Shown: piece after piece, positions 1 to 64,000 of the stretch
Position numbering within the stretch: the first letter of the stretch is position 1
Layout of the letters: every line of letters starts with the position of its first letter
Program-made: the position numbers and the translations under genes
Virus record (IMG/VR): IMGVR_UViG_3300020576_002361
Coordinates: 1 to 64,000 of that record
DNA from: a virus
Taxonomy: Duplodnaviria > Caudoviricetes
DNA length: 64,000 bases
Direction: 5' to 3' (one strand)
Notes under the pieces: model-generated
Databases searched by the model: none
Told to the model about the DNA's origin: nothing
Seen by the model: only the letters and a program-made list of their open reading frames with translations

Positions 1-75
1 CAAGGTCAGCAAGGCCAAGGTCAGCAAGGCCAAGGTCAGCAAGGCCAAGGTCAGCAAGGCCAAGGTCAGCAAGGC
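1..75 (+). repeat. Five perfect tandem copies of 15-bp CAAGGTCAGCAAGGC encoding (QGQQG)5
   Basis: Read directly; in frame within the vWA gene; may continue upstream of the window. Confidence 0.95.
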
Positions 76-1653
76 CAGTCTAATGGTCAAGGTCAGAAGA
101 CTCAACAGAACCCCACCGGAAAAGGTGCTCCTAGAAAGATTGTTGATGGCGAAGGCGGAAGATTTAATGGTGCCGCTGGCAGCACAGGTCGCAATGGCGT
201 CGGCAAGCCTATCTTCACTCAGAAGGCTGTCGAGGAAGCCAAAGCCAAGCTTGCTGCTCAAGGAACTGTTAGCAACACTCCTAGCTTTGCTAATATTCCT
301 ACAATCAATTCCGAGCAGGTCATTGCTAAGTGGGAAGATTTCTGGAAAGAAATGGACACAGAAACCAAGAACGGCACCGCATACGGTACCGCTTCGATGA
401 CCCCCGAAGATGGCTATTCTTACATCCAGAGGACTCACAAATCCTATATCATGAACCTTGTTCAGCAGTTCAACATGAGGAAAGCTGCTGATCAGGCTTC
501 CCGTGTAAAGATTTCCGATTCGGGTGTTATCAATGTCAATAAGTTGGCTTTCTATAAGCTGACGGATGATATCTTCAAGCGGAATCAGACCACGAAGGAC
601 GGCAAGAATCACGGCTTCGTGATGGTGATTGACTGGTCTGGCTCCATGCAGGGCATCGTGAAGGATATCGTCGAACAGGTTATTTGCCTTTGTATTTTCT
701 GTAAGCAAGTTGGCATCCCGTTTGAAGTCTATGCCTTCAGCGATAACAGCATTCCTGTTAGGAAGTTCAGCACTCTCCATCAAGCCAATGGGCTTGCTAA
801 GCCAGGTGCCTTTAAGACCAACGATATGTTTATCTCGGCTTTCTCCCTGATCAACTTCCTTTCTAGCAAGATGCCTAAGAGAGAGTTCCAGAAGAGAGCG
901 GGGGAAATCTTTAACATTGCCTGTGCCATGAGCAAGGGGCATAGCACTAAGGATGCTGCTCTTCCTAAGCGGACTGTTTCTACTGTTCCTTCTATTCTTG
1001 CCATGAACGGTACCCCGCTTGACGAAGCCATCGTGGCTCTCTACGACCTTGTTCCCAAGTTCCAGAAAGCCAATAACATCCAGATCGTGAATACCATGAT
1101 TCTGACCGATGGCGAAGGCTATTCTGGTATGACTAGAGGCAAGTATAACTCCGCTGGTAAGATTTCTTCCATGAATAGTCATCTGGTCATTTCTAATCCC
1201 AAGACGAAAACCAACACGGACATGACTACCTGTAATCTCAACTTCACTGGCTTCCTCGTTCAAGAGTTGAAGGAAGCTACTGGATGTAATACTATTGGAT
1301 ACTATCTCGTCGGGGACGCCAATAGTGCTAAGTATTGGATTGAATCTCATAGCGGAAAGAATGATAATACCAAGAAGATTGTGGCTGACCTCAATACCAA
1401 CTGCTGTGCCCGTATTTCTTCCTATGGCTACGACGCCTACTTTGTGTTGAACGCTGGAGCTATCAACGGCGGAAACTCTGTTCTTGACTTCGGCAATAAT
1501 ACCAACTTGGATGCTTCGGGAGCTACTAAGATCCTTGTCGATAATGCCATGAAGAACAAGAGCCGCAAGGTCTTCCTCAGTAATTTCATCTCCATCATCT
1601 CCAAGAACTTCACTGAAACGGACAAGAAGATGGTTGTGAAGAAGTCCCGCTAA
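1..1653 (+). CDS. CobT-like vWA-domain protein (5'-truncated; frame open from base 1, so the ORF-track start at 352 is internal)
   Basis: Frame 1 has no stop from 1 to 1650. MIDAS motif VIDWSGSM plus GTPLDEA and LTDGE motifs are typical of CobT-like vWA proteins of T4-like phages. A QG-rich linker lies upstream. Confidence 0.8.
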   Translation, partial: QGQQGQGQQGQGQQGQGQQGQGQQGQSNGQGQKTQQNPTGKGAPRKIVDGEGGRFNGAAGSTGRNGVGKPIFTQKAVEEAKAKLAAQGTVSNTPSFANIPTINSEQVIAKWEDFWKEMDTETKNGTAYGTASMTPEDGYSYIQRTHKSYIMNLVQQFNMRKAADQASRVKISDSGVINVNKLAFYKLTDDIFKRNQTTKDGKNHGFVMVIDWSGSMQGIVKDIVEQVICLCIFCKQVGIPFEVYAFSDNSIPVRKFSTLHQANGLAKPGAFKTNDMFISAFSLINFLSSKMPKREFQKRAGEIFNIACAMSKGHSTKDAALPKRTVSTVPSILAMNGTPLDEAIVALYDLVPKFQKANNIQIVNTMILTDGEGYSGMTRGKYNSAGKISSMNSHLVISNPKTKTNTDMTTCNLNFTGFLVQELKEATGCNTIGYYLVGDANSAKYWIESHSGKNDNTKKIVADLNTNCCARISSYGYDAYFVLNAGAINGGNSVLDFGNNTNLDASGATKILVDNAMKNKSRKVFLSNFISIISKNFTETDKKMVVKKSR

Positions 1654-1686
1654 TAACTAAAGAATAGGCTAATAACTAAAGAATAG
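1650..1686 (+). repeat. 18-bp direct duplication CTAATAACTAAAGAATAG spanning the stop codon
   Basis: Copies at 1650-1667 and 1669-1686. Confidence 0.9.
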
Positions 1687-1694
1687 TTTGTCAG

Positions 1695-1740
1695 GACCGG
1701 ACGAGGTTATCAATACCTCGTCCGGTCTTTTATTTTTATT
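1695..1740 (+). terminator. Rho-independent terminator
   Basis: 13-bp stem GACCGGACGAGGT/ACCTCGTCCGGTC, 7-nt loop, followed by a T-rich tract. Confidence 0.9.
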
Positions 1741-1781
1741 TTGTTTTCCATGTCCCAAGGACACGGAATTATTTGATCCAT

Positions 1782-1809
1782 TTGACACCAGATTTTCAGA
1801 GCATATAAT
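1782..1809 (+). promoter_or_regulatory. Early/middle-type promoter TTGACA-N16-TATAAT
   Basis: Member of a 13-copy motif family with an invariant 16-nt spacer. Confidence 0.7.
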
Positions 1810-1841
1810 CTATTCAGAAGTTTCAGAAACGATTGAAATCC

Positions 1842-1994
1842 ATGAAAATGACACTTACGAGGATAGTAGAACAGGACAACGGATTCATTGGTTTCCCTGC
1901 TGACGACGAGGATTTGGACAGGAGAAATATGGTATTCCAGATGTATGGATACCCCGGTCCTACTCAACCACCTCAAGGCGGAGGTAAGGTATGA
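1842..1994 (+). CDS. Small hypothetical protein (50 aa, MKMTLTRIVEQD...)
   Basis: Not in ORF track; downstream of promoter; stop overlaps next ATG (ATGA). Confidence 0.5.
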   Translation: MKMTLTRIVEQDNGFIGFPADDEDLDRRNMVFQMYGYPGPTQPPQGGGKV

Positions 1995-2890
1995 TACAGG
2001 AGATTCTAGACGAAGCCTTATACTACAGCCCGTTTCTAACCGGAAAACAGTTTGATGCTATTATATTAAAAGCTGCTCTAAAAACAGGATCGGATTCGAT
2101 ATCATTGAAATATGTTGAGCATATCCGAAATATCTTAGTAAATAACTTCTCCTGTGATTATTCAGAACTTACAAATAAAAGTTGTTTTTTGAACTATGAT
2201 TTCCTGAAAGGACGGGTGGACTTCTACGATATTCCTACTTTTGCGTATATAACACTCTATAATGGGCTTTCTGGTCCTCCTTATGTTGTTTCTACAACCA
2301 GTTTTAAGTTGAGAATAGATCATCGACTGCTCCCGAGGTTCTTAGAGCAATCTACCATAAATACAAATGAAGAATATAGGAACACGGTCCTCGAAGTACG
2401 AGGAAAGCATCCACCGGAAAAAAGAATAGTTTGCGGAAGAAGATTAGCGTTTGCTACAAAGCTGTGCCCAGATATAGTCGCTCGATCACCCACTAATGTA
2501 GAAACTGTTACTATGGAAACATACATATTTGATTTATCAAACAGCATAAACTATAATGATAGGCTACTTCTAATCCATATTAGGACTCCCACCGGAGTTT
2601 TCATCATGGAGATAAGCGATATTGATCCTACGAGTATATGGGTGGATAAAAAATTCTACGCAGACAATCCACAAATCCCAAATTTTATCGATTGGCTAAA
2701 AGAAGGACTGCTGGATAATATGACCATAGAGCAAGTCTATAATCATATAAGAAATAAACTATTCTATCCAGAGACAGAAGATGTTGACTCCGACTATTGT
2801 AAGTGTATCATATATACATGTAACAAACAAGAAATCATTCACTCTGAATCTTCTTCTATATCTATAAATCACGAAAATTGGTATATTTAG
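1991..2890 (+). CDS. Hypothetical protein (299 aa)
   Basis: Long ORF, SD GGAGG upstream; ends in TAG; no recognised motif. Confidence 0.7.
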   Translation: MIQEILDEALYYSPFLTGKQFDAIILKAALKTGSDSISLKYVEHIRNILVNNFSCDYSELTNKSCFLNYDFLKGRVDFYDIPTFAYITLYNGLSGPPYVVSTTSFKLRIDHRLLPRFLEQSTINTNEEYRNTVLEVRGKHPPEKRIVCGRRLAFATKLCPDIVARSPTNVETVTMETYIFDLSNSINYNDRLLLIHIRTPTGVFIMEISDIDPTSIWVDKKFYADNPQIPNFIDWLKEGLLDNMTIEQVYNHIRNKLFYPETEDVDSDYCKCIIYTCNKQEIIHSESSSISINHENWYI

Positions 2891-2963
2891 GGAATATGGT
2901 CCAAAAGGTCATAGGGCGCAGGCCTCATAAGCTTGAGATTCTGGTTCGATTCCAGATATTCCT
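2891..2963 (+). tRNA. tRNA-Met/Ile2 (CAT)
   Basis: Acceptor GGAATAT/ATATTCC, anticodon arm CAGGC-CT CAT AA-GCTTG, TTCGATT loop. Confidence 0.85.
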
Positions 2964-2968
2964 ATGTT

Positions 2969-3039
2969 GAGTTTGTAGTTCAGTGGCAGAACAGGAATCT
3001 CTAAAATTCTATGCGTGGGTCCGATTCCCACCAAACTCA
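2969..3039 (+). tRNA. Amber suppressor tRNA (anticodon CUA)
   Basis: Acceptor GAGTTTG/CAAACTC, D-stem GTTC/GAAC, anticodon arm GGAAT-CT CTA AA-ATTCT (CTA at 3001-3003), T-stem GTGGG/CCCAC with loop TCCGATT, A73. Confidence 0.85.
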
Positions 3040-3044
3040 TTATT

Positions 3045-3116
3045 GTCTTCTGAGCTTGTAAGGCTAAGCACCTGACTCTTAATCAGGAGAACAGAGTTCG
3101 ATTCTCTGAGGAGACA
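3045..3116 (+). tRNA. tRNA-Lys (CTT)
   Basis: Cloverleaf with CCTGA-CT CTT AA-TCAGG. Confidence 0.85.
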
Positions 3117-3142
3117 CTTTAACCCTTTATAGGAGGTATTAT

Positions 3143-3466
3143 ATGAGTTAGGAATATGTATACGTATTTGTTAGGAAAGACCTGAGTTATTCTCAAATTT
3201 GTGTTCAAGCAATCCATGCGGTTATTGAACATTGTAAGAACTTTTCTCCGTATGAGAATGTACACCCAAACGTGATTGTTTTCGAGATAGAGGATGAAAA
3301 ATCCTTAATATTAGAAATGAATAAACTATCAAACAAAGGGGTAGATCTGGTTCCTTTCTACGAACCGGATATAAACAACAGATTAACATCATTCGCATGT
3401 AAGACTGTTTCTGGATTAAACAGAAAGACATTTTCAAAATATAAGCTTTTAGGAGAAAAGAAATGA
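3143..3466 (+). CDS. Peptidyl-tRNA hydrolase type 2-like protein (107 codons) with in-frame TAG at codon 3
   Basis: SD AGGAGG at 3131-3136, then ATG AGT TAG GAA TAT GTA... The frame continues as YVFVRKDLSYSQICVQAIHA...FYEPDINNRLTSFA (PTH2-family VRKDL, Q-x-x-HA and EPD motifs). The ORF track catches only 3272-3466. Confidence 0.8.
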
Positions 3467-3948
3467 ACGATGTAAATGTAGGATGCGTAGAAATCGGTAC
3501 CGCTCACGAAGGTAAGTATGGTTTTTACTGCGTAGATAAGACTACTTGGAATAAGATAAAGGTTATTCGCAAGCATTTCTATAGAACTTTAACAAAGGCT
3601 CATGCTTGGCAAAGGTATTACTCTAAAGCTAAACACAACAGAAAAGGTATTGCTCCAGAGCTTTCTCCAGTCGACCTGGTCTTCTGCGAGCAGCTACCAA
3701 CATTCGAATACGTAAGAACCCCTTGGTTCCCTAAGAAATATCTTCAAACCCAAAAAAATCATGAAACCTATTTGAATGTGGATATTCGAATAGTGGAAAT
3801 CATGGAAGTGGCCAGGATGAACTGGGCAACCAAAGAAGTAGCTGAAAAGTTCTCTTTGACCAAGGTTCAGCTAGATTCTGGTCATATGTGTGGTATGGGA
3901 TATTATGTTAATATGATGTATGATAAGATAACACAAGCCTTAAGATAA
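3463..3948 (+). CDS. Hypothetical protein (161 aa)
   Basis: ORF coupled to the upstream stop (ATGA). Confidence 0.7.
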   Translation: MNDVNVGCVEIGTAHEGKYGFYCVDKTTWNKIKVIRKHFYRTLTKAHAWQRYYSKAKHNRKGIAPELSPVDLVFCEQLPTFEYVRTPWFPKKYLQTQKNHETYLNVDIRIVEIMEVARMNWATKEVAEKFSLTKVQLDSGHMCGMGYYVNMMYDKITQALR

Positions 3949-3985
3949 CCTTTATTCAGAAGCGATAGAAATATCGCTTCTTGAT

Positions 3986-4013
3986 TTGACTTTAGAGTTT
4001 AAGAGAGTATAAT
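3986..4013 (+). promoter_or_regulatory. Promoter TTGACT-N16-TATAAT
   Basis: Directly upstream of ATG 4019. Confidence 0.75.
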
Positions 4014-4018
4014 ATATT

Positions 4019-4579
4019 ATGAAACTCGATAGATTAGAGATTGAAAGATTACAGTCCAATTTAGAAGCTTCAAAGCAAAAGTTAGGAAGAGACCGAGCAG
4101 CCCTTAATGGACTCATTCTCGAAAGAACAAACGAAGTGGTGGGGGTGATAATTACTACTTTGGGGTATAAAGCATATGACAACAAGGGTAATATGCTTTT
4201 TGCTTTCTCGGTTAATTGTCATTGCCAAGAATGCTATGGTGGCGATCCTGATTATAATACGCATGATTGTATGTTCGATAATTTGGAGGGTGCTATAAAC
4301 GAGGGAATATATATTCTTTATAGCACCGGCTCCAAAAAATGGGACTCCTTGTCTACGGGAAAACATGATTATAAAAAATCTGGAATACCGAAAGAATTTC
4401 TATACATGGACGACGAAGATATAAAAGCACATCTAGAAAAACAAATACTGGCTTCCAAAATAACCCAAGAAAAGCGCAAAAAGACAACAGAAGGAAAAAA
4501 GCAGGAAAAAGAAAAAGTCAAGAAAGCTGCTTTGGCTAAACTGACTGATGAGGAAAAGAAGATTTTGGGAGTTAAATAA
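4019..4579 (+). CDS. Hypothetical protein with Lys-rich C-terminal motif
   Basis: ORF; ends AALAKLTDEEKKILGVK. Confidence 0.7.
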   Translation: MKLDRLEIERLQSNLEASKQKLGRDRAALNGLILERTNEVVGVIITTLGYKAYDNKGNMLFAFSVNCHCQECYGGDPDYNTHDCMFDNLEGAINEGIYILYSTGSKKWDSLSTGKHDYKKSGIPKEFLYMDDEDIKAHLEKQILASKITQEKRKKTTEGKKQEKEKVKKAALAKLTDEEKKILGVK

Positions 4580-4998
4580 TGTCCAGAAAAAAGAAACCTT
4601 TGTCCACTGTAGTACCAATTAGATTAGAAATTCCAAGTGAAGATTTTGATCCCGAAAATCCACAAAGAGCAGATTTGCGTACAGAATATATTACTATAGA
4701 GAATTTAATAAATTTCCTGGATAAAAAAGGAATTACGAAAGAGATGTACGGCTCTGTCACACTTACTATAGGAACAGAAAGATTCGGAGAACATTCTCAT
4801 CTACTCATAGAATATGATAAAACTTTAAGTCCAGAAGAAATCAAGGAATTGGAAAAGAGAGAAGAGGAAGAGGAAGAAAGAAAACTTAAGGAATCTGCGG
4901 AAAGAAAAAGGAAACTGGCTGAAAAGAAGAAAAAGAAGGAAGCCGTTATTTCTAAGCTTTCTAAGGAAGAAAAAGAATTGCTAGGAATTAAGCAATGA
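4579..4998 (+). CDS. Hypothetical protein with a related C-terminal motif
   Basis: ORF; ends AVISKLSKEEKELLGIKQ. Confidence 0.7.
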   Translation: MSRKKKPLSTVVPIRLEIPSEDFDPENPQRADLRTEYITIENLINFLDKKGITKEMYGSVTLTIGTERFGEHSHLLIEYDKTLSPEEIKELEKREEEEEERKLKESAERKRKLAEKKKKKEAVISKLSKEEKELLGIKQ

Positions 4999-5257
4999 TA
5001 TCCGAAGTCAGAAAAGGATTAAGAGAAGCCTGTAAAATGGCTCCTAAAATATTAGCAAAGTGGCCAGAATGGAAAATAAAAGTAGTAACTCGCCAAACTA
5101 CGACTCCGTGCAAGCCCTAAAAAATGCTGGTGTTGTCGTTAAGCCTATAGCAGAAAAAGTTCTTAACAAACTGGACTGGGGTATATGGAAAGCCGATATA
5201 GCAAGAAATACTATTGAAAATAAACCTTCTATTCTACAGAGACTAAGGAATTTGGTG

Positions 5258-5265
5258 TATAAATA
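5258..5265 (+). promoter_or_regulatory. T4-type late promoter TATAAATA
   Basis: Exact gp55 consensus 10 nt upstream of a tRNA. Confidence 0.65.
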
Positions 5266-5275
5266 GTATTGTTAT

Positions 5276-5346
5276 GCTTCAGTCGTATAGTGGTATTACG
5301 GTGGCTTTGTATCCCACCTACAGGCGTTCGATTCGCCTCTGAAGCT
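5276..5346 (+). tRNA. tRNA-Thr (TGT), with a C:C mismatch at the base of the anticodon stem
   Basis: Acceptor GCTTCAG/CTGAAGC, T-arm AGGCG-TTCGATT-CGCCT, loop TT TGT AT. Confidence 0.65.
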
Positions 5347-5349
5347 TTA

Positions 5350-5505
5350 CTCGCTTTGCGGGAACCGGGATCAGACCCGAGCATCGAAAGATTGGTGTCA
5401 AGGCCGCTCAAGCCGTTGCCAGGAGTAGATCAAGTACCTAGATAGAGCGACTATCTGAAATATTCTTTAACCCGAGAAGTTAAGGAAAGAAGTAGGATAG
5501 GACTT
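5350..5505 (+). ncRNA. Candidate structured ncRNA between tRNA-Thr and tRNA-Gly
   Basis: GC-richer non-coding stretch with hairpins ATC-GAAA-GAT, AGATAG-AGCGA-CTATCT and TTAAC-CCGAGAA-GTTAA. Confidence 0.35.
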
Positions 5506-5507
5506 TC

Positions 5508-5579
5508 GAAGCATTGAGTCATTGGCTGATTGCCTGCCTTCCAAGCAGGTTTAAGGGGGTTCGATTCCCCCATGCTTCT
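5508..5579 (+). tRNA. tRNA-Gly (TCC)
   Basis: GAAGCAT/ATGCTTC acceptor; CCTGC-CT TCC AA-GCAGG; U73. Confidence 0.85.
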
Positions 5580-5691
5580 TTACATTATGTTTATTCGACT
5601 TTAATATGGGAGAAGAGGTGATTACATTCACATAATTCAAATATAATAAACCACAAATAAATCATAATCAAACAAAAATTAAAGGAAATAT

Positions 5692-6678
5692 ATGACTAAT
5701 AAAACTCAAGAAATTAATACAATCGAAGACGCAATCAATAACTTTTCTAAAATCGTGGATTCCTATTCGGAATCTGTTCCAGCTATAAAGGAAACTACTC
5801 TAATTAATAGAGTGGACAATCTAGCTAAATCACCCATTCCTGCTCCTAGATCCAAGTCAGACATGGACCTATACATGAGAACAGCGGAAGCAAAGGGCAC
5901 CGCAATAGTAAACGGCATTAATGAAGTCATGGCTACTAAGCTAATGGCTCATTATCCTGTTTTATCGGAAGACATTCTAAAGCTGGAAAGACACTTAGTA
6001 TTGGGTAAGACCAAACCCGGTGCTAGTACATCTTTTGCTGGATTTAAGATTATCTCCGACTCGGCTAACAAGAAGGTCGCCGAAGAATTCTTAAACAAAC
6101 ATATTGAAACTAATACCCGAGAAGTTTCAAAAAAGGTTAACCTAAAGACAGGAAAAACCGAAGAAAAGGTAAAGGTCAAGAATAGACACGTTCATAGTTC
6201 CAAGGTCATTTCTGGACCACTGTTCCTGTGTGGACCAGTTGGTTCTGAAAGTTGCAACTTCTATTCCAAGAAAACTACAACAGGGAGTAGGTGGAATAGG
6301 CGTACCGTAACTACTTCCATCAAGACAAAGGTTCCTAATATTCCTGAGAACATTCTTCGTAAGGAAAAGATGGAATGCATGAACCATTACTATGAGATTT
6401 GTGCTGAAATCTATAAGGACAAGAAGCTGCATCCTTCCCTGGAAAACTATGTTCCGGAAACGCCTTCTTTCGAGATTATGTGGATTCCTACGGCTAACTC
6501 GATGGACGTTACATCCGAGGTCAAGTATAAGAGAATAGTAAAGGATCCTGTACTTCTCATGAATGTCTTTGGCCGTAAGTTTGTTGTGGCTAAGTGGGAT
6601 ATTAAGGACGAAGAGGAATATGACCATCTCGTTCGTGAGTTTACCGAAGGCAATATCGGTAAGATTTTGGATAAATAA
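5692..6678 (+). CDS. Hypothetical protein (328 aa)
   Basis: Long ORF with SD AAGGA. Confidence 0.75.
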   Translation: MTNKTQEINTIEDAINNFSKIVDSYSESVPAIKETTLINRVDNLAKSPIPAPRSKSDMDLYMRTAEAKGTAIVNGINEVMATKLMAHYPVLSEDILKLERHLVLGKTKPGASTSFAGFKIISDSANKKVAEEFLNKHIETNTREVSKKVNLKTGKTEEKVKVKNRHVHSSKVISGPLFLCGPVGSESCNFYSKKTTTGSRWNRRTVTTSIKTKVPNIPENILRKEKMECMNHYYEICAEIYKDKKLHPSLENYVPETPSFEIMWIPTANSMDVTSEVKYKRIVKDPVLLMNVFGRKFVVAKWDIKDEEEYDHLVREFTEGNIGKILDK

Positions 6679-6682
6679 TGAC

Positions 6683-6710
6683 TTGATTTGAGATTTTCGC
6701 AGCGTATGAT
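6683..6710 (+). promoter_or_regulatory. Promoter TTGATT-N16-TATGAT
   Basis: Variant of the motif family, upstream of the 6745 gene. Confidence 0.6.
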
Positions 6711-6744
6711 ATAACGTCATACGCTGTTTTCATTTGAGGGCACC

Positions 6745-6933
6745 ATGGACGATAAAACTAAGAAAGTATTACAAGCCTTAATAGATGCCGTAAGAGAATT
6801 GGAAATGCGAGACATGCCAAATATTCCAGGAGATATGGAACCATATGGACTTTATGAAGAAGATATTCTAGAGTTACGAGATTCTATAAACGAATCCATT
6901 AAGAAAGCTCAAGATGAACTGGATGGTGCATAA
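6745..6933 (+). CDS. Hypothetical protein (62 aa)
   Basis: ORF with SD GAGG; coupled to next gene. Confidence 0.6.
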   Translation: MDDKTKKVLQALIDAVRELEMRDMPNIPGDMEPYGLYEEDILELRDSINESIKKAQDELDGA

Positions 6934-7259
6934 TGATTAAAGAAATGCTAAACGCCAGAGAAGCAAAGTCTTTCTTGAAAAGACACGAATCTCTTGTGAA
7001 GATTATAAATGATATAGGATTTTGTGTATCCGATGACACAAATAACCACTTATATTCCTATGTCGTCTATCACTCCGCACACACGAACAATATACAAAAA
7101 TACATACAAGAAGAAATGACTTCAGGATACGCAAAAAAACCAGGACCATATGTTTACGCGTCGGACGAGAAAGAACTTGTATTGATAGTTAGAGGTTTAC
7201 TACTTACACACGGTAAAAACTTACATATGGACACGAATACTAACTTTTATGCGGAATAA
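6933..7259 (+). CDS. Hypothetical protein (108 aa)
   Basis: ORF in tightly packed operon. Confidence 0.6.
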   Translation: MIKEMLNAREAKSFLKRHESLVKIINDIGFCVSDDTNNHLYSYVVYHSAHTNNIQKYIQEEMTSGYAKKPGPYVYASDEKELVLIVRGLLLTHGKNLHMDTNTNFYAE

Positions 7260-7788
7260 GTATATGGCAAACATCACAAAAAACGAAGTATATGTTATCT
7301 ACGAGGAAAATAGCAGTGGTGGGGAATCCAAAAGCGATGAAGAATATTCCAGTCGTGAGGACACACACTGCTCCTTTGATGTGGAGGGGGTGTTCATTGG
7401 AGAAAATCAAGGCTATATATACACAGAAACCGTAAAGGTGGATTTTGATCCAGATAAGGTAACGGATGTATACGTTGTCTATGGCCGGTATACCACAGGC
7501 GATTCCTTTGGAACCACATACGGCAAAGGACATATTTCTGGCGTCTACGATACCTATGAGAAGGCCAAGAAAGCTAAGACTTTGTTAGAAGAAATTTATG
7601 GACTCTATCATATTAATTCATCGTTTTCTAGCAAGAAAAACAAACCGCTAAATGACAAGTTGCAGGAATGGTGCCAGCTAAACAATATAAAAGATGCGTC
7701 TGTATATTCAGTAGGTCCATGGCATGGATACTTTGAGAGCTTAGAAGAAATCAATATAGAGGTATTTCCCATAAAAAGGTATAAGTAA
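7249..7788 (+). CDS. Hypothetical phage protein (179 aa; likely start MANITK at 7264)
   Basis: ORF; contains YTTGDSFG motif. Confidence 0.65.
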   Translation: MRNKYMANITKNEVYVIYEENSSGGESKSDEEYSSREDTHCSFDVEGVFIGENQGYIYTETVKVDFDPDKVTDVYVVYGRYTTGDSFGTTYGKGHISGVYDTYEKAKKAKTLLEEIYGLYHINSSFSSKKNKPLNDKLQEWCQLNNIKDASVYSVGPWHGYFESLEEINIEVFPIKRYK

Positions 7789-7789
7789 A

Positions 7790-8071
7790 ATGTGCGTGTC
7801 ATATTGGTATGAAGGTAAAGAATATCATACCATCAAAGAAATACTGGAATTCATTCCTAGAGAATGTCTGGTTATCCACGATGATATAGTATACAATAAT
7901 ATAACAGATGATTCCTGTCTTTGTGCAGTAGATGCGTTTGCTACTGGTAAGAAAGTTGGAATACCCGTGGTTCAGACAGCTATGTGGTATCACTTCGGAG
8001 ACAGGGAATGTGCTATAGCCATTAAACAAGAAGAAAGCGAAGGGGAGCTTGGCTGGTATAGACGGGAATAA
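7790..8071 (+). CDS. Hypothetical protein (93 aa)
   Basis: ORF in operon. Confidence 0.55.
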   Translation: MCVSYWYEGKEYHTIKEILEFIPRECLVIHDDIVYNNITDDSCLCAVDAFATGKKVGIPVVQTAMWYHFGDRECAIAIKQEESEGELGWYRRE

Positions 8072-8261
8072 AGAACCAAAGGTGTTCTTGGCCGGTGCCG
8101 GGGGAATAGCCCACACTCCTATAAGTCTCTGTAAAGAGCAAAACGAGGGCATGGTTCAACACGATACTTTCTAGAGGGTATCGGAACCAGCGGGGGCGGT
8201 GTATGGAGAACACGCTCGGGGTTTAAGACCGAGAAGAATGGGTTCGAATCCCATCCCTTAG
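8072..8261 (+). ncRNA. Multi-hairpin non-coding element ending in a degenerate tRNA (8190-8261)
   Basis: Hairpins AAGAAC/GTTCTT and CGATACTTT/AGGGTATCG inside GGTTC/GAACC; then a D-arm, CTCGG/CCGAG stem with 9-nt loop, and ATGGG-TTCGAAT-CCCAT T-arm with a poor acceptor stem. Confidence 0.4.
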
Positions 8262-8289
8262 CTTTGGAAGAAAATTGCGAGAATCTGAC

Positions 8290-8317
8290 TTGACTTGATA
8301 TTTCTGACATATATAAT
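8290..8317 (+). promoter_or_regulatory. Promoter TTGACT-N16-TATAAT
   Basis: Upstream of tRNA-Asn. Confidence 0.75.
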
Positions 8318-8340
8318 ACTACATCAGAAGATTGACTATC

Positions 8341-8412
8341 GGGTCTGTAGTTCAGCGGCAGAACGGCGCCCTGTTAAGGCGCGTGTCGGTGGTTCGATCC
8401 CACCCAGACCCT
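8341..8412 (+). tRNA. tRNA-Asn (GTT)
   Basis: GGGTCTG/CAGACCC; GCGCC-CT GTT AA-GGCGC. Confidence 0.9.
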
Positions 8413-8507
8413 TTTGGATGGTACAGAAATAATGATGTTCATTACTAAACTTTTAGTCTGGAAAAAAGACGAAATCAAAACAATCAAAAATGGAGATAAT
8501 ATTATAG

Positions 8508-8598
8508 GGATGGTCGACGCAGGTCGGTGAGGCGTAAGCGATTGCTAATCGCTCGTATCCATATATGGGTACCGTCAGTTCAACTCTGACACCATCCG
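8508..8598 (+). tRNA. tRNA-Ser (GCT)
   Basis: Long variable arm, G73, AGCGA-TT GCT AA-TCGCT. Confidence 0.9.
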
Positions 8599-8602
8599 CT
8601 TT

Positions 8603-8688
8603 GGATGAGACACAGATATCGGTTTTCTGTACTTCCTTGGAAAGGAAGCGTCCCTCAAAGGACTGTTGGTTCGACTCCAATCTCATCC
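8603..8688 (+). tRNA. tRNA-Ser (GGA)
   Basis: Long variable arm, G73, CTTCC-TT GGA AA-GGAAG. Confidence 0.85.
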
Positions 8689-8709
8689 GCTTAATTTAAG
8701 GAGTATACA

Positions 8710-8862
8710 TGTTGAGTTATACTGCCATTATATTGTTTGTCGTCTTTGTGATAGGTTTCTTGACAATGATACGTCGTATTCTAGGATTCAAGGACACAAC
8801 GAATTGCACCTGCAACGATATGTTCTTTGATCCTTGTTGCCCAGAACACGGGCATAGATAAA
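8710..8862 (+). CDS. Small membrane protein with Cys/His-rich tail (50 aa)
   Basis: SD AAGGAG; N-terminal hydrophobic helix, then CTC...DPCCPEHGH; not in ORF track. Confidence 0.55.
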
Positions 8863-8876
8863 TGTAAGATGACTTT

Positions 8877-8963
8877 GGAAAGGATCCGGCTGGATCAGGG
8901 GACGGTCTTGAAAACCGTTGGATTGTGAAAACAGTCTTGTGAGTTCGAGTCTCACCCTTTCCG
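8877..8963 (+). tRNA. tRNA-Ser (TGA)
   Basis: GGAAAGG/CCTTTCC; ACGGT-CT TGA AA-ACCGT; long variable arm; G73. Confidence 0.9.
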
Positions 8964-8976
8964 TTTACCAACTTAA

Positions 8977-9095
8977 CCTCGCTACCTATCGACCCGGTAG
9001 ACGCAGGGCCGCAGGCATCTGCTAAAAGCCTCCGTGAGTAACGGAAACACGACGGTGTGGGTGGGTTCGTGGATCACCCTAAGATCCATGCGAGG
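8977..9095 (+). ncRNA. tRNA-Ser-like structured RNA of non-canonical shape
   Basis: Closing stem CCTCGC/GCGAGG; arms CTACC/GGTAG, AGGC/GCCT around CTGCTAA, CCGT/ACGG, ACAC/GTGT, CGTGGATC/GATCCATG. Confidence 0.45.
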
Positions 9096-9244
9096 CCTCG
9101 ACGGAGGAACTGTTGGTTTATCAGGAGACTAGAAAATGAAGTTGAGACTCAATCCGCATTTGTGGGAAGAAGCGAAAGAAGCAGGTATAGACTTGGAATG
9201 GTTATACTTGTTTATATCAAAATTTGAGATAGTAGGAGTTTAGT

Positions 9245-9487
9245 ATGAACGCGGCAGAAGCAAAAGCACAAGCAATATCTAACGAATCTAAACGTATCAA
9301 AACAGAACTGGCGATGGTTCGAGAAAAAATACAGGAACAAGTGGATGCTGGATATTTCTGCGTTAGAATCGAACCTAGCGGATTTATTCACCCCGGGGTT
9401 TGGGAAATACTAAAGGCGGAAGGATATGCGGTAGAGTCTTCACAGAAAATAATGCAAAGATATAACTATCATCTGATTGAATGGTAG
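9245..9487 (+). CDS. Hypothetical protein (80 aa), paralog of 11821-12066
   Basis: Similar N-terminus (MNAAEAKAQA vs MKADEAKKAA) and L...GYAVE...W end. Confidence 0.65.
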   Translation: MNAAEAKAQAISNESKRIKTELAMVREKIQEQVDAGYFCVRIEPSGFIHPGVWEILKAEGYAVESSQKIMQRYNYHLIEW

Positions 9488-9528
9488 AACTTCTTCCCAG
9501 ACCTACATACAATAGACGACAATCGCAC

Positions 9529-9600
9529 GGGACTCTAACATAGACGGTAGTGTGCCTGCCTGAAGAGCAGGAAGGCGGGGTTCAATTCCCCGGGGTCCCA
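9529..9600 (+). tRNA. tRNA-Phe (GAA)
   Basis: CCTGC-CT GAA GA-GCAGG; TTCAATT loop. Confidence 0.85.
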
Positions 9601-9602
9601 TT

Positions 9603-9947
9603 ATGAAAACAATAATCGCTGGTTCTAGAAATATTGAAAACGCAAACGCAGTCCAAGAAGCTATCTTGGAAAGTAAGTTTACTATTACAGAAGTAGTTTC
9701 TGGTGGAGCAGTTGGTATTGACCAAATCGGGGAAGACTGGGCACGCAGAAATAACGTGAGAATGACTAGGTTCATGCCCGAATGGACTACTTACGGCAAA
9801 GCTGCTGGGGTAATACGCAACGGTCAAATGGCTAAGTATGCTGATGCCCTAATAGCTGTCTGGGATGGTAAGAGTAGGGGAACAAAGAATATGATAGATG
9901 AAGCAAAAAAGCTAGGATTAAAAGTTTACGTTAAGATAGTCAACTAA
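9603..9947 (+). CDS. DUF2493/YspA-like SLOG-family protein
   Basis: IIAGSR, VVSGGAVGID, YGKAAGVIRNGQMA, WDGKSRGT motifs. Confidence 0.85.
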   Translation: MKTIIAGSRNIENANAVQEAILESKFTITEVVSGGAVGIDQIGEDWARRNNVRMTRFMPEWTTYGKAAGVIRNGQMAKYADALIAVWDGKSRGTKNMIDEAKKLGLKVYVKIVN

Positions 9948-9958
9948 ATATACGATAC

Positions 9959-10033
9959 ACCACCATAGCTCAGTCTGGCCAGAGCTGCTGACTTTTAATC
10001 AGTAGGTCGGGGGTTCAAATCCCTCTGGTGGTA
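9959..10033 (+). tRNA. tRNA-Lys (TTT)
   Basis: GCTGA-CT TTT AA-TCAGT. Confidence 0.9.
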
Positions 10034-10057
10034 TTAAACCCCTTTAAAGGAGCCTGA

Positions 10058-10723
10058 ATGAATTATTTTAAGTTTCTGTTCTGTATGATCGCTTGTCTTT
10101 GTTTGACCTGTTGTTCTGCTAGAGGGCAATGCCCGCCCGGATATGTAGATATTAATACATCTCTTCCGAGTTACGAACCACCAAATTGGATTGAGCCGGG
10201 GGATGCACTATTCAATCCATGTTGGGAAGCGTTTAATGCCACTATAAATTCGATTCTATCAGATTTTATAGCCTGCCAGAAAGAGAAAAGCCCTGCTGGA
10301 TATCCCTTCTGCACTACAGCAGAACAGAAAAATATGTGCGAATTTATTATGACCGCAGCATTTAACCAAGCCTTTGATGCTTATGTTGACTGTATCTTTA
10401 CTAACTACCCACCTCCTTCTGACGTAACTCCTCCTCCTGGTATCTCATGCCCCTCAGGATTCAACTGTATTCCTCCTTCAGCAGAAGATGCTTTGACAAT
10501 CCTTCTTCCGTGGGAGGGATTCGATGAAAATGACGAATGCTATGGAACCTATGTTTACAATATGAAGCTGCTACATAAGTCATATATTAACGGTATTGTT
10601 ACGTGCGACCATGTAGGGTTCTATTGCTGGAGTTGTACTTGTGTGGAATTCTGGAAAGAGACTTACCAGAACGAAGCCGAAGATCTCTACGAAGATTATC
10701 TAAACTGCCTCTTTGGTGCTTAA
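10058..10723 (+). CDS. Cys/Pro-rich putative secreted protein (221 aa)
   Basis: SD AAGGAG; N-terminal hydrophobic signal-like segment; many Cys and PP runs. Confidence 0.65.
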   Translation: MNYFKFLFCMIACLCLTCCSARGQCPPGYVDINTSLPSYEPPNWIEPGDALFNPCWEAFNATINSILSDFIACQKEKSPAGYPFCTTAEQKNMCEFIMTAAFNQAFDAYVDCIFTNYPPPSDVTPPPGISCPSGFNCIPPSAEDALTILLPWEGFDENDECYGTYVYNMKLLHKSYINGIVTCDHVGFYCWSCTCVEFWKETYQNEAEDLYEDYLNCLFGA

Positions 10724-10738
10724 CTTACCATCCAACAT

Positions 10739-10969
10739 GTGTATAACTACACCTGTTGGGTTTACAAGGAGATTCTTATGATTTATGATGAGACCAATTT
10801 AGATAATAGCGAATGCCATCTTTTCTTCCCTGGTGATACTTTAGAAGATTGTTACAACATGTGGCATCAAGAAACTCTAAAAATGAATACTGGAGACTGG
10901 ATTTCTTCTAGCTTACACAGTCCCAATAAGATTAAGATGCTAGAAAGCTTTGAACAATATTGGATGTAA
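10739..10969 (+). CDS. Hypothetical protein
   Basis: ORF between gene and tRNA. Confidence 0.45.
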   Translation: MYNYTCWVYKEILMIYDETNLDNSECHLFFPGDTLEDCYNMWHQETLKMNTGDWISSSLHSPNKIKMLESFEQYWM

Positions 10970-10976
10970 ATCCAAG

Positions 10977-11048
10977 CGGATCGTAGCTCAGAGGTAGAGT
11001 AGGGTCTTGATAAGGCCTTGGTCGCAGGTTCAAGTCCTGCCGATCCGA
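10977..11048 (+). tRNA. tRNA-Ile (GAT)
   Basis: CGGATCG/CGATCCG; loop TT GAT AA. Confidence 0.9.
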
Positions 11049-11071
11049 TTAGACGGTTTAGATGATTCGAG

Positions 11072-11099
11072 TTGACTCAAGATTTTTGTTGTCTATAAT
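11072..11099 (+). promoter_or_regulatory. Promoter TTGACT-N16-TATAAT
   Basis: Directly upstream of ATG 11105. Confidence 0.75.
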
Positions 11100-11104
11100 A
11101 TATC

Positions 11105-11338
11105 ATGAAATACAACGAATATACTCGACTACGAGAAGAATGGAATAAACAGTTTTCTGAAGCCTATAAAAATCTTCCAAAAGAACCAGAAGCTCCCAGA
11201 CTTAATATAAACAGAAAGATTTTTATTGCTTTACATCATGGCGGGTCAACAGTAATAGACGGCGATGATGGAAAAGTTTATTTGTCAAAAGAAGAAGCCA
11301 TAGAAATGGCTAAATGGATTATGGATGTATATTCATGA
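11105..11338 (+). CDS. Hypothetical protein (77 aa)
   Basis: ORF after promoter; resembles the next ORF (Y+EW...PEPP.RP...L...EA...A.W). Confidence 0.6.
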   Translation: MKYNEYTRLREEWNKQFSEAYKNLPKEPEAPRLNINRKIFIALHHGGSTVIDGDDGKVYLSKEEAIEMAKWIMDVYS

Positions 11339-11580
11339 ACAACAAAAAGTATCAAAAAGAATATAAGGAATGGAAACAAAAACAAGACGTTTGGGCTGCG
11401 ATGGAACCCGATCCTCCAGCGAGACCCGAATTCAAGACGGCAGAAGGTGAGCTTATTGCCTTCCTCAACGAAGATGGTTGTGTTATATTCACACAGATGT
11501 TCAGGAATACATTAAATTTGCCTCCCAATGAAATGTTAAGATTTTCTTCTTGGCTGTCGGAAACATTTCACTACGGGTAA
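11314..11580 (+). CDS. Hypothetical protein (likely start 11335)
   Basis: ORF coupled by ATGA overlap. Confidence 0.55.
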   Translation: MDYGCIFMNNKKYQKEYKEWKQKQDVWAAMEPDPPARPEFKTAEGELIAFLNEDGCVIFTQMFRNTLNLPPNEMLRFSSWLSETFHYG

Positions 11581-11584
11581 ACTA

Positions 11585-11824
11585 ATGAAAAGAACTATTC
11601 ATCCAATGAATGTTGCGGAAGGTGATATCGTTGAATTTATGGAAGATGACTTCCATGGAAAGTCTAACAATTTTATTCCAAAAGGAACAAAAGCAAAATT
11701 TCTGGAATGGATTGAAGACGAAGTTTCGGAATACGCCTTAGCAAGCGTAATACCGATAGATACGGATATAGAAGGGTGGATTTGGACAAATCCAAACATT
11801 CTTGTTGTTGAGGAATCAGCATGA
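11585..11824 (+). CDS. Hypothetical protein (79 aa)
   Basis: ORF in operon. Confidence 0.55.
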   Translation: MKRTIHPMNVAEGDIVEFMEDDFHGKSNNFIPKGTKAKFLEWIEDEVSEYALASVIPIDTDIEGWIWTNPNILVVEESA

Positions 11825-12066
11825 AAGCAGACGAAGCAAAAAAAGCGGCCATGCACAATAGAGTAGACCTGTCAACCGCACAGTTGAAACATGTTCGAGA
11901 AACAATAGGAGAATCCGTTAAACGCGGCAAATTGTATTGCGTAATAGAAGTCATGAATGGAGAACTACTTCCGGGTGCCCAAGATACACTACGGTCGGAC
12001 GGTTATGCTGTAGAACGAGATACTGGGTGTTGGTCTAAAGCTAGATATTTTGTCAAGTGGGAATGA
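11821..12066 (+). CDS. Hypothetical protein (81 aa), paralog of 9245-9487
   Basis: Sequence similarity noted by eye. Confidence 0.65.
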   Translation: MKADEAKKAAMHNRVDLSTAQLKHVRETIGESVKRGKLYCVIEVMNGELLPGAQDTLRSDGYAVERDTGCWSKARYFVKWE

Positions 12067-12074
12067 TATAAATA
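12067..12074 (+). promoter_or_regulatory. T4-type late promoter TATAAATA
   Basis: Exact consensus 5 nt before a tRNA-like gene. Confidence 0.6.
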
Positions 12075-12079
12075 GTGTT

Positions 12080-12157
12080 AGTCCTGTAGCGAAATTGGCC
12101 GTCGCGGCAGCCCTACATGCTGTGTCATTTATGTGGGTTCGAATCCCACCAGGACTA
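12080..12157 (+). tRNA. Atypical tRNA: Leu-like body with anticodon loop CC-UAC-AU
   Basis: AGTCCTG/CAGGACT acceptor, AAATTGGC D-loop, GCAGC/GCTGT stem, 9-nt variable region, GTGGG-TTCGAAT-CCCAC; lacks U33 and purine 38. Confidence 0.55.
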
Positions 12158-12889
12158 TTTCTTGTAGGATATACCAAGTAACTTACATCTCTTTCTAATA
12201 GAGTTATCTGATACTCCATATATTTTGGCTACTGCACATATATTATAATTCTTCTCTTGTATCGTATTGATAAGTTCTTCCTTTGATGGATTGAACCTTC
12301 TTGTAAATCCAGCAATACCGGCGACGGCACAACTTCTACATTGTATAGAAACTCTGTTCTTAGTTTTTCCACACGAACACAAATCTTGTTTTGGTTTTTT
12401 GTTTTCTGCTCTATATTCGTTTGTTATCTGCGAATGACAATTGGGACACAGGAATCTCAAATTCTCGATACGATTATCGTTATTTACTTGATTTATATGA
12501 TCCAATTCAAGAGATAGTGACTTTCCGTTCCATTCTGGACCAATTTTACATATGGAACATTCATTTGGTAAAAGATTGTTTTCTACCATTCTCTTCTTCA
12601 AAGAACCTCTACCGCATAAAGAATTTTCACAAAAACAATTTTCATCCGATTTTTTATTTTTTGTGCCACATATTTTAGATAATTTTTTCCTATATTCGTT
12701 ATAATTTTCATTAAATTTGGTCATATCCAAATTATCTTGTCTTATTCTTTCTTTCAATTGCCGGTATCGAATACCCTGAACCGATGTCATTTGAACAAGT
12801 TTTTGAATAACCTCTTTCATTGTACTGCTTGTATCTAAATACCCCTGCAACGTTTCTTTATCAACTATCCACATTTGACTCGTTTTCAT
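12155..12889 (-). CDS. HNH homing endonuclease inside the tRNA array
   Basis: CxxC...LELDHINQVNNDNRIENLRFLCPNCHSQ; additional CxC/CxxC and C-terminal HTH-like segment. Confidence 0.9.
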   Translation of the reverse strand: MKTSQMWIVDKETLQGYLDTSSTMKEVIQKLVQMTSVQGIRYRQLKERIRQDNLDMTKFNENYNEYRKKLSKICGTKNKKSDENCFCENSLCGRGSLKKRMVENNLLPNECSICKIGPEWNGKSLSLELDHINQVNNDNRIENLRFLCPNCHSQITNEYRAENKKPKQDLCSCGKTKNRVSIQCRSCAVAGIAGFTRRFNPSKEELINTIQEKNYNICAVAKIYGVSDNSIRKRCKLLGISYKK

Positions 12890-12918
12890 AAATTTCCCTT
12901 TACATTCGAACCCACAAC

Positions 12919-12926
12919 TATTTATA
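12919..12926 (-). promoter_or_regulatory. Late promoter TATAAATA for the HNH gene
   Basis: Exact consensus about 30 nt upstream of start. Confidence 0.6.
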
Positions 12927-12969
12927 TAATTTGATACTTTGGTGGTTCGAAATTAAGAAAATATTCGAC

Positions 12970-13019
12970 TTGACTTGAGAATTTTGCAGTCTATAATCTA
13001 GTGTTCTGATGTATAAATA
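12970..13019 (+). promoter_or_regulatory. Tandem early/middle promoter (12970-12997) and late promoter TATAAATA (13012-13019)
   Basis: Both motifs lie upstream of tRNA-Ala. Confidence 0.7.
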
Positions 13020-13027
13020 GATAATAT

Positions 13028-13098
13028 GGGGTTGTAGCTCAATAGTAGAGCATTCGGTTTGCATCCGAAAGGTTGCGCATTCGCCTGCGTCAACTCCA
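13028..13098 (+). tRNA. tRNA-Ala (TGC)
   Basis: G3:U70 pair, TTCGG-TT TGC AT-CCGAA; shortened 6-nt T-loop. Confidence 0.8.
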
Positions 13099-13119
13099 CT
13101 TTACAGTAAAAAATTACCA

Positions 13120-13191
13120 CGGGGTATAGGAAAGCGGTATTCCGCCTCATTTGGGATGAGGAGATCGTGTGTTCAATCCACACTACCCCGA
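13120..13191 (+). tRNA. tRNA-Pro (TGG)
   Basis: CGGGGTA/TACCCCG; CCTCA-TT TGG GA-TGAGG. Confidence 0.85.
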
Positions 13192-13289
13192 TTATGAAAA
13201 AGAAAACATCAACAAATAAAGTCACTACCAAACCACCTGCGCCTAAGCCGGCTCCACCAAATCAAACACGTATTGTCATCGGATAATCC

Positions 13290-13622
13290 ATGTTTAAACT
13301 CCTAGCTATTCTTTCCACCCTGTTTGTTGGTCCGCAAGAACCAACATATGTCAAGATATATGACATAAAGGATCTGGAGTGTATGGTTCCTGAGTTTGCT
13401 GTTTCCGTGAGGCTAGATCTAAGGAGTGCTTTGGAACACAATCCACAAATCATAGCAGCGCAACCAGACACAGTAAACAGAGAGAGATTCGATTCTCAAT
13501 CCTTTGTAGACCTAATGAAAGCTATAGTTGATCCGGATAATGAAGGACCAACCAATATAACTTATTGGAGAGGTAGTTTAATAGTAAACACCACCGATAG
13601 CATTCATAAAACAATAAAATGA
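13290..13622 (+). CDS. Hypothetical protein resembling a secretin N-terminal (NolW-like) domain
   Basis: Signal-like N-terminus; KIYDIKDL...GSLIVNTTDSIH pattern. Confidence 0.4.
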   Translation: MFKLLAILSTLFVGPQEPTYVKIYDIKDLECMVPEFAVSVRLDLRSALEHNPQIIAAQPDTVNRERFDSQSFVDLMKAIVDPDNEGPTNITYWRGSLIVNTTDSIHKTIK

Positions 13623-13972
13623 AATATATTTGCCTGACTAAGCAAAATACCATTGATATAGTTTTTATAAACACGCAACCGGAACTAGTGAAATGTTTTG
13701 TTTATCACTCCAAGAATAAGGTAGCCAGGATACTTAATGAAATTCCTGCTGAGAAACATTATACACCAGAGTCTTTCAATAAAGACATCGTAATGTATAA
13801 AATACAGCATATATATCCAGAACTGGGTATATGTAAGGATAGCTTCAATAACTACGCTATATTTGATGGAATCAATATTCAGGAGTATCAGCAGTATTTG
13901 CTCTTCCCTTTGGATTCTTTAAAAATGTTAAGAGAAACGAAGAAAGGGATGACATGGACTTACCTAGCATGA
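13619..13972 (+). CDS. Hypothetical protein (117 aa)
   Basis: ORF in operon. Confidence 0.55.
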   Translation: MKYICLTKQNTIDIVFINTQPELVKCFVYHSKNKVARILNEIPAEKHYTPESFNKDIVMYKIQHIYPELGICKDSFNNYAIFDGINIQEYQQYLLFPLDSLKMLRETKKGMTWTYLA

Positions 13973-14355
13973 CTTTTGAAAAGTTACCTAACATAGAAAT
14001 ATTTGTCTTTGGTTCCAACAAAGCAGGTCGTCATGGAGCTGGCTCAGCGTTACATGCCAGGAGACATCATGGAGCCATTTACGGTCAAGGTGTTGGTTTA
14101 CAAGGCGAATCGTATGCTATACCCACCAAGGACGAAAATCTGAATGTCCTCAGCATAGAAGAAATAAAGACCTATGTAAACGATTTCATATTGTTTGCTC
14201 TGAACCATCAAGAATGTAAGTTTAAGATAGTTAGAATAGGTTGTGGATTAGCAGGGTATACTAATGAGCAAATGGCTCCGTTATTCAAAGATTGTTCACC
14301 AAACTGTATTCTTCCAAAAGAATGGATACCAATAATAAGGAATGAAAATGTCTGA
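13954..14355 (+). CDS. A1S_2505-family (macro-like) phage protein
   Basis: IFVFGSNKAGRHGAGSAL, GQSYAIPT-like and RIGCGLAG motifs. Confidence 0.75.
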   Translation: MDLPSMTFEKLPNIEIFVFGSNKAGRHGAGSALHARRHHGAIYGQGVGLQGESYAIPTKDENLNVLSIEEIKTYVNDFILFALNHQECKFKIVRIGCGLAGYTNEQMAPLFKDCSPNCILPKEWIPIIRNENV

Positions 14356-14572
14356 GAAAAGATTTGTTGCTAGAACCGCTTTCTTTTTGGCCTTTATCGG
14401 TATTGCTTTTGGAGCCTATAACTACTATAGAGCTACAGTAGCCAAGATTGCTATAGATAATCTTGAGACAAGAATAGGATATACAGAATCCATTATTCAG
14501 AAGATGCTAGTTAGCGAAATAACCAGACAAAATGCTCCGTTTGAGTTTCCCGTGCCAACGACGAGGAACTAA
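14342..14572 (+). CDS. Small membrane-anchored protein
   Basis: N-terminal TM helix AFFLAFIGIAFGAY. Confidence 0.55.
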   Translation: MKMSEKRFVARTAFFLAFIGIAFGAYNYYRATVAKIAIDNLETRIGYTESIIQKMLVSEITRQNAPFEFPVPTTRN

Positions 14573-17500
14573 CGGATTATATCAAGTTTTCCGTTATTAG
14601 TTACCAGTTTACCTTTAGCGTCTCTTACCCTCTTTGGGTTGTTTATAAAATTGTAGTTCAATGAGTTAGTACCCGGATCTCCAGTATTTCCGGGTCTTTC
14701 TTGTGATGTAGAGCCTGTAGGACTCGGTACTTCATAGACGGTGATATAGTTAGATTTGCTTATAGAGGATGTTAAGCCGCTGTTCCAGACCATAGAATAG
14801 CTAATACTATAGAATCCTGAACTTTCATATGCGTGGGTTAGGGATACTATGGTCTGCCCGCTTAACATACTAGCCGTAGAACCATCACCGAAGTCTATAA
14901 CCAAGGATCGGTAAGTGGTAGCGTAATCAGTAGGATCTATAGTAGAAACGTCAGTAAATGTAACAGTTAGTGGAGCATATCCAGATAAAGGATCTCCTTC
15001 TACGTTTGCTGTTCCTGTTACTCCTTCCGAGGATACTACAATATAGTTTGTCTTGGTTAAAGTATCTGTATCATAACCATTGTCTATATCAAGTCTTACA
15101 TTATAAGACCCTGCTCCAACATACTGATATGAAGCCGTAACTCCCTGACCGCTTGGACCAGTGAGAGTGCCGTGGAAATACCACGTAGCAGTTCCGCCTG
15201 GATTCCAAGAATCTGACGAATCAAACACTACAGTTAATGGTGACTCTCCGCTTTGAATATTGGAATCAAAGAAAGCATATACAGGATTCTTGCCATACGA
15301 ATCAGGCGTTCCTATGAAATTTAGTTCTGGTTGATATGTATTCACTGGAACGTGAGTATAGATATCTTTCTGTAGGAGCAGTTTGATGGCTCCACTAATA
15401 CCAGTAGCTCCAGCAACTCCATAATTAGTATATTGCGGCTTATGTATTAGCCCTCTTGCGTCGAATACAAAGAACGGTCCGGCTCCGTTTTCCCAAACAG
15501 ATCTTCTGATAAAGGTAAAGTAGTCATATTCAGACGGTCGGTGCATTATGGCTGTAGCACCTCTTGCTGTTCCATTTTGATATAACATCTGGAATAGAGG
15601 ATAAGAAGTTGATACTTGTATTGCTTCTCTTGGCCATGGATTTTGAGTTGGAGTAGTAGAGGAAAGCGTATAACCGTTTCCTGTCTGACTTCCATAACCA
15701 GCAGTTTCTGGCTCAGTTAGCCAAGGACAAATATACAAAGTCCTGTTTGACATTTCATCAAAATATGCCATATTATTAGACATTTGTTGTATTTGTTTCA
15801 AGCTATAATATAGACGGGCTTTAGTATAATCCTGTTGGTTTAAGAAGCTGTCTCCAAATGGAGTCGCATATCCAGCCACACCCGTATTTACAGAATAAGT
15901 GCCTGTAAGATTAAATCCACCACTCACTCCTGTTATGCCCGCTTGATAACATTTTTCCAGAAATGTTCGATATGTCTTCTTATCAAACCATCCATCAGCT
16001 CCGGTCAAACCAGAAGAGGTAGGACCGGATGGACCAAAACCACTACCAACCCAGCCAGATCTATTAGCGGTCTGCTCTACTGGAGTATTACCAGCCGCAA
16101 GACCAAAGAACTGCTGAGCTTCTCTGTTTAAGCTGGTAGAATCAAAATAATTGAATCCCAGCAAAGAAGACACCCCATCTAGGTTAGGAGGGAATATACT
16201 TACGGCATCGTTTGGAGTATACGAACTTCCTGTATATCCAGACATTAAATCTATTTCATAAGTTAAGCTAGGTACTTTTCCGCGATTACATGGGTATTGC
16301 TTGCTGCCCAACATATAATCGTATTCGCCTAATATCTTAATATTCGGGAAATAATTCTTTGCTTCTCCATAAATCTTACTCATTAACCAGTAAGTATGGG
16401 CATTGTGAAAACTAGTTAACCAGTTCTTAAATGTTGGGTTAATGTCTTCCGAAGATTGTCCAGGATCATGTGCGGTGTATCTGATATTAGCCACATCTAA
16501 AGTTATACCACCCGGATTAGTAGGATCATTACTTGGAGTTGCTGCGCCTATAAACTGAGCTGGTCTATACTGATTTGGGCTATAGTTACATCCCGAAGTA
16601 GTCGAGTGATTGAATGGTCCTGTTCTTCCCCACAAGTCCTTTAGAGTGATCTTATCAAAGAACTGATAGGTCGATGCTCTAGGATCGTTGATTAGCTGAG
16701 GCCAGTATCCAGCATCATGTGTTTGCCCTGTTACTGCCGCTCCGAGAGGACCTGTATAACTAGAAGGAATATTAACAAACAAATAAGGGGAGCTTATGTT
16801 TATGTAGGTAACATCTACTCCTCCTAAGTTCCTGGTGTAGTTTACCGCAGTCGAGGCATCTGTTATGGCATAAGTTCCAGAAGAGCTAGTTAAACCAATA
16901 TATCCAGTTTTACCGGTCCACGTAGATGAAGTTCCTGTATTCAGTTTTACAACCTGTAAAGATCCAGTTGTTCCTCCAGAATAAGTATATTTTCTTATAG
17001 CTAACGGATAGCTTCTTGTAGCATCTAAGTTACCAGTAAGAGGAGAGAAAGGCCAAACTGGTGTAGTGTAAATATTGTATCCAGTAAACGAACCAGCCGT
17101 AACACCTGTTAATCCCAGCGTCACGGTTGACACATAAGTTTGTTCCGCTACCGCCTGCGATCCTATTACCTGTGTTGGGAAATATTCGTTATCTGAGTTA
17201 ATGAACTGAGGATAAGTTAATCCTGGTGTATATGGTATTCTTCTATCCAACTCGTTCTTCATGCTCTCGAATATTTTATTTACGCCATACATAGCACCAG
17301 ACAAACCAGCCTGACAATATATGCTGCTCTTGCTAATATTTGAAGCATCTGTTACGCCGATTGCGAACGTTCCACCAGCCATCGTAAGAACGTCGCTAGG
17401 ATGATGCCAGACAGCCAACCATGAAGCAGTAGGTCCGCCAGATGTAATAGCACCAGCAGCTAAAGTAGTCGGCGTTGTATCTGTGTATTCGGCATACGGT

Positions 17501-18015
17501 CTGAACATGTTCAGAAGCATAACAGCCGGAATATAACAACCAGTCATACCTCTGTGGTTGTAATATCTGGTGTGCATTTCAGCTTGCCAAGCTAATATTT
17601 TACCCAGATCCTGTTCTCTTGTTCCTGTTAGTTGATTAGTCCAATCAGCAACACTGGATTCACCAAAGGCGCCGGTTAATCCAGTCAATACATAGTTTCT
17701 AGCCACGTTACTGGAATAAGTATTCGTAGAATAGTTATTCATGGAAGCTTTATAGCTTTCCGACTGACGAGTAACTACTGCTTGGCAAATAGGAGATGTA
17801 TATTTGTGTATCTCATCAGAAAATACAGCAGCAGTTAATCCAGTAAAATACGAGTCTGGTCTCTGTCCATCTAAACCAATAGGAGTAGTATGAAAAGGAG
17901 ACGCCCAAGTATAAAATCTGGTGGCTACGTAAGCTGTTCCGCCTGGGTTATAAACTGGAATTTCTAGAGGATTGGTGATATCGGCTGTCGCAACAATGTT
18001 ATTGTTAGCTGGCAT
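14569..18015 (-). CDS. Large Thr/Gly/Ser-rich virion-type protein with two C-terminal PKD domains (1148 aa)
   Basis: SGESPLTVVFDSS...GSYNVRL and GYAPLTVTFTDVS...DFGDG...HAYESSGFY PKD signatures. Confidence 0.75.
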   Translation of the reverse strand: MPANNNIVATADITNPLEIPVYNPGGTAYVATRFYTWASPFHTTPIGLDGQRPDSYFTGLTAAVFSDEIHKYTSPICQAVVTRQSESYKASMNNYSTNTYSSNVARNYVLTGLTGAFGESSVADWTNQLTGTREQDLGKILAWQAEMHTRYYNHRGMTGCYIPAVMLLNMFRPYAEYTDTTPTTLAAGAITSGGPTASWLAVWHHPSDVLTMAGGTFAIGVTDASNISKSSIYCQAGLSGAMYGVNKIFESMKNELDRRIPYTPGLTYPQFINSDNEYFPTQVIGSQAVAEQTYVSTVTLGLTGVTAGSFTGYNIYTTPVWPFSPLTGNLDATRSYPLAIRKYTYSGGTTGSLQVVKLNTGTSSTWTGKTGYIGLTSSSGTYAITDASTAVNYTRNLGGVDVTYINISSPYLFVNIPSSYTGPLGAAVTGQTHDAGYWPQLINDPRASTYQFFDKITLKDLWGRTGPFNHSTTSGCNYSPNQYRPAQFIGAATPSNDPTNPGGITLDVANIRYTAHDPGQSSEDINPTFKNWLTSFHNAHTYWLMSKIYGEAKNYFPNIKILGEYDYMLGSKQYPCNRGKVPSLTYEIDLMSGYTGSSYTPNDAVSIFPPNLDGVSSLLGFNYFDSTSLNREAQQFFGLAAGNTPVEQTANRSGWVGSGFGPSGPTSSGLTGADGWFDKKTYRTFLEKCYQAGITGVSGGFNLTGTYSVNTGVAGYATPFGDSFLNQQDYTKARLYYSLKQIQQMSNNMAYFDEMSNRTLYICPWLTEPETAGYGSQTGNGYTLSSTTPTQNPWPREAIQVSTSYPLFQMLYQNGTARGATAIMHRPSEYDYFTFIRRSVWENGAGPFFVFDARGLIHKPQYTNYGVAGATGISGAIKLLLQKDIYTHVPVNTYQPELNFIGTPDSYGKNPVYAFFDSNIQSGESPLTVVFDSSDSWNPGGTATWYFHGTLTGPSGQGVTASYQYVGAGSYNVRLDIDNGYDTDTLTKTNYIVVSSEGVTGTANVEGDPLSGYAPLTVTFTDVSTIDPTDYATTYRSLVIDFGDGSTASMLSGQTIVSLTHAYESSGFYSISYSMVWNSGLTSSISKSNYITVYEVPSPTGSTSQERPGNTGDPGTNSLNYNFINNPKRVRDAKGKLVTNNGKLDIIR

Positions 18016-18062
18016 TATGAGTCCTTGAGGTTATAAATATTACTGTGGATATTTATCTCCAC

Positions 18063-18090
18063 TTGACTATAGATTTCTGCTGTATATAAT
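18063..18090 (+). promoter_or_regulatory. Promoter TTGACT-N16-TATAAT
   Basis: Upstream of tRNA-Trp. Confidence 0.75.
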
Positions 18091-18115
18091 ATATAGATAT
18101 CTGTATATAGATCGA

Positions 18116-18188
18116 TTACCGAAGTAGTGTCAACGGCAGCACGCTTGTCTCCAAAACAAGAGGAACGGGTTCAAATCCCCTCCGGTAA
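18116..18188 (+). tRNA. tRNA-Trp (CCA)
   Basis: CTTGT-CT CCA AA-ACAAG; TTCAAAT loop; some stem mismatches, ends approximate. Confidence 0.7.
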
Positions 18189-18273
18189 GTTAAAAACTCA
18201 GGTTAGCTAAACCTGCTAAAAAATGAGTATCTCTAGTTTTGACTTGGGAAACCAAGGAGTTCTAGAAGTTTAT

Positions 18274-18346
18274 GGTGGCTATAGTTCAAAGGCTAGAATA
18301 CTGGGTTGTGAGTCCGGGGGTACGGTTTCAAGATCCGTTAGCCACC
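18274..18346 (+). tRNA. tRNA-His (GTG)
   Basis: G-1:C73, loop TT GTG AG. Confidence 0.8.
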
Positions 18347-18349
18347 CTT

Positions 18350-18499
18350 ATGAGAAAAAGTACATGGAAACTGTCAGACGCAGAAATCAAGGTTTTAATA
18401 GAAGCCATCAACTCCATAGATTCAAATAAAATGGCTAAAGAAGATCTGGTACTTCTCTGTGCCCTAAAAGCTAGATTCGAAGCCAGTCTAAATAACTAA
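18350..18499 (+). CDS. Small hypothetical protein (49 aa)
   Basis: Start moved to ATG 18350 because the longer track ORF overlaps tRNA-His. Confidence 0.45.
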   Translation: MRKSTWKLSDAEIKVLIEAINSIDSNKMAKEDLVLLCALKARFEASLNN

Positions 18500-18503
18500 A
18501 GAT

Positions 18504-18574
18504 TCCCTGGTGGTGTAACGGTAGCACGCAAGGCTTTGGTCCTTGTTGTAGGGGTTCAAATCCCTTCCGGGGTG
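18504..18574 (+). tRNA. tRNA-Gln (TTG)
   Basis: CAAGG-CT TTG GT-CCTTG; weak 1:72 pair. Confidence 0.8.
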
Positions 18575-18588
18575 TTAGGAGGGTTATC

Positions 18589-19080
18589 ATGAATAGATTA
18601 GTACTTGTGTTGGCTTGTTTGGCCGCGGTTACATCTACTTCCTTGATATCTCAAAATAAGGTTAACCTTACTTACAACGTATCATCTTCACAAAAAGCTG
18701 GATGGTCAGAAGGAATCAGTGACTATGATGGTCAGGTTTTCTCTACTATCGTGGAACACAAATCTTTACATAGACCATCCATATCCATAAAATATTATTC
18801 TACTTTGGGTCAAGTACACACTTTCAATAGGTTTATCAATCTAAAGACAAAAAGCAAAACCATATCAAAAGAAAACATAGAATCTCCTTCCACAATCAGC
18901 AAAGGAGATTTGTTGGTTTTATCAAGTGGCAAAGTCTACGAAGTAGTAGGCACAACGGAACAAAATATAACATTAAACGAATCATTTGACTCCAAAAAAT
19001 ATTCTTCAGAAAACGAATCTTCTTACTTTATTTGTCTTCCTGTTTCAGCAAGAGATATCACGGTAAAGCTTTCGGAATAA
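18589..19080 (+). CDS. Hypothetical secreted protein (163 aa)
   Basis: SD AGGAGG; signal peptide-like N-terminus. Confidence 0.65.
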   Translation: MNRLVLVLACLAAVTSTSLISQNKVNLTYNVSSSQKAGWSEGISDYDGQVFSTIVEHKSLHRPSISIKYYSTLGQVHTFNRFINLKTKSKTISKENIESPSTISKGDLLVLSSGKVYEVVGTTEQNITLNESFDSKKYSSENESSYFICLPVSARDITVKLSE

Positions 19081-19097
19081 TATTATAGGAGAAGAAA

Positions 19098-19706
19098 GTG
19101 ATCTTACTAAGAACTTTAGGGAAGAAGACCGATAAGTTTCTAGAAATAAGTCAAGATATCCTACATGACAACAAAGGTAAGATTTTCATTACTCCCACGA
19201 AATCAGATTCTTACTTTGATTTCGACACCAATGTAATGGGAATATTTCCAGTAAGATATGGTAAAAAAGTATGGTTAGAAACATACATTCACGAATATTG
19301 TCATTTTCTACAGAAATACTATAGAACAAAAACATTTAAGAAATACATGGAAAGACGAACCAGTTGCTATGAAATAATAACAAGCTGGATTTTTCAGAGT
19401 AAAATACCGCCAGAAAAACAAATAAAAGAAGCATTTCATCTTACAAGAATGCTGGAGCATGAGTGCGAACAAATGTCAGCCAGCCTAGTAAGAGAATTTG
19501 ATCTACCGGTGGATACAAGAAGGTTACAAAAGAAGGGCAATGCCTATCTTATCTTCTATCACGCGGTAGAAAAGAACAGGAAATGGTCTACCAAAAAATC
19601 TATATACACCCAAGATATACTACAAAATATGCCAAATGTCATTCAAGATAAATACATAGAATGTGCACCGAAAACAAAATTAAAACTGCTAGAAAATTGT
19701 TTCTAA
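19098..19706 (+). CDS. Putative zincin-like metallopeptidase
   Basis: HEYCH (HExxH) motif with downstream E. Confidence 0.55.
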   Translation: MILLRTLGKKTDKFLEISQDILHDNKGKIFITPTKSDSYFDFDTNVMGIFPVRYGKKVWLETYIHEYCHFLQKYYRTKTFKKYMERRTSCYEIITSWIFQSKIPPEKQIKEAFHLTRMLEHECEQMSASLVREFDLPVDTRRLQKKGNAYLIFYHAVEKNRKWSTKKSIYTQDILQNMPNVIQDKYIECAPKTKLKLLENCF

Positions 19707-19715
19707 GGAAATCAA

Positions 19716-20144
19716 ATGCTAGATAACCCAGAAGACAACATCTTTGGAGGCGACGACGATTCCGAAGACCAAGAAAATTTTCAATCCCATTTCCTGAATG
19801 GTTGTAATGCCTTTGTTTTTATAGCTAGTCAAATCAAGGGAGATAATAGACCCTCGGATGAAATAGTGATGGCTATTATAAAGGAAATCATAGGCAACAG
19901 GAATACCAAAACTGTAAAATTCCAAGACATACTGGAACGCCTATATAATAGGATCGTGGAGTATTGTACGGACTCCTTGGACATCATATCAATCATGGAT
20001 GCGATGGAACAAGAAACCGACTATCAAGAGTACAAAGATAGCATTAGAGTTTATAGAAAAAGAAAGAAGATATCTTCAAAGAAAGTATCCACAAAAAAGA
20101 AAGTAAAAGTAAAAGCAAAAACTCCTAGGAAAGGAAAAAAATGA
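19716..20144 (+). CDS. Hypothetical protein (acidic N-terminus, Lys-rich C-terminus)
   Basis: ORF in operon. Confidence 0.6.
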   Translation: MLDNPEDNIFGGDDDSEDQENFQSHFLNGCNAFVFIASQIKGDNRPSDEIVMAIIKEIIGNRNTKTVKFQDILERLYNRIVEYCTDSLDIISIMDAMEQETDYQEYKDSIRVYRKRKKISSKKVSTKKKVKVKAKTPRKGKK

Positions 20145-20509
20145 GTACGGTGAATGTTATACGATTGAAGACTGGTGAAGATTTGATTGCGTTCGTGGAA
20201 AGCTCAGATATGAATAGCGGATCTATTACTATTAAGGATCCGTTTCACATCTTTATGCCCCAGCCAGGAAGAATAGCTATTCTTCCGTTTATTCCATTCT
20301 GTGATATTGGTGATGGCTTGAAGCTAGACGCCAGCGATATTATGTGGAAATGCCAAGCCGAGAAGGAAGTCGAAGCTCAGTATCGTAGTACGATTTCTCA
20401 GCAACGAAACGAAGCGGCTGGATTGGTTGTTCCACCAAAGGGGCTAGTGGTTCCTGGTGGAGTGAGCAACGCAGCAGGAAAGGCCAGTAGCTTAAAGCTT
20501 AGTACCTAA
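20141..20509 (+). CDS. Conserved T4-like Sm-like domain protein
   Basis: VIRLKTGEDLIA N-terminus; related to 56132-56572. Confidence 0.6.
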   Translation: MSTVNVIRLKTGEDLIAFVESSDMNSGSITIKDPFHIFMPQPGRIAILPFIPFCDIGDGLKLDASDIMWKCQAEKEVEAQYRSTISQQRNEAAGLVVPPKGLVVPGGVSNAAGKASSLKLST

Positions 20510-20528
20510 CTAAAATCAAAACAGAAAC

Positions 20529-20564
20529 AAAGAAGCCCCGATTGTTCGGGGCTTCTTTCATTTT
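20529..20564. terminator. Bidirectional rho-independent terminator between convergent genes
   Basis: AAAGAAGCCCCGA/TCGGGGCTTCTTT 13-bp stem flanked by A and T tracts. Confidence 0.9.
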
Positions 20565-21478
20565 TAAGATCTAGGTATTGTTGGTGCTATCTTTTTCTTG
20601 AGTTTATTTTCTCGGATCTCTAATACTTTCTTCTTTGTCTTTTCTGTTTGAATAGTATGAGCTATTCCGGGTTTTGCTCTATCACCAAATATCTCTATTT
20701 TCTTATCTATTGGAAGTTCTTGTTTTACAACTTCTAGAAGTTCTACGTTTTCTTCGGTTGCTTGTTCAAGGTCGTTCTTCTTCTTGTTTTCTACTATTGT
20801 AGTATATACTAGGTACACCAGTGTTCCGATAATCGACACTCCAAGGACAATGGCTCCTATTAGAGCCAAGTATTTCAGATAGAAAGTAGCCCCCGCAGCT
20901 AAGCACAAAGCAACGACTCCCATAGAGGCAATCGTTATACCAACCTTCTTGCTATAAAAGAAGGATAGTGCTACACCGACTAGAACAACAACAGTGCCTA
21001 TAAAGAATATGATTCCCAAATAGGAATACAGTTTCTTGACAGCATCTTGCTTTATCTTATCATTTTCTTCTTGTAATGATTTGATTGTATTTTCTAGTTT
21101 CTGAACGCTGTTATTGGCCGCAGTTAACTTATCTGCTGATTTGATTATTTCTTTGGCTTTGTTATCTATATTATCCAGATTTTGATGGATCTTATCGGCT
21201 TCGGTTTTTACTATACTTACAGATTTCTTTATGGTATCAGGTATATCATTTCTGGTAGATATTTCTAGGTCAGCTTGATACGATTCCTTTTTTATGATAT
21301 CTGCGCTGGTTTTTGCTTCTGCTACGCTCTGTTGGGAGGACTTTGCTGTTTCTAGTATATTCTCTTTGATATCACTGATCTTCTCGCCGGTATAGGTAGG
21401 GACATCGTCGTTGCCTCTCCTTTGTTGAGACCCGCAACCAACTAAAAACATTATAAAGAATAGATAAAAGTACTTCAT
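20564..21478 (-). CDS. Lipoprotein with coiled coil and about 3 C-terminal TM helices (304 aa)
   Basis: Lipobox LVGC (Cys15), heptad-like region, hydrophobic segments at about aa 152-225. Confidence 0.7.
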   Translation of the reverse strand: MKYFYLFFIMFLVGCGSQQRRGNDDVPTYTGEKISDIKENILETAKSSQQSVAEAKTSADIIKKESYQADLEISTRNDIPDTIKKSVSIVKTEADKIHQNLDNIDNKAKEIIKSADKLTAANNSVQKLENTIKSLQEENDKIKQDAVKKLYSYLGIIFFIGTVVVLVGVALSFFYSKKVGITIASMGVVALCLAAGATFYLKYLALIGAIVLGVSIIGTLVYLVYTTIVENKKKNDLEQATEENVELLEVVKQELPIDKKIEIFGDRAKPGIAHTIQTEKTKKKVLEIRENKLKKKIAPTIPRS

Positions 21479-21479
21479 C

Positions 21480-22061
21480 TTATCTCCTATAGAGTCTCTT
21501 TTTCCCGGCTTTCTTTCTCAGATCGAGGTATGACTTGATAGGAGGCTGTTCTCCTGGAGAAGTACCTGCTATCTTTCCACCGCCCACATTATTTACCGGA
21601 GCTTCTTCTTTTACGTCTTCTTTTTCTTTGTCGTCTTCCTTCTTTTTACGACCACGGTGGCGACCTTCTATCTTAGCAATCATATCGTAATATCTAGGAT
21701 TCTCGTATACATGGTCCTTAGCTATTTCTCTAGCCACAGCAGCATTTGTAGTGTGCTCTTTTTCTATACGGGTACCTCTGCGAATAGCAGCTTCGGCCGC
21801 AGCAGCGGATATACCATGCTTTCTTGCGATGTCAGAGACAGTCTTTCCTTCAGCCTTACCACCAGGAATAAGACCTCTGCGTCCTCTTCTTCTTTTCTTG
21901 GAATACAGCAAAGATTCTCCCACAGCATGTAAGCGAACCTTAGGAGTTTTACTAGTGTTAATATCGTCAATAGCCTTTCTATATCGTTCACTGTCACTAA
22001 GCTTCTTGGTAGTTGCTTGGCGTATTCTAAGTTTGTCTCTTAATTTTTTCCACTTTGACAT
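21480..22061 (-). CDS. Basic protein with EHT...AREIAKDHVYENPRYY domain (DUF5661-like)
   Basis: Motif recognition; K/R-rich flanks. Confidence 0.55.
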   Translation of the reverse strand: MSKWKKLRDKLRIRQATTKKLSDSERYRKAIDDINTSKTPKVRLHAVGESLLYSKKRRRGRRGLIPGGKAEGKTVSDIARKHGISAAAAEAAIRRGTRIEKEHTTNAAVAREIAKDHVYENPRYYDMIAKIEGRHRGRKKKEDDKEKEDVKEEAPVNNVGGGKIAGTSPGEQPPIKSYLDLRKKAGKKRLYRR

Positions 22062-22068
22062 GGTTTCC

Positions 22069-22443
22069 TCACAAGTTTCTTAGTTTATTTACAATAAAGT
22101 CATCCATATTTATGTGTATGAATGACTTATTATCTGGCTTTATATAGTTCAAGTATACCAGGAAAGATTTGATAACTGGTAGTAGGTTCTTCTCTAACTT
22201 GAATAGTAAGATTTTTGTAGCGGGCTCAATATCAAATACATTGTATAGAGTGATTATATGATTTATTATAAGCCTCTCTCGTAACTCTCCTCCGTTCAAG
22301 TATTTCTTGACAAGCCGTTTAATATAGACTATACGAAGCAAATCTTCATTAAACTCGTCTATACTCTTACATTGAGGATTATTATAGTGGCTTACAGCAT
22401 AAATGACAAAATTATCATCGTTTAGTTCTTTGAAGTCCATCAA
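22069..22443 (-). CDS. Conserved hypothetical protein of T4-like phages
   Basis: LNDDNFVIYA..HYNNPQC...FNEDL.RI.YIKRL...ERLIINH pattern. Confidence 0.75.
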   Translation of the reverse strand: MMDFKELNDDNFVIYAVSHYNNPQCKSIDEFNEDLLRIVYIKRLVKKYLNGGELRERLIINHIITLYNVFDIEPATKILLFKLEKNLLPVIKSFLVYLNYIKPDNKSFIHINMDDFIVNKLRNL

Positions 22444-22979
22444 TCAACCATTATTACCTGAGCAGTAGGATATACTAGGGATCCACCAGACGAGTAAGTT
22501 ATTCGTAGCTTGAGATGCTTTCCGAGTCTATGGTAAATACCATCGTCTTTACCAATGGTACCCGTATTGTTCAGGACACCTATTCTACCACCCATATAAG
22601 AAAGAGGAAACTCTTCTGGATTTATTTCTATGGTGTAAGAAGGAGTACCGGGATATGTATTAGTAGGATATGCATTAGTAGCAACTTGAGGCTTCTTTAC
22701 AACGTATGGTCTCTTTTTAGGAAACTGAAAATACAGACCTATAATCGATAACTTCCGTTGAATATAACCTAGAATATAATTAGGATCTATACATGGTTTG
22801 TAGTTTAACGAAGCAAGGTAAGCATTAATCTTAGCAATAGATTCTGGTTGGACTACATCGAAAACACTAGAATCAGTGCCATCTATGGCATGATCCACTG
22901 GATGTAAGCCGGGCCCTGACGTATAGGGCCCGACTCCTTCGTGTTCCGATAAAGATCTAATATCAGAAAACTTCTTCAT
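22440..22979 (-). CDS. Hypothetical protein (179 aa)
   Basis: ORF in structural-type operon. Confidence 0.65.
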   Translation of the reverse strand: MKKFSDIRSLSEHEGVGPYTSGPGLHPVDHAIDGTDSSVFDVVQPESIAKINAYLASLNYKPCIDPNYILGYIQRKLSIIGLYFQFPKKRPYVVKKPQVATNAYPTNTYPGTPSYTIEINPEEFPLSYMGGRIGVLNNTGTIGKDDGIYHRLGKHLKLRITYSSGGSLVYPTAQVIMVD

Positions 22980-22993
22980 GTTGAATATCTTCC

Positions 22994-23719
22994 TTATACT
23001 ACGCGAATAGTAAACGATGCGCTTCCTGTCAATCCACCCGGAGAACGGCTATCAAATACTGATGCAGTAAGACCGTGAGTGCCAGTAGTTAGTCCGGCGT
23101 TAATACGAAGAACGGCTGCTCCGTAAGTCACACCACCCCAACCACCGAATGGGAAAGCCGCAGTAGTTACGCCAGCAGCCTGATAGAAGCTACTTCCTAT
23201 AGCAGCCGTAGTGCCAGCGGTGATAGCTGTTATTAAGAGCGTGTTATTCCATACAGAAGTTGCACCAGTTGTGCTGAAGGCAAATGAAGTACCGAATTCC
23301 GTGCTGTTACAATCAGCCGCAATAACAGGAATATATGCTGTTACACCAAAGCTAACTCTATACTGATCTCCACCAAACGGAATAGTTAGGTAAGGTGCAT
23401 AGTTTGGGTTTCCTGCTGCGTTAGTAGCAGTCGCTCCTGGTACACCTTGGGTTTGACCTCTGTTAGCAAAGTAAGTTTGCGTAACACCGGTTGGAGATGG
23501 ATCCAGAGGAATAGCAACTAAAAGCTCTGTAGGAACTACAGCAACGCCGCTACTGGTCACGTATGATTGATTAAAAGGATTAGCAGTAGTTCCAGTAACA
23601 CCGGCACCTACTAGCGGAATCTCCCAACCTCTGACAGTACGGAAACATACTCTCTTCTGTTCCTCGGTGAGCCATGATGGTTTTGAGCTTTCTCTATCGT
23701 TTGAGTTCCAAAGTGCCAT
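22994..23719 (-). CDS. Putative virion (head decoration-type) protein, Thr/Gly/Ala-rich
   Basis: MALWNSNDRESSKPSWL...RGWE N-terminus resembles T4-like virion proteins. Confidence 0.55.
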   Translation of the reverse strand: MALWNSNDRESSKPSWLTEEQKRVCFRTVRGWEIPLVGAGVTGTTANPFNQSYVTSSGVAVVPTELLVAIPLDPSPTGVTQTYFANRGQTQGVPGATATNAAGNPNYAPYLTIPFGGDQYRVSFGVTAYIPVIAADCNSTEFGTSFAFSTTGATSVWNNTLLITAITAGTTAAIGSSFYQAAGVTTAAFPFGGWGGVTYGAAVLRINAGLTTGTHGLTASVFDSRSPGGLTGSASFTIRVV

Positions 23720-25147
23720 TTACTTCTTCTCCTGTTTTGTATTCTTCTTAATCTTGGCTAACAACTCGGCTTGAGATAGTACTTTAGCGTTGCCTACTCT
23801 ATCGGCATTTCTGGCAGCAATAGCAGCTAATCTTTCAGCAGCCGACTTCTGCTCTCCGGATGACATTATCTGCGCTTTGCCTGGGGTATTAGAAACCGAA
23901 GATTCGCCTAATCCTCCAGGATTTCCCCCGCGTCTCCGTCTTTTCTTTGCCGCTGGTGCAGTAGTCGGTGTAGACGGTGGAGTGACAGTAGAAACTGCTT
24001 TCTTATTTTTAATTTTACCGAGAGGCGTGTTCTTGCTAGGTCGAGCGTTCTTTCTGCCCTTTACGGCATCTACCTTATTGGCATAACGACCCTGCTTAGT
24101 GAGGAAGTTGACTCCCTTACCAACAGCATACTTGACAGCGTGCTTAATTTTCTTACCAACGCTTTTGATACCGTTCCAGCTCTTCTTGATAAAGTTAGAG
24201 GTACCAGACTTAGCAGAAGCATAAGCTTGCTTGGTCTTGTCTCGGCCTCTACGAGCTGCGTTTGTAGCAGCGTTAGTAGCACCCTTGCGTACAGAGTCAA
24301 CATACGACTTGGCTGCTGCCAATCCAGCTCCAGCAGCTCTAACAGGCGCGCCAGCCGCCTTCTTCATACCGGCGTACTTTCTAGCAGCCTTCAAAGCAAA
24401 CGCACCAATCTTTCTTACTGTATTGCGCCCCTTGTATCTGGCGCCCATTTCAGAGTGGGCTTTGCTCTTCTTATAAGCAGCAGAAGCAGCTGCCTTAGCA
24501 TCGCTACCAATACCTTCTTCTAATATCTCATTGCTTTCACAGACATACTCATAGGCATCAATAACGCTTTCTAGTTCTTCTTCTGTTAATGACTCAACTA
24601 CTTCGTCCAGGGTTTCTTCATCTAGATGAGAAATATCTTCTGCTATACTGTCTAAGGTGAAGTCGTAGTCGTCAAGGACTGTAGCCATTAGCTCTAGTTG
24701 ATTTTCTTCACTCAACGATTCAGCCAAAGTATCGAACTCAAAATCAGAAATAGACTCTAACAAAGGAAGAATCTCTTCGTAAGAAGACTTGATTGGCTTC
24801 GGTCTGATGGCAGTTCTAGCTTCTTTCTTAGATTCTGTAATAAACTCTTTGGAAGCTGTCTCTGGAGACCCTTCAGTTGGGCGAGCATAGGCGGCCTTAC
24901 GCATAACCTCATTCTCAAAGGCTATACGAACATTCTCGCCATAGCCAGTATCGTGTTCATTAAACACATCTCTGATGAACTCTTTGCGATCTTCTTGAAC
25001 AAGAATCTTTACTACTTCCTGAGCAGTAAGCTGCGCTAGGTTCATTAGATCTTCCGAAAGAGATACGTTATTCGTTGAAGACGCGCTCTTCAGGAAATCT
25101 GTGATAGCGTCGATTTGTTCTTTATTTGATCCGTGGCTGGAAAGCAT
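23720..25147 (-). CDS. Hypothetical protein with acidic core and very basic C-half (475 aa), possible internal head protein
   Basis: Composition; late promoter upstream. Confidence 0.6.
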   Translation of the reverse strand: MLSSHGSNKEQIDAITDFLKSASSTNNVSLSEDLMNLAQLTAQEVVKILVQEDRKEFIRDVFNEHDTGYGENVRIAFENEVMRKAAYARPTEGSPETASKEFITESKKEARTAIRPKPIKSSYEEILPLLESISDFEFDTLAESLSEENQLELMATVLDDYDFTLDSIAEDISHLDEETLDEVVESLTEEELESVIDAYEYVCESNEILEEGIGSDAKAAASAAYKKSKAHSEMGARYKGRNTVRKIGAFALKAARKYAGMKKAAGAPVRAAGAGLAAAKSYVDSVRKGATNAATNAARRGRDKTKQAYASAKSGTSNFIKKSWNGIKSVGKKIKHAVKYAVGKGVNFLTKQGRYANKVDAVKGRKNARPSKNTPLGKIKNKKAVSTVTPPSTPTTAPAAKKRRRRGGNPGGLGESSVSNTPGKAQIMSSGEQKSAAERLAAIAARNADRVGNAKVLSQAELLAKIKKNTKQEKK

Positions 25148-25174
25148 AGTGTTCCTTTTTATTGATTATAGAAG

Positions 25175-25182
25175 TATTTATA
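25175..25182 (-). promoter_or_regulatory. Late promoter TATAAATA
   Basis: Exact consensus upstream of ATG 25147. Confidence 0.7.
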
Positions 25183-25189
25183 AAAATCC

Positions 25190-26179
25190 TTATTTAGATT
25201 TTTTACTACCGGAGTGCTTGATTTTCATGGTATCTTCTCTCTTATTCTTCTTGGATCTATAGATACCATCTTTACCGCGTGTCCACTTGGATCTTGGAAG
25301 TTCAGTTTTTCCTCTGCCAAGCCACTTTCCGTGAATCTTTCTGGATACCGAGAAATAAACTCGTCTCCAGTCTTCTCCGTAGTCTTTCTTGAATCTAGCT
25401 AATACATCGCCCTTAGCATTGAATCTTCTAGCTGGTCCACCATATGGTCCGGGATACTTATCATCCGGGGCTACTTCCGAGCCACGCTTATACTCTGGCT
25501 TCTCGTAATCTGGATCATCCTTATAGGACTTTCTCTTTTTCTTTGGTTTAGCTTTATCTGATTTCTTGGCTGGAGCCTTCTTCTTAGAGGCTTTCTTTTC
25601 TTTCTTTGCTTCAGAAAGATCCAATAGATAAAACTCAAACTCTTCATTTATATCAGTAGGTGCGTTATCTGTGTAATCCTGATAAGCACAGTCTTTTTCG
25701 TGTTGAATATACTCTTCCAGAATAGGAAAGAATATGGTTGACATGGATTCATGATTTTCTGGATTTTGCTCTGCTTCTTCCCGAAGAGCTATGAGGTTTA
25801 CGTAGTTCTTCTTGCTATTATCGGTCAAAGTCGAGTTAAGGTACTCGCATATTTGCGATACTAATGGATCCATTTTTTTCCTCTTTCCTACTAAAAATTT
25901 GAGAAACCCGAAGTTATTTTCTGGATTTTGTTCTAAAAATAAAGCTTCCCCCAATATATGTATATACTGGAGGAAGTTAGAAGAAGCCTTAAAGTATTCG
26001 GATTTCTTATGTTCGTTTACTGTATTTATGTACTTTAGATAGCATTTGGTGTATAGTTCCTTGGCTATGTTAGCTTTCGTTTCGACGGTCAATAACAACG
26101 AATTCAGTTTTTCTATAGATTCTATAGAAGACTTTTCATCCTTATAACGAAAGTCTGATATATTGACTTTATCTGTCAT
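25190..26179 (-). CDS. Hypothetical protein with Lys-rich C-terminus (329 aa)
   Basis: Long ORF. Confidence 0.65.
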   Translation of the reverse strand: MTDKVNISDFRYKDEKSSIESIEKLNSLLLTVETKANIAKELYTKCYLKYINTVNEHKKSEYFKASSNFLQYIHILGEALFLEQNPENNFGFLKFLVGKRKKMDPLVSQICEYLNSTLTDNSKKNYVNLIALREEAEQNPENHESMSTIFFPILEEYIQHEKDCAYQDYTDNAPTDINEEFEFYLLDLSEAKKEKKASKKKAPAKKSDKAKPKKKRKSYKDDPDYEKPEYKRGSEVAPDDKYPGPYGGPARRFNAKGDVLARFKKDYGEDWRRVYFSVSRKIHGKWLGRGKTELPRSKWTRGKDGIYRSKKNKREDTMKIKHSGSKKSK

Positions 26180-27267
26180 GGAATATTAACAGAGTACTCC
26201 TTGTTATACTTGAACACCAAAGTCGGGAGAAGCTGAGGAACATATGATCCATCGGAGAGCATCAATCCTTTTCTTCCATTATCTGCGTTTCTTATGCAAA
26301 CACACACGCTTTCGTGTAAATTCTTGTCGGACGGGCAGATGATATCATTAGCTAGATAAACCAGTTCGTTCTGCGATGGAGCTGAAAATCTATGTTCTAT
26401 CTCAAAAACATCATCAGCCACTATACACACAAAATCGCACTGGTCTGCACCAGCACCAAACAAAGCTTTATGAATAGTATCTTCTTCTGGAATATGTAGA
26501 TATACTCTCTTTGGATTTGTTAACTTATTATCGGTTATAGAAAACTCAGTAGTATTTATATCATTAATACGCTTAATCTTTAGAGCTGATTCGCTTTTAT
26601 CTATATCGTAATGTCTTCTTATAGCACTATTTATCAGTGTATTCTGTTTAGATACATATTCAGCATTTGATAGCTTCAATGAAATATGAAATGGAGTACT
26701 TCCGAGAGAAGAATATAAAGCAATATCAGCCTTTCCGCCACTGCTGCCTACATGCACGCATTTCGTGAAGTAATGGTATCCCAAATCATATCCGTAGTTG
26801 GCTTCATCGTTGGTTATAAAACTTAGCTTTGTAATCTTTCTGGATTGAAAATGGGATGTTAAAATTTCAGCAAGCCGTTCTTCGCATTCTCTGTAATCAT
26901 AGGTTCTATTTATAGGCTTACATACCACACTTATACGGCGAATCCTGTTATTTTTAAAACAAGAAACACCGGCTACAGGGCGTATAGTAATCTCTCCCGC
27001 GGAAGACCTGCTGCTTTCAGTAGAAAGCTTACAATCAACATATTTAGGAAAATTGCTCCACGCAGCATATAAATCCTTCAAAAAGGCTCGCCGATCAAAT
27101 GAAGATTTCCAGTTGCCATATATTATAACATTGGAGTCTCCCTCTGTTTCTGTAGCTATACACAGATCCGGTGTTTCTACATAATCTTCTTTTGAAGATA
27201 AAAACTTAACTTTGATCTTGCTAGTCAACAAAGACGATATTACAAAACCGGTATCAATACAAATCAT
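26176..27267 (-). CDS. Putative PD-(D/E)xK nuclease
   Basis: GGKADIALY...HISLK motif. Confidence 0.5.
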   Translation of the reverse strand: MICIDTGFVISSLLTSKIKVKFLSSKEDYVETPDLCIATETEGDSNVIIYGNWKSSFDRRAFLKDLYAAWSNFPKYVDCKLSTESSRSSAGEITIRPVAGVSCFKNNRIRRISVVCKPINRTYDYRECEERLAEILTSHFQSRKITKLSFITNDEANYGYDLGYHYFTKCVHVGSSGGKADIALYSSLGSTPFHISLKLSNAEYVSKQNTLINSAIRRHYDIDKSESALKIKRINDINTTEFSITDNKLTNPKRVYLHIPEEDTIHKALFGAGADQCDFVCIVADDVFEIEHRFSAPSQNELVYLANDIICPSDKNLHESVCVCIRNADNGRKGLMLSDGSYVPQLLPTLVFKYNKEYSVNIP

Positions 27268-27766
27268 ACCATTTTTTCCATGTGGACTTAGCTCTGCTAG
27301 ACAGAGAAAAGATCAAAGAATGCTTAGTTGGTATATAAGGCTCTCTCAGCAGAGGCATTCCAGCTTCGTCTGGTGTAGCATCAGCCTTCTTAGCATTACA
27401 ATACTTACAACAAGAAACTACATTAGTCCACTCATGCTTACCACCACGACATCTTGGTACCACGTGGTCAAGAGTTTCGACTTCTTTACATAGAGTTTCT
27501 CCGCAATATTGACACTTATAATGGTCTCTTTTGAAGACATTGTTTCTAGTCAGAGATGCGGATTTATATGGAATTCTGGTGTATTCATTTAGGACTAATA
27601 CACTGGGAAGATCATAGTATCCCGTAGGAGTAGCTATGCGATAAAAATCCTCAAAGTTGTGAGGCTTCCCTGCTTTTCCAGAAAAAACAAGATTCACTGC
27701 TCTTTTCCAAGAAATCAGTGATAACACTTCTTCTGAAGAGTTTAGTAGCAAAACAGCATTTTTCAT
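27254..27766 (-). CDS. HNH endonuclease (McrA-like)
   Basis: RNNVFKRDHYKCQYCG...TLDHVVPRCRGG...NVVSCCKYCNAKK; start at ATG 27766. Confidence 0.9.
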   Translation of the reverse strand: MKNAVLLLNSSEEVLSLISWKRAVNLVFSGKAGKPHNFEDFYRIATPTGYYDLPSVLVLNEYTRIPYKSASLTRNNVFKRDHYKCQYCGETLCKEVETLDHVVPRCRGGKHEWTNVVSCCKYCNAKKADATPDEAGMPLLREPYIPTKHSLIFSLSSRAKSTWKKWYDLY

Positions 27767-27769
27767 AAA

Positions 27770-27872
27770 GTGCCTTGGAGGGATTCGAACCCACGTATCT
27801 CGCATATAGATATAAATTTACGTTCCGAATCTATACCCGCTTGCGTTTCCTTATCCGCTCGGACACAAGGCA
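27770..27872 (-). tRNA. tRNA-like gene with 37-nt anticodon loop
   Basis: TGCCTTG/CAAGGCA acceptor, TCC/GGA D-arm, CGCA/TGCG stem enclosing 37 nt, GTGGG-TTCGAAT-CCCTC T-arm. Confidence 0.6.
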
Positions 27873-27873
27873 A

Positions 27874-27946
27874 AGGTCGCGGTTGGATTTGAACCAACGT
27901 ATATTCGCTTTGCAGGCGAACCCTTTGGCCACTCAGGCACACGACC
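27874..27946 (-). tRNA. tRNA-Cys (GCA)
   Basis: TTCGC-CT GCA AA-GCGAA; U73. Confidence 0.9.
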
Positions 27947-27950
27947 GAAA

Positions 27951-28034
27951 TAGGATCGGCGGGACTCGAACCCGCACGTTCTTTCGAACGGAGGATTTTA
28001 AATCCTCCCGGTCTGCCAATTCCACCACGATCCT
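27951..28034 (-). tRNA. tRNA-Leu (TAA)
   Basis: GAGGA-TT TAA AA-TCCTC; long variable arm; A73. Confidence 0.9.
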
Positions 28035-28040
28035 ATGAAG

Positions 28041-28115
28041 TCGACCCGGGGAGAATTGAACTCCCGACCTGACGATTATAAATCATCTGCTCTAAACCAT
28101 CTGAGCTACGAGTCG
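28041..28115 (-). tRNA. tRNA-Ile (TAT)
   Basis: GATGA-TT TAT AA-TCGTC; Ile-like body. Confidence 0.85.
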
Positions 28116-28125
28116 TACACAGAGT

Positions 28126-28153
28126 ATTATACACTCTATTTATCTCAAGTCAA
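28126..28153 (-). promoter_or_regulatory. Promoter TTGACT-N16-TATAAT
   Basis: Upstream of the minus-strand tRNA cluster. Confidence 0.75.
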
Positions 28154-28159
28154 ATCGTT

Positions 28160-29638
28160 TTAATTCCACTCATTGAACTCTTGAGAAACTTGCTTTCCAG
28201 TAAATATATTCTTGTGAGTATACTCTTCCTCCTTCTTAACCGGAGCTATAGAACCCCCAGAGAATAACTTAGGAGCATTGACTGTTGGTTTAGCCTTCTG
28301 TTGAGGTGCTGGAGTTGGTTGCGGAGAAGGTGTACTAGGTGGAGCATTGACAGAAGCATTAACGTCAAAGAATCGCATCTTTGGTTTATCTAGCCCAAGA
28401 ATAAACTTTCTATTCCTAGAAATATCAGAGTATCTATTCTTGAGTTGTTTGATCATAACCTGGCCATATGCTTCTAGTTCATCTGTAGTAACAATAGCAA
28501 ACATCAGGTCTGCTGTATGATTCAATCCTGCGCTTTCTGCGACATTCTCTTGACCAGGATCTGTACTAGCAGCGCCTTCTCTATTAAACTGAGCGGCTGT
28601 CAAAATAGGCACATCAAAATCTTGCGCCATAGCTCTCAACTCTTCTGCTACGGACTTGACTAAGGTATAGGAGTTGGCTGAAGTATTTTTCTTGAACTTG
28701 TAGGATTCGCAGATGTTTAAATAGTCGATTATGATAACATCAGGAGTAAACTTTTTCTTGGACTTCAACTCTTCCAGTAAATGTCTGAAATTCAGAGCAT
28801 TAGCAGAAGAAGTAGGATACTCTTTGATAATCAACTTTCCTTTATAGGCTGATTGTACTTTGTTAATCTTAGCCATAAAGTTTTGCTTAGTCATATACTT
28901 GATGCTGGACAACTCTACGTCAATAAGATTAGCGTCTATTCTTTCTGCGATTCTTTCTTCTGCCATTTCGCAGGTAATATACAGAACATTCAAATTTTGC
29001 TTCAGAGAAGAAGCAGCATAGTGGCAAAGAAAAATAGACTTACCACCACCAGGAGGAGCCAGGACTATGTTTAATGTCTTTCTGGATAGACCACCTTCTG
29101 TAATATCATTCATCAACTCAAGATCAAATGCTATCTTGTGCTGAGGTTGACTATACAAATCAAATCGATTACTAGCATCGTCGAAGTATTCGTGACCGAC
29201 TTGAACATCAAAAGAGATGGACAGAGCTTGTTGAAGAAGCTCTGGAATAATATTCGGAGATTTGTTTGATTTGGATTTATTATCCAGTATTTCTACGGCT
29301 TCTAGTATAGCATTGTAAACCGCTTTGTTTTTACAAAACTTTTCAGTTTCATCCAGAAGCCAGTCTTCAAGCTCTCCACCGGCGTAGGAATAGATTTCTG
29401 ATAGTTCTTTTTTATATTCGTTTATGTCTTCTTGACGCAAAGACAGAGCATCTATAGCTATGGAGATAGCTGACTCCGTAGGAGCTTTTCCATAGGAATC
29501 ATAGAACTCGGATACCAATTCAAAGAGTTTCTTCTCTGACGGATTAGAAAAATACTCTGGCTTAATAAAAGCCAGAGATTTTCTTCTAAACGAATCGTTT
29601 GTTATCAGATTCGCTAGGATTATTCTTTCTATATTCAT
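28160..29638 (-). CDS. 41: Replicative DNA helicase gp41 (DnaB-like)
   Basis: Walker A APPGGGKS, YITCEMAEERIAERIDANL, IKEYPT, IIIDYLNIC, KQLKNRY. Confidence 0.95.
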   Translation of the reverse strand: MNIERIILANLITNDSFRRKSLAFIKPEYFSNPSEKKLFELVSEFYDSYGKAPTESAISIAIDALSLRQEDINEYKKELSEIYSYAGGELEDWLLDETEKFCKNKAVYNAILEAVEILDNKSKSNKSPNIIPELLQQALSISFDVQVGHEYFDDASNRFDLYSQPQHKIAFDLELMNDITEGGLSRKTLNIVLAPPGGGKSIFLCHYAASSLKQNLNVLYITCEMAEERIAERIDANLIDVELSSIKYMTKQNFMAKINKVQSAYKGKLIIKEYPTSSANALNFRHLLEELKSKKKFTPDVIIIDYLNICESYKFKKNTSANSYTLVKSVAEELRAMAQDFDVPILTAAQFNREGAASTDPGQENVAESAGLNHTADLMFAIVTTDELEAYGQVMIKQLKNRYSDISRNRKFILGLDKPKMRFFDVNASVNAPPSTPSPQPTPAPQQKAKPTVNAPKLFSGGSIAPVKKEEEYTHKNIFTGKQVSQEFNEWN

Positions 29639-29646
29639 CGTAGTGT

Positions 29647-29674
29647 ATTATAGCACTTACTATACTTAAGTCAA
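29647..29674 (-). promoter_or_regulatory. Promoter TTGACT-N16-TATAAT
   Basis: Directly upstream of gp41. Confidence 0.75.
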
Positions 29675-29680
29675 CATGAT

Positions 29681-32236
29681 TCAAGTATATAGATCTTTTA
29701 TTGATAGGAACTTGGTGCCTTTATCTGAAAGCTCTTTGTTATTTTTCTTTATATCTTCATAGAAGTTCCAAGCTAACACCACAATCAAATCTGGCTTAAT
29801 AGTATTTGCTATACTACGATCCTTTATGGGAATATTAACACCAGGAATATACTTTCCATTCTTTAGAGCATTATCCTCTATTGTATATACGATATCTTTG
29901 TCTGTTATTCCAAAGAAGTTTAGACCTGTTGTGGCTTTTGCTGGAGATCCATAGGCTGCTATCGTACGGAATATTTTTTTTTGCTCTTCCATGTTCTTTC
30001 TAACAGTTTCTCTTAACTTGTAAACTCTTTCACCGAATGATCTATAAGCCCGTATGCTATCAAGCCCATATTCTCGTTCTGTTTGTATAAAAGCAGCCAC
30101 GTTTTTAGATTCGGTGGAAGACCGGCTTACATACACTCGAATAGATCCACCGTGCGTATTGATATGCTCAACGTCATTCACAAAGTATCCGCAACTTCTG
30201 AAAAAGTTCTTTAAGGACAACACTGACCAATAGTTAGTATGTTCGTGGTATATATTATCAAAAGTCAAATCCTTCATAGTATCTAACAAATACTGAACTT
30301 CAATGATAAACGTACCATTTTCCTTCAACAAACGAAACGCAGCATGGGCTATATCTTTTAGTTTATCAGAGTGCGCAAATACATTCGAGGCTGTAACTAT
30401 ATCAGCCCATCCAAATTCATGTGTTACGCTATCAGCAACATTACTGTCAAAGTATCGGTTATACGTGAGTACCCCGGATTCATTAGCTAACTTTGCTATG
30501 TTTTTGGCTGGCTCAATTCCGAGTACCTTTATTCCTTTTTTCTGGAAAGGTTTCAACGCAATACCATCGTTACTTCCTATATCAACCACAAATGATTCGT
30601 TTGTCAGATTAAATCTAGACACATAGGAATCAGCCGCATCTTCGAAGTGCTTTCTGAAAGTTTGAGATGTGGAAGAAACATACAGATAGTTATCGAACAT
30701 CTTTTCGGGAGGTACAACTACAGAAAGCTGGCAGTTATGGCAAGAAGGGCAATATTTCATCTCAAGAGGGAATAACTCTTCTTTTTCTTGTTTTTCATTT
30801 TTTAAACTGTTGGCTAAAGGAGAAAGACCCAACGAAACTACATCTTCCAAATGCTTATTACCGCAGGATCGGCAAGACTTCTTGTATGTCTCCAAGAGCT
30901 GCTTACGCATGGATTCATCTACAAGAATATACGGTATCGTGTGAGTAATACCATAATTTTCATGTTCTCTTTCGCCTCTTACGAGATTAAGGAATATAGA
31001 ATCTTCCGTAAACACCATAGTATGCGCTACGTTTGGTTTGATTATGGCTATATCACCCTCATTAACTAAACGAGTTTCAACTGGTGCATTTTCTGTAAGC
31101 AAATCTTTAGTTACGCTAATGTACTGACCTTTAACCAGTAAGCATTTTTGCTCTTGAATAGGATGATAGTGATTTGCTCTTACTGTTTCTGCTTTGGATT
31201 CAATATATCCTATCAGGTTAATAGGCTCGGTAAGTTCATAATTTCGTATGATGCCTCTATTGTCAACATACTCCTTTCCCCCTTTGTCCATATACTCCAA
31301 AGACGGATTGATATCCTTCTTTGACCAGTGATGGATCATTTCTTCGAGGCACTTCTTTAGTGAATATCGGAAAGTGAACCCGGTTTTCAGAAGATTTTCA
31401 TTAGAAATAGTATACCCTAGATTAGGAATTTCGTCCTTTGTTTCTACTATAGTAACATTAGGATTTATTTCCTTACAAAGATTAGCAACTTCCTTGATGG
31501 TAGTAGATTCGTTGGAAAGATGAAAAAGTTTTCTAGAAATATCGGATCTTTCCTCCATAAACTTCATACATCTGGCGACATCATAGACAGATACTAGACT
31601 CTTTAACTGAACTCCACCAGAGAACAAACTTATGGTACCATTCATCGAAGTTATCTTTGAGAACAAATTAGGCATTATTCCCATTCTCATAGTATCTGTA
31701 GAGTAACCGTAGACAGAAGCTAAACGAAGAATAACAAAGTTTCTGTTTGAAGCAAACAGATCTTCTTCGTTCTGAACCTTTACTTTGGCATAAGTTAGGA
31801 CCGGGCAAGGAGGAATGCATTCAGAAATATCAGTTTTGGTTTCAGAAAATCCTTCATATACTACGTGTGTTGATGGGAAGATAATCTTTGCGTTTGGATT
31901 AGAATATTTGATAACATTTCGAGTACCTTCCACGCCGACGCAAATTATTTGCTTATCGTGTTCCTCGTTAGATTGTGTCTTGACATAAGCCACGTCTGTT
32001 ATACCAGCTAGATGAATAATCACATCAGCTTTTGAAAGGTGGGGTTCTAAAGCTTTCTCATCTAAAATAGAAGCCTGAACATAATCAATACCCCAATTTC
32101 TTAATTGTGATACCCTTTCCGATACAAATCTATTATCTATTACTGTAATTTTATTTACTCTAGATTCCCCAGAATAAATCTTACAAAGCTCACAACCAAT
32201 ATAACCGAGACCACCGGTAATCACTATATTTTTCAT
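29681..32236 (-). CDS. Fusion of NAD-dependent epimerase/dehydratase, cupin (sugar isomerase/epimerase) and NDP-sugar C-methyltransferase
   Basis: TGGLGYIG and YAKVK; DNRG...RANHYHP...HTM cupin; CRSCG...CPSC zinc site, DIGSNDG, IYHEH, YGSPAK (C-methyltransferase family). Confidence 0.85.
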   Translation of the reverse strand: MKNIVITGGLGYIGCELCKIYSGESRVNKITVIDNRFVSERVSQLRNWGIDYVQASILDEKALEPHLSKADVIIHLAGITDVAYVKTQSNEEHDKQIICVGVEGTRNVIKYSNPNAKIIFPSTHVVYEGFSETKTDISECIPPCPVLTYAKVKVQNEEDLFASNRNFVILRLASVYGYSTDTMRMGIMPNLFSKITSMNGTISLFSGGVQLKSLVSVYDVARCMKFMEERSDISRKLFHLSNESTTIKEVANLCKEINPNVTIVETKDEIPNLGYTISNENLLKTGFTFRYSLKKCLEEMIHHWSKKDINPSLEYMDKGGKEYVDNRGIIRNYELTEPINLIGYIESKAETVRANHYHPIQEQKCLLVKGQYISVTKDLLTENAPVETRLVNEGDIAIIKPNVAHTMVFTEDSIFLNLVRGEREHENYGITHTIPYILVDESMRKQLLETYKKSCRSCGNKHLEDVVSLGLSPLANSLKNEKQEKEELFPLEMKYCPSCHNCQLSVVVPPEKMFDNYLYVSSTSQTFRKHFEDAADSYVSRFNLTNESFVVDIGSNDGIALKPFQKKGIKVLGIEPAKNIAKLANESGVLTYNRYFDSNVADSVTHEFGWADIVTASNVFAHSDKLKDIAHAAFRLLKENGTFIIEVQYLLDTMKDLTFDNIYHEHTNYWSVLSLKNFFRSCGYFVNDVEHINTHGGSIRVYVSRSSTESKNVAAFIQTEREYGLDSIRAYRSFGERVYKLRETVRKNMEEQKKIFRTIAAYGSPAKATTGLNFFGITDKDIVYTIEDNALKNGKYIPGVNIPIKDRSIANTIKPDLIVVLAWNFYEDIKKNNKELSDKGTKFLSIKDLYT

Positions 32237-32239
32237 AAT

Positions 32240-33121
32240 TTATTTCCTTTTATCAAGCCATTCGAAAAGATTTATAGTTGGTTTCCAATCTAACTTCTGC
32301 CTAATATTATTTATATCTGCCAGTGTGTCCTTTGCCTCGCCTGGTCTTTCTTCATGAAACGTTATATTAGAATTGATAAACTTTGCAATATCCAAAATAG
32401 AATAATTTTTACCAGATCCTACGTTAAAAATTTCTCCGTTTATGTTACTATTATAATTCATAGCAAGTATATTAGCACTTATTACATCATAAACATGGAT
32501 AAAATCTCTTCTTTTAGATCCATCTCCCATAATGTGGAGCATATTTTCTTTGTTTTGTTCCAAAAACAATCCAATAACAGGGCAATATTGGCCCTTTATT
32601 GGCGATCTTTCTCCGTAGACATTGAAATATCTAAAAATACAAGTATCTAATCCATACAGAGAAGAATACATTTTACAGAATTGTTCGCCTGAATATTTAC
32701 TTACAGAGTAAGGATTTAAACAATCTATAGAGCATAATTCCGATGTAGGCAATTCATTCGTGAGGCCATATACAGACGAAGTTGACGAATACAAAAATCT
32801 TTTTACTCCATAATACCTAGATTGTTGAAGTAGATGTACAGTACCCAAAACATTTGTCTCAGACGCTAAAATCGGATTTTCTATAGCCAAAGGAATTCTA
32901 GATTCGGCCGCTAAATGAAATACGTAATCTATTTTACCTATTTTTTCAAAAGAAAAATCAATTATGTTTTCTTTATAGTACGTTGCATTTTTGTTGTAAT
33001 AAAAACAATCGTTACATCCAGATAGATTATCTACAACATAAACATCATTTCCATCGTCTATTAACCTATCAACCAAATGCGATCCTATAAATCCATTGCC
33101 ACCGGTAACAAGACATTTCAT
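32240..33121 (-). CDS. NAD-dependent epimerase/dehydratase (extended SDR)
   Basis: TGGNGFIGSH, YSVSK, RYFNVYG, RDFIHV. Confidence 0.9.
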   Translation of the reverse strand: MKCLVTGGNGFIGSHLVDRLIDDGNDVYVVDNLSGCNDCFYYNKNATYYKENIIDFSFEKIGKIDYVFHLAAESRIPLAIENPILASETNVLGTVHLLQQSRYYGVKRFLYSSTSSVYGLTNELPTSELCSIDCLNPYSVSKYSGEQFCKMYSSLYGLDTCIFRYFNVYGERSPIKGQYCPVIGLFLEQNKENMLHIMGDGSKRRDFIHVYDVISANILAMNYNSNINGEIFNVGSGKNYSILDIAKFINSNITFHEERPGEAKDTLADINNIRQKLDWKPTINLFEWLDKRK

Positions 33122-34095
33122 AGATAATTCCCTAATATCTTAGATCCACTATAATCGACAGCAAATTCTAATTTGGAATACCCTATACTATTCATATATT
33201 CTTCCAATTTTCTATGGTTCTTATAAACATATACCATAAAAAACCCTCCGCCTCCGGCTCCTATTATTTTACCACCAAGAACATTATATTGCTTTCGTAA
33301 ATGCTCATATAAGGTATCAAAAGAATTTACAGAAATGTTAGACGAAAGTTTCTTTTTCAACTCCCAATATTCATGCATGAGTATACCATATTCATCGAAA
33401 TTTTGACATTCTATAATTTCAAGCGTTTTATAACCATATTCTTTTATTTTCAATAATAAATCTTCTGTATTACCCTTCATCTTTGATTGTTCTTGTAATA
33501 CATCTGATGCATTCCTTTGTACGTTTAAGTAATAAACTTGAATATTAGATAAAAATAAACTAAAATTCGTGTGTGAAATATTAATGTTCTTAACATTAAC
33601 ATTTCCATATGAATCTATAGTCAAAGTTTTCAGACCACCATACGAAGAAATATATTGATCTTGTTTACCAACTGGTTCATGTAATTTGTTGATTTCTATA
33701 TCACATGCCTCTTCTGCTATTTCGGTAGGATGTCTAGATATTCGTTTGAATTCTCGCAAGGTATTGATCATTCCTACCAAAAAGCTACCAGAAGATCCTA
33801 GTCCAGTATTGGTTGGCACATCTGCTATACTGCATATTTCCGCCGAAGTAATTTGATTCCTCAACAAAACTTCTCTTGCTCTTGTATTTTTTAATTCCGA
33901 GACATTTTTTACTTTTTCGTTTTCAGAATATCTCAGTATTATAGTATTATCAAATACGTTTGGCTTGAAAGTTATGTAACAATACTTATCTATAGCCATT
34001 GTCACTACAAATCCACCATGCCTTTGGTAGAAGGAAGGCAGATCAGTTCCACCACCACCCAGTGTCATACGAAAAGGAGATCTTGATATAATCAT
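33118..34095 (-). CDS. hddA: GHMP kinase, D-glycero-D-manno-heptose-7-phosphate kinase-like
   Basis: SRSPFRMTLGGGGTD, GLGSSG, GKQDQY, GAGGGGF. Confidence 0.8.
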   Translation of the reverse strand: MIISRSPFRMTLGGGGTDLPSFYQRHGGFVVTMAIDKYCYITFKPNVFDNTIILRYSENEKVKNVSELKNTRAREVLLRNQITSAEICSIADVPTNTGLGSSGSFLVGMINTLREFKRISRHPTEIAEEACDIEINKLHEPVGKQDQYISSYGGLKTLTIDSYGNVNVKNINISHTNFSLFLSNIQVYYLNVQRNASDVLQEQSKMKGNTEDLLLKIKEYGYKTLEIIECQNFDEYGILMHEYWELKKKLSSNISVNSFDTLYEHLRKQYNVLGGKIIGAGGGGFFMVYVYKNHRKLEEYMNSIGYSKLEFAVDYSGSKILGNYL

Positions 34096-34799
34096 AATTC
34101 AAATCCAGCTTTTACTGCATCATTATAAAACATCTTAACCGTCTCTAGAGAATATTCTTCCAAATCTTTCCCACGTAACTCATTGAATTTTGTAATTAAA
34201 TCAGAAGGCACGGTAATGATATCGCAACTAATAGCATCAGCTTGGTATATATTATACACTTCTCTCGGAGAAGCCCATAGCACTTCGACATTATCGGATG
34301 GCTTACACTCAACCGCATGAAGTATACTTACGGTGGGATTTATACCAGTATCCGCGATTCTTCCACCAAAAATCGATATTACAGATTGGATGCTAGTATT
34401 TAGAGACTGATATACACTATCAATTTGCTGCTCAGTGAATACAGCCGTAACATTTAATTTAATACCAGAATTCGATAATTCTCGTATAAGATTGTATGAT
34501 GTTTGTTTTTTTGTATTCATTACTGGTATTTTGACATATACGTTATCAGCTAGATCAGAAAGTATCTTTGCCTGCCTATGCATATCATCAAAATCATCTG
34601 CGAAAACTTCAAATGAAATCGGGCATTCCTTGACTGTTGCCAGCACACGTTTAGCGAACCCAATATAATCAGAAACTCCAGATTTTCGCATCAAAGTTGG
34701 GTTTGTAGTAAATCCACTGATTCCATTAATAGATCTATTATTGTAAATATTTGTAATTTGATCGTAATCGGAACCGTCAGCATAGATTTTAATTTTCAT
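34092..34799 (-). CDS. talC: Transaldolase (TalC/FSA family)
   Basis: IYADG, GFTTNPTL, ISFEV, NVYVKIP, NVTAVF, LWASPRE. Confidence 0.9.
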   Translation of the reverse strand: MKIKIYADGSDYDQITNIYNNRSINGISGFTTNPTLMRKSGVSDYIGFAKRVLATVKECPISFEVFADDFDDMHRQAKILSDLADNVYVKIPVMNTKKQTSYNLIRELSNSGIKLNVTAVFTEQQIDSVYQSLNTSIQSVISIFGGRIADTGINPTVSILHAVECKPSDNVEVLWASPREVYNIYQADAISCDIITVPSDLITKFNELRGKDLEEYSLETVKMFYNDAVKAGFEL

Positions 34800-35410
34800 A
34801 ATTTATGTCCATAAAAACAATCATTTTCGTTTGCCATTCCTAGAAATTTATAACCATACGGCTTCAAAAAATCATGCATTCTATCTTTTCTAAATTGAAA
34901 AGTAGATGTCTCTATTCTCATAAATTTAGGCGGGTTTTTTGCAAAATCAAGCCCTTTCAAAACTTGTATTTCATAATCTTCTACATCAAGAGAAAGGTAA
35001 TCAATATGAGAAATATTGTGTTTATCTAGTATGGACTGTAAGGTGAATGCAGGCACTTCTATATTGACTCGTTGTCGTTTTTCTAGTAATGCATTTATAG
35101 ATTCGATACAAGAACAATACTCCGCATCCTTAGTTATTTGCCCGCTGAGGCTATCGCCCACAGAATTTTCTACAAAATTTCCACAAATAGTAGGTTCTGT
35201 ATAATCAGCAGAAACTAAGGCTCCGTGTTCGATTATGTTGGTAGTACTTCTGTTTTTTAGACACTCTGTATATCTGTAAAAATTAGGCTCTACTAAAATT
35301 CCAGACCAACCTAATTCCTTTTCAAGATGTAATGTATTCGACTGATCTATACCGTTATTACACCCAGCTTCTATGTAAAAACCATTGCGAAAATTCAAAT
35401 ATTCCAACAT
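34796..35410 (-). CDS. FkbM-family methyltransferase
   Basis: FYIEAG, GILVEPN, LSLDVEDYE. Confidence 0.85.
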   Translation of the reverse strand: MLEYLNFRNGFYIEAGCNNGIDQSNTLHLEKELGWSGILVEPNFYRYTECLKNRSTTNIIEHGALVSADYTEPTICGNFVENSVGDSLSGQITKDAEYCSCIESINALLEKRQRVNIEVPAFTLQSILDKHNISHIDYLSLDVEDYEIQVLKGLDFAKNPPKFMRIETSTFQFRKDRMHDFLKPYGYKFLGMANENDCFYGHKL

Positions 35411-36033
35411 TATTTTTTCCTCAACAAAGTATGGAATGAGTCTCCATATCTAACTTTATTTGCAAACGGCAATTCAAAAACTCTAAAATACTTAGGAAGA
35501 ATTTCATTAAACCATATTTCTTTAGGAAATACGCTTTGGTGTAATGCATGTCCGTTTATTACATCGGGATTAGGAGCAATACTGGCGCAAAAAATGGAAT
35601 CATCGTGCATGTGGTTCAGTATATTGTTAAAAAAAGATTCTAAATCATCGGGATGTATGTGTTCAACAACCTCCCATGAGGTGATCAAATCAAACATAAT
35701 TTGTTCGGAATTATCCAAAACTTTATACTCTTTCGTGGCGTCACACGTAAAGAGAAGTTTATTATAGAATTCTGGCCAATTAGCTCTTGCGTGTTTTACA
35801 CTATAATCGCTTCCTTCTATACCTACCGCAAGATGTCCCCTCCTATGAAAATCTATAGTAAGTTGACCACCTGAGCAACCAACGTCTAACGTCTTTATTT
35901 TCTTGTGCCCAAAGAACTTTTCTATTTCAAAAATAAATCCATAATCAGTTGTATTATCCCGCATCGTCCCCCACGGGCATATATGATCGGGTGAATTATA
36001 TGCAACCGGATACTTGGTGTCAACACGAATCAT
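35410..36033 (-). CDS. Class I SAM-dependent methyltransferase
   Basis: LDVGCSGG, GIEGS, WEVVEHI; start MIRVDTK at 36033. Confidence 0.85.
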   Translation of the reverse strand: MIRVDTKYPVAYNSPDHICPWGTMRDNTTDYGFIFEIEKFFGHKKIKTLDVGCSGGQLTIDFHRRGHLAVGIEGSDYSVKHARANWPEFYNKLLFTCDATKEYKVLDNSEQIMFDLITSWEVVEHIHPDDLESFFNNILNHMHDDSIFCASIAPNPDVINGHALHQSVFPKEIWFNEILPKYFRVFELPFANKVRYGDSFHTLLRKK

Positions 36034-36593
36034 TTCGATTTTTCCTTTATAATAGATACAACCATATGCCAAATTATACTCTGCCATTCTTCTGCGTGCG
36101 GGGTAATTCTACTATCAACTATAGTAGGAATATGTACACAAGCATTAGAACACTTCTTTGCATATCCACCATCACGGCCAACTATAGATAGTATAGATGC
36201 ACCGATCTTTTGTGCATATTTCATACAAGATACCAAATTAACTGAAGTGGTCTCGGAACCTCCCCCAACGCTCAAAACCAAAACCATATCATTCTTTGAA
36301 AAAGAAGAAACTTTAAGCCAATTGACATAACATAATTCCCAGCTTTCATCATTAATTCTCGCGGTGAGTTCAGAAACATTATCTGTCACACAATACGACT
36401 CTATTCCTAATATTTTTCGGAAATCATTTACAGCATGAGAAGAATTTCCGGCACTTCCGCCAACCCCCAAGATAAAAAGCCTACCGGCATTTCTTTTTAG
36501 TGTTTCGATTTGATAAATAAAATCTTCGATGCTATTTTGATCAATCGAATCGGCAATGTTCTTTACTTCATTCAAATACAATTGTATGCTCAT
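36030..36593 (-). CDS. gmhA: Phosphoheptose isomerase-like SIS protein
   Basis: GVGGSAGNSSHAVND, TARIND, SVGGGS; start MSIQLY at 36593. Confidence 0.8.
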   Translation of the reverse strand: MSIQLYLNEVKNIADSIDQNSIEDFIYQIETLKRNAGRLFILGVGGSAGNSSHAVNDFRKILGIESYCVTDNVSELTARINDESWELCYVNWLKVSSFSKNDMVLVLSVGGGSETTSVNLVSCMKYAQKIGASILSIVGRDGGYAKKCSNACVHIPTIVDSRITPHAEEWQSIIWHMVVSIIKEKSK

Positions 36594-36598
36594 GATTA

Positions 36599-37291
36599 TT
36601 ACTCCAATACAAAGCAAGCCTGCGAATAATCTCTGCCTGGATGAAATGCTAAAATCTTATATTCAAATCCAGTTTTGAGTAAAAACTCTGCAAATGCCTT
36701 AACTTCATGATTTTTGTCTTTGAACTCTGGATATCCAGGAAAGTCATCAAAACAAATAACCGTTCCTTTAATGAACCTAGATTCCAATTGTTCAAAAATA
36801 GTCTTAGCAGAGCTATACAAATCGGAATCTATATGAATAAATGAAATAGATTCCTTATTATTTTTAATAAATTCGGGAATAGTCTTCTCGAAAAAACCAG
36901 CATACAATCTAACATTCGTAGGCCAAGGAATAGTTGCCCGAGTTGGAGAAGAATCGTACATTCCTGGATTTGAAAACTCGTTACTTAAATCTATAGCTCC
37001 ATCAGGAACTTTGCCATTTAAGGAATAAACACCCAAAGGATTATTTGCATCCCAGTGTTCATGCAATCCATAAAAACTATCAAAACCATGAACTATGTTA
37101 TCTGTATTTTTTGCTATATGCTGTATAGTCTTTCCTCTATAAACTCCCATTTCCAACCACAATCCCTGTAATGTCGGGTATGTGGTACACTGATACATCC
37201 AAGTTTTATGGTTATCTAATACTGTTTTAATCCAAGGTGCTTTATCTAACGTAGACAATATTTCATCAATTTTTTCATTTACTGTCATCAT
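36599..37291 (-). CDS. TylF/MycF-like O-methyltransferase
   Basis: LEMGVYRG, GFDSF.GL.E.W, GFFEKT, IHIDSDLYSS. Confidence 0.8.
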   Translation of the reverse strand: MMTVNEKIDEILSTLDKAPWIKTVLDNHKTWMYQCTTYPTLQGLWLEMGVYRGKTIQHIAKNTDNIVHGFDSFYGLHEHWDANNPLGVYSLNGKVPDGAIDLSNEFSNPGMYDSSPTRATIPWPTNVRLYAGFFEKTIPEFIKNNKESISFIHIDSDLYSSAKTIFEQLESRFIKGTVICFDDFPGYPEFKDKNHEVKAFAEFLLKTGFEYKILAFHPGRDYSQACFVLE

Positions 37292-37982
37292 AAATCCTTT
37301 TTCTTAATTCACTAGAAGACCAATCATGATTTCTATCATGATAGTATATATTCTTACACCACTCTTCGCCTGTTATAGGTTTTCCTTTGCAATCTGATCC
37401 TAATATTCTAATATCTGGTTTTATTTTACATAATATATTTTTTAAATCCTCTTCTGTATGATATATTATAATTTCATCTACATTTCTATTAGATTGTAAC
37501 TGTAACAATCTTTCATCCAGACTTTGTATGGGCTTATTTTTACTAGGTCTTTCTACACTCGGGTCGTCATGAAGGCCTGCAATTAGATAGTCGCATACTT
37601 TTTTTGCTTCATTCAAATACAAGCAATGTCCGGCGTGGAGCAAATCAAAACAACTAGCAACAAATCCAACCAATCTAATATCATTATTTTTGCGCCAATC
37701 TATACTATTTATGGCCTTATCGTCAATAAAGCAGTCATAACTTGGCTTTTTCAATATCAATCTATGATATTTTAGACCCCAAGATTTCAATTGCGATTCT
37801 GTCAATTCTCTGTAATCTATACCAGAAGTACTACCTCTTGCTGTAAAAATTGTTATATCATGCCCGCTATTATACAAACCATTGATGAAAGATATTACCT
37901 TATCATAAGGAATAGCTTCGCTGTATATACGAGAAGACGGGGTTAAACATATAGTTTCATCTAAATCAAAGCAATATTTCAT
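37275..37982 (-). CDS. HAD-type phosphatase fused to a cytidylyltransferase (TagD-like) domain
   Basis: FDLDETIC...DCFIDDK; then FDLLHAGH...SSSELR. Confidence 0.85.
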   Translation of the reverse strand: MKYCFDLDETICLTPSSRIYSEAIPYDKVISFINGLYNSGHDITIFTARGSTSGIDYRELTESQLKSWGLKYHRLILKKPSYDCFIDDKAINSIDWRKNNDIRLVGFVASCFDLLHAGHCLYLNEAKKVCDYLIAGLHDDPSVERPSKNKPIQSLDERLLQLQSNRNVDEIIIYHTEEDLKNILCKIKPDIRILGSDCKGKPITGEEWCKNIYYHDRNHDWSSSELRKRIYDDSK

Positions 37983-38659
37983 TTGACTTTCTCATAAAAA
38001 GAATCTGCGCAGGCTGTAATAAATTTTCGATATCCAAACTCGGCAAGATAATTTGCAACCCCACCCTCATCATTATTCTCACAACTGATAAGCCCAACGC
38101 TGTAATTTCGCAAGTCAAGACCTCGCAAAATCTCCAATTCGTGTCCTTCGCAATCAATTGAAAGATAATCGACGTGTTGTATGTTATTATCTTTCAATAT
38201 ACTATTCAAGGTAAGACAAGATACATCAGTTTTTTTTAGTTTACTTCCGTGTATTATCAATTCCTTTTGGATTCTTTCTTCCGACGCAGCATCAACGCAC
38301 GAAGCAAGTCGAGAAAGACCGTTTGCACCAGTATCAATTTCATAAAATTTGGCTATACCCTCTGACGAGGCACAAGCACAATCATAGAATTTATTCTTAT
38401 CCGAGCTTCTATTTTTTGTCAATTGCTCAAAGAGATACTTATTTGGTTCAATACAAATTCCACTCCATCCATAGAAATCCTCCAACATAAGAGTATTGTC
38501 CCATGCAATACCATCATTGGCTCCAACATTCACATAAAATAGATCTCTTTTACCATGATAATACCGTACAGGGATTTCGGCTGGTTGTGGCCTTTGGATG
38601 CCGCAATCTCCATTAAATCCGGGGTATTTCCTTAAAAATTCTTCCAAAGGAACATTCAT
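37979..38659 (-). CDS. FkbM-family methyltransferase
   Basis: VNVGANDG, GICIEPN, LSIDCEGHE. Confidence 0.85.
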   Translation of the reverse strand: MNVPLEEFLRKYPGFNGDCGIQRPQPAEIPVRYYHGKRDLFYVNVGANDGIAWDNTLMLEDFYGWSGICIEPNKYLFEQLTKNRSSDKNKFYDCACASSEGIAKFYEIDTGANGLSRLASCVDAASEERIQKELIIHGSKLKKTDVSCLTLNSILKDNNIQHVDYLSIDCEGHELEILRGLDLRNYSVGLISCENNDEGGVANYLAEFGYRKFITACADSFYEKVK

Positions 38660-39729
38660 TTTATAGCACTCTCCAACGCATTACAAATTGCGGTTTTAAC
38701 TGTTGTGTACTCATATTTATCCTTGTATTTTTGAAGAACCGCGAGAGAAGATGTATTACGATACGCGTCATCGTTTCGCAAACGAATCATTTCGTCAGTA
38801 TATTCTTCTATGCTGTTAGCAATTTTATCACATCCCTACAACATTTCAACATGCCCCTGATCTACATCTGATGGATGTGAAATAAGAGGCAATCCATGGG
38901 ACATAGCTTCTATGATACAAGCAGAGCATACTTCGCCAAAAGGTTTTGCGTGCGTATAACAATTTATTGTTCGTAAGAATTTGTGAATAACTTCTGTATC
39001 CGATGTATGATTTAAAAAATGTACATTTTTAATGTTACGATCTTTGGCATACTGTTTATACTTATCACATCCACCAAGAAGAATAAAATGACTGTCTTGA
39101 ATTCGAGAAAAAGCATCTAATGGAATGGTAGAAAATAATCCAGAATCATTTCGCTGATGAAACCCATAAACATATTCAGAATCACCGATTCCAAAATCTT
39201 TTCTAAAATCATCATTCTGTTGCGGTGGAATAAAAACGATGGATGGAATAATATGTAATTTAGAAATATCTCCCCCGTTATGTATCCATTTTTTAGCCTG
39301 CCATTGGCAAAGTAAAATATACTTTACAATATTATTTTGTTTGTGTACGTGAACTCCATGAACAGTATCTACAATAGGAGTCTTTGTAATATGGGTAAAT
39401 GGATACTCTGGATATCCACCGCGTGCAGAAACTACTAAATCATAATCATTTTCATTGAATTTAGAAAACAAATCTGTTCCATACCACATAGAATTGCTAA
39501 TCAGATCAACATGAACTGGAATTGTATTGATTCCAAAAGATTCAATGTATTGTTTTCTCATCGGATCATTTGGTGGATGCCGCCAATCGGTCCCTTCTGA
39601 CGGAGCATTATTAGTGTAAAAATAATCTACAGAATGACCGCGTTCGGCCATAAAAGCAGCTATAGTTTGCAAATATCGCTCGCCACCACCGGAACTCAAT
39701 CCTGCCGTTTTAATAAATGCTATTCTCAT
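38656..39729 (-). CDS. GT4 glycosyltransferase (357 codons) with in-frame TAG at codon 298 (38836-38838)
   Basis: GGGERY N-motif and GEVCSACIIEAMSHGLP motif. After the TAG the frame stays open for 59 codons (GCDKIANSIEEYTDEMIRLRND...) to a TGA overlapping the next ATG (ATGA). Confidence 0.8.
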
Positions 39730-39745
39730 TACTATTATTTCCTTA

Positions 39746-40420
39746 TTATCTCATTGATGTTTTATAAACACCGATTTCCGAGCCTTGTAGAACCAACGGC
39801 GGCTCCCACCAATATACCTCGTGATTGTGAAGATCCATCTGGTAATTCAGCTCCCAATCAATACACAAACTAAATGGAATAATAGTTTCAAGTAAGGTTT
39901 GACATGTTTCTTTTTTGATAACTGTCGCAGATACACATCTCGCCGCCGGATGCCCCTTTAAATAAACAGATTTGCCATCTACTATATTTTCCGCGTGTAA
40001 ATTACAACCAGAGCCGAGAAATATCATATCATACGTTTTTGGAGTTTCCTCATACATTTTACGAAATTTTAAAACAAAATCTGTATCCAAGATAGAATCG
40101 TCTTCTAAAATTAGAGCATAAGGATCATTTCCTTCAGCAATCTTCTTATAAACTTCTATATATTTAATGGTAACTGAGTAATCAGAAAGGCGCATCTCCC
40201 GTGGCTGCGCATGAGGAAACCACTTTTTGAATCTATTATATTGCTCTTCAAAAGACAAGTTACAATATTTTTCAATAATATCATTCGTTAACTCATTACC
40301 ATCAAAATCTTCATAAAAACCGTAATTTGAAAATCTATGAAACTTCATCTGACTAATCATCATATCTTTTCGTTTTTTTAATGTTTTACAATGGATGATG
40401 TAAGTTTTTAAGTCAAACAT
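39746..40420 (-). CDS. GT25-like glycosyltransferase
   Basis: YIIHCKTL.KR, ALILEDD, IDWELN. Confidence 0.8.
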   Translation of the reverse strand: MFDLKTYIIHCKTLKKRKDMMISQMKFHRFSNYGFYEDFDGNELTNDIIEKYCNLSFEEQYNRFKKWFPHAQPREMRLSDYSVTIKYIEVYKKIAEGNDPYALILEDDSILDTDFVLKFRKMYEETPKTYDMIFLGSGCNLHAENIVDGKSVYLKGHPAARCVSATVIKKETCQTLLETIIPFSLCIDWELNYQMDLHNHEVYWWEPPLVLQGSEIGVYKTSMR

Positions 40421-41316
40421 TTCTCAATAGCTCCTAATACATTAGATGGCAATATGCTTTCCGGTACTCTATTATTAACAAACCAAGGCTCTTTGAGCAT
40501 CGAAACATACAAATCAAAATCGGTATATACGTTTGTAATTTTTTCAAATACGTGTTCGTCACTTAAATCATTGGCATTTATGAAGCTTTTTACGTTAAAC
40601 TCTTCGGATACTCTGGGGCTTCCCCAATAAATTGGAATACTATTAGCAAACATCGGGTGAATCAACTTTTCTGTTGTGTACCCTTCTGATTGTGTGTGTT
40701 CAAATGCAACAGTAAACTTGAATTGTTTCAAAAATTGAAATTTTTCTATCGTATCGCTGCGTCCAGGAAGGCGACTGCCGGTATTGTTATACATAGAACC
40801 CGCAGACACAATAGAATTTGGAAATACATTCATTAACTTTGGTACAAATGATACTCTGCGACCTGTTGGATTAGATGATACAAAATTGCAAAATTTAGTC
40901 TTTGTTTTCAAATGAGATGTCATATCTATCTTTTTTTCAAGAAAAGCATCCAAAGAATAATGAAATGCATGATCTCTATTTGAATTATATGGTCGATTAA
41001 ACCAATTAAAATACATCGCCCATAAAGGAAGACGATAATTTTTCCCATTCTCTACGTACGAAAATGTGAATGCCAAATCACATTCATCCCAATTTGGCAA
41101 ACTATTTTCTCCCGTGTAATAAATCATCTTAGCTCTTGTACCCAAATATCGTTGTTTTTCATTCTTCCGATCATAGTCCACCGAGTAAAACACAATATCT
41201 GGATCAGTCTCATCTATAATTACTTTATACTTTGTAGATAGTAGATTGTAAAAATAGTTATCATCTTTGAAATGATTAGCCCAGAAATCGACAAAATTAA
41301 CTCGTAAAGTTTGCAT
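40408..41316 (-). CDS. GT10 alpha-1,3-fucosyltransferase-like
   Basis: YTGEN, FCNFVSSN, KFTVAFEHTQSEGYTTEKL, IPIYWGS. Confidence 0.85.
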   Translation of the reverse strand: MQTLRVNFVDFWANHFKDDNYFYNLLSTKYKVIIDETDPDIVFYSVDYDRKNEKQRYLGTRAKMIYYTGENSLPNWDECDLAFTFSYVENGKNYRLPLWAMYFNWFNRPYNSNRDHAFHYSLDAFLEKKIDMTSHLKTKTKFCNFVSSNPTGRRVSFVPKLMNVFPNSIVSAGSMYNNTGSRLPGRSDTIEKFQFLKQFKFTVAFEHTQSEGYTTEKLIHPMFANSIPIYWGSPRVSEEFNVKSFINANDLSDEHVFEKITNVYTDFDLYVSMLKEPWFVNNRVPESILPSNVLGAIEKCLT

Positions 41317-41893
41317 TTATAAAAATGAGCCCTCTATTGGAGAAGTGATTATCCCCATACTGTTTATTAAATGTTCTTCCATCAGATCTAGCAATTTCTT
41401 GCCATAACAAGGATTCTTCCTTATTATAAATTAATCCGTATTTTTTAAAGATATCAATCCAGTAGTCTTTCGATTTACAGTTAACATGATGATGCCCAGC
41501 CTGGCCAACGTCAGCATATGTAATGGCTGCTCTTTTTGATTGGGCAAATATTGTCATATAATTATCTTGAAACTTCTCTTCTACATGTTCAAGGAATTCG
41601 CACGACCAGGCTAAATCATAAATTTTTGAATCTTTCCATTTATCTCTAGAAAAATCATGCGCGATAATTTTATCTTTTACTACACTGTTTGACAAAACAT
41701 ATTCGGATCCATCTATTCCAGCGACAGTGGGGACATACTTTAAAAATTCTATTATAGAATATCCCATGCCACATCCAATATCGATGACAGATTGTACATT
41801 ATATTTTTTGCACATTAATCTCCACATTAATGGTGTAAAAGTGGCTGGGTCATTTTCTGCAATAAATCCTCCCAAATGACCCTCATCTATCAT
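41297..41893 (-). CDS. Class I SAM-dependent methyltransferase
   Basis: HLGG, VIDIGCGMG, WSCEFLEHVEE, GHHHVN; probable start MIDEG. Confidence 0.8.
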   Translation of the reverse strand: MIDEGHLGGFIAENDPATFTPLMWRLMCKKYNVQSVIDIGCGMGYSIIEFLKYVPTVAGIDGSEYVLSNSVVKDKIIAHDFSRDKWKDSKIYDLAWSCEFLEHVEEKFQDNYMTIFAQSKRAAITYADVGQAGHHHVNCKSKDYWIDIFKKYGLIYNKEESLLWQEIARSDGRTFNKQYGDNHFSNRGLIFINANFTS

Positions 41894-41921
41894 TGTTAAA
41901 TTGTTACCAAGATTTATAGTT

Positions 41922-42662
41922 TTAATAATCCAACCTCCACTGTTGTCCAGCAGCAAAATGCCTTATTATACAATTATCCTTTTTACTTCTTGCTATATTG
42001 TATTGAAAAATACCATCAGGAATACTGTTTCTATCCTCAGACAAAATAGTAGAATTCCATTCTGGTCCAAGAATCTCTACATTATTATACAAATCATCCA
42101 GAGAATATTTTATCTTATTTTTAAAGAACTCGTCTTGTGTTTGATGCCATCCTCGGTGAGGAAGTATTCTGAAATCAACCCAACTATGTCTAGGAACACC
42201 CGATAAGGTATACCATGCAGCCTGTTCGCGCCATAATTGCCACAATTCGGTATCTTTACATTCATTCCATAGTTTCTCATCTAATATAGACAAGATCATA
42301 TCGTTAGTCCATTCCGTTATTCTCATAGAATAATTACCCATACAATGAGAATTTCCATTATCTATAGCATATGTAAAATTTTTAGAATGAGGATATTCTA
42401 TACTGGTATCCTTTATAATCATATCAGCATCTAAGTGAAGTATTATGTCATTTTCTTTTACAATACCAGTTTGTATCAAATGCAAAGGAACTGTAAATTT
42501 CCACCATGTAGGGTTATTTCTAAAAATTTCAATGCCTGATGATACGATGTATTCATACCCATGCCGCTGACAATACTCTTTGTTTCTGGGAGAGTAATAG
42601 TTATCAAAGATTTCTTGCCTCTGATCTTTATAATTCGCAACTACCAGCATGAACTTTTTCAT
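41922..42662 (-). CDS. Glycosyltransferase (GT34/GMA12-MNN10-like)
   Basis: NKEYCQRHGYEY, WWK, HLDAD, EQAA, IRHFAAG. Confidence 0.65.
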   Translation of the reverse strand: MKKFMLVVANYKDQRQEIFDNYYSPRNKEYCQRHGYEYIVSSGIEIFRNNPTWWKFTVPLHLIQTGIVKENDIILHLDADMIIKDTSIEYPHSKNFTYAIDNGNSHCMGNYSMRITEWTNDMILSILDEKLWNECKDTELWQLWREQAAWYTLSGVPRHSWVDFRILPHRGWHQTQDEFFKNKIKYSLDDLYNNVEILGPEWNSTILSEDRNSIPDGIFQYNIARSKKDNCIIRHFAAGQQWRLDY

Positions 42663-43498
42663 ATATTTACTCTTTTTTCTATATTTTCACACACACCAGT
42701 CAAACTAAAATATGCATCGTAGTGTTTTTTTATATTGTGTCTTATAGTATTTTTTCTTTCTTGTGAGACAGAACGAAGTATTTCATCTATATTATCAATT
42801 TCTGTATCCTTTACTATTATACAATAGTCATCCCAATTTAACTCATCACTCCAGGGAAGATAATGAGAATCGCTTATATAAACAGGAATAGATCCCAGTT
42901 GCATACTTTCATAAAGCCTGCAACTGCTTCTACCATATCCTCTTGGGCACAAACAAAATTCACTTCTCTCTGTAATATCCTTAAATAATTCAAAACGTTC
43001 AGCCGGTACAGAAGCTTTCCAAGAGTCTATATTTAAACTATATTCCGGATTATCTTTTAATAAAGAACACATCTTGTTTCGTATTTCGTGAGTAGACGAC
43101 CCCACAAAAGAACAGAAAATATCTCTTTTTTTAGAGAGATTTGGGTTTTTTATCTTCGAACATATAGACGGCAAAGGAATCAAAGGTTTGTCATAGAAAT
43201 GACCACCAGAAGAGAATATGATAGTATCCTTGGGCAATCTCTCCCGAGGGGCATCATCATGCTGGCAAACTGTGAAATATTTTCCGTTGGGATCTAATCT
43301 ATTCAATATATTTTGAATATTAATCTGATGTTGATCACAATATAAAGTAGTCCAAAATATAGGCAAATAGGTACGATTGAAAGACTTGCCTTTTGACCAT
43401 TCATAGAAATAGTCCTCTAAATACAATCCTTCGTGATAAGGAGGGTATGTTGGATATTTCGGTGATGGACGTAACACATCAGGTATCATATAAACCAA
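42659..43498 (-). CDS. Exostosin (GT47)-like glycosyltransferase
   Basis: SEFCLCPRGYGRSSCRLYESMQLGSIPVYISD..LPW. Confidence 0.85.
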   Translation of the reverse strand: MVYMIPDVLRPSPKYPTYPPYHEGLYLEDYFYEWSKGKSFNRTYLPIFWTTLYCDQHQINIQNILNRLDPNGKYFTVCQHDDAPRERLPKDTIIFSSGGHFYDKPLIPLPSICSKIKNPNLSKKRDIFCSFVGSSTHEIRNKMCSLLKDNPEYSLNIDSWKASVPAERFELFKDITERSEFCLCPRGYGRSSCRLYESMQLGSIPVYISDSHYLPWSDELNWDDYCIIVKDTEIDNIDEILRSVSQERKNTIRHNIKKHYDAYFSLTGVCENIEKRVNI

Positions 43499-44166
43499 TT
43501 CCCATACTGCTTAAACATAGCGATTTTGTTTTCCAACCCAATCATATGATTATTGTGTATGATATGGGTGTTCTCTTTATTTATCTCAGTCTTATAAAAG
43601 ACATGACCATTCGGATATTTTTCTATAGGCAATAGTTGTATTTTTTCAGATAAATTCAAATCAGATACCATCTTATTAAAGATTATCTGATCGTCCATAT
43701 GATTATTGGCGCAAGAATTTATAATCGAGGTGCTTTCATCTGATTTTGAAAAATACATAAATCCAGTGCAATATAGAGATCCTGGTCTATCACACTGGAT
43801 GCATATCTTCTTTCCATACGAAAGAAGATCAGCTTCAACATTTTTCTTATATACTATATCTGTATCAGTAAAAACAAACTCACCTTGTTCTTGATAAAAC
43901 TTACGTATGATTTTCCATTTCCAGCTCACGATCTTAGAGAAAGAAGAAGATTCGTCGAAAGACCACGTTTGATAGCCCTGAAGATCTTCTGATAACTTCT
44001 TCCACGTATATACATTACACCCTGTATCAGTTAGACGAGAATAACTATCATCATCAAAGCAATGGATATAAATCTGCGAGGCATCTACACCCGTTTTACA
44101 CAAACTATGAATCATGTTTTTACATAAGTCAACGCATCCACTGTTGGTGTATGTCAAGTATTTCAT
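43486..44166 (-). CDS. Nucleotide-diphospho-sugar transferase (GT77-like)
   Basis: FTDTDIV, CTGFMYF, DDQIIFN, LPIEKYPNG, IHNN. Confidence 0.75.
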   Translation of the reverse strand: MKYLTYTNSGCVDLCKNMIHSLCKTGVDASQIYIHCFDDDSYSRLTDTGCNVYTWKKLSEDLQGYQTWSFDESSSFSKIVSWKWKIIRKFYQEQGEFVFTDTDIVYKKNVEADLLSYGKKICIQCDRPGSLYCTGFMYFSKSDESTSIINSCANNHMDDQIIFNKMVSDLNLSEKIQLLPIEKYPNGHVFYKTEINKENTHIIHNNHMIGLENKIAMFKQYGNWFI

Positions 44167-44990
44167 CTAGTTCTCTTTATTAACTCAAAGAGGCTATCGT
44201 CTGCCATCTTAAGAGTGTTTACATGTTCTAAGTTATTCATTATAGCTTGCATTTTACTAAAGTAAAGATCCGATGTCAAAGAATTGATATCAAATTTATC
44301 ATCAAGAAAGATGATGCCGTTTTCATCAAAATCCTCAACAATTCTATCAGTACCCCAATAAATAGGGATTGTGCCAGTTGCGAAACAATCAGTAATCTTC
44401 TCTGTATAATACTTGTCAACCTTGCAGTTTTCTATGACTATAGAAAACATATAAGGAAGCATACCCTGTGACTTATCTGGGTGAATACCCTCACCTAACT
44501 TTTGACTATCTAGAGTACCACCAAACAAATCAATTTTTCCTTGATACTTTTCTGCTATTTCGTTTCTTAAGAAATGCCCAGGAGCATATCTCTTTCTAGA
44601 AGCAAACATGGAGCATAACTTTTCTTTAACCGGAATCTCTCGTTTTTTTATCCAAGGTAGATTAGATCCAGCTGGGCAATATATGAAATTGGGTTCTAGA
44701 CCAACTAATTCATCTATACATGTATATAAAGCAGAATATGAATAGGAAATAAGTTTTCTATTGACCTTTATGTACTGTACGAGATTTCCCAATAAAGCAG
44801 GAGATTCTACTAACCACGCATACTTTTTTTGATTTAACTTAATTCCATGAGGTATGTAGTTATCGCATACCACAACCGGATCCTCTACAGTAGAATATGC
44901 CCGCCAATTAAATAAGGACGGGCATATTGTAGAGCAACTGCTATACGAAACATCAAAAGGTGGATTATATATTTGTAGGGTTTCTGTCAT
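44163..44990 (-). CDS. GT10-like glycosyltransferase
   Basis: YMFSIVIEN...YYTEKITDCFATGTIPIYWG. Confidence 0.8.
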   Translation of the reverse strand: MTETLQIYNPPFDVSYSSCSTICPSLFNWRAYSTVEDPVVVCDNYIPHGIKLNQKKYAWLVESPALLGNLVQYIKVNRKLISYSYSALYTCIDELVGLEPNFIYCPAGSNLPWIKKREIPVKEKLCSMFASRKRYAPGHFLRNEIAEKYQGKIDLFGGTLDSQKLGEGIHPDKSQGMLPYMFSIVIENCKVDKYYTEKITDCFATGTIPIYWGTDRIVEDFDENGIIFLDDKFDINSLTSDLYFSKMQAIMNNLEHVNTLKMADDSLFELIKRTR

Positions 44991-45609
44991 ATATTTTCAA
45001 TGATTTATTTGTCAAATCTTCCCATTTATTTTCGCTTTGTTTACTATTTGATTGATAGAAATAGGGTCTTATAGGAGTCAATACGTTATAAGAAGACAGC
45101 AAATTAGACATTGCTATATCAAACGGAGCCAACTTATCTATTAAGCATTCCTTAGAAGCTGTCATGGCTGCTGAAAGAAATGTTGGAGAAATGTAGATAA
45201 TAGCATGAGCTGCCAGTACATTAAATATTCTGGCATAATTTTGATTTATCTTTATACCAAACGGATTGCCTGCTGTAGATACACCAAGATAAACTGCGTC
45301 TGTATTATCTGGAATATCAAGTATTGGATTAAAATGTGGAGTAATATCCACATCATCTTCTAATATAAGAGAAGGCAGAGAAGGCTGACATTGCCTCATT
45401 GCATTGAGCTGAGCCAATCCAACCCCCATATAATGATTAATGGATTGATGATAGGCTTTGCCCTCAAAACCAGCAACTCGTATACCAGGAGTTCTCTGGT
45501 GGTTAATAAATCCATGGCTAGATAGCAAACTATTCATCGATCTATGATTTTCTGTATGCTCTATAAGATTTATCCAAAAAGTCGGTATTTTTCTTATATC
45601 AATAATCAT
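44965..45609 (-). CDS. GT25-like glycosyltransferase
   Basis: FWINL, LILEDDV, AAHAI, PFDI. Confidence 0.7.
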   Translation of the reverse strand: MIIDIRKIPTFWINLIEHTENHRSMNSLLSSHGFINHQRTPGIRVAGFEGKAYHQSINHYMGVGLAQLNAMRQCQPSLPSLILEDDVDITPHFNPILDIPDNTDAVYLGVSTAGNPFGIKINQNYARIFNVLAAHAIIYISPTFLSAAMTASKECLIDKLAPFDIAMSNLLSSYNVLTPIRPYFYQSNSKQSENKWEDLTNKSLKIYDRNPTNI

Positions 45610-45612
45610 AAT

Positions 45613-46641
45613 TTATGCATCCGTATCGCTTGCGTATCTAAACTCTTTGGCTGCGGCTTTGTCAATCAACTCCAAAATATCAGCAGTGAAGTACTTTTCT
45701 GGTTCTTCGTTGATTTGCTTCTCAAAAACCTTGGTTCCATCAGCCATTTCATATCTGGTACTAACTTTCTTAAAGATACCATGCTTTTCAGCTAACTCAA
45801 GAAGACCGTAGTATCTGTTCAGACCAGAATCGTAGCGAAGAAGCAAATCTACTTGGCTATTCTCCTTGGTCTGTCTACCTTTATTTATTTTGGCATGAAT
45901 GACATTTCCTACTACCTCATCTCCATCCTTCTCTTTTCTCTTGGATAGGAACACGATGGTAGAAGCAGCATACTGGATTCCCGTTCCTCCGCTGGCTACC
46001 TTTGGCGCATAGGCACTCAAGGAATTATAGGTATGATTAGTTAATAGCAATGGAACTCCAGCCTTGCCCAGCTTCAGTGTAAGCACACGGAAAACAGACT
46101 TGATAACTCTGGCTCTTGTCATGTCCGCAGTATCTTTACCTTCTGCGGTATCAGCCATTTCTTTGCTTGTAGACAACATACCAAGAGAATCCAGAACAAG
46201 AAGCAAAGGCTTTTGTTCTCTTTCGTCGGGGGGCATTTTTAAGTATTCGTCTACTACTTTTACACACTGATTTCTGAACTCTTCTACGGTGGTAACTCCA
46301 ACCATAGCCATTCTGGATGTATCTATCTTTCTATTGCGAATCATATCACTTGTTATGGCTGATTCAGTCTCGAAATATACACACTCTCCATGAGGATGTT
46401 GATCCAAAAATGTCTTGACTATACCAAGCGAGAGATAAGTTTTTCCTACCCCGCTGTCACCGGCTAGTGCTATTACTTTATTATTTGCGATACCTTTATA
46501 GATAGACCCAGACAACAAAGCATTCAGAGCATAACAACCTGTATCTAGATACCCAGTGATATCGTTAGCCTCAATACCATCCTCTACTATACCAGAATAT
46601 TCATTACCGGTTATTTTCTTTATGTTTTTAATAAAACTCAT
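45613..46641 (-). CDS. uvsX: RecA-like recombinase UvsX
   Basis: DTGCYALNALLSGS, AGDSGVGKT, FETES, VLDSLGML, SGGTG. Confidence 0.95.
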   Translation of the reverse strand: MSFIKNIKKITGNEYSGIVEDGIEANDITGYLDTGCYALNALLSGSIYKGIANNKVIALAGDSGVGKTYLSLGIVKTFLDQHPHGECVYFETESAITSDMIRNRKIDTSRMAMVGVTTVEEFRNQCVKVVDEYLKMPPDEREQKPLLLVLDSLGMLSTSKEMADTAEGKDTADMTRARVIKSVFRVLTLKLGKAGVPLLLTNHTYNSLSAYAPKVASGGTGIQYAASTIVFLSKRKEKDGDEVVGNVIHAKINKGRQTKENSQVDLLLRYDSGLNRYYGLLELAEKHGIFKKVSTRYEMADGTKVFEKQINEEPEKYFTADILELIDKAAAKEFRYASDTDA

Positions 46642-46643
46642 GT

Positions 46644-47450
46644 TTATTCCTGTATTTTGTTTATTACACTATTACATTCTTCATTTATTCTTTGCTTGGC
46701 TAATTCTATATATTGTTCTGCTATGTCTCCGCCTACGAAATTTCTATTTAGTTTTTTAGACATAACAGCAGTAGTTCCAGATCCAAGAAAAGGATCAAAT
46801 ATAATATCATCTGGCTTGCTGAAACATTCTATTAAATCCCCACACAATTTATCTGGATATGGTGCAGGATGCAAATTCTTTGTTTTATTGGATTCACTAG
46901 AACTTCCCGAATATTCCCATACTGTTCCAGGACATTTTGTATCTGCCTGAACTTTTTCTTCAATCTTGGTCATTGTACCATCAGTCATGCGCTGAGTGCC
47001 ATGCCACTTAACTCCTGCATGTTTGGCTGGTATTTTAAGATGCTCTTTGGTGAACGTATTCGGTCTATCACCCTTCAAGAATAACAGGATATATTCATGG
47101 TCTACCCTAAATCGTCTACTCCACCATGCTCCAGGCTTGCCTGGTCTATTATAAATACAGCATTCAAATAACTTCCATCCAGAATCAACCCAAGAACATA
47201 TAGTACGGTGTGTTGTTATAGATTTTCCATATTCTTTTGTGCCATCTTGAATAACCATGGCGCAAATACCTCCGTCTTTAGTTATTCTTAATAATTCTAC
47301 TCCTAAAGAGTCCAGAGAAAGAGTACCTTTGGAGGTATAATCTCTTATTTGATCGTAAGGAGGAGAGGTAACAGTTAAATCTATATGATTTTCTGGTAAA
47401 GATTTACATAATTCTATGCAATCTATAACCTGAATGTTCGAATAAATCAT
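46644..47450 (-). CDS. DNA methyltransferase (N4C/N6A, beta class)
   Basis: VTSPPY (motif IV) precedes FDPFLGSGTT (motif I); HPAPYP. Confidence 0.9.
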   Translation of the reverse strand: MIYSNIQVIDCIELCKSLPENHIDLTVTSPPYDQIRDYTSKGTLSLDSLGVELLRITKDGGICAMVIQDGTKEYGKSITTHRTICSWVDSGWKLFECCIYNRPGKPGAWWSRRFRVDHEYILLFLKGDRPNTFTKEHLKIPAKHAGVKWHGTQRMTDGTMTKIEEKVQADTKCPGTVWEYSGSSSESNKTKNLHPAPYPDKLCGDLIECFSKPDDIIFDPFLGSGTTAVMSKKLNRNFVGGDIAEQYIELAKQRINEECNSVINKIQE

Positions 47451-47498
47451 CTATACATTCCTAATTTTTGTGATTCTTTAATTAGATTATTCAAATTC

Positions 47499-47897
47499 TT
47501 ATTTCTTTGTTCGTTCTTTGCGTTTCTTTTTAGTCTCGCTCGGTTTTTCCGGTGCTTTCTCGCTATGTTCACTTGTTTTGAGTTTGGCATTTGAATCATC
47601 CTTTAGTGTTTGCTTGTATCTATCATTATCGAAAACAAGCATATCATGAACAACCTTTAACGTTTCCCTTAATCTTTCTATCCCCCATTTCAGCCCTTCT
47701 TTTTCTGTTTTGTATTTCTCAGAAAATTCTAATGAGGTTCCCTCTATTAGTCTGGGCGCAATAGCTGCCATATACATGCTACCGGTTTTCTCTACAAACC
47801 CATATACTATAGATCTATAATAGTTAGTAGCATCGCCATACCAAAAATACAGCGTTCCTTTTATTCTTTCCATATGAAATCTATTGTCATTTTTCAT
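47499..47897 (-). CDS. Hypothetical protein (132 aa)
   Basis: ORF in operon. Confidence 0.6.
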   Translation of the reverse strand: MKNDNRFHMERIKGTLYFWYGDATNYYRSIVYGFVEKTGSMYMAAIAPRLIEGTSLEFSEKYKTEKEGLKWGIERLRETLKVVHDMLVFDNDRYKQTLKDDSNAKLKTSEHSEKAPEKPSETKKKRKERTKK

Positions 47898-48262
47898 TCA
47901 ATGTTTTCTATTATCTCTAACCTTCCCTGATCGTGGTCTTTTATATATGTCATCATTTCATCATATAGAAGGTAAGTGTCAGAATATTTTTCATGAGCAA
48001 CGTCTATGTCCAACCCATAAGCTGCTATTACTTTACACATTTTCTTCAAGGCTTCTTCTATAGTAGGATGAGCTTGTGTTAAAATTGGATTCTCGTCACG
48101 AAATCCACAATCGTACACACCTTCCTGCATGGTATTATGAAAATACACAGCATGATGCTCAGCAGATCTACTGGTATACAAAACTATTCCAGATGTTTTC
48201 TTTAGCTCTGGATAAGATCTTTTCAACTCGGACTTCTTTTTCTTTACAACACTTTTCCGCAT
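47894..48262 (-). CDS. Hypothetical protein (122 aa)
   Basis: ORF in operon. Confidence 0.6.
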   Translation of the reverse strand: MRKSVVKKKKSELKRSYPELKKTSGIVLYTSRSAEHHAVYFHNTMQEGVYDCGFRDENPILTQAHPTIEEALKKMCKVIAAYGLDIDVAHEKYSDTYLLYDEMMTYIKDHDQGRLEIIENIE

Positions 48263-48435
48263 ATGTTACACTCCGTAGAACCATCTGGATAGACGTGTTT
48301 ATCTTCGTGAGTACATTTTTCGCGCAAAGCTTCAAGCTGCTGCCTGATATTCTTCATATTCTTAGAATAGGTAGCTAGCTCGCTTACCATCTTATCTTCA
48401 AGTATTAAGATTTCCTTTTTCAAATCTATATTCAC
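48244..48435 (-). CDS. Small coiled-coil protein with C-terminal Cys/His finger
   Basis: CTH...CNICGK. Confidence 0.6.
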   Translation of the reverse strand: MNIDLKKEILILEDKMVSELATYSKNMKNIRQQLEALREKCTHEDKHVYPDGSTECNICGKVL

Positions 48436-48619
48436 CGTACAACTCCTTATTTGCTATCTTATACTGAAAATCAGCTTCGATATATTCTTGTTGTAGTCGA
48501 GTTCTTTCTTCGTTCGATTTATTCAGTTGCTCTAAAATTTTAGCTCTATTTTCCTCAGCACGAAGATGACGTTCTATTTTAGCAATCTCGTCCAAGTTTT
48601 CTGGTAATCTAAAGTTCAT
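48398..48619 (-). CDS. Hypothetical coiled-coil protein
   Basis: ORF in operon. Confidence 0.55.
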   Translation of the reverse strand: MNFRLPENLDEIAKIERHLRAEENRAKILEQLNKSNEERTRLQQEYIEADFQYKIANKELYGEYRFEKGNLNT

Positions 48620-48954
48620 TACTCGCCCCTATCATCCCCTATTTGTTCTAACCAACATTCTCTCAAGGCTTTGTGGTCTTTCTTTCCTTTCTTCATGTTT
48701 TTAAGCTTTTCTATGATTTCATTCGCATGATCTATTGTTAACTGAGGAAAGGTAATATTATAGCGTTTCTGTACTAGTTTAAACTTAGTATTCATAGTCC
48801 TTGCGTCATATCCATAAACAGGTTTGTATTCTTTATTCCAATTTATATACTCTAACATTTCGCTTATGAATTTTGTAGCAGTAGTTTGACTTTTGTTTAG
48901 TGCTGTTTCAGATACTCTTATTATTAGTTTACATTGTGTTTGTGTATTATTCAT
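48619..48954 (-). CDS. Hypothetical protein (111 aa)
   Basis: ORF after promoter. Confidence 0.6.
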   Translation of the reverse strand: MNNTQTQCKLIIRVSETALNKSQTTATKFISEMLEYINWNKEYKPVYGYDARTMNTKFKLVQKRYNITFPQLTIDHANEIIEKLKNMKKGKKDHKALRECWLEQIGDDRGE

Positions 48955-48973
48955 TTTATTGGTTTCCTAATAT

Positions 48974-49001
48974 ATTATAGCATAACTATTTCTAAAGTCA
49001 A
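48974..49001 (-). promoter_or_regulatory. Promoter TTGACT-N16-TATAAT
   Basis: Upstream of the 48954 gene. Confidence 0.75.
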
Positions 49002-49026
49002 ATGACGATTCCTTCTCCTGATGAAA

Positions 49027-50622
49027 TTATGGCTTTTGAAACACAAATATAGGCTCGTATTTATGGTATTTTCCGTTTACTTTGCAATAATTTTTACATT
49101 TTGGTATACCATTAGAATCCAATCTTTGACTCCCGGGCATGGATGCTAAGGTCATCTTTAATGTTTCTCGGTATTTCATACCAAGAGAAAGCAAATAAGA
49201 CTTAGAATCCTCTTCTAGTGGCATATAAACACCATCAACCAAAATATCAGCAATATTCCACGCAATGTATCCACCAGATTTCAACCAATTATAGCAAGTA
49301 AGTAGGGTTGGACGTAAAAACCCATCCCTCCACGATTCATACGAAGAACCGTATTTAACGCCGGCTTGGTTTGGATCTTTAGAATAAAGTTCCCTTTGCC
49401 AATAAGGCGGGGAGGTAAATATTAAATCAACTTTACCCTTATATTGCTGGAATCTAGGATGTTTATGTATTTCTTCTGATCCCTCTTGGTAAATATCGTA
49501 AGTATTCTGTTGCCCAAATATAGGATTGTTTCTATACGTGTGCGTATTTACAAAATCGGCTACGTGTTGATATTTGGATTTACCATCTGTATGAATGTTA
49601 TCTGGGTTTGGATCTGTTCCAACGTAGTGAATCTTGCGGTCTGTCGCAACAGTCATAGCCCCTAATATTCTTCCAGCCCAACCAGACGAGGGATCATAAA
49701 CGATAATAGGGTCTACTTTATCCACAAGATGATCAGTGTATTTCTCATAGATATACTTAGCAGTCAAAGGTGGAAAGTTAATAGGCACAGAAATGTATCC
49801 TATTCGATAAGCCGTAAATGCTTTCGGATAAAGCTTCTGACCTTTTTCAAAAAGTCTAATAAGATAGATATGCCCATCTTTTAGCTGGTTTATCGTAATA
49901 TTAGCTAAGTTGATATGACTAAATCCATACTTCCCATGGACTTCTAATAACTCTTCTTTAGTTAGAGCCAAAAAATCACTTTGTTTTACTTGATAATACC
50001 CAGTAGACACTTCAGTATTCACTTCGGATTCTTGAATCCAGAAGTCGTAATCTTGAAAAATCGTGTCTTTGTGTGTATAATATTCATGTATCCACTCGAC
50101 ACCACTATCAACATCTACTAAAGCTGACTTTACATCATGCTTCTTTATACACAAACTGTAATGGTAGAACGAATCTCTTCGGAAGTGCCTACGACTTCTC
50201 TTTAGCATAGAAGGCAAATACTTGTCGTTAGCAAACATGTCATAAACAGAGTATCCATTAGTACTCATACCATAACACATAGCTACCTTCATCATATTAG
50301 AAAAGAACTGGTCTACCTCTGTTCCAAGATGAAGATTATTAATGATAACTGACCCCTTTTCATTAGGGGTCAGCTCATCGTCATATTTGAATTTCGATAC
50401 AGGAGCACTGGTCATATCATTGAAACCAGATACCATCTCTTCAAAAGAACGCCCAGATCTGGCTGGGCATCCGTAGGTATTCCATGCTTCTAATATTTTG
50501 GATCTAGAATGCTTAACCCATTCATCAAATTCGTCTAGTGTCATAGACAGAATTTGATCGAAGGTTACGTTAACAGTAGGATCTTTGAGTATAGGGTTCT
50601 TTTGGTAGTATGGATCACTCAT
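49027..50622 (-). CDS. Large DNA methyltransferase-like protein (531 aa)
   Basis: YDPSSGWAGR (motif I-like), FTSPPY, YEPIFVF. Confidence 0.75.
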   Translation of the reverse strand: MSDPYYQKNPILKDPTVNVTFDQILSMTLDEFDEWVKHSRSKILEAWNTYGCPARSGRSFEEMVSGFNDMTSAPVSKFKYDDELTPNEKGSVIINNLHLGTEVDQFFSNMMKVAMCYGMSTNGYSVYDMFANDKYLPSMLKRSRRHFRRDSFYHYSLCIKKHDVKSALVDVDSGVEWIHEYYTHKDTIFQDYDFWIQESEVNTEVSTGYYQVKQSDFLALTKEELLEVHGKYGFSHINLANITINQLKDGHIYLIRLFEKGQKLYPKAFTAYRIGYISVPINFPPLTAKYIYEKYTDHLVDKVDPIIVYDPSSGWAGRILGAMTVATDRKIHYVGTDPNPDNIHTDGKSKYQHVADFVNTHTYRNNPIFGQQNTYDIYQEGSEEIHKHPRFQQYKGKVDLIFTSPPYWQRELYSKDPNQAGVKYGSSYESWRDGFLRPTLLTCYNWLKSGGYIAWNIADILVDGVYMPLEEDSKSYLLSLGMKYRETLKMTLASMPGSQRLDSNGIPKCKNYCKVNGKYHKYEPIFVFQKP

Positions 50623-51241
50623 GCTCTTCTTTCCATTGAGTTATTCTTTCAATACTCATATCAAAAACTTCTTTGACTATTTCGGATCCTATATAATCTC
50701 TGCCGTTATTTAAACAACCAATAGCAGTAGTTCTTGATCCCATAAAAGGATCGTATATAGTTTGTCCTTGTTTGGTATAACCCAAGATAAATGGATTAAT
50801 CACTTCAGTAACGAAGTTATCATTATACTTCTTGTGCTTCTCAAACGGAATAACAAACACATCGGGCAGGGATGGATTAATCTTAATAGAAGGATTCTTA
50901 AAAAATGTCATTATGTAAGTATAGTTAAATCTATATAAATTTACTTTAGTAGACTTAACCCAAATCTTCTGGGTGCTGATTCGCCAGCCCATATTTTCCA
51001 TAATACTATTGACTATAGCATGTTTCTGTATTAAACTACCATTACACTTTCTATCGGACATGAATATAGTCATGTATCCGTTAGATGGAGTCAAATTTGT
51101 TAGCCGTTTGCTAAGGAAAAACCCATAGTTATCGTCACCAGGTTTCATTCCTATCTCTTCGTAATCGGGAGGAGAAGTTAGCACATAATCATACTTTATT
51201 TCTCTGTTCTGTGTTGTATAGCAATCCTCATTATACATCAT
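50615..51241 (-). CDS. DNA methyltransferase (beta class) with variant motif I
   Basis: LTSPPDY; YDPFMGSRTT. Confidence 0.8.
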   Translation of the reverse strand: MMYNEDCYTTQNREIKYDYVLTSPPDYEEIGMKPGDDNYGFFLSKRLTNLTPSNGYMTIFMSDRKCNGSLIQKHAIVNSIMENMGWRISTQKIWVKSTKVNLYRFNYTYIMTFFKNPSIKINPSLPDVFVIPFEKHKKYNDNFVTEVINPFILGYTKQGQTIYDPFMGSRTTAIGCLNNGRDYIGSEIVKEVFDMSIERITQWKEEHE

Positions 51242-51785
51242 ATTCTTCGTTCTCCCCAAACAAGAATGCGTACATCAACAAGAATCTAAATTTAGATTTC
51301 TCTTGTGTCCATGGATTGATTACTATATCCAAAGGAAGAACCGGATTACTAAAATCAGCAGATCCCCCGGTTATAAGATTATCTGCCTCAGTAAAGAGTA
51401 TTCTGTTGTCAACTTCAGACACTATACTAGAATACTTATCAGGAATAGGCATATTAAACTTCTCATATATTACTTTTTGGCATTTATCTTCATATAATCG
51501 ATAGTTTCCTAGCTTATACTTCAATGGTCTTGGAACATCCACACAGTATGCTTCGGAAGCATCGTGAAGCAATGCGTACTTGGCTGCTTCCTTATCATAG
51601 GTAGTCTCAAAGACCCACTTAGCACAGAGCGTCGAGTGTTGGGCTACACTATAGAAACTTGTGCATTGTCCAGCAAATCGACATTGGTTGGATAAGGCGT
51701 GTGCGATATCCGCAATATCAATCATATCTGGAGTAGGTTCATCATAATAATATTTCTTGCCGGTAAACGTTTTAATAAAACTCAT
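51231..51785 (-). CDS. HD-domain phosphohydrolase (YfbR/5'-deoxynucleotidase-like)
   Basis: IAHALSNQCRFAG...YSVAQHS...LLHDASEAY..DVPRPLK. Confidence 0.85.
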   Translation of the reverse strand: MSFIKTFTGKKYYYDEPTPDMIDIADIAHALSNQCRFAGQCTSFYSVAQHSTLCAKWVFETTYDKEAAKYALLHDASEAYCVDVPRPLKYKLGNYRLYEDKCQKVIYEKFNMPIPDKYSSIVSEVDNRILFTEADNLITGGSADFSNPVLPLDIVINPWTQEKSKFRFLLMYAFLFGENEEYDV

Positions 51786-51790
51786 AGTAA

Positions 51791-51818
51791 ATCATACTCT
51801 TTCTTTATCTTAAGTCAA
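51791..51818 (-). promoter_or_regulatory. Promoter TTGACT-N16-TATGAT
   Basis: Overlaps gp46 stop; upstream of the HD gene. Confidence 0.65.
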
Positions 51819-53767
51819 GACATCTTGCTGAAATTGTTCTTCTTTTCCACTCTAATAGATCTGTCAAATTTGTCTGTTAATATATCTCCCTTATGGGAAA
51901 TAACGAATACGTGAGTATTCACACTAAGATGCTTGAGTAACTTCAGAAAATCTTCTGTTCCAGAAGCATCCAATGAGCTATCAAATACCTCATCCAATAT
52001 AAGGATATTAGTATTAGTGCTGTTCTTGGCTCTTGCTATTTCTCTCCAGGTTAACATCAAAGCCATATCGATTCTGAATTTCTCGCCTTCAGAAAACGAG
52101 TTATACTCAAAGTCATCTCGGTGCCTACTCTTTATCTTTTCCTTAAACGATTCATCTAGGTTGAAATTAACAAAGAAATCCATAGCACTCAAATACTTGT
52201 TAATATACTTGTTCATAAGAGGCAGATACTGCTTGACTATTTTGGACTTAATACCGTTATCTTTCAATAAAACTTGAATAATATCGTAGTCATATTTTCT
52301 CAGCATTATCTCTTCTTTTTTAGCGAGATTATCCTTTATATTCTTTCTGAGTAACTCTACCTTTTCCTCTTCCTCCTTTATAGTTTCATCTATATTTAGG
52401 TCCAATGTGTTTCGGATTTTAAGTATGTAGTTATTTGACTCGGAAATCCTAACATCAATCATAGAAATACTAGAAGATATATCCTGAATTTCTCTTAATA
52501 TTTGCTTAGCAGCATCGATATTTTTTCTTGTTTTGTCTATCTTCTTGTCTATCTTGGTTACAGCAGAGTTGATTTCTTCTAACTTCTTAGACATAGAACT
52601 GACTGTCTCGTCTCTGAATAGAGCATCTATAGCTCTTTTACAAGTAGGACAGGAATCATTTTCATTATAAAATTGAATAGACTTAGTTATATTCTTTCCT
52701 TCTGTTCCTATAGTAATACGTAGGGAAGTAAATTCCTTTATTTCATCTTCGCATTTAGAAAAAGGCAGCAAAGATTCTTTCTTTTCTTCTAACACTTTCA
52801 TCAATGCTTTCTTTTCTTCCGCAAGCTTAGCATTAGAAGACTCGGCTTCCTTTATTTGTTGTATCTTCTCTTGTCTATCTTTATTATTTCTGGACTTCAG
52901 CTTAGCTATGTGGTCTTCATGAATCTTACATTTTCCTTCATCAGAAGAGATTTCAGATTCTATGGATTTTATATCCTCTCTTAGGAGAGAATACTTTTCC
53001 TTTAGAACTCCATTCATTCTAGTGAAAACCTTAAGATCCAACAGCTCCTCGATCACTTCTCGTCGTTGGCTGCTCGTTAACTGCATAAATGGGACATAGT
53101 TAGCAGAACCCAAGACTACCAATTGAGCAAAAGAATCAAAGTTAAGCTTCAATATGTTTTGCTCTAGATGCTTCTGATAGTCTAGATTCTTAGCGTCTTG
53201 ATTTAAAAGTACACCGTCGCAATAGATCTCAAATACAACTGGTTTTAATCCACGTATTATTTTATATTCTTGCTTTCCTACGCTAAACTCTAACTCAGTA
53301 ATACAATCTTTATCATTTATGCTATTCACTATTCTGGGTTTGTTTATAAATCTATAAGCCCTACCGAATAGCGCAAAGGTCAACGCACACAAGAATGTGG
53401 AATTGTGTGACACTATTCCATTAGTATAATATTCCTTTACTGTGTTTACCTGTAAATCATATAAATCTTCTGTAAATTCGCAACAAGAAACACGTCTGAT
53501 CTCTTTTTTGCCTGTTTTTGTTAAAACAATATCACCAACTTGACAATCTTTCAGTTTTTTCCATCCGTTGTTTACAAAAATCTTATGATCCGGAGAACCT
53601 TCCAAATATTGATCTTCTGTTTCTATCTTTAAGATAGGCGAATCATAAGCCGTAATATCCGCCCATTCTATGTCATAAAACCCATGACGAGTTTCGACTT
53701 TTATCTTACCAATACAATCGGGATTTTGTTGGTAAAATTCTACTATATCTCCAACGGTGCATTTCAT
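51815..53767 (-). CDS. 46: gp46 recombination endonuclease ATPase, C-terminal gene: split-intein C-part (aa 1-122) plus C-extein
   Basis: Intein block B GSPDH and block G YYTNGIVSHN/S, then STFLCALTFALFG, CPTC hook, SFSEGEK signature, ILDEVFDSSLD, VISH. Confidence 0.9.
   Translation of the reverse strand: MKCTVGDIVEFYQQNPDCIGKIKVETRHGFYDIEWADITAYDSPILKIETEDQYLEGSPDHKIFVNNGWKKLKDCQVGDIVLTKTGKKEIRRVSCCEFTEDLYDLQVNTVKEYYTNGIVSHNSTFLCALTFALFGRAYRFINKPRIVNSINDKDCITELEFSVGKQEYKIIRGLKPVVFEIYCDGVLLNQDAKNLDYQKHLEQNILKLNFDSFAQLVVLGSANYVPFMQLTSSQRREVIEELLDLKVFTRMNGVLKEKYSLLREDIKSIESEISSDEGKCKIHEDHIAKLKSRNNKDRQEKIQQIKEAESSNAKLAEEKKALMKVLEEKKESLLPFSKCEDEIKEFTSLRITIGTEGKNITKSIQFYNENDSCPTCKRAIDALFRDETVSSMSKKLEEINSAVTKIDKKIDKTRKNIDAAKQILREIQDISSSISMIDVRISESNNYILKIRNTLDLNIDETIKEEEEKVELLRKNIKDNLAKKEEIMLRKYDYDIIQVLLKDNGIKSKIVKQYLPLMNKYINKYLSAMDFFVNFNLDESFKEKIKSRHRDDFEYNSFSEGEKFRIDMALMLTWREIARAKNSTNTNILILDEVFDSSLDASGTEDFLKLLKHLSVNTHVFVISHKGDILTDKFDRSIRVEKKNNFSKMS
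53402..53767 (-). other. Split intein C-fragment (122 aa)
   Basis: Ends His-Asn followed by Ser+1. Confidence 0.85.
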
Positions 53768-53833
53768 AATAAAGTTTCCACAAAAGTATCACATTCCTCT
53801 TTATTCCACAACAAACGCACTGAAATAACCGGA

Positions 53834-54052
53834 TCAGGGAAGATTTTGCCTATTTTTCAAAAATTCTTCAAATTTTTGCTTTACAGCAGGGTCTTCTATA
53901 GAAATATCTATTTCCGTAAGCTTTCTCACACATTTACCTTGACCATTTTGACCAGAAATCAAAGTAGTAGGAGATTGCGTAAGGTCTACTTCAGTCCAGT
54001 AGTTACCATACGAAAGAAAATTCTTCCATTTTACTTTTTTGAAACAAATCAA
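53834..54052 (-). CDS. 46: gp46 N-terminal gene: N-extein (40 aa) plus split-intein N-part (32 aa)
   Basis: FKKVKWKNFLSYGN...ISGQNGQGK then C1 (CVRKLTEI...); TTG start with SD AAGGAG. Confidence 0.85.
   Translation of the reverse strand: MICFKKVKWKNFLSYGNYWTEVDLTQSPTTLISGQNGQGKCVRKLTEIDISIEDPAVKQKFEEFLKNRQNLP
53837..53932 (-). other. Split intein N-fragment (32 aa)
   Basis: Cys immediately after the Walker A Lys. Confidence 0.8.
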
Positions 54053-54055
54053 ACA

Positions 54056-55114
54056 TTACTCCTTGTCTTCAGAAGACAAATCATAACTTTCATTATACAA
54101 ATCATTTATTATAGTTTTTAACCTATCAGCACAAACATCAGTTAGAGAATCTATTTCCTTAGAAATGATGCTAACGGTGTCCTGTGTCTGGTCAACTGTA
54201 TCAGTTGTATCTACAAAGAGGTCAACCTCTTCGATGATGTTAAATTCCGCTAGATTGGCTTGATAAAATCGATCAATTATTTTTTCAAGATCTTTTGGTT
54301 TTGTTTTCTTTCTCACCACAAACTTTACATAGCAATCTTTATACTTATCATAATCATAAACAGGAACAGAAGTGGTGTCATCGTAAACCAGCCTATAGAA
54401 TATCTTATATGGATTTTCAATAAACTCTAAATCTCCGTTACTTAAGTCTATTGTATGAAATCCTTTGCGTTCGTCTACATCTGCGAACGTCATATCATAC
54501 TGAGTTCCAAGGTAGTATATCTGCCCATCATCATGCTTCTGGTGAAAGTGTCCAGAGAAGACCTTGTGAAACATACCAACTTCTTCTTTATCTATTCCTT
54601 CTTCGCTTAAGATACCACGAAGAACCTGAAAACCCTTGATTGCGAAGTGACCAAATGACAAGGTAGACTTTGTTTCCTTGACAAAATCATGAAATCTAGA
54701 CATATTATTGTCGTTTAACCATGGAATCAAAGCTACGGTGTTGCCTTCTATAGAAACATCCGTTGGCTCGGAATACACCTTTACGTTAGGATAGTGTGAG
54801 TATAACTCCGTGGTGGAGTTTACTTCGGAAGTATTACGGAATACAATATCATGATTACCAAGAATCATGTGAAGAGTTATTCCCATTTTCATTAATGGTT
54901 CAAAGAACTCTGTTCTGCTAAACCGCAAAGTCTCTATATTTACATACTTCCTCTTATCCAGAAAATCACCAAGAAAGATGATAGTCTTGATGTCGTGTTC
55001 CTTAATATAAGGAAGTAGCAGATTATCCAAAAATGTCTTAATGTAAATACGGAATACAGGAGAATCCGATTTTAGCCCAAAATGCAGGTCATTTAATAAC
55101 AACACCTTACTCAA
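54056..55114 (-). CDS. 47: gp47 recombination endonuclease (Mre11/SbcD-like)
   Basis: DLHFG, LGDFLDKRK, GNHD, GHF, SGHFH. Confidence 0.95.
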   Translation of the reverse strand: MSKVLLLNDLHFGLKSDSPVFRIYIKTFLDNLLLPYIKEHDIKTIIFLGDFLDKRKYVNIETLRFSRTEFFEPLMKMGITLHMILGNHDIVFRNTSEVNSTTELYSHYPNVKVYSEPTDVSIEGNTVALIPWLNDNNMSRFHDFVKETKSTLSFGHFAIKGFQVLRGILSEEGIDKEEVGMFHKVFSGHFHQKHDDGQIYYLGTQYDMTFADVDERKGFHTIDLSNGDLEFIENPYKIFYRLVYDDTTSVPVYDYDKYKDCYVKFVVRKKTKPKDLEKIIDRFYQANLAEFNIIEEVDLFVDTTDTVDQTQDTVSIISKEIDSLTDVCADRLKTIINDLYNESYDLSSEDKE

Positions 55115-55740
55115 GGATCTTTCTCCATAAACTCATTCAACGGAGATATTTTCTTTGGTTTTTGGTTCTTATTTTCTTTAATTTTACTGGTTTTCTTATC
55201 GAAATATTCTACATCATTTTCATTAAGTTTAAAGAATTCTGCGTATATGTTATTCTTATCCGGATCTATCTCATACTTCTTGATTATGTGATCCTTCAAG
55301 GCTCCAGTAGTGTCAGCCCTTTCAAACAACTTCATCTTTACATAACATTGCTTCTTTTCCTTTTGGATCCTTCGCAAGAAGGCAAAGAATATGATTTGTG
55401 TAATATACGCAAAAGGATTCTTGGATTTCTCTGGATCAAAGTTATCCAGGTACATTATGGCATTTTCTATGCCATCGGAGACCATTTCTTCGCGAAACGT
55501 ATACCCTGCAAAATTTGGTCTAGATGATAGCCTTTCCGCAATTTTAAGGATTGCTGAACCTATGTACTCCGAAATCCTAGGTCGTGTAGTAAGTTCACCG
55601 GACGCAAACTTATTCATCTCTGTCTTATAAAGAATCATTTCTTTTAATAAAGTGTCATTATTTACATAATGGTTTGCGGTACACTCCTTTTCAATAACTA
55701 CTATTTCTTCTTCCGCCTTCTGTATTATTTCTTCTTTCAT
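55111..55740 (-). CDS. 55: Late-transcription sigma factor gp55
   Basis: HYVNND.LL, YIGSAILKIAERLS.RPNFAGYTFREEM.SDGIEN, NPFAYITQI.FFAFLRRI.KEKKQ; start MKEEII. Confidence 0.95.
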   Translation of the reverse strand: MKEEIIQKAEEEIVVIEKECTANHYVNNDTLLKEMILYKTEMNKFASGELTTRPRISEYIGSAILKIAERLSSRPNFAGYTFREEMVSDGIENAIMYLDNFDPEKSKNPFAYITQIIFFAFLRRIQKEKKQCYVKMKLFERADTTGALKDHIIKKYEIDPDKNNIYAEFFKLNENDVEYFDKKTSKIKENKNQKPKKISPLNEFMEKDP

Positions 55741-55764
55741 TGTAGACCCTTTGTGTACTAGTGT

Positions 55765-55792
55765 ATTATAGTACACCTTTGTTCAAAGTCAA
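55765..55792 (-). promoter_or_regulatory. Promoter TTGACT-N16-TATAAT
   Basis: Upstream of gp55. Confidence 0.75.
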
Positions 55793-55799
55793 GTCCTTC

Positions 55800-56125
55800 G
55801 CTGAGGCTTTGCGAAGCGATTTGCGAAGCAAACAATGAAATCCATTACGAATAGAATACCTCTACTAAAAACCACTTTAATAGTTCTCTCTGGATTTTAA
55901 AGAACCAGTCAACTTCACCTGTGCGACTCCGCAAAGCCTCCGTCACAAAGATCTCGTCGCTTCGCTCCTCGATCTTGGTTGTTTTGTTTTTCAAGAAAAT
56001 TAGGTTTTACAAAACCTGGGTTCTGGGTTACCTGGTTACTCAAGGTACTGTACCCTGGTTACTCAGTTCTTCCTAACTGGGTGATTATATGCTCGCTGGA
56101 TACAAAAGTCAAGGAAGAAATAGAA
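55800..56125. repeat. Non-coding region with direct and inverted repeats (origin-like or structured RNA)
   Basis: GAGGCTTTGCG (55803)/CGCAAAGCCTC (55930) inverted; TTTGCGAAGC x2; CCTGGTTACTCA at 56031 and 56054. Confidence 0.55.
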
Positions 56126-56131
56126 ATATTT

Positions 56132-56572
56132 TCAATCAATATTGAACCTTGGTTTGTGTTGCCAAGAATCTGGATTCTTCATATCTCTATCATATTCCTC
56201 GTCAGCGTCTAGCTTATGCGATGTCATTCCAGATTTTATATTAGATAGTGCCATCTTCTTGTTTATAGAGTCTTCTCTAGCCATGGCTTCTGTATACATG
56301 GCTAAGACATCGGAATCTGGGTCAGCAAAGGTTACTATCATTGATCTAGGAAGAAAATAGAACTCGTCAGATGAGTATTCTATCCAAGTTTTTAGCATTA
56401 TGGTTGTTTTCTTAACTTTCCATGCTTTATCGAATATAGTCTCTGTGCTGATTACCATAGGTCGTTGTAGTATGAATGAATTTTTGTCTCTTGATAATCC
56501 AGCTATTAGAGTCTCGCCTGTAGATATCCTGATAATTTTGTATTTCGCGGAAGATTGAGATTTATCGCTCAT
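56132..56572 (-). CDS. Conserved T4-like Sm-like protein
   Basis: KIIRISTGETLIA; usual position downstream of uvsW. Confidence 0.65.
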   Translation of the reverse strand: MSDKSQSSAKYKIIRISTGETLIAGLSRDKNSFILQRPMVISTETIFDKAWKVKKTTIMLKTWIEYSSDEFYFLPRSMIVTFADPDSDVLAMYTEAMAREDSINKKMALSNIKSGMTSHKLDADEEYDRDMKNPDSWQHKPRFNID

Positions 56573-56583
56573 ATAGAAATCCT

Positions 56584-58098
56584 TTATATTCTGATTGTAA
56601 ACATATCAAAGTCAAACTGCTCCTCATTGTAAATCTTCAATCTATCCATAAAATGCTTTAATGTATAGTTTACATGAGATTTGTGATGAAGATCGTCTGA
56701 AATATCATAGAGAGTTGCTATTTTCTTGTCATCTGCTTTTCTTAGCTGTCTACCGATGCTTTGTAACACTCTTATTCGACTTTTTGACGGAGAGGCAAAG
56801 ATAATATTATGCAGTTTCTTAATATTAATTCCGATGGAAAATACACCTACCGAAGCAACTATGATAGCATTGTCTTCTAGTTCCGTGAGAGTTCTAACTG
56901 ATTCTCTGACCTCGGCTTCGGTTTTACCGTGAACAAAGAAAACCTTTCTATCTTCAGGAACCTTAGACTTTATCAGCTCGTAAAGTACTTCTCCGTGCTT
57001 TTCTACGAACTGAAACAAAACCAACGTATTACCCTTTATTGTAGTAGCCAAGTCTGATATAAAGCTATTTCTCTTATCATGAAAAACTAAGTATTCTAGT
57101 TCTTCTTGATAAGATTTGCCCTTCATATTTAGGCAATCTTCTTCTTTGTGTTTTAGAGTAATACAGTTTATTTTTAGAGCAGAAAGAAGGTCTTTATCCA
57201 TCAACTCTTTGGTAGAAATAACCTTTTGTACTTTACCGGTTAAGCCTTCTATGACCAGTTTGTTGGTGAGCATACCGTCAAGCGTACCAGTTAAACCGAC
57301 TTTAATAGGACTGCGTGTGCATGACTCGAATATGGATGTAATTGACTTGCTTTTTGCGGAGTGAACTTCGTCGCATATAACTACAGAAAACTGATCAAAG
57401 TACTCTTTTGGTTGATTAATGGCTGATTGCCATGTAGTTATTACAACACTCTTATTTGTTGTTTTCTCTTGACCAGAGTATATACAATGACAGTTGTTAT
57501 CTGTACTCCATTTATTTAGAGCAGAGTATTCCTTGAAGTCGTTAAACATCTGTGTTACTAGAGATACGGTAGGAACTATAAGAAGAACTTTACCTTCTAG
57601 ATTATCCAGATAAAATCTTATTAGTCCATAGATAATAAGACTCTTGCCAGACCCAGTTGGGGAAAGCAACAAGCCTCTAGCGTTTTCTAGTATATACTTG
57701 ACTCCTTCTACTTGATGATCCATAGCAGTAAGAAGACTGCCTTTGTACGCAGGCTGAAGTTCTTTGAAGAAGGCTTGTATCTGTTCAGTAGTGAATACAA
57801 ATCTTGGAGTTTTCTTGAATAACTCTGGATCTAAACCTACTGTATAGTTTCTAGACTTAGCAAATTCCAATATATGAGAAAGCAACCCTTTGTATATTAG
57901 CTTAGTTCCAAGCGAAAACAGTCTTATTTTACCATCCCATATCTTTGCTTTTACTTTAGGATGAAAGCGGTGATTGGGTACGTAAAAAGTAAAAGCCTCG
58001 CTAAGTTCGACTAGTTTGCCGAAATCTTGCGAGGATATTTTTACGTAAACGTGATCGTGGTTATGTACTTCTAAGTCATTCATTTCAAGAGATACCAT
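56584..58098 (-). CDS. uvsW: UvsW SF2 helicase
   Basis: SPTGSGKS, LLIVPTVSLV, DEVH, GLTGT, QSIGR. Confidence 0.95.
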   Translation of the reverse strand: MVSLEMNDLEVHNHDHVYVKISSQDFGKLVELSEAFTFYVPNHRFHPKVKAKIWDGKIRLFSLGTKLIYKGLLSHILEFAKSRNYTVGLDPELFKKTPRFVFTTEQIQAFFKELQPAYKGSLLTAMDHQVEGVKYILENARGLLLSPTGSGKSLIIYGLIRFYLDNLEGKVLLIVPTVSLVTQMFNDFKEYSALNKWSTDNNCHCIYSGQEKTTNKSVVITTWQSAINQPKEYFDQFSVVICDEVHSAKSKSITSIFESCTRSPIKVGLTGTLDGMLTNKLVIEGLTGKVQKVISTKELMDKDLLSALKINCITLKHKEEDCLNMKGKSYQEELEYLVFHDKRNSFISDLATTIKGNTLVLFQFVEKHGEVLYELIKSKVPEDRKVFFVHGKTEAEVRESVRTLTELEDNAIIVASVGVFSIGINIKKLHNIIFASPSKSRIRVLQSIGRQLRKADDKKIATLYDISDDLHHKSHVNYTLKHFMDRLKIYNEEQFDFDMFTIRI

Positions 58099-58522
58099 TT
58101 GTAAATTTTCGCCAGTCGATTATAGATCTTATAACCCACTGCCTATTATTTATCTCTTTGATAACGCCTTCCAAATACTCCAATTTATATTTCTGAAGGT
58201 CTAGTTTTACCTTCAATTCTATTAACTGTTGATCGGCATTAATGTAAATATCAAGATCGCTCTTTAGTATCTTCAACGGAAAAGGATCTATGTTGAGTTT
58301 GGTTAAGACCTCTTCGTCGATTTTGCCGGTATAATATTCCCACTTAAACTTCAACATCTCGGCGTATTCTTTTTCCAGCTTCTTGTAAATATACTTCTCG
58401 TCTAAGAATATTCCAAGATATTTACCGTGAAGCTGTGGTATTCTAATGGCTTCGACATCTAGCTGTAAAGAATCCAGTTGTGTATCTTTGTCTACGAGTT
58501 CTTTCAATTTTTCAATATTCAT
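58085..58522 (-). CDS. uvsY: UvsY recombination mediator
   Basis: IPQLHGKYL, KWEYYTGK, YINAD, IDWRKF. Confidence 0.9.
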   Translation of the reverse strand: MNIEKLKELVDKDTQLDSLQLDVEAIRIPQLHGKYLGIFLDEKYIYKKLEKEYAEMLKFKWEYYTGKIDEEVLTKLNIDPFPLKILKSDLDIYINADQQLIELKVKLDLQKYKLEYLEGVIKEINNRQWVIRSIIDWRKFTNGIS

Positions 58523-58537
58523 TATATAATCCTAAAG

Positions 58538-59056
58538 TCATTGTTCTTTTATTTGATATGTAGTAAATGCTAGTTCCACGGTGGAAAGAAGAATGTTTGT
58601 TTCCGTAGCTGCTGAGTCGAACTCGACGTAAGATAGACTTACTGGAAAGCAGTTAGAAAACTCAACCTTGTGTGATATGTTATGCGTGTTGGTGAGAATA
58701 GTCAAGAGAACATCATCTGAAAAGTGCGTTTCTTGAGGTCTGTACTCTAAGTGGTCAGTATAGTTCGAACACTGTAAGATCCAGTTTCGGATCTCTTTCC
58801 AGTTTTCTAAGTTCTCGTCTACTATGAAAGATACCGAAAGGTTCTGGTGTTCTACTTCACCTGCGGGTCTCTTTATAGTATTGAATGGGGTTCTTTGATT
58901 AGCTACACCAATAGAAAGACCAGGTAACAACACACTTTGGCACATGTAGGTAGTGTTTGGTAATCTCTTTACCATCATCCTAAATCTAGTCGAAAACAAG
59001 TTATTCTTGTTTTGTGGTTGATTTTGATACAAACCAAAAGCCAGATCTTCGTTCAT
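58538..59056 (-). CDS. 3: gp3-like tail completion / tail-tube-fold protein
   Basis: NLFSTRFRM..KRLP...CQSV.LPG, FIVDENLENWKEI.NW, F.NCFP.SLS..FD. Confidence 0.75.
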   Translation of the reverse strand: MNEDLAFGLYQNQPQNKNNLFSTRFRMMVKRLPNTTYMCQSVLLPGLSIGVANQRTPFNTIKRPAGEVEHQNLSVSFIVDENLENWKEIRNWILQCSNYTDHLEYRPQETHFSDDVLLTILTNTHNISHKVEFSNCFPVSLSYVEFDSAATETNILLSTVELAFTTYQIKEQ

Positions 59057-59060
59057 TTGC

Positions 59061-59225
59061 TTACCTTCTTATTTTAGCACATGCGTATATTTTAGAAATA
59101 TCGATGGAGTTTTTCCATGACATATCTGGAATATTTCGAATATGCTTGCTTGAAGTTTTGATCAAAAAAGCCCACAGTGGTACCATAACGTACCATCTAT
59201 TTTTCCATATTTTAGTTAGTAACAT
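59061..59225 (-). CDS. Small hypothetical protein (54 aa, MLLTKIWKNRW...)
   Basis: Follows late promoter 59233-59240; not in ORF track. Confidence 0.35.
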   Translation of the reverse strand: MLLTKIWKNRWYVMVPLWAFLIKTSSKHIRNIPDMSWKNSIDISKIYACAKIRR

Positions 59226-59232
59226 ACTATTG

Positions 59233-59240
59233 TATTTATA
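59233..59240 (-). promoter_or_regulatory. Late promoter TATAAATA
   Basis: Exact consensus upstream of the gp3-like gene. Confidence 0.65.
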
Positions 59241-59522
59241 TCAAGCGTTATAGATATTGGGTGCTGCTGTCTTGTTCTTGGTTGGCTGCTGAGGTGTGTT
59301 GCCGGTTGGTCCAGTTAAAGAGAGCAACAGACATTGAGCAACTAACTGCGCACGGTTGATATCTTGACCTATTGGGGTTTGTAAAATTAAGTAAGTTATT
59401 GCGTCTTTGAAGCTTATCAAAGACGAAAGATTATACATTTGTTGCGATGTAGTACCATAATTTTGAATAATCAATGCGGTCGGATTACTAAACTCTTGGT
59501 TACCTACATATAGTTGATACAT
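59241..59522 (-). CDS. Hypothetical protein (93 aa)
   Basis: SD AAGGA and late promoter upstream. Confidence 0.6.
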   Translation of the reverse strand: MYQLYVGNQEFSNPTALIIQNYGTTSQQMYNLSSLISFKDAITYLILQTPIGQDINRAQLVAQCLLLSLTGPTGNTPQQPTKNKTAAPNIYNA

Positions 59523-59539
59523 GTATAATCCTTTTTATA

Positions 59540-59547
59540 TATTTATA
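59540..59547 (-). promoter_or_regulatory. Late promoter TATAAATA
   Basis: Exact consensus. Confidence 0.65.
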
Positions 59548-59550
59548 AAA

Positions 59551-60117
59551 TCAAATATTTAAGTTGGATTTTACAATGTTCAATAACGACGGCATATCAA
59601 AGGATGTGACTTCTATATAAGGGAATTCCAAATTTTTTAGGGTGAGTCTAGCCATTGTATCAAGATTTATTGCTTCATCCAGTGATTGAAATCGACCTTT
59701 TCCGTTATATGGCTTATCGTGATCTCTTACCAGCATGACATGAAGAGCTGGATACTTGGCTTCGAAGGCTAGAGCTGCTTGCTTTAGCTCAGACCTACAA
59801 TCCAAGTTATAAGCTACCGTGTACATATAAGAAAGCGGTAGTGGAGAATCTGTTATGATTACATCTACTCCATTCTTTAAGCATACTTCTTCTGATCTCA
59901 TTTGCTTAGAAAAGATATAAAACTGATCGAATCCAGTTATTTTTCTTCCTTCCCAAGCCCATGTTTTAACGTATTCTCTAACTAGCTCGTATTGCTTTAC
60001 GTGGTTGTTGCTATTACTATGCATTTTCATTTCATAGTATAGCCCGGCTGCCATAGTAGACTTACCAGTACCAGGACCGCCGTATAAGTTTATTCTTCTA
60101 ATCGTCATATCGTGCAT
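59551..60117 (-). CDS. P-loop kinase (AAA_28/NadR-like)
   Basis: INLYGGPGTGKST, EYVK, IITDSP, GRFQ. Confidence 0.8.
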   Translation of the reverse strand: MHDMTIRRINLYGGPGTGKSTMAAGLYYEMKMHSNSNNHVKQYELVREYVKTWAWEGRKITGFDQFYIFSKQMRSEEVCLKNGVDVIITDSPLPLSYMYTVAYNLDCRSELKQAALAFEAKYPALHVMLVRDHDKPYNGKGRFQSLDEAINLDTMARLTLKNLEFPYIEVTSFDMPSLLNIVKSNLNI

Positions 60118-60592
60118 CCCTATGATGTAAAATTGTTATACCATTAAGATGGTCTATTTCGTGTTGTAAACAAATGGATTCCAGTCCATCTAACTCAAAG
60201 AACTCTTCTATATTAGAAATAGGTGTGTGCGAGAAGGTGGACTTATTCCATCTTCTGACACAAACATATTTATTTGGAATAGACAGACAACCCTCTTCCG
60301 TAACAATAGTATTCCCCTCTTCTGCGCTGGCTCCTATCCACTTAGGATTGATATAAGATTTTATATTACCATTGCATTTAGTAATAGCAACTCTGAGATC
60401 AACGCCTATTTGGTTAGCGGCTAACCCAATACCGCCTTCGGCTATCATGACTTCAGTCATTCTTTCTATAAGTTCATTTACCGTATCTATCATAACCAGA
60501 TCATCCATATTTACCCAGTTGCACGGTCGAAGTAATGTATGATGAGGATATGTTACTAGATTATGCCCGCTAAATTGATTCTTCTTTTTCAT
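60098..60592 (-). CDS. def: Peptide deformylase
   Basis: GIGLAANQIG, EGCLS, QHEIDHLNG. Confidence 0.95.
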   Translation of the reverse strand: MKKKNQFSGHNLVTYPHHTLLRPCNWVNMDDLVMIDTVNELIERMTEVMIAEGGIGLAANQIGVDLRVAITKCNGNIKSYINPKWIGASAEEGNTIVTEEGCLSIPNKYVCVRRWNKSTFSHTPISNIEEFFELDGLESICLQHEIDHLNGITILHHRDARYDD

Positions 60593-60944
60593 ATGCTTTT
60601 TTTATTTTCCAAAGAACTTCGGCTTGACAGAGATGCCCTGGTTGACCAAACATATCAGATAGACCAGATTTGGATAGCAAAATGGGCACAAGATTTTGTT
60701 CATGTACCCACTCCCACCACCATTTATGGTATTGTTCTTTACATTCTTTTATATTGATTGGGGTTTTGCCCTTGGCTTCTTTCCAGCTTAACCCCGTGGA
60801 GCCATCTGGAAAGATTTTCATAGCCTGGTACGCTTCTTCGATGGATCTTCCACCAAGAGATTTTGGTCTAGCGTAGAAAGCAGAAAATCGCTTATCCCCT
60901 CTAGACGAACACTCGTAATACGGTTCGTGCCCATATTTTAGCAT
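60570..60944 (-). CDS. Conserved hypothetical phage protein
   Basis: YECSSRGDKRFSAFYA...SIEEAYQAMK. Confidence 0.65.
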   Translation of the reverse strand: MLKYGHEPYYECSSRGDKRFSAFYARPKSLGGRSIEEAYQAMKIFPDGSTGLSWKEAKGKTPINIKECKEQYHKWWWEWVHEQNLVPILLSKSGLSDMFGQPGHLCQAEVLWKIKKAYEKEESI

Positions 60945-60949
60945 ATGTT

Positions 60950-60977
60950 ATTGTAGATCAATGGAAAGAAAAGTCAA
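60950..60977 (-). promoter_or_regulatory. Promoter TTGACT-N16-TACAAT
   Basis: Directly upstream of the 60944 gene. Confidence 0.65.
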
Positions 60978-61093
60978 GTAGATTTAGTTTTAACTTTCTT
61001 TTTCTTTCCAAATATACGTTCGTAATTTTGATCGTATTTGACTTTATCCACTGGTCTAGGAGAATCTCCTTTGCCGGCACCTTCGGACTTCAT
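60974..61093 (-). CDS. Small conserved phage protein (39 aa, MKSEGAGKGDSPRPVDK...YERIFGK)
   Basis: SD GAAGGA; GKG-PRP...RIF motif; not in ORF track. Confidence 0.65.
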   Translation of the reverse strand: MKSEGAGKGDSPRPVDKVKYDQNYERIFGKKKKVKTKST

Positions 61094-61105
61094 TTCAAGA
61101 TTCCT

Positions 61106-61501
61106 TCAATTATGGCTATTCCATGTTTCTCTTAACCGACTATGATCGACTGGATATAGTTCTTTGCCATTATATCCGTGGTATCTGCCGTCTTCTATGT
61201 CACAAATATACTCTTCGTCGTGACCACCGCAGTCGTTTACTACTCTTAGATCGTCAAGAGGACAATCTCCGATGAATTTTAGTAGCTTTTGGGCTATTTC
61301 TTCTGCGTATTCTTTGTCAAATCCGTCTTTACCCTCAGAACTTACAAAGTAGGTATTATCATCGCGGTGCAAATCTAAGATATATTTACCTAAAGTTGTT
61401 GGTTTCAGACATTGAGCAAAGTCAAAGTTGGACCAGAACCCCTTACCTAGTTCAAACAATTTCTTTTTCTTAGGATGATACACATAATATTCGATACCCA
61501 T
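61106..61501 (-). CDS. Hypothetical protein (131 aa)
   Basis: SD AAGGA. Confidence 0.65.
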   Translation of the reverse strand: MGIEYYVYHPKKKKLFELGKGFWSNFDFAQCLKPTTLGKYILDLHRDDNTYFVSSEGKDGFDKEYAEEIAQKLLKFIGDCPLDDLRVVNDCGGHDEEYICDIEDGRYHGYNGKELYPVDHSRLRETWNSHN

Positions 61502-61516
61502 AATATTTCCTTATAC

Positions 61517-62251
61517 TTATTTCTTATTTCTCATTATTCGCAACTCGTCATTTACGTCTTTTTGATTTTGCGGAACATTATCCACTTGCTTTGATCGAGT
61601 TATCTTTGGATATTTAGTCTTCATCATGTCATGTCCTAACAACCCAGCTGCTCCTATACCAGCCGCAGCTACTATGGCTTTACCTGTTTTTAGGGCTTCG
61701 CGGGACTCTCCAATTTCTTGTCGTCTTTTTAGAACTTTATTGTCTCTGTGCCATTGGGCTATATCACTGTCTCTATGTATGAGAGCTTTTCTACGAAGAT
61801 TATGAAGAGCTGCGTCCATTTTCTTCACCCGTACCTGGGGTTGACGGCTATCTCTAGTCTTCATTTTTTTAGACGTGGGTATATGAGAAGGAAGATCGGA
61901 ATTGGGAACATGTTTCAAGTAAGCCGCACCATCTTCAAACGAATCTCTGTCTGGTTCTCCGTATTCTTTCTTATATAGTGTATATGATCTAGAAAGATGC
62001 TTTCTTCTTAGTTTATCTGCATGATCTAGGGCAGATTTGTGTTGCCATGCTCTAGTTTTAAGAGTAGTATTTTCTTTTATGTTATTCTTTGCGTTTTTTC
62101 TCAACAAAGACATACTACTCTTGTAAATCATTCTATGACCTATGTCATTGGTCCATCTTGAAGGACCACCTTTTCCTGCTGCCATTCTTTTTCGATTTAG
62201 AGATTTTAGCCCACCAGAACCTTCGAAAATGAACTGAATGAATGTTAACAT
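61517..62251 (-). CDS. Basic hypothetical protein, possible internal head protein
   Basis: MLTFIQFIFE leader; K/R-rich; CATAAATA late-like motif upstream. Confidence 0.6.
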   Translation of the reverse strand: MLTFIQFIFEGSGGLKSLNRKRMAAGKGGPSRWTNDIGHRMIYKSSMSLLRKNAKNNIKENTTLKTRAWQHKSALDHADKLRRKHLSRSYTLYKKEYGEPDRDSFEDGAAYLKHVPNSDLPSHIPTSKKMKTRDSRQPQVRVKKMDAALHNLRRKALIHRDSDIAQWHRDNKVLKRRQEIGESREALKTGKAIVAAAGIGAAGLLGHDMMKTKYPKITRSKQVDNVPQNQKDVNDELRIMRNKK

Positions 62252-62275
62252 GAAATCTCCTGATTATTATAGTAT

Positions 62276-63799
62276 TTATGCGGTGTAGGATTTCACGAAT
62301 ACCTTATTTCCGCAATCATAAATCTTGGAATATCCAAGAGATTCTGCCATCTGAAACTCTGTCTGTGTGTCTGAAAATCCATAGGTTTCTATCATCTTTT
62401 TCTTAGTTAGGCTTTGCCGGTTGAATCTTTTTCCATTTTTTACGTAATAATAAGATGGATTGCTAGTGTGTGAGTATTCAAACCCAAGAGATTCGTACAT
62501 TTTACCTGATCCATAGCGAAGATTACAATAAGAAATGAGATTCGTTGGATTATGTGTCTTCTCGAAGTGAGTCAACAACTTGGATCCACCACCTACAACA
62601 GAACCATCCGTAGCATAACGTAGTAACTCATATTCGTATTTTTTATTATAACGGGGAGTGCCAAAGGACATGATAGCAATTAGGGTTCCTTTGAATTCCA
62701 ACCCAATACAGACTTTAGATGCTACGTATCCCTGTATATGATGCTTGTTTAAGAATTCCCGCTCAGCCTCGACACTAACGGTTACTATTTCGCACTTTCT
62801 GGCGTAAACAGGGAAAGATTGAAGTAAATGATGTTGTATTTTACCCTTGATTATTTCTGGATTATTATTCCATTCATCCTCGAAGACAGTAATAAGAGTG
62901 ATATCCTTCTTTTCGCATTCTAGATATTTGTTCTGATGGTATTTTGTATCTTTTATAAACTCATCTGAATGCCAATACAACCCACAAAATTCTATGGCTA
63001 AATTGTGTTCTGGTATGTAAATATCTAGTTCCTTGGGTGATATGATGGATCGGTTAGATTGTTCAATTTGCCCCTGGTATACAGATTGAATATACTTCAA
63101 AATTTCGTTTTCTAAACTAGATATTTGAGTTTTTATTATTTCTATATTATGTCTATGCATAGCATCAGATATTGTTTTTGTAGATCCAGATAGTCCAAGT
63201 TCTTTTGATATTTGAGTCAATGACTTTTGGTGTGTGTGGTGCTGATCTATTAGCCACTCTTTGTTGCTTAATTTTTCAACAGATCCTGGTGGCATCTGTA
63301 ATTGTGAGTTGCACGGAACACCATACTTGTCTATATTTTGTTGACGTATTTTATCTTTAAATTCCTGTGTTTTGAACACGCAAGAAACTCCATATTTTTC
63401 TATATTGGAATTTAATATTTTGTTTTTGATGTCTTCTGATGCTATATGGTATTCGTTACCGTATTTCGCCAGGTTAGTTTCCTTTGTTTTTGCTTGCCCT
63501 TCTACCGAATTTGCAGCCACAGAACACCCATATTTTTCTATATTGGTTTGTGTTCGTTTCGTAGTCATTTTTTCGTAATTACCTGTAATCTTATTACTTT
63601 CTACTGATTTCTTTACCTTACAGTTTTTACAGGCGTCTTTATTCACTACCTGTTTATTTGACGTATTGTATTTGTAATATGACATTGTATAATCTGTGTT
63701 ACAATAATCACACGTAACTGCTACCTTCTTGTGGGATCCGTTAGATAACTCAGAGGGAAGGTAACCGTAATCTGTTTTTGTTTTTTCGTTGTTTATCAT
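62276..63799 (-). CDS. Hef-like PD-(D/E)xK homing endonuclease with repeated T..EKYG modules
   Basis: ELDIYIPEHNLAIEFCGLYWHS, TNIEKYG/TNLAKYG/SNIEKYG/QNIDKYG repeats, KIYDCG. Confidence 0.8.
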   Translation of the reverse strand: MINNEKTKTDYGYLPSELSNGSHKKVAVTCDYCNTDYTMSYYKYNTSNKQVVNKDACKNCKVKKSVESNKITGNYEKMTTKRTQTNIEKYGCSVAANSVEGQAKTKETNLAKYGNEYHIASEDIKNKILNSNIEKYGVSCVFKTQEFKDKIRQQNIDKYGVPCNSQLQMPPGSVEKLSNKEWLIDQHHTHQKSLTQISKELGLSGSTKTISDAMHRHNIEIIKTQISSLENEILKYIQSVYQGQIEQSNRSIISPKELDIYIPEHNLAIEFCGLYWHSDEFIKDTKYHQNKYLECEKKDITLITVFEDEWNNNPEIIKGKIQHHLLQSFPVYARKCEIVTVSVEAEREFLNKHHIQGYVASKVCIGLEFKGTLIAIMSFGTPRYNKKYEYELLRYATDGSVVGGGSKLLTHFEKTHNPTNLISYCNLRYGSGKMYESLGFEYSHTSNPSYYYVKNGKRFNRQSLTKKKMIETYGFSDTQTEFQMAESLGYSKIYDCGNKVFVKSYTA

Positions 63800-63842
63800 G
63801 AGTGTATTCTATGCTATCTATTACTAATGAATCAAGCACCTC

Positions 63843-63850
63843 TATTTATA
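63843..63850 (-). promoter_or_regulatory. Late promoter TATAAATA for the homing endonuclease
   Basis: Exact consensus directly after the gp23 hairpin. Confidence 0.65.
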
Positions 63851-63851
63851 G

Positions 63852-63879
63852 AAGAAGGGAGACATAAGCCTCCCTTCTT
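63852..63879 (-). terminator. Hairpin/terminator after gp23
   Basis: 10-bp stem AAGAAGGGAG/CTCCCTTCTT. Confidence 0.7.
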
Positions 63880-63917
63880 TGTTACTTTTGTATTGCTCTA
63901 ACGATTAGCAGCAAGTC

Positions 63918-64000
63918 TTAGAAGAGGTTCGAAATTAGCACTTTCCGATAATATTGGTTTCTACCAGATCCAAGCCTCATCGCGTCTGGGTTACCGTCGG
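63918..64000 (-). CDS. 23: Major capsid protein gp23, C-terminal fragment
   Basis: ...DGNPDAMRLGSGRNQYYRKVLISNLF* matches the T4-like gp23 NxYYRxVxVxNL end; followed by a hairpin. Confidence 0.75.
   Translation of the reverse strand, partial: DGNPDAMRLGSGRNQYYRKVLISNLF

What the first reader, a model, noticed from the sequence alone, without database searches (positions are those of the whole stretch)
2969..3466. Amber-suppressor tRNA placed just upstream of a peptidyl-tRNA hydrolase gene that needs amber readthrough
Seen: a well-formed tRNA-CUA (2969-3039) in a Met/Sup/Lys triplet. About 100 nt later a strong SD (AGGAGG) precedes ATG-AGT-TAG, and the frame continues as a complete PTH2-like protein whose TGA overlaps the next ATG. 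The conserved VRKDL and Q-x-x-HA motifs lie after the TAG but before any alternative in-frame start, so full-length enzyme requires suppression. Known: suppressor tRNAs occur in phages that recode TAG, usually with TAG common in many genes. Inference: here TAG acts as a switch on selected genes, so Pth is made only when the phage suppressor is active.
Basis: partly seen in the sequence, partly recalled or inferred. Interest (0 to 1): 0.92.

Follow-up and report, generated by a model that had tools for sequence, protein, structure and literature searches.

The report
Stop-codon-gated phage tRNA-hydrolase gene
A phage that otherwise uses the normal genetic code carries its own UAG-reading tRNA 100 bases in front of a small peptidyl-tRNA-hydrolase-like gene whose third codon is UAG, and well over a hundred distant phage loci, some from lab-grown phages, keep the same lock-and-key layout, so the enzyme is probably made only while that tRNA overrides the stop.

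Summary
A well-formed tRNA-CUA lies at 2968-3040. At 3143-3466, AGGAGG is followed by ATG AGT TAG and a 104-codon PTH2-fold domain, with no in-frame start before codon 44. The phage is not globally recoded: code 11 ORFs cover 95% of the window and TAG ends real genes.

The early stop is a conserved design, not an accident. Of 174 related loci (cultured jumbo phages, IMG/VR, metagenomes, MAG contigs), 133 have ATG plus 0-8 codons plus TAG directly before the domain.
- The base after the stop is a purine in 135 of 137 leaders.
- 114 of 116 unique leaders offer no alternative start.
- 48 of 54 TAG-leader loci with 5 kb or more on both flanks hold a tRNA-CUA or tRNA-UUA, and every suppressor tRNA is on the gene's strand.
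- The two loci with a TGA leader sit beside a tRNA-UCA instead.

A second gene in this window, a glycosyltransferase at 38656-39729(-), also has an in-frame TAG.

I found no paper describing this. The XacN1 authors reported that the targets of their suppressor tRNAs were unknown. This scan has already noted the same module many times on other DNA. Nothing here is experimental: tRNA charging, the inserted residue and the enzyme's substrate are all unknown.

The parts
1782..1809 (+). sigma-70-type promoter-like site (TTGACA-16-TATAAT, 12 of 12), behind a terminator-like hairpin at 1693-1729. It is the candidate start of the transcription unit.
   Evidence: This is a consensus match only. No terminator-like site lies between it and 3986.
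1991..2890 (+). ORF of 299 aa with no Pfam family. It ends in TAG, and the last base of that TAG abuts tRNA-Met.
2890..2964 (+). tRNA-Met (CAU)
   Evidence: 56.8 bits
2968..3040 (+). amber-suppressor-type tRNA, anticodon CUA. Class I, loop CUCUAAA, G1-C72, A73, no encoded CCA, C at T-loop position 55.
   Evidence: (66 bits)
3045..3117 (+). tRNA-Lys (CUU)
   Evidence: 51.8 bits
3131..3136 (+). Shine-Dalgarno AGGAGG, six bases before the leader ATG
   Evidence: An SD-like motif precedes the leader ATG in 85 of 116 unique family leaders, against 13% at random positions.
3143..3151 (+). leader ATG AGT TAG. The gating amber codon is at 3149-3151 and is followed by G.
3143..3466 (+). PTH2-fold gene of 107 codons, including the UAG at codon 3
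3463..3948 (+). downstream ORF of 161 aa. Its start overlaps the stop of the PTH2-like gene (ATGA). It has no Pfam family and is not conserved beside the gene in other lineages.
38656..39729 (-). family-1/4 glycosyltransferase gene with an in-frame TAG at codon 298 (38836-38838). This is a second candidate target of the suppressor.
   Evidence: The Pfam Glyco_trans_1_4 match 204-319 spans the TAG. The P-SSM2 homologue aligns in one piece over residues 1-339.

Best explanation
The ORF at 3143-3466 encodes a PTH2-fold (peptidyl-tRNA-hydrolase-like) protein. Its translation stops after Met-Ser unless the UAG at codon 3 is decoded. The decoder is the phage's own tRNA-CUA, encoded 100 nt upstream on the same strand and probably on the same transcript. 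The amount of enzyme therefore follows the amount of functional (processed, charged) suppressor tRNA relative to RF1. Gene and tRNA form a conserved two-part module. What is shown: the anatomy, the fold, the conservation of the leader stop, its linkage to a cognate suppressor tRNA, and the absence of alternative starts. What is inferred: that the tRNA is expressed and charged, that it reads this UAG, and why the enzyme is coupled to it. My preferred reason is that the enzyme deals with acylated or peptidyl-tRNA by-products of suppression or of the leader minigene itself, so its dose is matched to suppressor activity.
For: The tRNA-CUA is real. There is no in-frame start between the TAG and codon 44.

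The fold is PTH2. The AF2 model has pLDDT 93.9, and its top 13 Foldseek matches are all PTH2/Bit1 (TM 0.67-0.78). The family profile hits PDB PTH2 chains at E 1.9e-8 and 3e-7. 31 of 45 members hit Pfam PTH2.

Cultured phages have the same leader: fHe-Yen9-04, BF, CBB, Arash, XacN1, Xoo-sp13 and RAS14, plus the uncultured LR756511. All of those scanned carry a tRNA-CUA (XacN1 from PMC5852040). RaK2 has a plain start and no tRNA-CUA in its cluster.

Pooled over 174 loci, there are 133 TAG leaders, 2 TGA and 2 TAA, and 66 of 84 clusters at 70% identity have a TAG leader. 48 of 54 TAG-leader loci with 5 kb or more on both flanks hold a tRNA-CUA/UUA. All 113 suppressor tRNAs lie on the gene's strand, at a median distance of 884 nt. 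The base after the stop is a purine in 135 of 137, the context known to favour amber suppression in E. coli.

Covariation: the two TGA-leader loci (L044, L076) have a tRNA-UCA and no tRNA-CUA. One TAG leader (L200) has a tRNA-UUA 398 nt upstream.

114 of 116 unique leaders have no ATG/GTG/TTG between the stop and the first strand, and an SD-like motif precedes the leader ATG in 73% against 13% at random positions.

TAG is rare as a genuine stop here: 6 of 85 ORFs over 100 aa.
Against: No expression, charging or readthrough data exist. RNA-library contigs cannot show transcription.

The amino acid inserted is unknown, and the tRNA has no clear paralogue in the window.

The Lys of the PTH2 GK motif is replaced (aligned to Gln), and the catalytic Asp position is an invariant Glu, so the substrate may not be ordinary peptidyl-tRNA.

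Two large genomes with a TAG leader (those of L026 and L089) yielded no tRNA-CUA in a limited search. The TAA-leader lineage (L185/L220) has no cognate tRNA on the 20 kb available.

Ten loci have a plain start yet mostly still sit next to a tRNA-CUA, so gating alone does not explain the linkage.

A suppressor also extends the six TAG-terminated genes of this contig.
Confidence: 0.78

Rival explanations
1. The leader is a regulatory mini-ORF. Ribosomes terminate at UAG and re-initiate nearby at a non-canonical codon, or 70S ribosomes scan on, so the enzyme is made without suppression and the tRNA-CUA is merely a neighbour.
For: The leaders are very short and have a good SD, and re-initiation after short ORFs is efficient in bacteria (general knowledge). 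In L076 a GTG follows the TGA directly.
Against: 114 of 116 unique leaders have no ATG/GTG/TTG between the stop and the conserved strand. Re-initiation would not require the leader to be in frame, nor the stop to be TAG in 133 of 137 leaders when TAA and TGA dominate ordinary stops. It would not explain the TGA/tRNA-UCA pairing or the purine after the stop.
Confidence: 0.07
2. The early UAG senses termination capacity (RF1) rather than the phage tRNA. Basal near-cognate readthrough or RF1 depletion during infection sets enzyme level, in a prfB-like autoregulation without a dedicated suppressor.
For: The stop is early and in frame, as in prfB. TAG is read only by RF1. Two TAG-leader genomes gave no tRNA-CUA in a limited search.
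Against: A cognate suppressor tRNA lies on the same strand in 48 of 54 well-flanked loci, often within 100-500 nt, and the anticodon follows the stop type. In many loci the suppressor is the only tRNA present.
Confidence: 0.07
3. The phage reads TAG as a sense codon throughout (code 15, as in Lak or crAss-like phages), and this gene is just one of many recoded genes.
For: A suppressor tRNA is present. Two genes have in-frame TAGs.
Against: Code 11 ORFs already cover 95% of the window. Reading TAG as sense merges only two genes sensibly. Other read-throughs run into tRNA genes or add 2-37 codons. TAG terminates six long ORFs, including one of 1148 aa.
Confidence: 0.04
4. This is a one-off nonsense mutation, pseudogene or assembly error at 3149.
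For: A single-base change would create it. Independent reads could not be inspected base by base.
Against: The same early stop occurs in 137 of 174 loci across 84 clusters at 70% identity. Two of the three listed strain differences inside the ORF are synonymous third-position changes (and the sequence).
Confidence: 0.01

Closest known systems
Stop-codon-recoded phages with phage-encoded suppressor tRNAs (TAG read as Gln, 'code 15'; Lak, crAss-like and other phages)
   Same: A phage-encoded tRNA-CUA is needed to read in-frame TAG codons in phage genes, and suppressor activity can time gene expression.
   Different: Here the code is standard. TAG ends real genes, and only two genes in 79 kb hold an in-frame TAG. 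The conserved target is one specific small gene, with the stop placed at codons 2-9 and physically linked to the tRNA.
prfB (RF2) autoregulation through an in-frame UGA
   Same: An early in-frame stop in a translation-factor-type gene makes synthesis depend on how that stop is decoded. A feedback loop would result if the product affects decoding.
   Different: prfB uses a +1 frameshift and its own product recognises the stop. Here decoding is in frame by a dedicated tRNA, and no effect of the product on UAG decoding has been shown.
Lambda bar minigenes and Pth
   Same: An SD plus a two-codon ORF plus a stop is the layout that provokes peptidyl-tRNA drop-off, which is the substrate class of peptidyl-tRNA hydrolases.
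   Different: bar minigenes are free-standing and end in UAA. Here the minigene is fused in frame to a hydrolase-like gene and ends in UAG next to a suppressor tRNA. Drop-off here is conjecture.
Archaeal/eukaryotic Pth2 (PF01981; e.g. M. jannaschii MJ0051, PDB 2zv3; human Bit1, 1q7s)
   Same: The same alpha/beta fold (TM 0.7-0.78), and shared R-x-D-L and Q-x-x-H-A motifs.
   Different: About 20% identity. The GK-motif Lys is absent, and Glu replaces Asp at the acidic catalytic position. The family is found in phages, in some lineages fused to a roughly 175-aa domain with a weak HD match or placed behind a NADAR domain.
Orphan suppressor tRNAs of standard-code jumbo phages (XacN1, PMC5852040)
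   Same: XacN1 carries two tRNA-CUA genes, and its authors found no target by reading through annotated stops.
   Different: The XacN1 homologue (ORF364) is preceded by SD-ATG-AAA-TAG upstream of its annotated start. A candidate target therefore exists, but it lies at a 5' end, where their test did not look.

Membership tests
PTH2 peptidyl-tRNA hydrolase (PF01981) | PTH2/Bit1 alpha-beta fold | tested here: met
   AF2 model pLDDT 93.9. The top 13 Foldseek PDB matches are all PTH2/Bit1, probability 1.0, TM 0.67-0.78.
PTH2 peptidyl-tRNA hydrolase (PF01981) | Sequence match to the family profile above the curated threshold | tested here: inconclusive
   The window protein alone scores 15.9 bits, E 0.015, below the cut-off of 23. 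The family profile hits PDB PTH2 chains at E 1.9e-8 and 3e-7 over the full length. 31 of 45 relatives hit PF01981 at E<0.01.
PTH2 peptidyl-tRNA hydrolase (PF01981) | Catalytic Lys (GK motif) and Asp, as reported for archaeal Pth2 (recalled from memory, not checked in a paper here) | tested here: not met
   In the profile alignment to 2zv3, the GK Lys aligns to Gln or a gap, and the Asp position is an invariant Glu. R8, D10, Q19, H22 and E71 are invariant in the family.
PTH2 peptidyl-tRNA hydrolase (PF01981) | Hydrolysis of the ester bond of peptidyl-tRNA | not testable with these tools
   Needs an enzyme assay.
Nonsense-suppressor tRNA | Canonical cloverleaf with a 7-nt anticodon loop, U33, anticodon CUA and purine 37 | tested here: met
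   ARAGORN and Rfam (66 bits); loop CUCUAAA.
Nonsense-suppressor tRNA | In-frame cognate stop codons in otherwise intact genes of the same genome | tested here: met
   The PTH2-like gene at codon 3 and the glycosyltransferase at codon 298.
Nonsense-suppressor tRNA | Expressed, aminoacylated and active in readthrough | not testable with these tools
   Only contigs of RNA libraries were available.
Stop-codon-recoded phage (code 15) | Many genes with in-frame TAG; code 11 gene calls fragmented with low coding density | tested here: not met
   Code 11 ORFs cover 95% of the window, only two sensible TAG read-throughs exist, and TAG ends six long ORFs.
prfB-type autoregulation | An early in-frame stop whose decoding is controlled by the gene's own product | tested here: inconclusive
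   The early in-frame stop is present. Any effect of the product on decoding is unknown. No frameshift is needed.

The most novel reading that the evidence does not exclude
The tRNA-CUA and the UAG-gated PTH2-like gene are a self-contained, mobile two-part homeostat. The enzyme acts on the suppressor tRNA's own acylated or peptidyl form, or on the fMet-X-tRNA shed at its own minigene leader. Its synthesis then reports suppressor activity and its activity feeds back on it, which sets a fixed level of UAG readthrough in the infected cell. The evidence allows this. In many loci the suppressor is the only tRNA present. Family members without a leader stop still sit within 300-700 nt of a tRNA-CUA. 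No protein neighbour is conserved. The module also occurs on contigs binned to bacterial MAGs.
Probability: 0.2. Interest if true: 0.9.

Novelty: new variant of a known kind. Interest (0 to 1): 0.8.

Why it matters
Many large phages with a standard genetic code carry suppressor tRNAs whose purpose is unknown. The XacN1 authors looked for targets and found none. This module gives those tRNAs a conserved, specific target, and it exists in cultured phages of Salmonella, Cronobacter, Pectobacterium, Serratia, Yersinia, Erwinia and Xanthomonas, so the question can be tested at the bench. It would be a natural example of gene expression gated by a self-encoded suppressor tRNA, possibly a step towards full stop-codon recoding or a remnant of it. 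It also matters for annotation. The gene is missing or truncated in GenBank records: absent in fHe-Yen9-04 and BF, 77 aa in CBB, 50 aa in Arash, and with a late start in XacN1 and RAS14.

Tried and rejected
- DNA-level search of 2000-8000 against phage records found no match. An IMG/VR pattern search for near-identical leaders with any codon at the stop found none. No close relative could therefore be checked codon by codon.
- Alignment A2 was too diverse for the search for related loci, so A1 was used instead.
- Reads: only Logan contigs were available. RNA-library contigs span the locus but cannot show transcription, and 11 differences were not listed, so T3149 in independent samples is probable but not proven.
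- Identity of the suppressor: no clear paralogue among the window's tRNAs (best 70%, to Val and Leu). The family's suppressor tRNAs have heterogeneous acceptor stems. No amino acid is assigned.
- The residue opposite the glycosyltransferase TAG in P-SSM2 is a non-conserved Gly, which is uninformative.
- Conserved protein neighbours: clustering ORFs within 5 kb of the gene found none shared across lineages.
- Partner domain of the fusions: no PDB or Pfam match for the XacN1-type N-domain, and only a weak HD hit (E 0.019) for the L105 C-domain. 'HD' remains a lead.
- Cognate tRNA for the TAA leader (L185/L220): none on the contig or in the tRNA-rich contigs of the same MAG.
- tRNA-CUA in the genomes of L026 and L089: not found with a pattern search, Rfam and ARAGORN on selected stretches. 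The whole genomes were not scanned.
- Global recoding, a nonsense mutation and re-initiation were each considered and rejected (see Rival explanations).

Full report
**Observation.** ARAGORN finds 19 tRNA genes in the window. Among them is a Met(CAU) / CUA / Lys(CUU) triplet at 2890-3117, with the CUA tRNA at 2968-3040. Rfam's tRNA model scores the CUA tRNA 66 bits over its full length, the best of the three. It folds as a cloverleaf with the anticodon loop CUCUAAA. From 3131 the sequence reads AGGAGG, six bases, then ATG AGT TAG GAA TAT GTA. The frame then stays open to TGA 3464-3466, which overlaps the ATG of the next ORF, 3463-3948. The first in-frame ATG/GTG/TTG after the TAG is GTG 3272 (codon 44), behind the VRKDL and Q..HA motifs.

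**Not a recoded genome.** Standard-code ORFs already cover 95% of the window. When TAG is read as sense, only two read-throughs make biological sense. The rest run into tRNA genes or add 2-37 codons. On the whole 79-kb contig, TAG ends 6 of the 85 ORFs longer than 100 aa, one of them 1148 aa long. TAG is therefore a rare but genuine stop in this phage.

**What the protein is.**
- Alone, it matches Pfam PTH2 only weakly (E 0.015, below threshold).
- A 45-member family alignment (A2) built from the window and IMG/VR loci gives a profile that hits solved PTH2 hydrolases over the full length, at E 1.9e-8 and 3e-7.
- 31 of the 45 members hit PF01981 on their own.
- An AlphaFold2 model (pLDDT 93.9) has only PTH2/Bit1 structures as its top 13 Foldseek matches, with TM 0.67-0.78.
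- R8, D10, Q19, H22 and E71 (numbered from the residue after the TAG) are invariant in the family.
- The acidic catalytic position of PTH2 is Glu here, and the Lys of the GK motif is missing.

The protein is therefore a PTH2-fold protein, and probably an ester hydrolase acting on a tRNA 3' end. Its substrate is not established.

**Cultured relatives.** tblastn finds the domain in 36 phage records, mostly jumbo phages. GenBank annotation of the gene is poor:
- absent in Yersinia fHe-Yen9-04 and Serratia BF;
- truncated to 77 aa in Pectobacterium CBB;
- truncated to 50 aa in Salmonella phage Arash.

The DNA explains why. Each gene starts with SD-ATG, one or two codons, then TAG, in frame with the domain:
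- fHe-Yen9-04: M-S-H-stop
- BF: M-T-H-stop
- CBB: M-A-Q-stop
- Arash: M-L-stop
- the 595-kb uncultured phage LR756511: M-T-H-stop

The Xanthomonas and Stenotrophomonas phages XacN1, Xoo-sp13 and RAS14 fuse the domain behind a roughly 175-aa N-domain. In these the same ATG-AAA(-AAA)-TAG sits at the start of the N-domain, upstream of the annotated start. tRNA scans find a tRNA-CUA in fHe-Yen9-04, CBB, Arash and LR756511, 1-8 kb from the gene. XacN1 has two, and its authors wrote that they could not identify their target genes (PMC5852040). RaK2 has a plain ATG start and no tRNA-CUA among the seven tRNAs of its cluster.

**Large sample.** The sample comes from scans of IMG/VR (80 loci), metagenome contigs (80 of 212 hits kept) and species-representative genomes (7 MAG contigs), together with the GenBank loci and the window. 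This gave 174 loci with enough upstream sequence.
- Leader types: ATG plus 0-8 codons plus TAG in 133 loci, TGA in 2, TAA in 2, a plain ATG start in 10, and long N-terminal fusions in 14.
- At 70% protein identity there are 84 clusters, and 66 of them carry the TAG leader.
- The stop is most often codon 3 (58 loci), then codon 4 (29) and codon 5 (21).
- The base after the stop is A in 83, G in 52, C in 1 and T in 1. From established E. coli genetics, a 3' purine favours amber suppression.
- Among TAG-leader loci with at least 5 kb on both sides, 48 of 54 hold a tRNA-CUA or tRNA-UUA.
- All 113 suppressor tRNAs found lie on the same strand as the gene, at a median distance of 884 nt and often 100-500 nt.

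**Covariation and exceptions.**
- The two loci whose leader ends in TGA (L044, L076) have a tRNA-UCA nearby and no tRNA-CUA.
- One TAG leader (L200) has a tRNA-UUA 398 nt upstream. Such an anticodon can read both UAA and UAG.
- Some apparent absences dissolve on inspection. L051 has a syntenic tRNA with the loop CCCUAAA that ARAGORN misses. The genome of L045 has a CUA tRNA with a roughly 50-nt insert in the D-loop. The genome of L030 has two tRNA-CUA far from the gene.
- Still unresolved: the genomes of L026 and L089, where no tRNA-CUA turned up in a limited search; the TAA-leader lineage L185/L220, with no cognate tRNA on the 20 kb available; and L049, where the leader's TAG lies in another frame.

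**Rivals tested.**
- Re-initiation after a mini-ORF is unlikely. 114 of 116 unique leaders have no ATG/GTG/TTG between the stop and the first beta-strand. The SD-like motif sits before the leader ATG in 73% of leaders, against 13% at random positions.
- Re-initiation would also not require a TAG, an in-frame leader or a matching tRNA.
- Error or a tolerated mutation is excluded by the conservation.
- Global recoding is excluded by the coding statistics above.

**A module, not only a gate.** No protein-coding neighbour is shared across lineages. In many loci the suppressor is the only tRNA within 10-20 kb. Members with a plain start (L067, L074, L097, L100, L104, L059) still have a tRNA-CUA 300-730 nt away. 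The gene and the tRNA therefore travel together even where the gate is absent. This points to a functional tie between the enzyme and this tRNA that goes beyond timing.

**This window's own features.**
- A terminator-like hairpin (1693-1729) and a perfect consensus promoter (1782-1809) precede ORF 1991-2890, the three tRNAs, the PTH2-like gene and ORF 3463-3948. The next promoter-like site is at 3986. This suggests one transcription unit, though these are consensus matches only.
- A second gene needs UAG decoding: the glycosyltransferase at 38656-39729(-), with TAG at codon 298. The Pfam GT match spans the TAG. The Prochlorococcus phage P-SSM2 homologue aligns in one piece across it at 40% identity. 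The extended frame ends in an ATGA overlap with the next gene.
- Contigs of the probable source run are identical across the locus. Contigs from wastewater RNA libraries of another study span it. The differences listed inside the ORF are 3256 (synonymous), 3274 (synonymous) and 3382 (Arg to Ser at a variable column). None is listed in the leader, but 11 differences were not shown.

**Mechanism.**
- Shown: the anatomy, the fold, the conservation, the linkage and the codon-anticodon covariation.
- Inferred: ribosomes start at ATG 3143 and reach UAG after two codons. They then either terminate or drop off, or they continue if charged tRNA-CUA outcompetes RF1. Enzyme output thus tracks suppressor activity.
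- Why the two are coupled is open. I favour dose-matching of a tRNA-ester hydrolase to the by-products of suppression or of the minigene leader.
- A closed feedback loop in which the enzyme acts on the suppressor itself is the bolder reading, at about 20%.

**Known and new.** Phage suppressor tRNAs, stop-codon recoding, prfB autoregulation and lambda bar minigenes are all known, and this combines features of each. Six full-text searches found no paper describing a UAG-gated PTH2-like gene linked to a phage suppressor tRNA. This scan has already reported the same module on many other genomes. I reached the core results before reading those notes, and they agree. A later check on one earlier report stressed that nothing is experimental and that a strong suppressor should be costly. 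Here the cost looks small, because only six long ORFs end in TAG.

**Limits.** No experiment backs any step. The inserted residue and the substrate are unknown. The co-occurrence counts depend on flank length and on ARAGORN's sensitivity to odd tRNAs. The loci are not phylogenetically independent, although they fall into 84 clusters at 70% identity.

Noticed in passing
window 38656-39729 (-): A family-1/4 glycosyltransferase with an in-frame TAG at codon 298 (38836-38838). Homology to the P-SSM2 GT continues across the TAG, and the extended frame ends in an ATGA overlap with the next gene.
   Followed up: yes
L004 (XacN1), L005 (Xoo-sp13), L009 (RAS14), L030, L045; L105: The PTH2-like domain is fused to a roughly 175-aa partner domain with H...HD-type motifs. 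The partner is N-terminal in the Xanthomonas-type phages and C-terminal in L105. Only a weak Pfam HD hit supports this (E 0.019). The TAG leader stays at the 5' end in both arrangements.
   Followed up: partly
L053 9539-10297; L034; L039: The PTH2-like domain follows, in the same frame, an upstream ORF (a NADAR domain in L053) that ends in ...M-R-TAG. The domain could be made as a read-through extension of the upstream protein.
   Followed up: no
L049 around 9960-10000: The SD-ATG leader ends in TAG in a different frame from the domain. It would need a +1 shift, or reading TAGG as one step. There is no tRNA-CUA among 20 tRNAs in the locus. It may be an assembly indel.
   Followed up: no
L051 13818-13892; L107 about 1420-1545: Odd CUA-anticodon tRNAs that ARAGORN misses. 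One has C instead of U at position 33 (loop CCCUAAA). The other has a roughly 50-nt insert in the D-loop.
   Followed up: partly
L185, L220 3650-3660: One lineage has an ochre leader (SD-ATG CAT TAA) before the domain. No tRNA-UUA was found on the 20-kb contig or on tRNA-rich contigs of the same MAG.
   Followed up: partly
L217-L223: The module (TAG leader plus a tRNA-CUA 110-930 nt away, as the only tRNA in 12 kb) also lies on contigs binned to Planctomycetota, Gemmataceae, Alcaligenaceae and Chloracidobacterium MAGs. One is a 1.68-Mb contig. Whether it is prophage or cellular was not examined.
   Followed up: no
window 2968-3040: The suppressor tRNA has C at T-loop position 55 (UCCGAUU), where U (pseudouridine) is nearly universal. 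Three other family suppressors (L058, L062, L070) share this. No CCA is encoded.
   Followed up: no
L016 13004-13077; L127 1500-1575; L125 1498-1574: ARAGORN reports tRNA-like genes with two-base 'anticodons' in phage Arash and in the genome of L089. These may be tRNA mimics or degenerate tRNAs.
   Followed up: no
GenBank records LT960551, KY630187, KU574722, OQ632216, AP018399, OP752703: The PTH2-like gene is unannotated, truncated or given a late start in these deposited phage genomes because of the leader TAG.
   Followed up: yes

What the first reader, a model, noticed from the sequence alone, without database searches (positions are those of the whole stretch)
3131..3151. The Pth leader is a two-codon minigene (AUG-AGU-UAG), resembling lambda bar minigenes
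Seen: SD plus Met-Ser-stop. Known: two-codon minigenes such as lambda bar cause peptidyl-tRNA drop-off and tRNA sequestration when Pth is limiting. Inference: without suppression this site would generate fMet-Ser-tRNA, the substrate of the enzyme encoded by readthrough, giving a self-balancing circuit. The phage also encodes tRNA-Ser(GCT) (8508-8598), which decodes AGU, and a peptide deformylase.
Basis: inference. Interest (0 to 1): 0.7.

Follow-up and report, generated by a model that had tools for sequence, protein, structure and literature searches.

The report
Amber-gated phage hydrolase gene, not minigene
The "Met-Ser-stop minigene" is really the first three codons of one small tRNA-hydrolase-like gene that can only be made if the phage's own stop-codon-reading tRNA, encoded 100 bases upstream, overrides the UAG; dozens of distant phages, several lab-grown, keep the same lock-and-key layout.

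Summary
In detail: AGGAGG (3131-3136), ATG-AGT-TAG (3143-3151). It is not a free-standing minigene. The frame runs on without any usable start into a complete PTH2-fold domain ending at 3466, and a tRNA-CUA lies at 2968-3040.

Every homologue I could read at DNA level among close relatives has the same early TAG. Among 69 loci I found 37 distinct genes with an in-frame stop at codons 2-6, always before the first beta-strand and always followed by A or G. 30 of the 37 have a Shine-Dalgarno before the leader ATG. The control rate in neighbouring ORFs is 1.5%.

The stop type matches the neighbouring suppressor tRNA: TAG with CUA, and TGA with UCA in two loci. The last sense codon is not conserved (16 codons) and leader length varies from 1 to 5 codons. 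This argues against a tRNA-Ser-specific, bar-like device.

Best reading: suppressor-gated expression of a Pth2-like enzyme.

The gene is unannotated or truncated in GenBank records of cultured phages (Serratia BF, Ralstonia RsoM2USA, Acinetobacter ME3). I found no publication describing it. This scan has already reported the same cassette on other DNA, and on this window.

The parts
1782..1809 (+). sigma-70 consensus promoter-like site (TTGACA-16-TATAAT, 12/12), just after a terminator-like hairpin at 1693-1729. It is the likely start of the transcription unit that holds the tRNA triplet and the gated gene.
   Evidence: This is a pattern match only. Co-transcription is inferred from the lack of room for a promoter between 3117 and 3131.
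2890..2964 (+). tRNA-Met(CAU), first of the Met/Sup/Lys triplet
   Evidence: ARAGORN
2968..3040 (+). Amber-suppressor tRNA (anticodon CUA). The canonical ends are probably 2969-3039 (G1-C72, A73, U8-A9). It is class I, with anticodon loop CU-CUA-AA. The amino acid it carries is unknown.
   Evidence: ARAGORN. It is 83% identical to the annotated tRNA-Sup-CTA of Yersinia phage fHe-Yen9-04 and Serratia phage BF. The end assignment is my own reading of the sequence.
3045..3117 (+). tRNA-Lys(CUU). It ends 13 nt before the Shine-Dalgarno of the gated gene.
3131..3136 (+). Shine-Dalgarno AGGAGG, 6 nt before the ATG
   Evidence: An SD-like core is present before the leader start in 30 of 37 gated homologues, against 13.8% for any ATG.
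3143..3148 (+). Start codon ATG and the single sense codon AGT (Ser) before the gate
   Evidence: ATG-AGT-TAG is identical in relatives L002-L009, and ATG-TTG-TAG stands in the 40%-identical L010.
3149..3151 (+). Gate: in-frame TAG at codon 3, followed by G. The next canonical in-frame start is a GTG 41 codons downstream (3272), which would delete beta1 and helix 1.
3143..3466 (+). PTH2-fold ORF of 107 codons including the TAG. It ends in a TGA that overlaps the next ATG (ATGA).
   Evidence: translation. Model pLDDT is 93.4. The top 13 Foldseek hits are all Pth2-fold proteins. The family profile matches solved Pth2 at E=1.2e-7. 56 of 74 relatives hit PF01981.
3463..3948 (+). Downstream 161-aa ORF overlapping the gated gene's stop by 4 nt. 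It is probably translationally coupled and therefore also dependent on readthrough. It has no Pfam family.
   Evidence: It is conserved only in close relatives, so it is not a general component of the cassette.
38836..38838 (-). Probable second client of the suppressor tRNA: an in-frame TAG inside a GT4 glycosyltransferase ORF (38656-39750). The Glyco_trans_1_4 domain match runs across the TAG.
   Evidence: match over residues 211-326, TAG at residue 305

Best explanation
Positions 3143-3466 are one gene for a small PTH2-fold (peptidyl-tRNA-hydrolase-like) protein whose third codon is an amber stop. Ribosomes start at the SD-led ATG and read Ser. At UAG they either terminate or drop off after two residues, or, if the phage's own tRNA-CUA (2968-3040, same transcription unit) is present and charged, they insert an amino acid and go on to make the full protein. 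The overlapping downstream ORF is probably made the same way. The early stop is therefore a gate that ties synthesis of the enzyme to the activity of the suppressor tRNA. Placing it at codons 2-6 has three likely benefits. A failure costs only a tiny peptide. The inserted residue lies in a tail before the fold begins. It is also the length range in which release-factor termination is slowest, which should favour the suppressor. Shown here: the anatomy, the conservation, the match between stop type and anticodon, the fold, and the absence of any alternative start. Inferred: that the tRNA is expressed, charged and decodes this UAG; co-transcription; the kinetic advantage; and the enzyme's substrate. 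My guess for the substrate is peptidyl- or aminoacyl-tRNA species produced as a by-product of stop-codon readthrough.
For: (1) No canonical start lies between the TAG and beta1, and the next one is 41 codons on. (2) All DNA-level relatives keep the early TAG: 94%, 85%, 73% and 40% identity, with codon 2 differing in the last. A 31%-identical gene on a 225-kb contig has M-K-H-TAG with a tRNA-CUA directly downstream. (3) Among 69 loci there are 37 distinct gated genes. The gate is at codons 2-6 and always before beta1, only 2 have another TAG in the body, and the true terminators are mostly TGA or TAA. (4) In the control, 13 of 843 other ORFs in the same loci show such a layout. (5) The base after the gate TAG is A in 22 genes, G in 14, and never C or T. 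First-position purine frequency in this phage's genes is 64%. (6) About 21 of 39 TAG-gated loci hold a tRNA-CUA within 3 kb. The two loci with an early TGA (L059, L060) hold a tRNA-UCA just upstream. (7) L017 and L018 carry two TAGs in the N-terminal tail, which only makes sense if the first is read through. (8) An SD-like core precedes the leader start in 30 of 37 genes, against a 13.8% background. (9) The database's own gene calls need TAG=Q. A truncated call (P0017) hides M-S-G-F-T-TAG upstream. (10) A second in-frame TAG in the GT4 gene shows that the tRNA is used in this phage.
Against: Nothing here is experimental. Expression, charging and amino-acid identity of the tRNA-CUA are unknown. 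P0001 itself is below Pfam's PTH2 cut-off. The Pth2 Asp of the D-A-G-x-T motif aligns with Glu, and the G-K Lys region aligns with Gln, so hydrolase activity is unproven. 8 of 98 crude genes in this phage end in TAG, so an efficient suppressor would extend some of its own proteins. Many family members have ordinary starts (P0011; the MKMYVLVR subfamily), so the gate is not essential to the protein's function. In L006 and L009 the gate persists although no intact tRNA-CUA is seen on the short contig. The covariation with TGA rests on two loci only.
Confidence: 0.75

Rival explanations
1. First reader's reading. The SD-AUG-AGU-UAG unit is selected as a bar-like minigene. Failed readthrough releases fMet-Ser-tRNA(Ser), which is the substrate of the enzyme made by successful readthrough. 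This gives a self-balancing circuit buffered by the phage tRNA-Ser(GCU).
For: The anatomy fits a 2-codon minigene with a strong SD. All 37 gates lie at codons 2-6, the range in which drop-off is highest and termination slowest in E. coli (PMC2490762). The phage does encode tRNA-Ser(GCU) and a deformylase. The product has a Pth2 fold.
Against: The last sense codon takes 16 different values covering about 11 amino acids, and one leader is ATG-TAG with no peptide, so no particular tRNA is targeted. Minigenes give no detectable peptidyl-tRNA in pth+ cells (PMC2490762), and bacterial hosts have their own Pth. The enzyme is made only when readthrough succeeds, which is when least substrate arises from this site. 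Ungated family members are also linked to suppressor tRNAs. The stop type tracks the tRNA anticodon, which a minigene does not require.
Confidence: 0.1
2. Ordinary sparse recoding. The phage reads TAG as a sense codon wherever it occurs. The TAG at codon 3 is one of a few such codons, with no regulatory meaning and a position kept only by descent.
For: A second in-frame TAG lies in the GT4 gene. Phages with suppressor tRNAs and TAG read as Gln are well known (PMC11210395; PMC10879173).
Against: Only about 2 of 98 crude genes carry an in-frame TAG, and 8 end in TAG, so the genome is not recoded in bulk. The gate holds its position at codons 2-6 across genes down to about 30% identity, with different leader sequences, while the body is nearly free of TAG. 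The gate switches to TGA where the tRNA is UCA. Control ORFs show the layout at 1.5%.
Confidence: 0.1
3. Upstream mini-ORF with re-initiation. Ribosomes terminate at the UAG and restart at a nearby non-canonical codon, so no suppression is needed.
For: Short upstream ORFs with coupled restart exist in bacteria and phages. The codons after the gate often begin with A (ATT, ATC and ATA occur).
Against: In the window the codons after the TAG are GAA TAT GTA TAC GTA, and none is a known start. Re-initiation would not require the stop type to match the neighbouring tRNA. It would not explain two successive TAGs either.
Confidence: 0.03
4. Broken gene or assembly error.
For: A stop at codon 3 is what an amber mutation would look like.
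Against: The same stop appears in independent assemblies from many samples and in finished genomes of cultured phages.
Confidence: 0.01

Closest known systems
Lambda bar and synthetic toxic minigenes of E. coli (SD-AUG, 1-7 sense codons, stop)
   Same: Strong SD, AUG, one sense codon, stop. The length lies in the range where drop-off of short peptidyl-tRNA is highest and RF termination slowest, and Pth is the enzyme that counteracts the effect (PMC2490762).
   Different: Here the stop is in frame with, and obligatory for, a full protein domain. The last sense codon is not conserved. The stop type follows a neighbouring suppressor tRNA. Toxicity of minigenes is seen only in Pth-deficient cells. 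That bar uses an AUA (Ile) codon is from my memory and was not checked here.
Stop-codon-recoded phages with their own suppressor tRNAs (TAG read as Gln, 'code 15': crAss-like and Lak phages)
   Same: A phage-encoded tRNA-CUA is needed to read in-frame TAG in phage genes. About half of predicted code-15 phages carry a Sup-CTA tRNA (PMC11210395).
   Different: This genome is essentially standard code, with about 2 in-frame TAGs in 98 crude genes. The conserved client is one specific small gene, the stop is pinned to codons 2-6, and the gene sits next to the tRNA.
prfB (release factor 2) autoregulation through an early in-frame UGA
   Same: A conserved early in-frame stop makes output depend on the competition between termination and an alternative decoding event (textbook knowledge, not tested here).
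   Different: prfB uses a +1 frameshift, and its product is the very factor that reads the stop. Here decoding is in frame by a tRNA, and no feedback of the PTH2-like protein on the tRNA or on RF1 has been shown.
Archaeal/eukaryotic peptidyl-tRNA hydrolase 2 (Pfam PF01981; PDB 2zv3, 3erj, 1q7s, 1wn2, 1xty)
   Same: Same fold (TM 0.66-0.76, probability 1.00). The VRxDL and (V/A)QxxHA motifs are shared.
   Different: Sequence identity is 14-23%. P0001 is below the Pfam cut-off. The positions aligned with the Pth2 Asp and Lys are Glu and Gln. The family is found in phages and linked to suppressor tRNAs.
Suppressor tRNAs of standard-code jumbo phages (XacN1, Atu_ph07) with unknown targets
   Same: Same kind of phage-borne tRNA-CUA or tRNA-UCA. 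[quoted passage not shown]
   Different: The client proposed here is an N-terminal in-frame stop, not a C-terminal extension. In XacN1 the SD-proximal start of ORF364 reads ATG-AAG-TAG, but an ATG 4 codons later leaves that case ambiguous.

Membership tests
bar-type toxic minigene | SD, AUG, one to a few sense codons, then a stop | tested here: met
   AGGAGG-N6-ATG-AGT-TAG
bar-type toxic minigene | Free-standing short ORF whose product is only the oligopeptide | tested here: not met
   The frame continues into a complete PTH2-fold domain with no other start
bar-type toxic minigene | Effect depends on sequestering the tRNA of the last sense codon | tested here: not met
   16 different last sense codons across 37 gated genes, and one leader with none
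bar-type toxic minigene | Peptidyl-tRNA accumulation and growth arrest when Pth is limiting | not testable with these tools
   Needs a pth(ts) host and acid-urea northern blots
PTH2 (PF01981) | Score above Pfam's gathering cut-off | tested here: not met
   15.9 bits against 23 for P0001. 56 of 74 relatives match at E<=0.01, best 1.1e-8.
PTH2 (PF01981) | Pth2 alpha/beta fold | tested here: met
   pLDDT 93.4. The top 13 Foldseek hits are all Pth2-fold proteins.
PTH2 (PF01981) | Catalytic residues of solved Pth2 enzymes | tested here: inconclusive
   The Asp of D-A-G-x-T aligns with near-invariant E74, and the G-K Lys region aligns with Gln. Which residues are catalytic is from memory.
PTH2 (PF01981) | Hydrolysis of the peptidyl-tRNA ester bond | not testable with these tools
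   Needs an enzyme assay
Stop-codon-recoded phage (code 15) | Phage-encoded tRNA with anticodon CUA | tested here: met
Stop-codon-recoded phage (code 15) | Many genes interrupted by in-frame TAG, with coding density that rises under TAG=sense | tested here: not met
   The standard code already covers about 90%. About 2 of 98 crude genes have an in-frame TAG, and 8 end in TAG.
prfB-type autoregulatory in-frame stop | Conserved early in-frame stop in the regulated gene | tested here: met
prfB-type autoregulatory in-frame stop | The product itself acts on decoding of that stop (closed feedback) | not testable with these tools
   No evidence either way
Suppressor-tRNA + PTH2-like cassette (this scan's working name; unpublished as far as I could find) | PTH2-like gene with an in-frame stop in its first few codons and no alternative start | tested here: met
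Suppressor-tRNA + PTH2-like cassette (this scan's working name; unpublished as far as I could find) | Co-oriented suppressor tRNA nearby whose anticodon matches that stop | tested here: met
   The tRNA-CUA ends 103 nt before the ATG.

The most novel reading that the evidence does not exclude
The cassette is a closed control loop for stop-codon readthrough. The amount of PTH2-like enzyme reports how well the phage suppressor tRNA beats RF1 at a site tuned for that contest: codons 2-6, with a purine after the stop. The enzyme in turn acts on the suppressor tRNA's own products, either peptidyl-tRNA-CUA that has dropped off or the charged suppressor itself. This would set the level of readthrough in the infected cell. 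It would also make this gene the first conserved, dedicated client of the puzzling suppressor tRNAs of standard-code phages.
Probability: 0.2. Interest if true: 0.85.

Novelty: new variant of a known kind. Interest (0 to 1): 0.68.

Why it matters
Suppressor tRNAs turn up in many large phages that otherwise use the standard code, and their targets have been an open question. The XacN1 authors looked for targets and found none (PMC5852040). A small gene next to the tRNA, with the matching stop pinned to its first few codons, gives a concrete and testable client. It also explains why annotators have missed or truncated this gene in cultured phages such as Serratia BF, Yersinia fHe-Yen9-04, Ralstonia RsoM2USA, Acinetobacter ME3 and Salmonella Arash. 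It further offers a natural, compact, suppressor-dependent translational switch, which may interest people working on genetic-code expansion. For the finding as written, the main result is a correction: this is one gated gene, not a bar-like tRNA-Ser trap.

Tried and rejected
(1) Whole-genome TAG recoding was rejected. ORF coverage is already about 90% under the standard code, and only two plausible in-frame TAGs were found.

(2) A broad 74-sequence alignment was too diverse for the locus finder. A 17-sequence subset worked.

(3) Seeding the locus finder with the two TGA-gated genes to enlarge the opal sample returned only the genes themselves. The TGA/UCA covariation therefore rests on two loci.

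(4) The downstream 161-aa ORF was tested as a possible conserved third component and rejected. It is found only in close relatives.

(5) Nearby DNA-level relatives in the cultured-phage collection: only the tRNA matched.

(6) P0014 could not be looked up at DNA level.

(7) The tRNA-like stretch in L009 (Rfam tRNA 22.9 bits, with a CTCTAAA loop) could not be resolved into a clean cloverleaf. In L006 only the 3' half of the tRNA-CUA is visible at the contig edge.

(8) The amino-acid identity of the suppressor could not be assigned from sequence. Q in the translations is a convention only.

(9) Literature searches for suppressor tRNA together with Pth2 or in-frame stops in jumbo phages found no description of the cassette.

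Full report
THE SITE. The window reads AGGAGG (3131-3136), six bases, then ATG AGT TAG (3143-3151). ARAGORN finds 19 tRNA genes. A peptide deformylase is present at 60116-60562 on the minus strand. The window is the first 64 kb of a 79-kb IMG/VR virus record estimated at 44% complete.

ONE ORF, NOT A LEADER PLUS A GENE. Read with TAG as sense, the frame from 3143 runs 107 codons to a TGA at 3464-3466 that overlaps the next ATG. After the TAG the next in-frame ATG, GTG or TTG is a GTG 41 codons on. An AlphaFold model built on 74 relatives is confident (pLDDT 93.4). It places the first beta-strand at residues 5-11, two residues after the TAG, so any downstream start would delete beta1 and helix 1.

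The fold is Pth2. The top 13 Foldseek hits in the PDB are all Pth2 enzymes or Pth2-fold proteins (2zv3, 3erj, 1q7s, 1wn2, 1xty, 1rlk, 2gax), with TM 0.66-0.76. By sequence the protein is below Pfam's cut-off (15.9 against 23 bits). However, 56 of 74 relatives hit PF01981, and the family profile finds solved Pth2 chains (E=1.2e-7). In that alignment the Pth2 Asp of D-A-G-x-T falls on a near-invariant Glu, and the G-K lysine region falls on Gln. I therefore call the protein PTH2-like and treat its activity as unproven.

IS THE GENOME RECODED? Hardly. Stop-to-stop ORFs of at least 100 codons already cover 90% of the window under the standard code. A crude set of 98 genes ends in TAA 53 times, TGA 37 times and TAG 8 times. 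Scanning every TAG that is followed by at least 60 open codons, only the site at 3149 has a start codon just upstream and none nearby downstream. One further likely client exists: a GT4 glycosyltransferase ORF (38656-39750, minus strand) whose Glyco_trans_1_4 match runs across an in-frame TAG at 38836-38838. The suppressor is therefore used, but sparingly.

CONSERVATION. A word-indexed protein search gave four relatives. Their DNA shows ATG-AGT-TAG in the 94%, 85% and 73% relatives and ATG-TTG-TAG in the 40% one. Two of the database proteins are truncated calls that start inside beta1. A 31%-identical gene on a 225-kb viral contig reads ATG-AAA-CAC-TAG and is followed at once by a tRNA-CUA. 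An exhaustive profile search finds 2,082 representatives at E<=1e-3.

With a 17-sequence alignment I fetched 64 viral loci, mostly from contigs of 100-570 kb. Across 69 loci in all there are 37 distinct genes with the following features:
- The nearest in-frame stop before beta1 is preceded within 1-5 codons by a start.
- No canonical start lies in between.
- The stop is at codons 2-6.
- Leaders comprise 1 codon (1 gene), 2 codons (17), 3 codons (13), 4 codons (3) and 5 codons (2) among the TAG-gated genes.

Only two of these genes have another TAG in the body, and the real terminators are mostly TGA or TAA. The base after the gate TAG is A in 22 genes, G in 14, and never a pyrimidine. An SD-like core precedes the leader start in 30 of 37 genes, against 13.8% for any ATG in the same DNA. 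In the control, 13 of 843 other long ORFs in these loci have such a layout. L017 and L018 carry two TAGs in the tail.

Among the 149 database representatives, 53 start inside beta1, and 33 of the 77 with short tails have Q at positions 2-6. Spot checks showed that one such Q is a TAG (P0062), that one truncated call hides M-S-G-F-T-TAG (P0017), and that one member (P0011) has an ordinary start. The gate is therefore common but not universal.

LINK TO SUPPRESSOR tRNAs. ARAGORN finds 41 suppressor tRNAs in the 69 loci (36 distinct sequences). Nearly all are co-oriented with the gene, diverse in sequence, class I, and carry a CU-CUA-AA loop. About 21 of 39 TAG-gated loci have a tRNA-CUA within 3 kb. 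The two loci in which the early stop is TGA (L059 M-E-S-TGA, L060 M-V-F-T-TGA) have a tRNA-UCA just upstream. A subfamily with normal starts (MKMYVLVRxDL) usually has a tRNA-CUA beginning within about 20 nt of its stop, and one member has a tRNA-UUA. The enzyme-tRNA pairing is therefore the deeper association, and the gate is an added layer in one large branch.

CULTURED PHAGES. tblastn against GenBank phages finds the gene in 33 records. In Serratia phage BF it lies in an unannotated gap (286080-286417), with tRNA-Sup 3.3 kb downstream. Acinetobacter ME3 reads M-T-TAG with an annotated 'anticodon CTA' tRNA about 420 nt upstream and a truncated CDS. Ralstonia RsoM2USA reads M-L-TAG and is unannotated. 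Salmonella Arash reads M-L-TAG and carries a 50-aa fragment labelled peptidyl-tRNA hydrolase. RaK2 looks ungated. XacN1 ORF364, a two-domain form, has an SD-proximal ATG-AAG-TAG, but an ATG four codons later leaves it ambiguous. The XacN1 paper states that no targets of its two tRNA-CUA genes could be found (PMC5852040). Atu_ph07 has a UCA suppressor and putative Pth genes (PMC6102473). Three full-text searches found no description of the cassette.

THE MINIGENE READING. What is established for E. coli (PMC2490762):
- As minigenes shorten from 8 to 2 codons, peptidyl-tRNA drop-off rises and RF termination slows.
- Toxicity is reversed by Pth or by the cognate tRNA.
- No peptidyl-tRNA is seen in pth+ cells.

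An unsuppressed ribosome at 3149 would therefore behave as on a 2-codon minigene. The confinement of all gates to codons 2-6 is compatible with selection for that kinetic regime. The sequestered tRNA would differ from phage to phage: the last sense codon takes 16 values, and one leader has none. The enzyme is produced only when readthrough succeeds. A pth+ host would clear the by-product. Ungated members keep the tRNA linkage. The features that are conserved (stop type matched to the anticodon, a purine after the stop, an SD-led start, no TAG as terminator) all point to decoding by the suppressor. I put the gate at 0.75, the minigene circuit at 0.10, meaningless sparse recoding at 0.10, re-initiation at 0.03 and damage at 0.01.

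TRANSCRIPTION CONTEXT (inferred). A 12/12 sigma-70 consensus lies at 1782-1809, just after a strong terminator-like hairpin at 1693-1729. No room exists for a promoter between tRNA-Lys and the SD. The tRNA triplet and the gated gene are thus probably one early transcript, and the 4-nt overlap with the 161-aa ORF suggests that this ORF is coupled to readthrough as well. That ORF is not conserved beyond close relatives.

EARLIER NOTES OF THIS SCAN. After I had found the conservation and the covariation myself, a look-up showed that the scan has reported the same cassette many times on other DNA, and once on this window. Those notes agree with my reading and supplied the GT4 label for the second TAG, which I then tested. 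They are not independent evidence.

VERDICT. The underlying object is a suppressor-tRNA-gated PTH2-like gene. It is a variant of phage stop-codon recoding used as a gene-specific switch, apparently undescribed in the literature, and directly testable in several cultured phages.

Noticed in passing
window 38656-39750 (-), TAG at 38836-38838: A GT4 glycosyltransferase ORF carries an in-frame TAG. The Glyco_trans_1_4 domain match (residues 211-326) runs across it (TAG at residue 305), and 59 more codons follow to a TGA. It is a likely second client of the suppressor tRNA.
   Followed up: partly
window 60098-60592 (-) and 60570-60944 (-): The peptide deformylase gene and its upstream neighbour both end in TAG, with back-up TAA stops 11 and 2 codons later. 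With an active suppressor, part of the deformylase would carry an 11-residue tail.
   Followed up: no
KY630187.1 286080-286417 (L077:781-1118); also LT960551.1, the MT939486-8 and MW879342-4 records, and MG752970.1: GenBank records of cultured jumbo phages (Serratia BF, Yersinia fHe-Yen9-03/04, the Erwinia pEa_SNUABM series, Ralstonia RsoM2USA) have no annotated feature over the PTH2-like gene. ME3 and Arash have truncated CDSs. The early stop hides the gene from annotation pipelines.
   Followed up: partly
L084 (Xanthomonas phage XacN1) around locus position 150-175: The SD-proximal start of ORF364, a two-domain protein with a C-terminal PTH2-like domain, reads ATG-AAG-TAG, and the annotated ATG lies 4 codons after the TAG. 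This may be the missing target of XacN1's two tRNA-CUA genes. L016 and L026 show the same layout (M-N-L-A-TAG, M-S-F-T-TAG).
   Followed up: partly
L006:645-684: Only the 3' half of a tRNA-CUA-like sequence is present, directly after the stop of a 213-aa ORF that runs off the contig. This could be a split or intron-bearing suppressor tRNA, or a disrupted one, while the ATG-AGT-TAG gate downstream is intact.
   Followed up: no
L009:566-665: After tRNA-Met there is the 5' half of the tRNA-CUA seen in the window. It is followed by an unrelated tRNA-like stretch with a CTCTAAA loop (Rfam tRNA 22.9 bits, below threshold). This may be a replaced or rearranged suppressor.
   Followed up: partly
L074:3309-3384: An ochre-type tRNA (anticodon UUA) lies directly downstream of an ungated member of the family. 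I saw no early TAA in that gene.
   Followed up: no
L017 and L018, about 45 nt upstream of position 3001: Two in-frame TAGs lie in the N-terminal tail (M-R-P-F-Q-TAG-T-K-E-E-Y-G-TAG-D-Q-H-F-Y-V-Y). This double gate would make output depend steeply on suppressor activity.
   Followed up: no
window 1693-1729 and 1782-1809 (+): A 15-bp terminator-like hairpin with a T-run is followed by a perfect TTGACA-16-TATAAT promoter consensus, upstream of the 299-aa ORF (1991-2890) whose TAG stop abuts tRNA-Met.
   Followed up: no
window 2968-3040 vs 8341-8412: The D-arm of the tRNA-CUA (TAGTTCAGTGGCAGAAC) is nearly identical to that of the phage's own tRNA-Asn(GUU). Their acceptor and anticodon stems differ. 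The origin and charging identity of the suppressor are unresolved.
   Followed up: no

Follow-up and report, generated by a model that had tools for sequence, protein, structure and literature searches.

A predicted atypically split intein at the P-loop of a two-gene gp46 in a T4-like phage

How an ATPase could be assembled when its coding sequence is broken inside the ATP-binding loop is the question raised by gp46 of the T4-like water phage analyzed here. In the window, the whole 64-kb stretch of DNA under analysis (64,000 nucleotides), gp46 is encoded by two adjacent minus-strand genes. The N gene (54052-53834) codes for 72 aa, starts with TTG, preceded 6 nt upstream by AAGGAG (54064-54059), and ends with TGA. 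Its first 40 residues, the N-extein (53933-54052, minus strand), align with the N-termini of related proteins, match Pfam AAA_23 at residues 6-40 and end with the Walker A residues GQNGQGK. The C gene (53767-51815, minus strand) codes for 650 aa, of which the first 122 form the C-terminal intein half and the remaining 528 the C-extein (51815-53401 including the stop codon). The latter opens with Ser+1, by which Walker A is completed (GK-ST), and contains intact zinc hook (CPTC), signature (FSEGE), Walker B (ILILDE) and H-loop (ISH) motifs. Pfam matches in the C piece are Intein_splicing (24.2 bits, below the cut-off), SMC_N and SbcC_Walker_B; the latter two, like AAA_23, are also below the curated cut-offs. 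Identity to cyanophage gp46 is 42-43%.

Directly upstream is the gene for gp47, the Mre11/SbcD-like nuclease partner of gp46 (54056-55114, minus strand; Pfam Metallophos, E 8.8e-09), whose TAA stop is located 3 nt before the start of the N gene. The gene order gp55-gp47-gp46 is common to the window and a cyanophage record (L014). Judged by its motifs and neighboring genes, the host protein is the ABC-ATPase T4 gp46/Rad50/SbcC. The 79-kb record to which the window belongs contains a single gp46 copy; it is a metagenomic fragment with an estimated completeness of 44%, so that a second, intact gp46 could be located elsewhere in the genome.

An earlier note on this DNA proposed that the two genes are linked by an atypically split intein, the Walker A of the first gene continuing into Cys and 31 further residues up to TGA, and the second gene opening with 122 residues that carry intein blocks B and G before S-T-F-L completes the P-loop. 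This layout is borne out, and block F is present as well. The N-terminal half, IntN (53837-53932, minus strand; TGA at 53834-53836), comprises Cys1, a beta-strand segment and a family-specific alpha-helix. IntC (53402-53767, minus strand), with its own ATG at 53767, contains the canonical helix alpha1 (TVGDIVEFY), block B (SPDH), block F (DLYDLQV) and block G (NGIVSHN, followed by Ser). The Cys directly after GQNGQGK is invariant in 8/8 split and 6/6 contiguous alleles examined, and SHN-S is invariant across alignment A1, while block B reads SP(D/E/N)H in nearly all aligned relatives (SEDH in L016, ADDH in L001). Joining of the exteins would give GQNGQGK-STFL, a canonical P-loop; intein-free gp46 proteins carry GHGK-STLL (L009) and GAGK-STML (L014), the insertion site in intein-free relatives being GK-ST(L/M)LDA. 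In a profile search of the PDB, IntC matches NrdJ-1 best (2.9e-11) and VidaL at 6.8e-07. With the N gene ending after IntN residue 32 and the C gene starting separately, the 32-aa IntN and 122-aa IntC fit the atypical-split pattern of an IntN of 15-37 aa, the range reported for natural examples (PMC13014065), and an IntC of more than 100 aa. At the sequence level, the locus has every feature required of a class-1 intein with a natural, atypical split, which supports this assignment.

It is therefore quite probable that the gp46 halves are joined by trans-splicing of a lopsided split intein, and that the locus is a late-stage fractured gene; that both halves are made and undergo this chemistry is inferred. 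Each gene would be translated on its own, and the break would fall within a class-1 mini-intein that interrupts Walker A between Lys and Ser. Once the 32-residue IntN had docked on the 122-residue IntC and the HINT fold was complete, splicing would proceed by an N-S acyl shift at Cys1, trans-esterification to Ser+1, cyclisation of Asn at the terminal HN and an O-N shift. The intein would thereby be removed and the exteins ligated, giving a 568-aa gp46 whose P-loop, GQNGQGKST, is intact. In this scenario the intein-coding region was at one time interrupted by a free-standing endonuclease gene, which was later deleted except for its last ~22 codons, now the spacer between the two genes.

Structure prediction is consistent with this pairing. 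In the AF2 model of a read-through of both halves (mean pLDDT 85), the intein parts reach 85-98 (IntC 85-98; IntN strand 47-51 and helix 55-69 at 91-97) and the artificial linker about 49, supporting one complete HINT fold for the linked halves; because they are covalently linked in the model, the association of two separate chains is outside its reach. The best structural match is VidaL (VIA Z 20.3, rmsd 2.1, 143/145 residues aligned; Foldseek E 3e-10, TMt 0.87), with NrdJ-1 at Z 20.0, PolB16 OarG lower at Z 14.3, and more than 80 intein or Hedgehog chains at Z >8.

The confidently modeled docking of IntN onto IntC would equally suit a two-chain gp46 held together non-covalently by the intein halves without splicing, for which a fractured phage enzyme offers a precedent: NrdA of Aeromonas phage Aeh1 is fragmented and is reported to be held together by interaction domains (PMC3045599). 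However, since the insertion is between the Walker A Lys and Ser, an unspliced complex would keep a 154-residue domain in its P-loop, and binding alone leaves unexplained the conservation of Cys1, SPDH, the terminal HN and Ser+1 across alleles only 40-58% identical. Such an assembly is quite improbable.

The position of the break was compared with those of the few short-N naturally split inteins, AceL-TerL, GOS-TerL, VidaL and PolB16, to which the TerL-derived CAT intein is added (PMC13014065). VidaL (PDB 6vgv/6vgw) is naturally atypically split and cysteine-dependent, with a 16-aa IntN and an S1 split after strand beta2 (PMC13014065). The window intein shares with it the lopsided division into a short IntN and a long IntC, Cys at position 1, and a break that precedes the strand and helix aligning as KVTVQELRELY in VidaL and KCTVGDIVEFY in the window. 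Its IntN is longer (32 versus 16 aa), the 14 canonical residues being followed by about 18 more that are mostly helical. It also differs in its host, gp46 at the P-loop, and in sequence, identity being only ~22%; its splicing activity is predicted. In AceL-TerL and GOS-TerL, the IntN pieces of 25 and 37 aa end after helix alpha1, at site S2 (PMC13014065). These inteins resemble the window in IntN length, uncultured-phage origin and a DNA-handling ATPase as host but, by their descriptions, are set apart by the position of alpha1: in the window TVGDIVEFY, aligned with TTIKEVVEIF of NrdJ-1, sits in IntC, so that the break falls earlier in the fold. PolB16 OarG, with a 15-aa cysteine-less IntN (PMC10189870), is likewise split in the S1 region and of metagenomic, phage-like origin; it uses Ser1/Ser+1 and its block B histidine is dispensable, whereas the window has Cys1/Ser+1 with a conserved SP(D/E)H. 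NrdJ-1 is canonically split (PMC13014065), in contrast to the window with its 32-aa IntN. Alignment with NrdJ-1 and VidaL, which places canonical alpha1 in IntC, and the additional IntN helix 55-69 of the AF2 model, both being model- or profile-based, point to a break at S1 plus an inserted helix. Lying after the first beta-strand segment and the family-specific helix and before alpha1, the break would be VidaL-like rather than AceL-TerL-like, and the 32-aa IntN would consist of the 14 canonical residues plus an extension.

The earlier note suggested that homologous gp46 loci be checked for the same split. A search for related loci with IntC alone gave no matches; the DNA loci of relatives were found with a degenerate DNA pattern for EDLYDLQV. 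At least 25 clusters share IntC, most of them 650-673 aa in length and three or four contiguous, with intein identity of 41-87%; the same IntC start Met is present in at least 20 protein clusters. At eight loci with DNA, a separate N gene ends 26-36 residues after Cys1; in relatives, IntN measures 26-36 aa and IntC 121-124 aa. The division into two genes is found in L015, L016, L017, L020, L024, L027 and L030 and in P0028, and relatives from other samples keep the split. Because it recurs in many diverged relatives, the split architecture is not an artefact and is far beyond chance. Three states occur among the relatives: a contiguous mini-intein, halves parted by a 350-400-aa endonuclease-like ORF, and halves separated by short spacers.

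These relatives bear on whether the apparent split is an assembly or sequencing error in a contiguous mini-intein gene like those of P0007 or L021. In favor of this, the record is a metagenome assembly and both halves share one reading frame. Yet three separate stops and 23 extra codons would all have to be wrong, contiguous alleles having only 2-5 residues at the split point. The N gene is present on 8 contigs, the 650-aa representative of the C gene's cluster and the window product differ by a single residue, an independent 72-aa N-gene homologue from NCBI with 82% identity stops at the same position, and the spacers of relatives, of 112-268 nt, are in other reading frames. An error of this kind is very unlikely.

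Conservation of the halves also speaks to the possibility that gp46, once contiguous or fractured, is now a decaying pseudogene with non-functional intein halves, as its three in-frame stops, the visibly decayed spacer with a frameshift in the relic, and the weak start signal of the C gene might suggest; the IntC ATG is preceded by a weak ribosome-binding site (GGAA at -12 to -9), and the translational coupling to an endonuclease gene seen in relatives is absent from the window. Against this, both ORFs are intact (72 and 650 codons) with all intein and ABC-ATPase motifs, and the split and stop position are kept in relatives of 82-87% identity. In the nearest-relative comparison, 28/32 residues are identical in IntN (relative P0028) versus 31/40 in the N-extein, and 106/122 in IntC versus 338/528 in the C-extein. 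Changes in the IntN of relatives are few, conservative and fewer than in the exteins. Recombination-dependent replication of phage T4 needs gp46/47, a further argument against inactivation, and a pseudogene is on the whole unlikely. In a comparison of eight split alleles, intein pieces and exteins are equally conserved, and the higher intein conservation in the nearest relatives could reflect recent horizontal spread and not selection for splicing. Taken with the complete HINT model, the conserved split, the halves outconserving their host in the nearest relatives and the canonical joined P-loop, the atypically split intein put forward in the earlier note is supported.

The two genes are separated by 66 nt (53768-53833, minus strand) in frame with both, with an ATGA overlap with the IntC start at the end. 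The spacer length given in the earlier note is correct; instead of the two in-frame stops it counted, there are three, TGA at 53836-53834, TAA at 53803-53801 and TGA at 53791-53789. Neither a terminator nor a promoter was found in the spacer. T4-like phages are known for translational bypassing, and the in-frame arrangement, together with a phage tRNA with anticodon CTA, could suggest that ribosomes cross the spacer by stop read-through, a suppressor tRNA or gene-60-like bypassing, producing a cis-splicing precursor. The CTA anticodon, however, reads TAG only, which rejects suppression of the TGA, TAA and TGA stops of the window. Bypassing is rejected on the lack of matching take-off and landing codons and on the RNA fold test: no stable fold was detected in the spacer, which is less structured than shuffled sequences (z +1.86). 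In relatives, moreover, the stretch between the halves is in other frames or is occupied by a 1-kb gene, and a ribosomal crossing is exceedingly improbable.

Trans-splicing of two separately made chains remains the preferred reading, and the spacer bears on the history of the locus. The statement in the earlier note that no endonuclease lies between the halves stands as far as an ORF is concerned, the window having only the 66-nt spacer there. Its sequence, nevertheless, indicates that the spacer is a frameshifted relic of the last ~22 codons of a lost endonuclease-like ORF, so that the absence holds only as a secondary loss. A composite relic peptide matches the tail of the L015 ORF at 11/20 residues (score 57, reached by 0/20000 random composites); as the frameshift position was picked post hoc, the single-frame test, with p about 0.001, is the conservative figure. 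Endonuclease relics are also present in the spacers of L027 (E 1e-16) and L024 (E 6e-08), and marginally in that of L030 (p 0.007 and 0.044). In the contiguous allele L022, reading the longer linker as a relic is unsupported (p 0.15-0.25). Intact free-standing ORFs of 350-400 aa are located between the halves in L001, L015, L016, L017 and L020, and also in L028, where the N side is cut off. The L001 ORF is DUF559/Vsr-like; the C-terminal part of the L015, L016 and L020 ORFs has no domain in Pfam or PHROGs. Calling these ORFs endonuclease-like is based on their position, on an N-terminal repeat module common with the L001 ORF and on analogy with the loci of Dassa et al. (2009).

Those authors described fractured genes, including NrdJ-1, and a gp41-7 locus from which the endonuclease gene was lost (step III; PMC2677866). 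As in their examples, a phage DNA-metabolism gene is broken within an intein, and the window differs in having only the 66-nt relic in place of an endonuclease gene between the halves. A free-standing homing endonuclease-like gene in that position, the mark of a fractured gene, is found in the relatives and is absent from the window. By its sequence the locus would be a late-stage fractured gene that matches the "endonuclease lost" step (PMC2677866).

The splicing mechanism itself is of a known kind and is unchanged by this case. Our literature search found no paper linking a split intein to gp46, SbcC or Rad50, none of which is mentioned in the text of Dassa et al. (2009) (PMC2677866). The window locus adds a short-IntN member in an apparently undescribed host, a Rad50/SbcC-type gp46, at its P-loop. 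Short-N split inteins are valued for semisynthesis and labeling since chemical synthesis can supply the short piece, and the family of at least 25 clusters could be a source of fast or mutually orthogonal pairs. The spacer relic provides sequence-level evidence for the step in which a fractured gene becomes a free split intein, in agreement with the larger remnants of relatives. For phage biology, the arrangement implies that an essential recombination enzyme may depend on post-translational ligation.

More tentatively, and with somewhat less than even confidence, the gp46 family may be a distinct structural variant of the atypically split intein, with a hairpin-tip break and the helix as a docking handle, in which every evolutionary stage is kept. 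The break would be at the tip of the first beta-hairpin, in the VidaL/PolB16 region; the added IntN helix would be amphipathic. Under this reading, ~14 residues might be enough for a catalytic N-piece, or the piece might be tuned. The contiguous, endonuclease-fractured, decaying-endonuclease and 66-nt-relic stages would all be kept in one lineage, in which the Dassa 2009 model could be tested directly in nature and whose diverged short-IntN inteins, possibly orthogonal, would form a pool to draw on. Another intein lineage has an S2-type split at this site of gp46, with an IntN of 40 aa in L001 and of 31 aa in P0029.

The gene for gp46, a T4-like Rad50/SbcC-type repair ATPase, is represented in the window by two genes on the minus strand, a 72-aa N gene (54052..53834) and a 650-aa C gene (53767..51815), in agreement with the earlier note. 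They follow gp47 (55114..54056, minus strand; Pfam Metallophos), which encodes the Mre11/SbcD-like partner nuclease and is itself preceded by the gene for a gp55-like sigma factor (55776..55111, minus strand). The N gene has a TTG start, with AAGGAG located six bases upstream, and codes for 40 residues similar to the gp46/Rad50 N-terminus (Pfam AAA_23) and terminating in GQNGQGK, followed by a Cys and 31 further residues before TGA. These 32 residues constitute the N-terminal intein half, IntN (53932..53837, minus strand). The C-terminal half, IntC (53767..53402, minus strand), comprises the initial 122 residues of the C gene and carries SPDH, DLYDLQV and NGIVSHN; the coordinates proposed for both halves proved exact. 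Downstream of IntC are Ser-Thr-Phe-Leu and the whole SMC/SbcC-type body (Pfam SMC_N and SbcC_Walker_B), with a CPTC zinc hook and the motifs FSEGE, ILILDE and ISH. The gp46 genes are directly followed on the same strand by a homologue of YfbR-like HD-domain 5'-deoxynucleotidases (51231-51785) and by two neighbouring DNA methyltransferase ORFs of 214 aa (50615-51259) and 531 aa (49027-50622), with an 8-nt overlap between their ends.

The 66-nt spacer between the two genes preserves the frame, with three in-frame stops (TGA 53836-34, TAA 53803-01 and TGA 53791-89) rather than the two counted previously. An amber suppressor tRNA with anticodon CTA (tRNA-Pyl according to ARAGORN) is encoded in a tRNA cluster (2968-3040, plus strand); its involvement in read-through is excluded, since none of these stops is TAG. 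Neither a terminator nor a promoter was found in the spacer, so co-transcription of the two halves is probable. The main doubt over expression of the C gene comes from its weak start signal. A single gp46 was found in the record (78,975 nt, about 44% complete).

A fold model was built from the translation of 54052..53390, with stops read as residues, and an alignment of relatives. Its mean pLDDT was 85 (85-98 in the intein parts and about 49 in the artificial linker). The top Foldseek match was the VidaL split intein (E 3e-10, TM 0.87 on target), followed by the NrdJ-1, Npu DnaB and Mtu RecA inteins; VIA-align gave Z 20.3 for VidaL (rmsd 2.1, 143/145 residues aligned) and Z 20.0 for NrdJ-1. 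A PDB search with a profile derived from contiguous relatives recovered NrdJ-1 (2.9e-11) and VidaL (6.8e-07). The window's intein has Cys1, the block B His, the terminal His-Asn and the +1 Ser, each of which is conserved among relatives. IntN and IntC are thus predicted by the model to form one intein domain, and they presumably act in the same way as the naturally split inteins already known. Intein-free gp46 proteins of relatives read GHGK-STLL (locus L009) and GAGK-STML (L014, Synechococcus phage ACG-2014d), therefore splicing would restore a normal P-loop. If the gp46 halves assembled non-covalently, without splicing, the P-loop would retain a 154-residue domain and the conservation of the catalytic residues would be unexplained. 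The gp46 of phage ACG-2014d (KJ019034.1; L014 2450-4266) has been annotated as a pair of overlapping CDS (2450-3916 and 3889-4266), apparently reflecting a frameshift near the C-terminus and not a split intein.

The lopsided split of the window is of a kind known from VidaL, PolB16, AceL-TerL and GOS-TerL. According to PMC13014065, natural atypical splits occur at one of two positions, after beta2 (S1, as in VidaL and PolB16) or after alpha1 (S2, as in AceL-TerL and GOS-TerL). The N-terminus of NrdJ-1 comprises a first strand segment, a tight turn and KTTIKEVVEIF, which forms a strand and helix alpha1. Profile alignment places the window's KCTVGDIVEFY on this segment, and therefore the canonical alpha1 lies in IntC. 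In IntN, the 14 canonical residues are followed by an additional helix (residues 55-69 of the model, at pLDDT 91-97), and the half ends in a short basic tail. Contiguous alleles carry a shorter version of this helix, with 2-5 residues in place of the window's stop, spacer and start. Given these features of the model and alignments, we infer an S1-like split with an added helix. A second intein lineage, apparently unrelated, is inserted at this Walker A site of gp46 in L001 (1741-4938) and in protein P0029; here the break follows the canonical helix alpha1, leaving an IntN of 40 aa in L001 and 31 aa in P0029.

A search with the IntC region returned 25 protein clusters (41-86% identical), most of 650-673 aa and beginning at the same Met; N-extein, IntN and IntC are fused in three or four of them (P0007, P0023/P0018, P0026). 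A DNA-pattern scan of viral contigs yielded 16 loci. The split, which the earlier note proposed to look for in homologous loci, was found there: among these 16 and L001, in eight the N gene is separate and stops 26-40 residues past Cys1, three are contiguous (L019, L021, L022), and the others are cut by contig ends or lack the intein motifs that the script relied on. The window's N gene is recorded on 8 contigs, and P0028, from an NCBI-sourced contig, is 82% identical to it, with exactly 72 aa and the same last residues. The cluster representative of the C gene, also of 650 aa, differs from the window's product by one residue. The split layout is neither an artefact nor a one-off.

Identity to the nearest relatives is 28/32 for IntN and 31/40 for the N-extein, 106/122 for IntC and 338/528 for the C-extein; relative to P0004, IntC is identical at 71/121 positions and the C-extein at 224/514. 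The mean pairwise identity among the eight split alleles is 0.44 for IntN, 0.48 for IntC, 0.46 for the N-extein and 0.38 for the first 120 C-extein residues. On these figures the intein halves are under no less constraint than an essential enzyme. Part of this conservation could also stem from horizontal spread of the element.

In six relatives (L001, L015, L016, L017, L020 and L028, the latter with only the IntC-adjacent part on the contig) an ORF of 350-403 aa lies between the intein halves, its stop overlapping the IntC start as ATGA. The L001 ORF (353 aa) matches DUF559, which has a Vsr-like nuclease fold, with 26.2 bits (cut-off 20.6). Its N-terminal repeat module (motif EFW/EYW..KG..EEA) is shared by the L015-type ORFs (E 2e-33) of the ~350-aa family (L015 7176-8228, L016 5050-6111, L020 5294-6370, L028 17-781). 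No Pfam or PHROG match was obtained for their C-terminal domain, which has the motifs YPNS..RYDF and IEICP and may represent a homing-endonuclease domain not described before. In L027, the final ~68 residues of the intervening ORF are still encoded by the 195-nt spacer (tblastn E 1e-16); in L024, the corresponding region survives as a 268-nt spacer interrupted by stops (E 6e-08 to 9e-10). The window's 66-nt spacer contains no endonuclease, as originally noted, but retains a remnant of such an ORF: the frame ending in the ATGA overlap is similar to intervening-ORF tails (empirical p ~0.001), and with one -1 shift, placed post hoc, it agrees with the L015 tail at 11/20 positions, a score reached by 0/20000 random composites. 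Ribosomal bypassing of the spacer is unlikely, because its RNA shows less structure than shuffled sequences do, and in relatives the gap contains other frames or an entire gene. The short-spacer alleles are secondary. Alleles without the endonuclease are closest in IntC to alleles that bear it (identities 0.58 for L030-L016 and 0.57 for L024-L015), which suggests that it may have been lost more than once. The contiguous L022 allele (21-638) has ~20 extra residues precisely at the split point, with no supported similarity to the endonuclease-ORF tail (p 0.15-0.25).

The layout of the six endonuclease-bearing loci is that of the 'fractured gene' of Dassa et al. 2009 (PMC2677866), who observed loss of the endonuclease gene (step III) at locus gp41-7. 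The resemblance of the window's spacer to the ORF tail, together with the remnants in L027 and L024, assigns the window to step III, and a sequence remnant remains visible in its spacer. Searching the text of that paper gave no hit for gp46, SbcC or Rad50. In the papers searched, three features appear undescribed: gp46/Rad50/SbcC as host protein, with insertion at Walker A; the IntN extended by a helix; and the remnant of the endonuclease. Beyond the window, the same record contains two further Intein_splicing matches (69454-69876 and 75126-75362, minus strand) within open frames that are 953 and 598 aa long, and one of the two matches exceeds the Pfam cut-off; together with that of gp46, this phage fragment thus carries at least three inteins.
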